A DNA stretch of 21,046 bases from the NCBI RefSeq assembly GCF_006345805.1, contig NW_021823865.1, positions 1 to 21,046 on the forward strand. The letters are read 5' to 3'. Shown in pieces: positions 1 through 21,046 of this stretch. The stretch is from Octopus sinensis (lineage: Eukaryota). How positions within the stretch are numbered: the first letter of the stretch is position 1; each line of letters begins with the position of its first letter. The position numbers and the translations under genes were made by a program. The notes below the pieces were generated by a model. The model was not told the origin of the DNA. It worked only from the letters and a program-made list of their open reading frames with translations, and ran no database searches.

Positions 1-39
1 TAAATTACTTGTCAGCATTTTCTTCATTTCCTTTATATA

Positions 40-71
<32 letters not shown>

Positions 72-89
72 GCGTGTGTGTGTGTTTGT

Positions 90-288
90 GTGTCTGTGTT
101 TGTCCCACAAGCATTGCTTGACAACCGATGCTGGTGTGTTTATATCCCCGTTACTTAGCGGTTCGGCAAAAGAGACCGATAGAATAAGTACTGGGCTTAC
201 AAAAGAATAAGTCCCGGGGTCGAGCTGCTCGACTAAAGGCGGTGCTCCAGCATGGCCGCAGTCAAATGACTGAAACAAGTAAAAGAGT
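90..288 (+). mobile_element. 3' half of the CORE-like tRNA-derived SINE (family 1)
   Basis: Nearly identical to 13095-13292 (gcttgacaaccgatgctggtgtgttt...gcggttcggcaaaagagaccgatagaataagtactgggc...ggcggtgctccagcatggccgcagtc...gactgaaacaagtaaaagag). It is preceded by the TA/TG linker found inside the full-length copy. Confidence 0.85.
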
Positions 289-375
289 ATATTTAATTCA
301 GCTCTAATAATTCGCAGGACAGACTCCCCAATACATATGTTTTTGCAAGATATGATACATTTTGTGAGTGTTTCC

Positions 376-378
<3 letters not shown>

Positions 379-411
<33 letters not shown>

Positions 412-415
412 AGAG

Positions 416-451
<36 letters not shown>

Positions 452-470
452 AGAGTGTGTGTGTGTGTGT
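379..470. repeat. (GA)n/(GT)n compound microsatellite
   Basis: Directly visible in the sequence. Confidence 0.95.
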
Positions 471-472
471 AT

Positions 473-632
473 TTGTTAGCGAGCAACTGAGGGCTCACTC
501 TTTCTTCCGTTGGCCTGCTCGCTCAGCCAGCGGGGTGGCGTCATTTGAAGGCTAAAACAATGCGAAGCGCATTGTGACCAGCGATATGTAGCAACATCTG
601 ATAGCCTGGTCGGTGACGGTGATCACGGTGAT
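473..632 (+). mobile_element. SINE 3' portion (tail ...tgtagcaacatctgatagcctggtcggtgacggtgatcacg)
   Basis: The same tail recurs at ~995-1036 behind a tRNA-like head. Confidence 0.65.
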
Positions 633-896
633 ATATATATTATATGTACTTATATGTATACATACATGCATGTATTTGTGTATAAATGCGCACTTACATA
701 TAGAGAAATGCATTAACATGCAAACTTACAAGCATGGAAGTACTCGTGCGAACACAATCTCCGAATTAAATCAGATACATACACACACACACATAAACTT
801 AAACACACATATACACACACATGAAATATATAAATATATGTATACATATATGTGTGTGTACGTGTTTGTGTGTCTGTATGTGTATGTGTGTGTGTG

Positions 897-1036
897 AAGG
901 CGCGTGTCTTAGTGGTTACGCTGTTGCACTCACAATCGTTAGATTGTTGTTCGATTCCCAGATCAGATGGGGCGTTATGTTCTTTAGCAAACTTGTGTAG
1001 CAAAATCTGATAGCCTGGTCGGTCACAGCGATCACG
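897..1036 (+). mobile_element. Internally deleted tRNA-derived SINE (head type B)
   Basis: A-box-like tgtcttagtgg and B-box-like gttcgattcc. The head resembles the minus-strand head at ~14300-14402 and the tail matches 586-626. Confidence 0.7.
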
Positions 1037-1059
1037 TTGGTATCTATATACGTCTCTTT

Positions 1060-1198
1060 AACGAAGCGGTTCGGCAGCAAGAGCGGTGGAATAACTACCA
1101 GATCTAAACACTAAGAATCGAGGACGTTTTCTTCAGCAAAAACTTTTGAAGGCGGTGTTCCTGCTTGGCAGTAATCCTTTGATTGAAACACGTAAAAG
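1060..1198 (+). mobile_element. Degenerate 3' fragment of family 1 SINE
   Basis: gcggttcggca...gaaggcggtgttcctgcttggc...tgattgaaacacgtaaaag aligns with the 13162-13290 tail. Confidence 0.6.
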
Positions 1199-1419
1199 TC
1201 AAACGAAAAATCTAAACACTTGAAGATTCATCCTTCGCCGAGGACTACAGTTTTATGATAGAAAACACTAAAGGAAATCCGAAGCCCTCTTTTATTTGCC
1301 TGATGCCTACGGATTCCGCCAATCCACTTCCATCTATTCAGGAAGACAATACAAATTCATGAAGCCCTAATTAAATAAATGACTGAATAAATACATAAAA
1401 AAATAAATGATTAAACAAA

Positions 1420-1440
1420 ATATATATATATATATATAAT

Positions 1441-1503
<63 letters not shown>

Positions 1504-1614
1504 TTATATATATATATATATATATATTACATATGTACATATATATATACATATATATACGTATATATAAATGTATATATATATATATGTGTATATACAT
1601 GTATGTATATATAC

Positions 1615-1646
<32 letters not shown>

Positions 1647-1651
1647 GTATA
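1420..1651. repeat. (TA)n-rich microsatellite
   Basis: Directly visible in the sequence. Confidence 0.95.
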
Positions 1652-2172
1652 CGTAAATAAATATTGTTAATTAATTGGACTAATCCTTTAATAATTAATA
1701 AATTTTACACTTAACTCAATTGAAAGCTTGATCGATACTTGAAGCCGTTCCCTTGTATTTAATGGACAGCACTCCAAGAGTAAAATAGATTGGATTTCAA
1801 TTAAAGTCGACGATGCCTACGAAATGATAATTAAATATTGAGCACCCCCCACGGTTAAATGACATAAGTACAAGCCATTGTGGTTAAATTACAATTTAAC
1901 AGTGAACCAATCGTATAAATTGTTTCTTGCTCGATAAAGTTATCAATTATATTTATATTAAAACAATTTGCTTGGCAATCTATCTTAGTCTATACGTGAT
2001 TTGTTTTCAATTGACGGTTGTGTATTTGAAAATTGACTGTCAGTAGATATTTAATATATATTATAGATACAATTATAAATATACAATATTGTTTATATAT
2101 TAATAGATCTTGCGAGAGCTTCATTCTTGTTACTAAACCACTTTATTATTAACAGTTCCTTAAGGTGGCGAG

Positions 2173-2473
2173 GTGGAGGCACATGGCCTAGTGGTTAGAG
2201 CAGCGGACTCGTGGTCGAGAGATCGCGGGTTGGAATCTCAGACCGGGTGATGTGAGTGTTTATGAGCGAAACACCTAAGCTCCACGCGGCTACGGCAGAA
2301 TGTAATGGCGAAACTTCTGACTCTTTCGCCGCAACTTTCTCTCACTCTTTCGTCCTGCATCTTGCATCTCACCTGCGACGGACCGGCGTCCCATCCAGGT
2401 GGGGAACCTATACGCCATGAAACCGGCCCTTATGAGCTAGGCATGGGTCGAGAAGGAACAAACAAACAAACAA
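2173..2473 (+). mobile_element. Full-length tRNA-derived SINE (head type A) with (AAAC)n tail
   Basis: A box tggcctagtgg and B-box-like ggttggaatct. The body gagcgaaacacctaagctccacg...ctttctctcactct is shared with 13651-14037 and 19997-20336. It ends in aacaaacaaacaaacaa. Confidence 0.85.
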
Positions 2474-2652
2474 AGGCGGCGAGTTGGAAGAATTGTTAGC
2501 GCGCCGGGCGAAATGCTTATCGTTATTTCGTCCGTCGGTACGTTCTGTCGGGGTCGATTAAATAAGCACCAGTTAAGCACTGGGGTCAATGCAATCAATT
2601 CAATCCCTTCCCCCAAGTTGCCCATGTGGCAAAAATTTGAAGTCATTATTAA
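2474..2652 (+). mobile_element. SINE family 3 copy with the B-box region deleted
   Basis: Homologous to 7151-7382 (-): ggc...gttagc.cgccgggcgaaatgc...atttcgtc...acgttc | ggggtcgat...accagtta.gcactggggtc.atgcaatc. Confidence 0.8.
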
Positions 2653-2661
2653 GTGTTCATT

Positions 2662-2750
2662 AAAGCGTCGAGATGGCAGAATCGTTAGTATGCTGGACGA
2701 AATGCATAGCCCGTCACTGCGTTCTGAGTTCAACTTCCGCTGAGGTCGAC
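2662..2750 (+). mobile_element. SINE family 3 5' fragment
   Basis: tggcagaatcgttag...gacgaaatgc...gttctgagttcaacttccgctgaggtcgac matches the head of 7151-7382. It is truncated where the mariner fragment starts. Confidence 0.7.
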
Positions 2751-3127
2751 ATAAGTTTCTTTTGCACTAGCGGTCCTTTTGGCGAAGGTTTTTACTGTTG
2801 ACCTTTGCTACACCAGGGTCGTCTTTGCCTCACGTTGAAGTACAGTATCCACTTTTTTCAGCCATAGTGATTACTGACTCCGACCAATCGAACCTTTGGC
2901 TTCGCCAGAGCAGACTTTTACATGCTGTGACACGTGCTTGTTTGTTCACTTCAGTCAATTCATGTGGCACCCATTTTCCAAGCTTGCTGACCTTGCCGAG
3001 ACGATGCAGGTGGTTGATGATCGTGACATGGGAGACGCCAAACTGTACCGCAAGCTGACATGCAGTTTCCATCGGATCGGCTTCCATGACTAGGAACAAT
3101 TACCTGCCCAAGAACTTTCTCATCAAT
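2750..3127 (-). pseudogene. Decayed mariner (Tc1/mariner) transposase fragment
   Basis: HTH-like LAVQFGVSHVTIINHLHRLG followed by the diagnostic KWVPHEL (WVPHEL at 2956-2973). After a frameshift in the T run 2853-2858 it reads KWILYFNVRQRRPWCSKGQQ*KPSPKGPLVQKKLM, matching the mariner TGDEKW-to-second-Asp region. The catalytic TGDE is replaced by TMAE, there is a stop at 2792-2794, and no TIRs are visible. Confidence 0.92.
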
Positions 3128-3130
3128 GTA

Positions 3131-3178
<48 letters not shown>

Positions 3179-3525
3179 GAAATATGTTACGAGAAGAAAA
3201 TATAAAATACACGTGAAATGTAAGGGCAAAATATGAAAAATCAACGAAAATGCACCTTGCAAAAAGAAAAAGGCTATTTATGACAGGTAACGACAAATAT
3301 ATACATTTAGATTGACTGAGGTAGTTATATGAGTCATAAAAGTCATTATTATGAGATAATTATAAGATGATTATAAAGGAAGAGAACAAAACGAACCATG
3401 GTTTACGCAAAGCTTATTCATCGTTTGAACAACACCGGTTAATACATGCATATATATATATTGGATAGTAAGTGAAGCATGTTTTATATATCAACATTAT
3501 TATTATACTTTTCTAGTTATTTAAA

Positions 3526-3657
3526 TCCTCTGACGAGGCCTTTGGTTATTTAAACATACAAGTATAATTTTTAATGCCTAGAACAGTATTACACTGTCAT
3601 CTATGGGCAATATAAGTTGAATTGACTCTTGACCATAGGCTGGAACAGCTGTAAGGA
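3526..3657 (+). ncRNA. Type I hammerhead-ribozyme-like motif (Penelope-type) with long stem II insert, probably inactivated
   Basis: Stem I tcct/agga; core CTGACGA (3530-3536); stem II ggcctttggtta/tgaccataggct; GGAA in place of GAAA (3642-3645); palindromic stem III ACAGCTGT; GTA cleavage triplet (3651-3653). Confidence 0.7.
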
Positions 3658-4084
3658 GCAGTTTATTTTTTATTTGTAGTATTTTTATTTTTTATTATTA
3701 TATTACATATTGATGTATATTGTTTTGTTCGATGTTGATGTTCCCATTTGTATAATTAATAAATAATGTGAAATAGTAATATCTGTAAGTTGATGATCGA
3801 AATGAAATTGTTTCTCCATTTTCTTAGTTGTATATATGTATATATATAATTAAAACTGAAGCAGGTATCTGCTTTTGTGGATCTCATTTCATACAGGTGC
3901 GATACTGAAACGAAAGCTTTCAGTTTCAGGTTTAATAAAATGTCGTATATTTTACATGTATTGGACACACCTTTCTTATTTGTCCATTAGTAAGCAACGT
4001 AACTGAATATTTATGTGAGTGTGTGCTTTGTGCTTTGTGTGCGTATGTATATATCTACATGCAAAAACATACTTATATACACAT

Positions 4085-4104
4085 CCATTACATACATATA
4101 TATG

Positions 4105-4141
<37 letters not shown>

Positions 4142-4375
4142 GTTATATATATATATACAGAGAGAGAGAGAGAGAGAGAGTGAGAGGGAGAGAGTGAGAG
4201 AGAGAGAGAGCTAGATACACGCATCCATATATATATATATACACATACATATATACAGACGCACTCACACACATGAATTATATAAACACAAAGTGTGATG
4301 CACGCTGTGTATGTGCGTTTGTGTGTGCATGCGTGTGTGTGTGTGTGCGTGCGTTTGTCTGTGTGTGTGTGTGTG
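4085..4375. repeat. Compound TA/TG/GA microsatellite block
   Basis: Directly visible in the sequence. Confidence 0.9.
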
Positions 4376-5103
4376 ACAAGTTCTCTGCGAACGTTGTAAC
4401 TGGCTCCAGATTTCTGGTCAAACACGGCTCAAGGGTCTCATAAAATATTTAATAGCGGAAAACATACTGCAGTGAACCAGCTATTGGACCGCTGTAACTC
4501 TGTAACCAAATACACTGTACACACAAACGATATAAATAAAGAAACATAAAAATAATAAATACAGCCAAACATTGAAAACCCAAAACACAGCAAAAACATG
4601 AAGATATTTCTGAATGAAAACACAACCAGAAGTCAGCCATATTGTTTTTGTGTTTTTCCATTCCAATTTTCGAGTTGAATGTCTCTATGTTTATTTCCTC
4701 TCCTTAGAGACTTGGAAATGTGAACTGTCAGAAAAATTAAATAAATAACATGATAATTTAAAATAGTGGAACAAGGAAAATACAGATAACTGCTGTTGTT
4801 GCTTCTTCCATTGATGTTGTTGTTGTTGTTGTTGTCGTTAACAGCAGCTTGATCTAGAAGCCATGTGATCAAAAATAATATAACCTTTTATATTCTAGAC
4901 TTCTTAACTGACCTGCCTTTCCGTTCTTTGGGAAATGTGTCTGCTATTTCTAGCATGGAATTTACCAAGTTTGTTTAATGTTTTCATTCACCTATTTTCT
5001 TTTCTTATTGATTACTTTCAGTCATTGGATTGCGACCATGCTGGAATTCCGTCATGAACGGTTTGGTGGAACGAATCTAGGTCAGGCTTTATTGTTTTCA
5101 ACT

Positions 5104-5471
5104 AATTGTCTGGCAACGGGTAGTGTCAGTGCTATGTCGTCGGGAACTTCGGTTCCTGGTAGGGCCACCCAAGGCGGATTGGTCTGACACCGAGTGGTAT
5201 TAGGGCCACAACCCGGCAGACGGAGCTCTGGTGAAAATCCTCGGAGTGTCTGTTTCGGCAACCGGCGGCTCCTCGGTCGTTCTGTCCCTGCGTCTGCGGA
5301 CAATCTGCGGCAAACGTGATGTCTCTATATGCGGGATTGTTGGGGACCACTTGCGAAAATCATATCTCCACGAAACTTCTTCCACCGCCATGTTTCGAGA
5401 TGCCTCGAGGGTGGTGGAAGAAGCCGACTCAACCCGCCCAGGGTGAATGTCGCCACAAGTACAAGTAAGTA
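5104..5471 (+). mobile_element. Short non-autonomous RTE-derived retroelement (5'UTR-like segment plus 3' end), TSD TTCAACT
   Basis: GC-rich island flanked by ttcaact at 5097-5103 and 5472-5478, with a short-repeat tail acaagtacaagtaagta. The motif gctatgtcgtcggg...cctggtagggccacccaaggcgga.tggtc resembles, from memory, the conserved 5' region of RTE-clade LINEs (BovB, Expander/Rex3). Confidence 0.7.
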
Positions 5472-5825
5472 TTCAACTGTGGCATATTTTCTATCTGTCC
5501 ATTTTTGCCGAACCACTAGTTTACGGAGAAGTAATCAATAGACCGACAACTTTTCCAAACGAGGATAGAGAAGAAACAGGACACGCAGCATGCACTCAGC
5601 TACACACCTTCCCGTGTGTGCACACACACTCGTACTCCTCTCTCTCACACACGCGCACGCATACGCACACTCACACATACACATCTTATAACAATTTGAT
5701 TCGGCGCTGTACAACTTCAAGTTACGTAGACTGGTCAAGCGAACTTCACTCGTCAGCCTCCTACTCAGTGTTATGAGTGCCAGCTTTCTGTCACTTGTCC
5801 TCTCACTCATACACACAGACACAGA

Positions 5826-6331
5826 CATCATCATCATCATTGTTCGACCGTGGTCGAGACAATGGAATTTACCATGCTACGCCAGACTTCACGGTCTATC
5901 ATAGCATTACGGGGGTCCTGTTGCTGGATGCCTGTATCCCTGGAGATTACATCAGGGTAGGAGAGTGTGCGCCCTCTGGTATTGCGAGTAGATGGCTTCC
6001 AGAGGAGAAGAGTATAAATTACTTCTTTTTCAGCTCTATAACAATGTCCAGCAAACTGGACTCTCCTACCTTTCACAAGAGATGAAACAGGTGGTAGTTT
6101 CCCATATATTTGCATTTTGGTTGGATGGCGCTTCCACGAGAGATTTTGAGCTTTCATAAGGAGGCGAGTGTAGGTTCCATCCAACCGCCTCTCAAGCTTC
6201 TTTGATAACGTCCAGGTTTCTGAGCCATATAGTAGAACTGGTTCGACTGTGGCTTTGAAGATTTCAAGATTGAAGTCTCTACTTAGATTTGATGACCAGA
6301 TCTTATGCATGTCATTACAGGCTGACCAGGC
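5826..6331 (-). mobile_element. 5'-truncated RTE-clade non-LTR retrotransposon, C-terminal ORF region plus (TGA)n tail
   Basis: Open frame AWSACNDMHKIW...VEPVLLYGSETWTLSKKLERRLDGTYTRLL...FAGHCYR...LLLWKP...AMIDREVWR, typical of the RTE post-RT C-terminus. The stop codon runs directly into tgatgatgatg. The fragment sits within a CA microsatellite. Confidence 0.92.
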
Positions 6332-6590
6332 ACACACACACGTACGCATGCACACACATACGCACACACCTATATCTGTCTGGCTTCTTTCAGTTTCCCT
6401 CTACCAATTTCACTCAATAGTCGTCCGAGGTTATTGTATCAGTGAGGCTTCCGTGAGGTAACCCATCCCAAAATAAAGGTTATTCTTCAGATAAACACTA
6501 ACCCTTTTTTAGTAAGGTAGCACAAAAATTCAAATACTTAAGGGGCCCAAGCAGTATGAAAATACAAGAATTTCGAATTCCTTTTAAGCG

Positions 6591-6753
6591 TAATAAAAAA
6601 GTTCATAATTGTTTCTTACTGGTCTCAACAGAATCCACGTGGTGGTTTTTTGTGAGGAGTAAGTATAATAGCTGTCTTATGTGTTCGAATAAAACTAAGG
6701 AAATGACCACAATATATATATATATATATATATATAAGCATATATACATACAT
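6591..6753. repeat. Unclassified ~160-bp interspersed repeat, copy 1
   Basis: Near-identical direct copy at 9640-9799. Confidence 0.9.
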
Positions 6754-7150
6754 ATATATATTCTGTGCGCAGAATTCAAATCGTTGCACGATCATATTTG
6801 GCTTCTATCATTTTGGGGTAGAAATTGTGTACCATTCCCAGACGGTGGAATTTCTGAAACGTCTATGACCATTTGCTTGTCTAAAGTATTTCATGTGTTT
6901 ATCCAAAATTTCTATGCTAGTTTTTAGATCTTTATTTCGCTCTTGTTTCATACGTTCTGAGTTATATAAAGCATCTTAAGATACTCTGGTGGTTGGGAAC
7001 AAAACTGGGCGCGTGTATCATTATATGATGCATGGACACCAGAAAAAGACAAAGGATTACATTTCCAAAACTATGGAAGTGTACTATGCATGTACTATAA
7101 ATATATGTACATGTATATATATATATGCATGAGTGTGTATATGTATATAT

Positions 7151-7382
7151 ATTTCTTTACTACCCACAAGGGGCTAAACACAGAGGAGACAAACAAGGAT
7201 AGACACACGGATCAAGTCGATTGCATCGACCCCAGTGCGTAACTGGTACTTAATTTATCGACCCCGGAAGGATGAAAGGCAAAGTCGACCTCGGCGGAAT
7301 TTGAACTCGGAACGTAACGGCAGACGAAATACGGCAACGCATTTCGCCCGGCGTGCTAACGTTTCTGCCAGCTACCCGCCTT
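7151..7382 (-). mobile_element. Full-length SINE family 3 (tRNA-like head with expanded A-B spacer)
   Basis: Minus strand: tggcagaaacgttagc (A-box-like) ... gagttcaaattcc (B box) gccgaggtcgactttgcctttcatcc... Related copies at 2474-2652 and 2662-2750. Confidence 0.85.
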
Positions 7383-8330
7383 TTTGTATATATATATGTA
7401 TATATGTATGTGTTTGTATGTGCGCGTGCGATTGTGTGTGTGTGCGTGTGTGCGCGCGTGTGTGTGTGGTGTGTGTGTAAGATTCAAAATTTGCACTGAA
7501 GGTCGACAAATGAACAAAAAGAAAAATGAAGCTATAAGACGTGGAAATAGTCTTTCCTCGTCAATTATAGTCCAAAAATTCATAACAATTTCACGCCAAT
7601 ACTTCGCACAATTGGTGTTACACTCCAATATTCTATTACAGATATATTCTTCTATAATTTTACATCTTTTAGCCTCAGGTCTGTAACCATGCTGGGACCA
7701 ATCAGTATCAATTTCAACGGCACTGGACACCAGGAGACAGATATATCTAAATGGAAACGCGTGTTGTTTAACGGAGTAGATTAAAGGGAGCTAACTGAAT
7801 ACCGGAAGGCTTTTAATCAGCCACGCTAGGGTTCACAATCATTCAGATCCGCCATCACGTTGAAACTTAATATGTCCTATAGAAATATGTATTAATTCAT
7901 ATATTACATTAGATTTTAATTAGAGAGATTTTTATTCTGTTTTGATAAGGTTTCTAATTACACCTAGCTAGTGGAATTACAGCAACTTCGTCGAAATATT
8001 AAGTTATGAATAGCTATTTGATAGACGCCAACGGCGTTGTTAATCTACGTTTGACAAACGTTGTGAGCAATTTCTATTGCGCTATGCACGCATGTGTACG
8101 CAGGCATACGCACATACATATAAGCACACGTTCGCATGCGTACTTTCGTATTATTCACACAGACAAACACATGCAGATACGCTAGCAAACCCATTCATAA
8201 GAACAAGGTTATATATACATAGTCAGACCACACATTCGGAGACACGTGCGCAAATATATATATATTAATTTACATTTGTGTAATATGTGTGTAATACATA
8301 CCTTCATATAAACCTTGATACATTATCACG

Positions 8331-8375
8331 TATGTATATATATATATATATATAAATATGTAAATATATATATTA

Positions 8376-8427
<52 letters not shown>

Positions 8428-8522
8428 AATATGTATATATATATATGTTTTATATGGTATGTGTATGTGTGTTTGTGTGTTTGTGTGTTGTGTGTGTGTG
8501 TGTGTATGTATGTATTATATAT
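8331..8522. repeat. (TA)n/(TG)n microsatellite
   Basis: Directly visible in the sequence. Confidence 0.9.
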
Positions 8523-8658
8523 GTAAGTAGTTTAATGCTTGCTTTTAAATCAAATAAGACTTAAAGATTACTCGATACTTTTGCAGAGTACAAATTTATT
8601 AAACATTATCAAGAATACTATTGAAAGTAACTTCGAAGTTCCCACCTATTAAGCAACA

Positions 8659-8714
<56 letters not shown>

Positions 8715-8751
8715 GTATTATGCATGCGTGTGTATGAAGTTATATGTCTTA

Positions 8752-9094
8752 GAGTGGCTGTGTGGTAAGTAGCTTGCATACCAACCACATGGTTCCGAGT
8801 TCATTCCCACAGCGTGGCACCTTGGGCAAGTGTCTTCTACTATATGTATATATATATGTGTGTATATATGTATATATAATTAATATCAGGGTAATATAAA
8901 TTATAGAAAGTTTTACTATCAGTAGTCTAGCGCATATAGAATACCGTGTACATTAATTTGATGGTAAATGTTTTTCTTTTTCTTTCCCTTCGAGAATTTA
9001 TCCCTAATTAGTGGCTTGAACTTTAACTGTTCTTTCTAGCGCAACGCATTCCTATGATGGAAGCCTCTTAACGTGTTTTAATGTACACGGTTCT

Positions 9095-9127
<33 letters not shown>

Positions 9128-9266
9128 TTGCGTGTGCGTGTGTGTGTGCGTGTGTGTGTGCATGTGTGTGTTTAGGTTTGTGTATCTGTGTTTTTGTCCT
9201 CCCAACATTGCTTGACAACCGATGGTGGTGTGTTTACCTCCCCAAAACTTAGCGGTTCGGAAAAAG
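8752..9266 (+). mobile_element. Interrupted family 1 SINE: head 8752-8844, post-linker part ~9175-9266
   Basis: The head is nearly identical to 12895-12987, and cattgcttgacaaccgatggtggtgtgttt...ttagcggttcgg matches 13117-13170. Unrelated sequence lies between the two parts. Confidence 0.75.
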
Positions 9267-9639
9267 TATGTGTGTGTTGTGTGTGTGTGTTTTGCTGACA
9301 AGTGCTTCTTATTACACTCCATATTCTGTATAAATCTTTTAAAATATATCCTACGTGCATCTTGGAATTCCAGACGTAGATACAAAGGTGAACGCGCAAC
9401 CTTGTAACTAAGAGGCGAACGTGCTCTTCAGACACACTACCTGGGACCTACCTTGAAACACGGTTTGGATACTACATTTAACGCCTACCTTCTAAACCTT
9501 AATTCTTTAATTTTAAATTTGACTAATATATATATATGAAAACGCCATTATGTAAGATAAATTTTAATTTTCTTAGAAATTTTACATGTTTCGGTTCTTT
9601 TTGAAAAAAATTATCAAAAATATTTTAAAAAGTTAAGTA

Positions 9640-9799
9640 TAATAAAAAAGTTCATAATTGTTTCTTACTGGTCTCAACAGAATTCACGTGGTGGTTTTTT
9701 GTGGGGAGTAAGCATAATAGCTGTCTTATGTGTTCAAATAAAACTAAGGAAATGACCACTATATATACTATATATATATATAAGCATATATACATACAT
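9640..9799. repeat. Unclassified ~160-bp interspersed repeat, copy 2
   Basis: Direct copy of 6591-6753. Confidence 0.9.
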
Positions 9800-9872
9800 T
9801 ATATACAATATATACATACATTACATATATATACAGGTATATATATATATATATATTATATATATATATATC

Positions 9873-9921
<49 letters not shown>

Positions 9922-10347
9922 AAAGAGAGAGATAGACGGAGGATATAGAAGTTGTTTCGTCAACTGACGCAAGGTCATAGGTATCTACTATGATTACTTC
10001 GTTTGGTTTACCACTAAAACTCCGGCTAGAACTGTAACTAGAAGTGTGGTGTAAAGACTGCTTATGAGAAGCGGCTAGAAGTGGCTTTACCTTGAGCAGG
10101 TAGATATAGATTAAAATAAAAATGAAAGCAAAAAACGAAGCATTTGGCATCACTTGAAAAGGGAATTTAATTTAGATCGATAATATAAATAGATAATAGA
10201 TAAGACAAAGAGACTGCATTCATTATATAGACAGTGAAACCTCTGTAAGAGATTGTGTATGCTTCTATCATCGATCGAAATTAAATGTCATTTTCAAATG
10301 ATGGCAAATATTTTGCTTTTCCATTTTTACTTTAATCTATACATCAG

Positions 10348-10626
10348 ACGTGGCTGTGTGGTAAGAAGCTTGCTTCTCAACTATTGGGTCGTCAAGTCTG
10401 AAATTTGTAGAAAAGAAAAAAAAAACAAATCTGCTTATACATACATACATACATACATACATACATACATACATACATACATACAAACGTACTCAGCTGA
10501 TGTTGTTGAAATTCCAACGAAGGGGCCTTGGATGTAGGTTAGAAACCGGCTCCTTGGCAAGAAATCTTTTGAGTAAAAGTGAATAATGGCTGCAGACTCA
10601 TGACTGAAACAAATAAAAGATGAAAG
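10348..10626 (+). mobile_element. Family 1 SINE remnants (head ~10348-10390, tail ~10587-10626) around an inserted module
   Basis: gtggctgtgtggtaagaagcttgctt matches the head and tggctgcag...atgactgaaacaaataaaagat matches the 3' end. Confidence 0.55.
10501..10590 (+). repeat. ~100-bp interspersed module next to (ATAC)n, copy 1
   Basis: Inverted homolog at 12053-12152 (tgttgaaattccaa.gaagg..ccttggat.taggttagaaaccgg.tc...ttggcaagaaatctt...aataatggc). Confidence 0.85.
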
Positions 10627-10789
10627 ATATGCCATGCCTGCATACATACACATGCATACACAAACACAAAAATGGAATGAGAAAGAGAGAAGAGAGAGAG
10701 AAAGAGAATGAGAGATACCCAAGTTCAGATATAAGACTTTGGTCTTTAGAATCAACAGATATGTCTGAAGTAGCAGTATTACTCACATA

Positions 10790-11105
10790 CGTATGTGTGT
10801 GTGGTGTTGTGTATACATATATATATATATATACATTATATATATATATATATAATATTACATATATATATATAGATAGATATATATACATGATATATAT
10901 ATATACATATACATGTATATAATATACATATACATGTATATATATTATATATACATATACATGTATATATAATATATACATATACATGTATATATATATA
11001 TATATACATTACATGTATATATATATATATCTATATATACATATACATGTATATAATATATATATATATACATATACTTGTATATATATATATCTATATA
11101 TACAT

Positions 11106-11148
<43 letters not shown>

Positions 11149-11341
11149 CATGTATATATATATATATACATATACATGTATATATATACATATATATATA
11201 TATTACATATACAGTATATATATATATACATGTATATATCTGTATATGTATGTATTATGTAAGTATTATGTGTGTAGGTTATATATATATTTAATACATA
11301 CCTGTATGTACATGTGTGTGCGTGTGTGTTTGTGGGTGTGC

Positions 11342-11407
<66 letters not shown>
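10790..11407. repeat. Large TA-rich block with a higher-order unit (TA)n-catatacatg
   Basis: Directly visible; tatacatatacatgtata recurs with variable TA spacers. Confidence 0.95.
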
Positions 11408-11409
<2 letters not shown>

Positions 11410-11492
11410 CGCGTGTATGAAACCATAACTGTTATTACCTTGATGAATATTCTCATATCATTTCACTGTCATTTCTATTTAATTGCTTTCAG

Positions 11493-11698
11493 CATTCACC
11501 AGGCCAGTTTCTCAATATGATAACGATCTCTGCACATGATTCCGTCTTTCTGCCTATCAAAAACAATTCCCTTCTCAATTATTCTGGATCAAATTTCCGT
11601 AGAATTCATAGTGTTTATTGGCAGATATCACTTACAGCTGATATTACGATCCACCAAGACAACGTGTCTCTATATATCCAACAGCGATATGGCACCGT
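11493..11698 (+). other. Candidate internal exon (unverified)
   Basis: Pyrimidine-rich acceptor tttctatttaattgctttcAG (AG at 11491-11492), an open phase-0 frame HSPGQFLNMITISAHDSVFLPIK...QQRYGT, and a donor GTAAGA at 11699. No homology recognised. Confidence 0.2.
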
Positions 11699-11992
11699 GT
11701 AAGATTATCAGAGATAATCTGGTATCGTCCATGAAAACCTTACGTTACCATGCCACCAATGATCAAGTTAGCGTTCATACAATCGATTCTGGCAACCAAA
11801 GCGAAAGTCCGGTTTTTAAGATAATTCTTACCATATCCATAAGGTTCCATAAAATGCAATCTGTTGAACGAACACTTTTCACTTTTCCAATTAAGTCTTG
11901 CATATATATATACACACATTATATATATATATAATATATATATATATTTAAACATACGCACACATACATACATATATAATATATACATATAT

Positions 11993-12031
<39 letters not shown>

Positions 12032-12052
12032 TATGCGAGTGTATGTATGTAT

Positions 12053-12152
12053 GCCATTATTCAGTTTTATTTCAAGATTTCTTGCCAATAGAGAAAGAAC
12101 CGGTTTCTAACCTAGATCCAAGGTTCCTTCATTGGAATTTCAACAGCAACAA
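12053..12152 (-). repeat. ~100-bp interspersed module flanked by (GTAT)n, copy 2
   Basis: Reverse-complement homolog of 10501-10590. Confidence 0.85.
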
Positions 12153-12294
12153 CACGATATTTTTGTATGTATGTATGTATATATGTATGTATGCATGAAC
12201 GTACGCATGTATGTATGTATGTTTGTGTATATGCATATGTGTATGTATACATATATATAATTTGTTGCTTCCTTTTAACTATATAAGCTTTATT

Positions 12295-12478
12295 TCTTAT
12301 ATTTTACTTATTTCAGTTGTTAGACGGCGGCCATACTGTGTTATTGTTGTCTTTTAAAGCTGATCCTCTAAGCTTTATCCTTCTACCGTTTTACACTTTT
12401 AGCTATGGAGACGTAAACAAACCGACATGCAAGTTGTCAAGCTGTGTTGGACACAAACTTTACCGCAAAGACACACAA
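12295..12478 (-). mobile_element. Highly degenerate family 1 SINE 3' half
   Basis: tttacttatttcagt...gcggccatactg...gacgtaaaca.accgacat...gttgtcaagc...gacaca resembles the reverse complement of the 13095-13290 tail. Confidence 0.5.
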
Positions 12479-12887
12479 GCGCGTGCATATATACATACAC
12501 GCATATACATATACGTATACACGCACACATCTCTCTGTCTACCTCTCTTTCTCTCACTCCCTCTGGATATATATGTATATATATATACATACAATAATAA
12601 TATTAGGGAGTATAACTCCAAACTTACAGGGAAAAATTCGATTTAGTATTAAATCAAATTACACAGTATAAATATATAAAATATGAATTAGAGATAAAAC
12701 CACTATTATGCAACTCAAACTGATAGACATAAACCAATACATAAAGAACAAATAATATATATATAATTAATATAATATATAATATATATATATGTAAAAT
12801 TAAATTTTTTTTCCAAAGAGTATAAAAAGAATGATAAATATAATATAAGTAATTATACATTTTGAAAAAAAAAAATATATATATATA

Positions 12888-13298
12888 GGCGCAGGAGTGG
12901 CTGTGTGGTAAGTAGCCTGCATACCAACCACATGGTTCCGGGTTCAGTCCCACTGCGTGGCACCTTGGGCAAGTGTCTTCTACTATAGCCTCGGGCCGAC
13001 CAAAGCCTTGTGAGTGGATTTGGTAGACGGAAACTGAAAAGAAGCCCGTCGTATATATGTATATATATATATATGTATGCGTGTGTGTGTTTGTGTGTCT
13101 GTGTTTGTTCCCATAGCATTGCTTGACAACCGATGCTGGTGTGTTTGTGTCCCCGTCACCTAGCGGTTCGGCAAAAGAGACCGATAGAATAAGTACTGGG
13201 CTTACAATAGAATAAGTTCCGGCGTCGAGTTGCTCGATTAAAGGCGGTGCTCCAGCATGGCCGCAGTCAGATGACTGAAACAAGTAAAAGAGTAAAAG
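12888..13298 (+). mobile_element. Full-length family 1 tRNA-derived SINE with CORE-like domain and internal TA/TG linker
   Basis: A box TGGCTGTGTGG (12898-12908), B box GGTTCAGTCCC (12941-12951), CORE/MIR-like ccttgggcaagt (12963-12974), a microsatellite linker at ~13053-13100 and a (gtaaaaga)n tail. Octopus OR-type SINEs are known CORE-SINEs; the exact family was not verified. Confidence 0.9.
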
Positions 13299-13650
13299 TG
13301 TATGGGGACTTGTACATCCACTAAATATATTTTACAGTTTATATACAGCATATAATGACCTACAAGTGTTCCCGCTGCAGCGACTGCTCACTGTTGTAAA
13401 TGCAACCTTGCATTATTGTCGGTGCAGATTCTAGAACTCTGTCCGTTATGATGTTTAGTTTTCCAGTTAATCTGATCGACCGTCCAGCCTCCTCGTGATA
13501 TGACAGATATTCTACCACTGTACCAAAGTAATCCTTCGAATTTCTCTTTCTGTTTTAGAAACTTTTTTTCTTCCCAGTGAGAATTGCTTTTGCTGACATC
13601 GTAGGAAAATATTAGCTTTCGGTGGGGAAGCGAAGTAATTATCTTTTGGT

Positions 13651-14037
13651 GGTGGAAGCACTCCGTCGGTTACGACGATGAGGGTTCCGGTTGATCCGAG
13701 TCAACGGAACAGCCTGCTCGTGAAATTAACGTGTAAGTGGCTGAGCACTCCACAGACACGTGTACACTTAACGTAGTTCTCGGGGATACTCAGCGTGACA
13801 CAGAGAGTGACAAGGCCGGCCCTTTGAATTACAGGTACAACAGAAACAGGAAGTAAGAGTGAGAGAAAGTTGTGGTGAAAGAGTACAGCAGGGATCACCA
13901 CCATCCCCTGCCGGAGCCTCGTGGAGCTTTAGGTGTTTTCGCTCAATAAACACACACAACGCCCGGTCTGGGAATCGAAACCGCGATCCTATGACTGAGA
14001 GTCCGCTGCCCTAACCACTGGGCCATTGCGCCTCCAC
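13651..14037 (-). mobile_element. Full-length head-A SINE with an 11-bp target-site duplication
   Basis: TSD tatcttttggt at 13640-13650 and 14038-14048. On the minus strand: A box tggcccagtgg and B box gtttcgattcc. Confidence 0.92.
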
Positions 14038-14074
14038 TATCTTTTGGTATAGTGGATCTCGAAACACATATAGC

Positions 14075-14402
14075 CCTCTGTCGGCTGTGACGACGTAGCT
14101 TCCAGTTGATCTCATCAACGTGACAGCTTGTTCGTGAAATTAACGTGCAAGTGACTCGTGAAATCAACGTGCAACTGGCAGACACGTGTTCTCTTAACGT
14201 AGTTCTCGAGGAGGACCAGCGTGACACAGAATCTGACACGGTTGGTCCTTTGAAATACAGGTACTACTCATTTTTGCCAGCTGAGTGGACTGGAGCAGCG
14301 TGAAATAAAGTGTCTTCCTTAAGGATACAACACGTAGTTAGAATTGAACTTACAACCTTACAAACGTGAGCTGAATACTCTAACCACTAAGCCACACGCC
14401 TT
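14075..14402 (-). mobile_element. Older head-B SINE sharing its 3' module with 13651-14037
   Basis: Minus-strand head ggcgtgtggcttagtggttagagtattcagctcac...agttcaattc. 14075-14265 aligns with 13660-13838 and has a local 24-bp duplication at 14133-14180. Confidence 0.8.
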
Positions 14403-14440
14403 CATTCCCGAAGCACATAAAGCTATATATAATATTTACA

Positions 14441-14890
14441 TTGGATCTTTTCGGTTTGAACGGCAGTTTTTTCTGGCGGTGTCATATGAAATTGTCACCC
14501 ATAACTATGACCCTAGTATCAATCTATTGCATTTCAATCTGTTTTAGGGTTAGGGTTAGAGTTAGGGTTAGTTAGGGTTAGGGTTGGGGTTGGGGTGGAG
14601 GAAGGGTATCCTTTTTTTCACAAATGTAAATAAACCCAATCTGTTTCTTAAACGAGGGACATATTCATACGGCACAGAATGCTTTTTAACTCAATGGACG
14701 TCACTGATTGGTTGAAATTGCAGAAATTGAAGAAAAAAACAACAAATATCTTACAAACCATAGAATTTTCTCAATAAAGCCAAGAGAAAAAGATGTTTTA
14801 TAAACACATTTTACCAGTATACGAAGTTTAAAAGTGTTTAGTTACCTAGAAATTATGTTAAAAACTGCTGTTCAAACCGTAAAGACCCAA
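14441..14890. mobile_element. MITE / non-autonomous DNA element with 31-bp TIRs and internal (TTAGGG)n, copy 1
   Basis: Left TIR ttggatcttttcggtttgaacggcagttttt; right TIR aaaaactgctgttcaaaccgtaaagacccaa (3 mismatches). TTAGGG-like repeats at ~14544-14596. Second copy at 17071-17488. Confidence 0.9.
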
Positions 14891-15150
14891 TTTTAACTTT
14901 AGTATCATTTTCCTCTCTGCTAATGACAAGAAACATATTTCTGTTGTCGCTCATTTATATTTGTACATTGTCATTCTGTTCTAAGTTTTGTGGTACCTTT
15001 AATTTTTTTTATTCATTCAATAGTTGTTTATTGCAATGTGCGACTGTACTTGTGTTACGTTATCCGCCATATAAGTCTACCTGGAACATGTAATTACACC
15101 AGAAAATCATAGCCGATATTGCGTATTAAAGAACATATAAATATATAAGT

Positions 15151-15440
15151 ATGCACACACACATACCCATACACACACACACAGGGGCAGGAATACACAC
15201 ACATGTATGTGTGTGTATGTCTGTACGTATGCAAGTATCAATATACAAATACATATATATACAGATATATATATGCATATCTCTCTTTCCCCCTCTCTCT
15301 CTCTCTATATATATATATGTGTGTGTGTGGTGTGTGTGTGTGTGTTTCTATGTGTGGGTGTGTATATGTGTGTATGTATGCAAGTATCAATATACAAATG
15401 CATATATACACAGATATATATGCATATCTCTCTCTCCCTC

Positions 15441-15514
<74 letters not shown>

Positions 15515-15570
15515 ATTAGTGTGTGTGCGCATGTGTGTTTCAATGTGTGGATGTGTGTGTGTGTGTGTAC
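15151..15570. repeat. Compound microsatellite block containing a ~150-bp local duplication
   Basis: gtatgcaagtatcaatatacaaat.catatata.acagatatata..tgcatatctctct occurs at ~15227 and ~15376. Confidence 0.85.
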
Positions 15571-16100
15571 CAATACTTATAGCTATACGTGTGCGCCCAC
15601 ACGAATTATCATCCACATTCATCGACCGCACACACCACAAACAAACACATGGTCGTACGCAATAACACAGCGCAACCAAACACAATCTGTTTCTCTTCTG
15701 AAAATTAATCACTTATTTCGACATTGTTTGCTCTCGTCTGACTGCAAAATGGTTATCGGCATTTCAGCCAGGTTCATAGAGAAAAATATTTATTCCAAAT
15801 TGTATCCAGAGGGTCAGAATATTTGCCTTTGAAAAATCTCATACGCATTCCATTTCGTTTTTCCTGATTTTCTTTTACTTTTTCCATCGACATTTATTTA
15901 CTAACGCGTTTTATATATTTGTATCTCTCTCTCTCATTTTTTTCTTCATTTTCTTTTTACCTTTTTTTGTCGAATTTTCCTCTCTCTGTATTGGAATGCG
16001 TATTAATTTTACGGTGAAGAGAGAAAAATATTTTTGACTTTATATAAAAAGAGAGAAACAAGTCTTCTGTTAATAGTATTGAAGTATTTGAAGTTTTGAA

Positions 16101-16148
<48 letters not shown>
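16101..16148. repeat. (ATT)n microsatellite
   Basis: Directly visible in the sequence. Confidence 0.97.
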
Positions 16149-16149
<1 letters not shown>

Positions 16150-16552
16150 TAGTTTCATTTTCGGTTTTAATTTAATGTTGAATTGCTTCTGTGGTGGAAG
16201 GAAGCTGAGTGGATGTATAATGTGTGGAAACAGATGTATATAATGCGTATGGCGTTTTCAGAAAGTGTGTACACTTGTGCGAGTGTATGTGATTGCATGT
16301 ATGTATGCGTTAGTCTATGTGTATATGTGTCGGGGTGTGTAGATGTATGTACATGTTGCCCTCTTCATGCGTGTATGTGTGTATATGGATTTCTGCGCAG
16401 CAATGACTCTGAGTACTTACACACACACACATATATATACATATGTATAGAAAACCATTAGTGTATGTGGGTGCATATCTGTATACGGAAATACCTGTCT
16501 ATGAAAATTTATGTGTCTATATATTTATAGGTATGATAGTGTAAGGTTACTG

Positions 16553-16595
<43 letters not shown>

Positions 16596-16933
16596 TGTGC
16601 GTACATCTGTAAGTATTGCTATATACGTGTTCCTGTCTCTATTATTTGTTCTGTTTGTAATGTACGCATCTGCGAGTGTAGGTCTAAATATGTGTTTATA
16701 TATATGTGTGTGTGTGTGTTTGTATGTATGTATGTATATGCTTATGCATATATATGTTTGTGTGTATTTTATACGTGTGTATGTGTGCTTTTGGATGTTA
16801 CCTGGTTAAAAATACAAATAATTTTTATTGAAATTGATTGCAAACACTAATGAGATTTGAAACCGAAGTTAGAGAAAAGAGCAGGACAAAAAAATGGTGC
16901 TGTTGTCGTTGTTATTGTAGCTTTGTTCTTCGA

Positions 16934-17048
16934 GCAGGCATGGCTGTGTGGCTAATAATATGACATTTTAAGCATATGGTTTGGGGTTCAATCCTTCTGC
17001 AAATTTTATTGCTTAGATCATATTTTTTTGTGAACTGAAGAAGAGCTT
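16934..17048 (+). mobile_element. Degenerate family 1 SINE head
   Basis: gcaggcatggctgtgtgg...catatggtttggggttcaatcc.tctgc resembles 12891-12956. Confidence 0.55.
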
Positions 17049-17070
17049 ATGTAAGAGTTGAAATAATAAT

Positions 17071-17488
17071 TTGGATCTTTTCGGTTTCAACGGCAGTTTT
17101 TTTAAGCGGTGTCATATGAAATTGTCACCCATAATTATGACCCTAGTATCGATCTATTGCCTTTCAATCTGTTTTAGGGTTAGGGTTAGGGGTGGGGGAA
17201 GGGTATCTTTTTTCTTCACAAATGTAAATAAACCCAATCTGTTTCTTAAACGAGGTACATATTCATACGGCACAGAATGTTCTCACCTCAATTGACGTCA
17301 TTGATTGGTTGAAATTGCAGATTTTGAAGAAAAAAACAACAATTATCTTACAAACTATAGAATTTTCACAATAAAGCCAAGAGAAAAAGATGTTTAATAA
17401 ACACATTCTACTAGTATACGAAGTTTAAAATTTTTTTACTTACCTAGAAATTATGTTAAAAACTGTCGTTCAAACCGTAAAGATCCAA
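17071..17488. mobile_element. MITE with 31-bp TIRs and internal (TTAGGG)n, copy 2
   Basis: Collinear with 14441-14890 and has a shorter telomeric tract (~17174-17191). Right TIR aaaaactgtcgttcaaaccgtaaagatccaa. Confidence 0.9.
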
Positions 17489-18363
17489 GCTATGTTCCAG
17501 TAGTTGATTTTTTTCACTAATTTTTGGTGATATTTGTGGAAGCTATGTTCCAGTTTCTAATCTCACTTAATTGTGAGAATCGTTGTTTTTGGGGAGTATC
17601 TCGCCTCCCAAAATAGTTAAGGTTTGTCACTAATATTTTTGTGATATTTGTGGAAGCTATGTTCCAGTTGTTGCGATCCGGTTTCTAATCTCACTTAATT
17701 GTGAGAATCGTTGTTTTAGGGGAGTATCTCGCCTCCCAAAATAGTTGAGTTTTTTCACTAATATTTTTGGGATATTTGTGGAAGCTATGTTCCAGTTGTT
17801 GCGTTCCGGTTTCTAATCTCACTTGATTGTGAGAATCGTTGTTTTGGGGAGTATCTCGCCTCCCAAAATAGTTGAGTTTTTTCACTAATATTTTTGGGAT
17901 ATTTGTAGAAGCTATGTTCCAGTTGTTGCGTTCCGGTTTCTAATCTCACTTGATTGTGAGAATCGTTGTTTTGGGGGGCATATCTCAACTCCCAAAATAG
18001 TTGAGTTTTTTCACTAATATTTTTGGGATATTTGTGGAAAGTATGTTCCAGTTGTTGCGTTCCGGTTTCTAATCTCACTTAATTGTGAGAATCGTTGCTT
18101 TGGGGGGCATATCTCGCCTCCCAAAATAGTTGGGTTTTTTCACTAATATTTTTGGGATATTTGTAGAAGCTATGTTCCAGTTGTTGCGTTCCGGTTTCTA
18201 ATCTCACTTAATTGTGAGAATCGTTGTTTTGGGAGAGTATATCGCCTCCCAAAATAGTCGATTTTTTTCACTAATATTTTTGTGATATTTGTGGAAGCTA
18301 TATTCCAGTTGTTGCATTCCGGTTTCTAATCTCACTTAATTGTGAGAATCGTTGCTTTGGGGG
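17487..18363. repeat. Tandem array of a ~128-bp unit (about 6.5 units plus a truncated first unit)
   Basis: The unit start gaagctatgttccag (or a close variant) recurs at 17539, 17653, 17781, 17908, 18037, 18166 and 18294 (spacings 114, 128, 127, 129, 129, 128). Confidence 0.97.
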
Positions 18364-18543
18364 TGAATGTTATTCTGAACTAAGACGCCTTCCGTTACCC
18401 ATATATGCTCATGACTGTGAGGAAAGAAGCTTGTTTCCCAACCTTATGATTCTGAGTTCAGTCCCACGGCGTGGCACCTAGTTTAACCGTCTTCATCTGG
18501 TAGGCTGAAACTGAATGAAGCTCGTCGTATGTATATATATATA

Positions 18544-18733
18544 CGCCATGATAGATCGTTAGCCACTACACACATATTTTTTCTCTCCTTGTTTTTTCTG
18601 TGTCCCTTTCTGTAGAAGAGCGTAGGCTCGAAACGTAAAAGACTTTTTCTATTCCTGGGCGTTATACTAATACATCTGTTTGTTTTGTACACCACCTGTC
18701 TTCGTCTTTTGTTTTTTTTTCGTAAACTCTCCC
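18544..18733 (+). mobile_element. ~190-bp module inserted in (TA)n, probably derived from a Penelope-like terminal repeat
   Basis: Bounded by TA runs on both sides and contains a minimal hammerhead-like motif at 18606-18641. Confidence 0.55.
18606..18641 (+). ncRNA. Minimal hammerhead-like motif with variant core CUGUAGA
   Basis: cttt CTGTAGA a GAGC-gtag-GCTC GAAA CG TA aaag: stem I cttt/aaag, a 4-bp stem II with tetraloop, GAAA, and a palindromic ACGT in place of stem III. Confidence 0.6.
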
Positions 18734-18740
18734 TATATAT

Positions 18741-18779
<39 letters not shown>

Positions 18780-19847
18780 TGTGTGTGTGTGTGCGTATGT
18801 ATGTATGTGTGTTTGTGTCCATGTTTGTCCCTCACCACTGTTAGACAACCGGCGTTGGTGTGTTTATACCTCTGTAACTTAGCGGCTCGGCCAAAGAAAT
18901 AGATAAAATGAGTACTGCGGTCGATTTGTCTAACTAAAAGCCTTCGAAGCGATGCCCTAGCATGGCCGCAGTCAAATGACTGAATCAAGTAAGAGATAAA
19001 AGATAAAAGAGACATATTATGTATAAATTAATGTTCTTTCGTGTATTACATATTAGGAAACCATACCTGAATAACGAATTAGAACTACGTGTTCACACAC
19101 GTGTGTATAAGCATAAATATATATCATAGAAATATACAAATGAATGCTTAATTTATTATTCATATGCAGTTTTCCAATATATGTTTTTGAAGAACATTAA
19201 TTTCAATCCAATAGTTTTAACATCTTTTCTCATTTACGTCTATTTAGTTATTTTAGTTTATGAAATTTTCATATATTTTCTTACATTCCCGCTGAGAATT
19301 AAATCTTTATAACAGCTTTTGAATATTTGTTCGTCTCTCTTAATTTATTTTAATTCATACCTTGATCTTACATAATATATTACTTTTTCTTTAACATAAC
19401 CTGATAATAGCGATATCATTTGTAAAGATATTTATTTTTTATCCAATTCAACAAAATACTACGTTATTGGCCATTAACGCTTTTTGATTAAATTTTCGCC
19501 ATTATTCTATGCGATACGAATTTCGCAGTTTACAAAGAATTCGTGATAGTCATCTTCTGCATTACTTTAACTTAGTATAATGTAAACCTATTTCTATGTA
19601 CTCTAGCTAAATGCAAATTTACATGTTATTATAACATTCTGAATTAAATTAATTATTTTAACGCCAATATTCACAATAATTTTCATTAGCTGTAGAAAAC
19701 TTAGCGAATCTTATATTGTATCCTTTAAATTTACGAGATATTTTTTCTCTAACCAAACAAAATCTCTTTAGATATGAATATAGTTTATAAATATTGAAAT
19801 TAAATAACATTATCTTAAAGTGCAGTCTTGGCTTCGTGATTTCGAAA

Positions 19848-19969
19848 ATCGGTTTGCTATCATGTGGTTTCAGGTTCGTTTTCACTTTGCGGCACGTTGG
19901 GCAAGTGTCTTTTACTATAGTCCCTTTCGAGGAAATTTGGTGGGTCAAAACTGCTAGGAACTCCAACGT

Positions 19970-19970
<1 letters not shown>
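19848..19970 (+). mobile_element. Degenerate family 1 SINE head/CORE fragment
   Basis: catgtggtttcaggttcgttttcactttgcggcacgttgggcaagtgtctttt actatag matches 12929-12988. Confidence 0.7.
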
Positions 19971-19996
<26 letters not shown>

Positions 19997-20001
<5 letters not shown>

Positions 20002-20336
20002 GCCCAGTGGTTGTGTGTGTTTATTGAGCGAAAACACCTAAAGCTCCACGAGGCTTCCGGCAGGGGGTGGTGGCGACCCCTGTTGTACTCTTTCGTTCCA
20101 ACTTTCTCTCACTCTTCCTGTTTCTTGTCCCCGACTTCCTACACAACTGCTGAGCCTGGATGCGCATTCATCCATCCATCGATGCTCTCGGTGTCGGGGG
20201 TTGACCTGCTTTCTCTTCTGCGGGTCTTACAAATAGCAAAGGACCACGTTTCGGGCTTCTCCCACTACAGACAATCCTGAGGCGCGATCTTGCGACCTCT
20301 GGGACGAAGACCGTTCGCTCAACAGCAACAACAACA
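19997..20336 (+). mobile_element. Head-A SINE with deleted B box and a third tail type ending in (CAA)n
   Basis: caatggcccagtggtt joins directly to gtgtgtgtttattgagcgaaaacacctaaagctccacgagg. It matches 13651-14037 up to ctttctctcactctt, then carries a different 3' part. Confidence 0.85.
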
Positions 20337-20384
20337 GAAATATTTTCAATAACATCTAAAAAGAATGACTCTATTTCCAAGAAG

Positions 20385-20730
20385 AATAAGGGGAATAACA
20401 ACAACTTTATAAACAAGAACAAAAGTGGTTCTAATAAAAATTACAATAAGAACAATGAGAACAACATTTATAAATTACAATAATAACGACTACAATAATA
20501 AAGACAACAATTACAATAGTAACAATTATAATAGAAATACCAATAAATACAACAAAAACTGCAATAAAAAAAAATAACTAAAACTATAATTGCATCATCA
20601 AGAGCATGATGATGAAGAAGAAGAACAATAATAGCAATCAAACTGACAACAACAGCAATGACATCACCACCACAACCACGACCAGCAACAACAACAACAA
20701 CAACAACAACAATAACAGCGATAACAATAA
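20385..20730. repeat. Degenerate (AAC)n/(AAT)n low-complexity tract
   Basis: Directly visible in the sequence. Confidence 0.9.
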
Positions 20731-21046
20731 CGGAATAAAATTACGGTTATTTGCTAATGCTTATAATCTAATCAGAGTTTATGGGGCGTTTTTGTTTACT
20801 TGTTTATGTATGTCTTGTTTTACAGACTCTCACACACACACACACATATATATATACAAATCTTTTCATTTCTTTTCTTAACTTGTTTTTTCCTTTTTAC
20901 AACACTTACGAAATATATAGCTCACAGGTATCTTCACACTAACAGCACCATGTACTGCACCTCTGTATGTGCACATATATGTAGGGCGCTATATTCTTTT
21001 TTGTTGTTACATTAGTTATTCCATGGTAAACGTAATTTTGTTTGGT

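What the first reader, a model, noticed from the sequence alone, without database searches (positions are those of the whole stretch)
5104..5221. Compact multi-helix RNA fold at the 5' end of an RTE-derived mini-element
Seen: nested pairings gtctg(5108-12)/cagac(5217-21), cgggt(5117-21)/acccg(5211-15) and gtgtcag(5123-29)/ctgacac(5184-90), a cUUCGg-capped hairpin (5139-5160), a small ggg-cca-ccc hairpin (5162-70) and gtggt(5194-98)/gccac(5205-09). Known: the GCTATG...AGGGnnnCCCAAG motif resembles, from memory, the 5' region of BovB and Expander RTEs, and some RTE 5' ends carry HDV-like or twister ribozymes. This fold does not match hammerhead, HDV or twister by eye. Inference: it is a deeply conserved cis-acting RNA (RT recruitment, translation signal or uncharacterised ribozyme) that non-autonomous copies must retain.
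Basis: partly seen in the sequence, partly recalled or inferred. Interest (0 to 1): 0.72.

Follow-up and report, generated by a model that had tools for sequence, protein, structure and literature searches.

The report
Headless HDV-like ribozyme of RTE element
This stretch is the large branched middle part of a folded RNA that starts a common jumping gene; in intact copies it sits inside a fold shaped like the self-cutting RNA of hepatitis delta virus, which likely cuts the element's RNA free, but this copy has lost the front part and would not cut.

Summary
The fold is real but is not a stand-alone RNA. The window holds a 5'-truncated copy (5110-5471) of an abundant, internally deleted RTE-type retroelement; 29 of 29 other copies extend further upstream. 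Intact copies begin with an HDV-like double pseudoknot: P1, P2, P3/L3, P1.1 and a catalytic-type C (window 5217). The outermost helix is a junction artefact that uses flanking bases. Across 38 hand-picked homologs, 29 of 44 pairs show compensatory changes, and a model built without this genome finds the window (47 bits). Copy 5' ends coincide with the predicted cut site. Rfam has no model for it. HDV-like ribozymes at RTE 5' ends are known (Ruminski 2011, not readable here); what may be new is the conserved ~90-100-nt P4 domain and a C at +1 in most families. Cleavage is untested. This family has weak spots (U·U in P3, interrupted P2), and 14 loci carry tandem ribozyme units. The scan noted the same reading before on other DNA (e1-9393647, e1-10346757).

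The parts
5097..5103 (+). Left copy of a 7-bp target-site duplication (ttcaact)
   Evidence: Read from the sequence; identical to 5472-5478
5104..5109 (+).
   Evidence: 29 of 29 other copies align from 5110, not 5104
5110..5471 (+). 5'-truncated, internally deleted (bipartite) non-autonomous RTE-type element: partner nt 42-318 joined to its last ~82 nt and a (CAAGTA)-type tail
   Evidence: 93% over 277 nt and 95% over 82 nt to the ends of the 3.4-kb APE+RT element L222
5110..5112 (+). Last base of the P1 3' strand (5110) and the P1.1 3' strand (5111-12, UG); their partners are missing in this copy
   Evidence: Invariant in 29 of 29 copies; pair A22-U38 in 21 of 23 parsed family-A copies
5117..5215 (+). 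Expanded P4 domain: P4a 5117-21/5211-15; P4b 5123-30/5183-90 (the window's T5130 breaks one pair) plus 5132/5181; P4c 5137-41/5173-77; three-way junction with hairpins P4d 5142-57 (UUCG) and P4e 5162-70; lineage-specific hairpin P4f 5194-5209
   Evidence: model R1 matches 5124-5189 at 47.4 bits
5216..5221 (+). J4/2 strand with the predicted catalytic C (5217) and conserved A (5220)
   Evidence: C and A in 29 of 29 family-A copies; C-N-R-A in every parsed family, where the parser required this motif
5222..5231 (+). P2 3' strand (partner missing in this copy; the window has A at 5224 where 24 of 29 copies have G)
5472..5478 (+). Right copy of the target-site duplication
4996..5537 (.). Older repeat that the element interrupts (left part to 5103, right part from 5479)
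   Evidence: In 7 of 124 own-genome loci the two flanks match one repeat 61-62 nt apart

Best explanation
The stretch is the branched P4 domain and predicted catalytic strand of an HDV-like RNA fold that begins an RTE-type retrotransposon family and likely self-cleaves, left here in a 5'-truncated copy that would not cut. Shown: (1) the copy is truncated, and intact copies and a full-length APE-RT partner carry 41 more nucleotides; (2) intact copies and distant homologs keep P1, P2, P3, L3, P1.1 and J4/2 with compensatory changes; (3) copy 5' ends coincide with the first base of P1. Inferred: (4) a host read-through transcript folds the double pseudoknot, and the C at 5217 acts as general acid to cut just before +1, giving a defined 5'-OH end; (5) the folded end then protects the uncapped RNA and may help translation or use as template; (6) reverse transcription of this RNA sets the sharp 5' boundary of new copies. 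The P4 domain most likely stabilises the core as a peripheral domain and may also be a protein-binding site (untested). My odds: about 0.9 for the structure, about 0.7 for measurable cleavage in intact family-A copies.
For: Truncation and partner. Covariation on 38 metagenome homologs: 87.8% of cells paired vs 78.5 +/- 0.5 shuffled; 29 of 44 pairs with two-sided change vs 20.2; slid controls 34-51%. P1.1 pair: G-C 31, A-U 6, other 1 of 38; A-U in 27 of 27 family-B and G-C in 26 of 26 cluster-M10 copies. Family-swap test on 14 families: P2 own -9.5 vs cross -4.6 kcal/mol, 0 of 20000 permutations as good; P1 1 of 20000. 5' boundary: majority base at +1 vs -1 is 18 vs 9 of 27 (B), 9 vs 5 of 9 (M15), 7 vs 3 of 7 (M4); 36 contigs of run X17 have loose ends exactly at +1 of L007. 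Model from non-own sequences: window 47.4 bits, next best 9.5; 15 of 15 own-genome sources hit, two being the same locus. Reverse search by the catalytic core alone gave 2 loci, both with the branched P4. Precedent: RTE ribozymes (cited); L1Tc ribozyme cleaves at C1 with a one-pair P1.1.
Against: Cleavage was not tested. In families A, B and C the first P3 pair is U·U in 0-of-31-paired cells, P2 is 4 bp + a 1x3 loop + 3 bp, and family-A P1 is 8 bp rather than 6-7. Most relatives have C or U at +1, whereas a review calls G1 invariant. Fourteen loci carry the whole unit 2-4 times head-to-tail with one junction, several inside one target-site duplication; if these moved as RNA, the internal copies were not cut. 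The Rfam HDV match is chance-level on its own (12.8 bits, E = 8). In family A the -1 base is T in 14 of 23 copies, so the boundary step there is small (+1 G in 16 of 23); in cluster M10 +1 is ragged (T 11, C 7, A 4, G 4 of 26). Alignment A1 was hand-picked (38 of 75), part of the structure was read from it, and the search pattern fixed the core motif, so counts lean towards the structure. P1 own-family rank was first in only 5 of 14 families.
Confidence: 0.72

Rival explanations
1. The HDV-like fold is real but cuts weakly or not at all in this lineage. It is kept as a 5' shield, translation element or template signal, and the 5' boundary is set by an internal promoter or by reverse transcription.
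For: U·U in P3, interrupted P2, 8-bp P1; tandem units at 14 loci. In R2 templates the ribozyme fold itself raised insertion efficiency (PMC11331408, passages). L1Tc's first 77 nt are also a promoter.
Against: The catalytic-type C and A are kept in 29 of 29 family-A copies; L3 U...G and P1.1 are kept across families. Tandem arrays lie mostly on C23-C30 (11 of 14) with different internal deletions, which also fits spread by DNA recombination.
Confidence: 0.18
2. One reading: a closed, stand-alone multi-helix cis-acting RNA of a new class, unrelated to HDV.
For: The inner core is conserved among RTEs and has no Rfam match.
Against: The closing helix is an artefact (42.6% paired). Homologs with intact 5' ends embed the core between P1.1 and J4/2.
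Confidence: 0.06
3. The GGUAGGG...CCCAAG core is a twister or pistol variant (twister variants are known in the RTE Perere-3).
For: Twister variants occur at RTE 5' ends. The hairpin 5194-5209 resembles a pistol P1 (recalled).
Against: No twister, pistol or hammerhead match in Rfam. Hairpin 5194-5209 is absent from the other families. The 5' boundary lies about 70 nt upstream of the core, at P1.
Confidence: 0.02
4. Chance folding of a GC-rich repeat.
For: z = -2.19 only.
Against: Compensatory changes across families.
Confidence: 0.02

Closest known systems
HDV-like ribozymes at the 5' ends of RTE and other non-LTR retrotransposons (Ruminski et al. 2011; not held, seen only as cited in PMC5786205 and PMC6765202)
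   Same: Same element type, same position, same predicted role in releasing the element RNA.
   Different: I could not see which RTE families or P4 sizes that paper covers. Here P4 spans about 90-104 nt, is branched and conserved, and +1 is mostly C.
L1TcRz of Trypanosoma cruzi L1Tc/NARTc (PMC3185411, passages)
   Same: Sits at +1 of an APE-type LINE and its internally deleted derivative; cleaves at C1; one-pair P1.1.
   Different: Whole ribozyme is 77 nt, so no large P4; different clade; experimentally shown active.
R2 ribozymes (PMC3774820, two parts of seven read) and drz-Agam-2-1 (PMC4908430, first part of four read)
   Same: Double pseudoknot, L3 G, catalytic C plus constrained A in J4/2; large peripheral domains tolerated.
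   Different: Their large insert is usually in J1/2, and R2 often takes the P1 5' strand from 28S rRNA. Here J1/2 is short, the insert is in P4, and P1 is element-encoded.
Bipartite non-autonomous RTEs and RTE-derived SINE bodies (Kojima 2018, PMC5786205, parts 1-4 of 5 and supplement part 6 of 15)
   Same: 5' and 3' ends of an RTE joined by internal deletion; the same core motif appears in the BovB and RTE alignments.
   Different: That paper gives sequence similarity only, with no structure for this region in the parts I read.
Rfam RF02682 HDV-F-prausnitzii
   Same: Aligns from +1 of L015 through P1, P3/L3 and the junction after P1.1.
   Different: 12.8 bits vs gathering 44, E = 8; the model cannot span the large P4.

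Membership tests
HDV-like ribozyme (intact family copies) | P1 of 6-7 bp starting at the cleavage site | tested here: met
   7 bp in B, M4, M15, M16 and L240; 8 bp in the window's family A, which is atypical. 78.5% paired in the unadjusted alignment.
HDV-like ribozyme (intact family copies) | P2 pseudoknot | tested here: met
   8 of 8 pairs with two-sided change; swap test 0 of 20000. In A/B/C it is interrupted: 4 + 3 bp.
HDV-like ribozyme (intact family copies) | 3-bp P3 closing a 7-8-nt L3 with U first and G sixth | tested here: inconclusive
   92% paired in homologs, C-G 18 / U-A 18 at one pair; L3 pattern kept. Families A/B/C have only 2 pairs plus U·U.
HDV-like ribozyme (intact family copies) | P1.1 nested pseudoknot (1-2 bp) | tested here: met
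   G-C 31 / A-U 6 / other 1 of 38; two pairs in A/B/C, 92% paired.
HDV-like ribozyme (intact family copies) | Catalytic C and conserved A in J4/2 | tested here: met
   29 of 29 family-A copies; C in at least 90% and the preceding A in all of 38 aligned homologs.
HDV-like ribozyme (intact family copies) | G at +1 (called invariant in PMC8495972) | tested here: inconclusive
   Met in family A (16 of 23); not met in B, M4, M15, M16 (C). L1TcRz cleaves at C1, so the feature is not absolute.
HDV-like ribozyme (intact family copies) | Site-specific self-cleavage dependent on the J4/2 C | not testable with these tools
   Needs an in vitro assay.
HDV-like ribozyme (window copy itself) | Presence of the P1 5' strand, P2 5' strand, P3 and L3 | tested here: not met
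   Element nt 1-41 are absent.
Bipartite non-autonomous RTE | 5' and 3' ends of an autonomous APE-RT element joined by internal deletion, with tandem tail and TSD | tested here: met
Bipartite non-autonomous RTE | Partner falls in the RTE clade by RT phylogeny | not tested
   No reference RTE proteins were held. Assignment rests on the one-ORF APE-RT layout, 3.4-kb length, tail and 5' motif shared with Repbase RTEs (compared by eye).
Twister / pistol / hammerhead | Match to the Rfam model | tested here: not met
   Family-specific pseudoknots were not tested one by one.

The most novel reading that the evidence does not exclude
The ~90-nt branched P4 insert is a separate, deeply conserved RNA module of RTE retrotransposons, BovB included: a docking site for the element's reverse transcriptase or the ribosome, or a tertiary clamp that switches cleavage on. 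Together with C at +1, it defines a widespread HDV-like ribozyme subfamily that Rfam and G1-based searches miss.
Probability: 0.25. Interest if true: 0.7.

Novelty: new variant of a known kind. Interest (0 to 1): 0.42.

Why it matters
It gives a testable structural model for the conserved 5' end of a broad group of RTE retrotransposons, so far described mainly by sequence similarity. It would explain their sharp 5' boundaries. It shows why Rfam misses this group. RTE 5' UTRs are being optimised empirically for gene writing (PMC13708176, passages), so a covariation-backed structure with a predicted catalytic C would guide that work. The window copy itself is a dead fragment of no special importance.

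Tried and rejected
Rfam: none of 133 matches with E <= 1 in the window overlaps 5104-5221; 7 weak matches on 8 homolog loci, none a ribozyme. Expression: no RNA holder listed on record; the 4 runs laid were contigs, which cannot show ends or levels, so this is no evidence either way. Viral contigs: 1 pattern match (L191), not matched by model R1, treated as chance. A free per-sequence parser was too noisy and was replaced by family anchors; the offset for family D was set one base too far, so D is not used for the boundary count; family F was mis-parsed but left in the 14. Alternative register, in which the base before +1 pairs with position 38: rejected because 22:38 covaries and G is not clearly enriched at -1 (4 of 16 in B, though 3 of 6 in M4). 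GCUAUG as the catalytic strand: rejected, since no P2 follows it. The ribozyme papers Ruminski 2011 and Webb 2009 are not held. Searches for a prior description of this P4 domain listed none, and a 2026 preprint has no occurrence of RTE or BovB in its main text; its supplements are closed, and the unread papers and their supplements may already show this domain. The own genome could not be scanned with the RNA model, so the number of related families there is a lower bound.

Full report
Observation. The pairings are in the sequence and in the MFE fold, -46.2 kcal/mol, z = -2.19, 3 of 200 shuffles as stable. None of 133 Rfam matches with E <= 1 in the window overlaps the stretch.

The element. 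A search of the own genome with 5104-5300 gave 1218 candidates, of which 40 were scored; 30 loci were fetched, one being the window. All 29 other copies align from 5110, not 5104, and all extend upstream with shared sequence, up to 41 nt. The window copy is flanked by a 7-bp duplication (5097-5103, 5472-5478) and interrupts an older repeat (7 of 124 loci carry both flanks 61-62 nt apart). One copy continues into a 3.4-kb element, L222, with endonuclease-like and RVT_1 domains in a frame broken by stops and a frameshift. The window copy matches its nt 42-318 (93%) and its last 82 nt (95%). It is therefore a 5'-truncated, internally deleted derivative, the bipartite type described by Kojima 2018 (PMC5786205; parts 1-4 of 5 read). 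That paper's supplement (search passages and part 6 of 15) shows the same core motif near the 5' ends of BovB variants, RTE-7_PM, RTE-3_Crp, RTE-14_Lch and RTE-60_LMi, compared by eye. RTE clade membership was not tested by phylogeny. The host is likely an octopus (my recall of the host repeat and earlier scan notes; not tested).

Homologs. Of these 79 had full flanks and 75 were unique, in 20 clusters. In 9 of 76 loci with enough downstream DNA, an endonuclease N-terminal motif follows (two are the same sequence), as expected for LINE 5' ends. I aligned 38 of the 75, chosen by hand: those with large indels or foreign 5' ends, and some redundant ones, were left out.

Structure. Intact copies fold as an HDV-like nested double pseudoknot (HDV numbering recalled; features as described). 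On the 38 homologs, 87.8% of cells pair (shuffled 78.5 +/- 0.5), 29 of 44 pairs change on both sides (shuffled 20.2), and slid controls give 34-51%. P2 has 8 of 8 such pairs; P3 alternates C-G 18 and U-A 18; P1.1 alternates G-C 31 and A-U 6. RNAalifold alone recovered only the P4 part. Because copies are related, I also swapped strands between families (99 of 177 sequences parsed, 14 of 27 families): own-family P2 duplexes average -9.5 vs -4.6 kcal/mol (0 of 20000 permutations), P1 -9.0 vs -6.6 (1 of 20000), though own-family rank was first in only 7 and 5 of 14. Families A/B/C and M15/M16/M18 are not independent of each other. The search pattern fixed the core motif, so its invariance is by construction; a reverse search with the catalytic core alone gave 2 loci, both with the branched P4, one without the GCUAUG motif. 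A model built without own-genome sequence matches window 5124-5189 at 47.4 bits, rough E 3.5e-10, next best 9.5, and 15 of 15 own-genome sources.

On 31 sequences (10 each of A, B, C, picked from 29, 30 and 30, plus the window) five helices hold at 84-98%, three with two-sided changes; the outer one holds at 42.6%. In the HDV model its 5' strand is flank plus the ends of P1 and P1.1, and its 3' strand is the catalytic strand. The rest is P4: P4a, P4b, P4c, a three-way junction with P4d and P4e, and hairpin P4f, found only in A/B/C. The predicted catalytic C is 5217, kept with A5220 in 29 of 29 copies.

5' boundary. The majority base rises at the first base of P1: 18 vs 9 of 27 in B, 9 vs 5 of 9 in M15, 7 vs 3 of 7 in M4; in A +1 is G in 16 of 23 but -1 is T in 14 of 23; M10 is ragged. 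In run X17, 36 contigs have loose ends at +1 of L007 and 17 two bases in. HDV-like ribozymes cut at the first base of P1, so this fits a cut RNA as template; an internal promoter could give the same.

Against activity. In A/B/C the first P3 pair is U·U, P2 is 4 bp + loop + 3 bp, and A's P1 has 8 bp. Most relatives have a pyrimidine at +1, while a review calls G1 invariant (PMC8495972, passages); however L1TcRz cleaves at C1 with a one-pair P1.1 and even without P2 in one construct (PMC3185411, passages), and the early search rules were called too restrictive (PMC4035085, passages). Fourteen loci carry tandem units with one junction; this would mean incomplete cutting if they moved as RNA, but their crowding on C23-C30 also fits DNA-level spread, a lead taken from note e1-10333045 and not tested.

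What is known. HDV-like ribozymes at RTE 5' ends are established (PMC6765202, passages; PMC5786205), as are twister variants in some RTEs (PMC7761336 and PMC8501958, passages). Ruminski 2011 and Webb 2009 were not readable, so I cannot exclude that they show this group. Paper searches (listings only unless named above) turned up no description of this P4 domain. Rfam gives only a chance-level HDV match on an intact copy and none on 8 homologs. Two earlier AI notes of this scan reach the same reading on other DNA; I had reached it before looking, and they are not independent support.

Verdict. It works like an HDV-type 5'-processing ribozyme. Intact copies meet the structural tests, with P3 and +1 inconclusive and cleavage untestable here; the window copy is not a member because it lacks the front half. 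New variant of a known kind; interest 0.42.

Noticed in passing
L223-L239 (14 loci; 11 on contigs C23-C30): Element nt 1-187, the whole ribozyme unit plus about 27 nt, repeated head-to-tail 2-4 times with one junction, in copies with different flanks and different internal deletions; several arrays lie inside one target-site duplication. Either uncut RNAs were mobilised, or the junction spread by DNA recombination or template jumping.
   Followed up: partly
L110, L113, L114, L126, L176: A metagenome cluster of 5 has an extra hairpin of about 14 nt inserted at the L3/P3 boundary of the HDV-like core.
   Followed up: no
window 5199-5204 (loop of hairpin 5194-5209): The loop is complementary to the end of the P1 5' strand and start of J1/2 in family B, a possible alternative pairing that competes with P1; seen by eye, and family C changes one loop base.
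   Followed up: no
family C, L192-L221: Both partners of one P4a pair are missing relative to families A and B, a matched deletion seen by eye.
   Followed up: partly
L241: A diverged relative keeps the HDV-like core and three-way junction but not the GCUAUG motif.
   Followed up: partly
window 5837-6400, minus strand: 3' fragment of another LINE-like element: 187-aa open frame ending in a short tandem tail; no Pfam match.
   Followed up: partly
window 14329-14401, minus strand: tRNA-like sequence (Rfam 33.6 bits, gathering 29) not called by ARAGORN; likely the head of a SINE.
   Followed up: partly
window 17547-18363: Tandem repeat, 128-bp unit, 6.4 copies, 93% matches.
   Followed up: no
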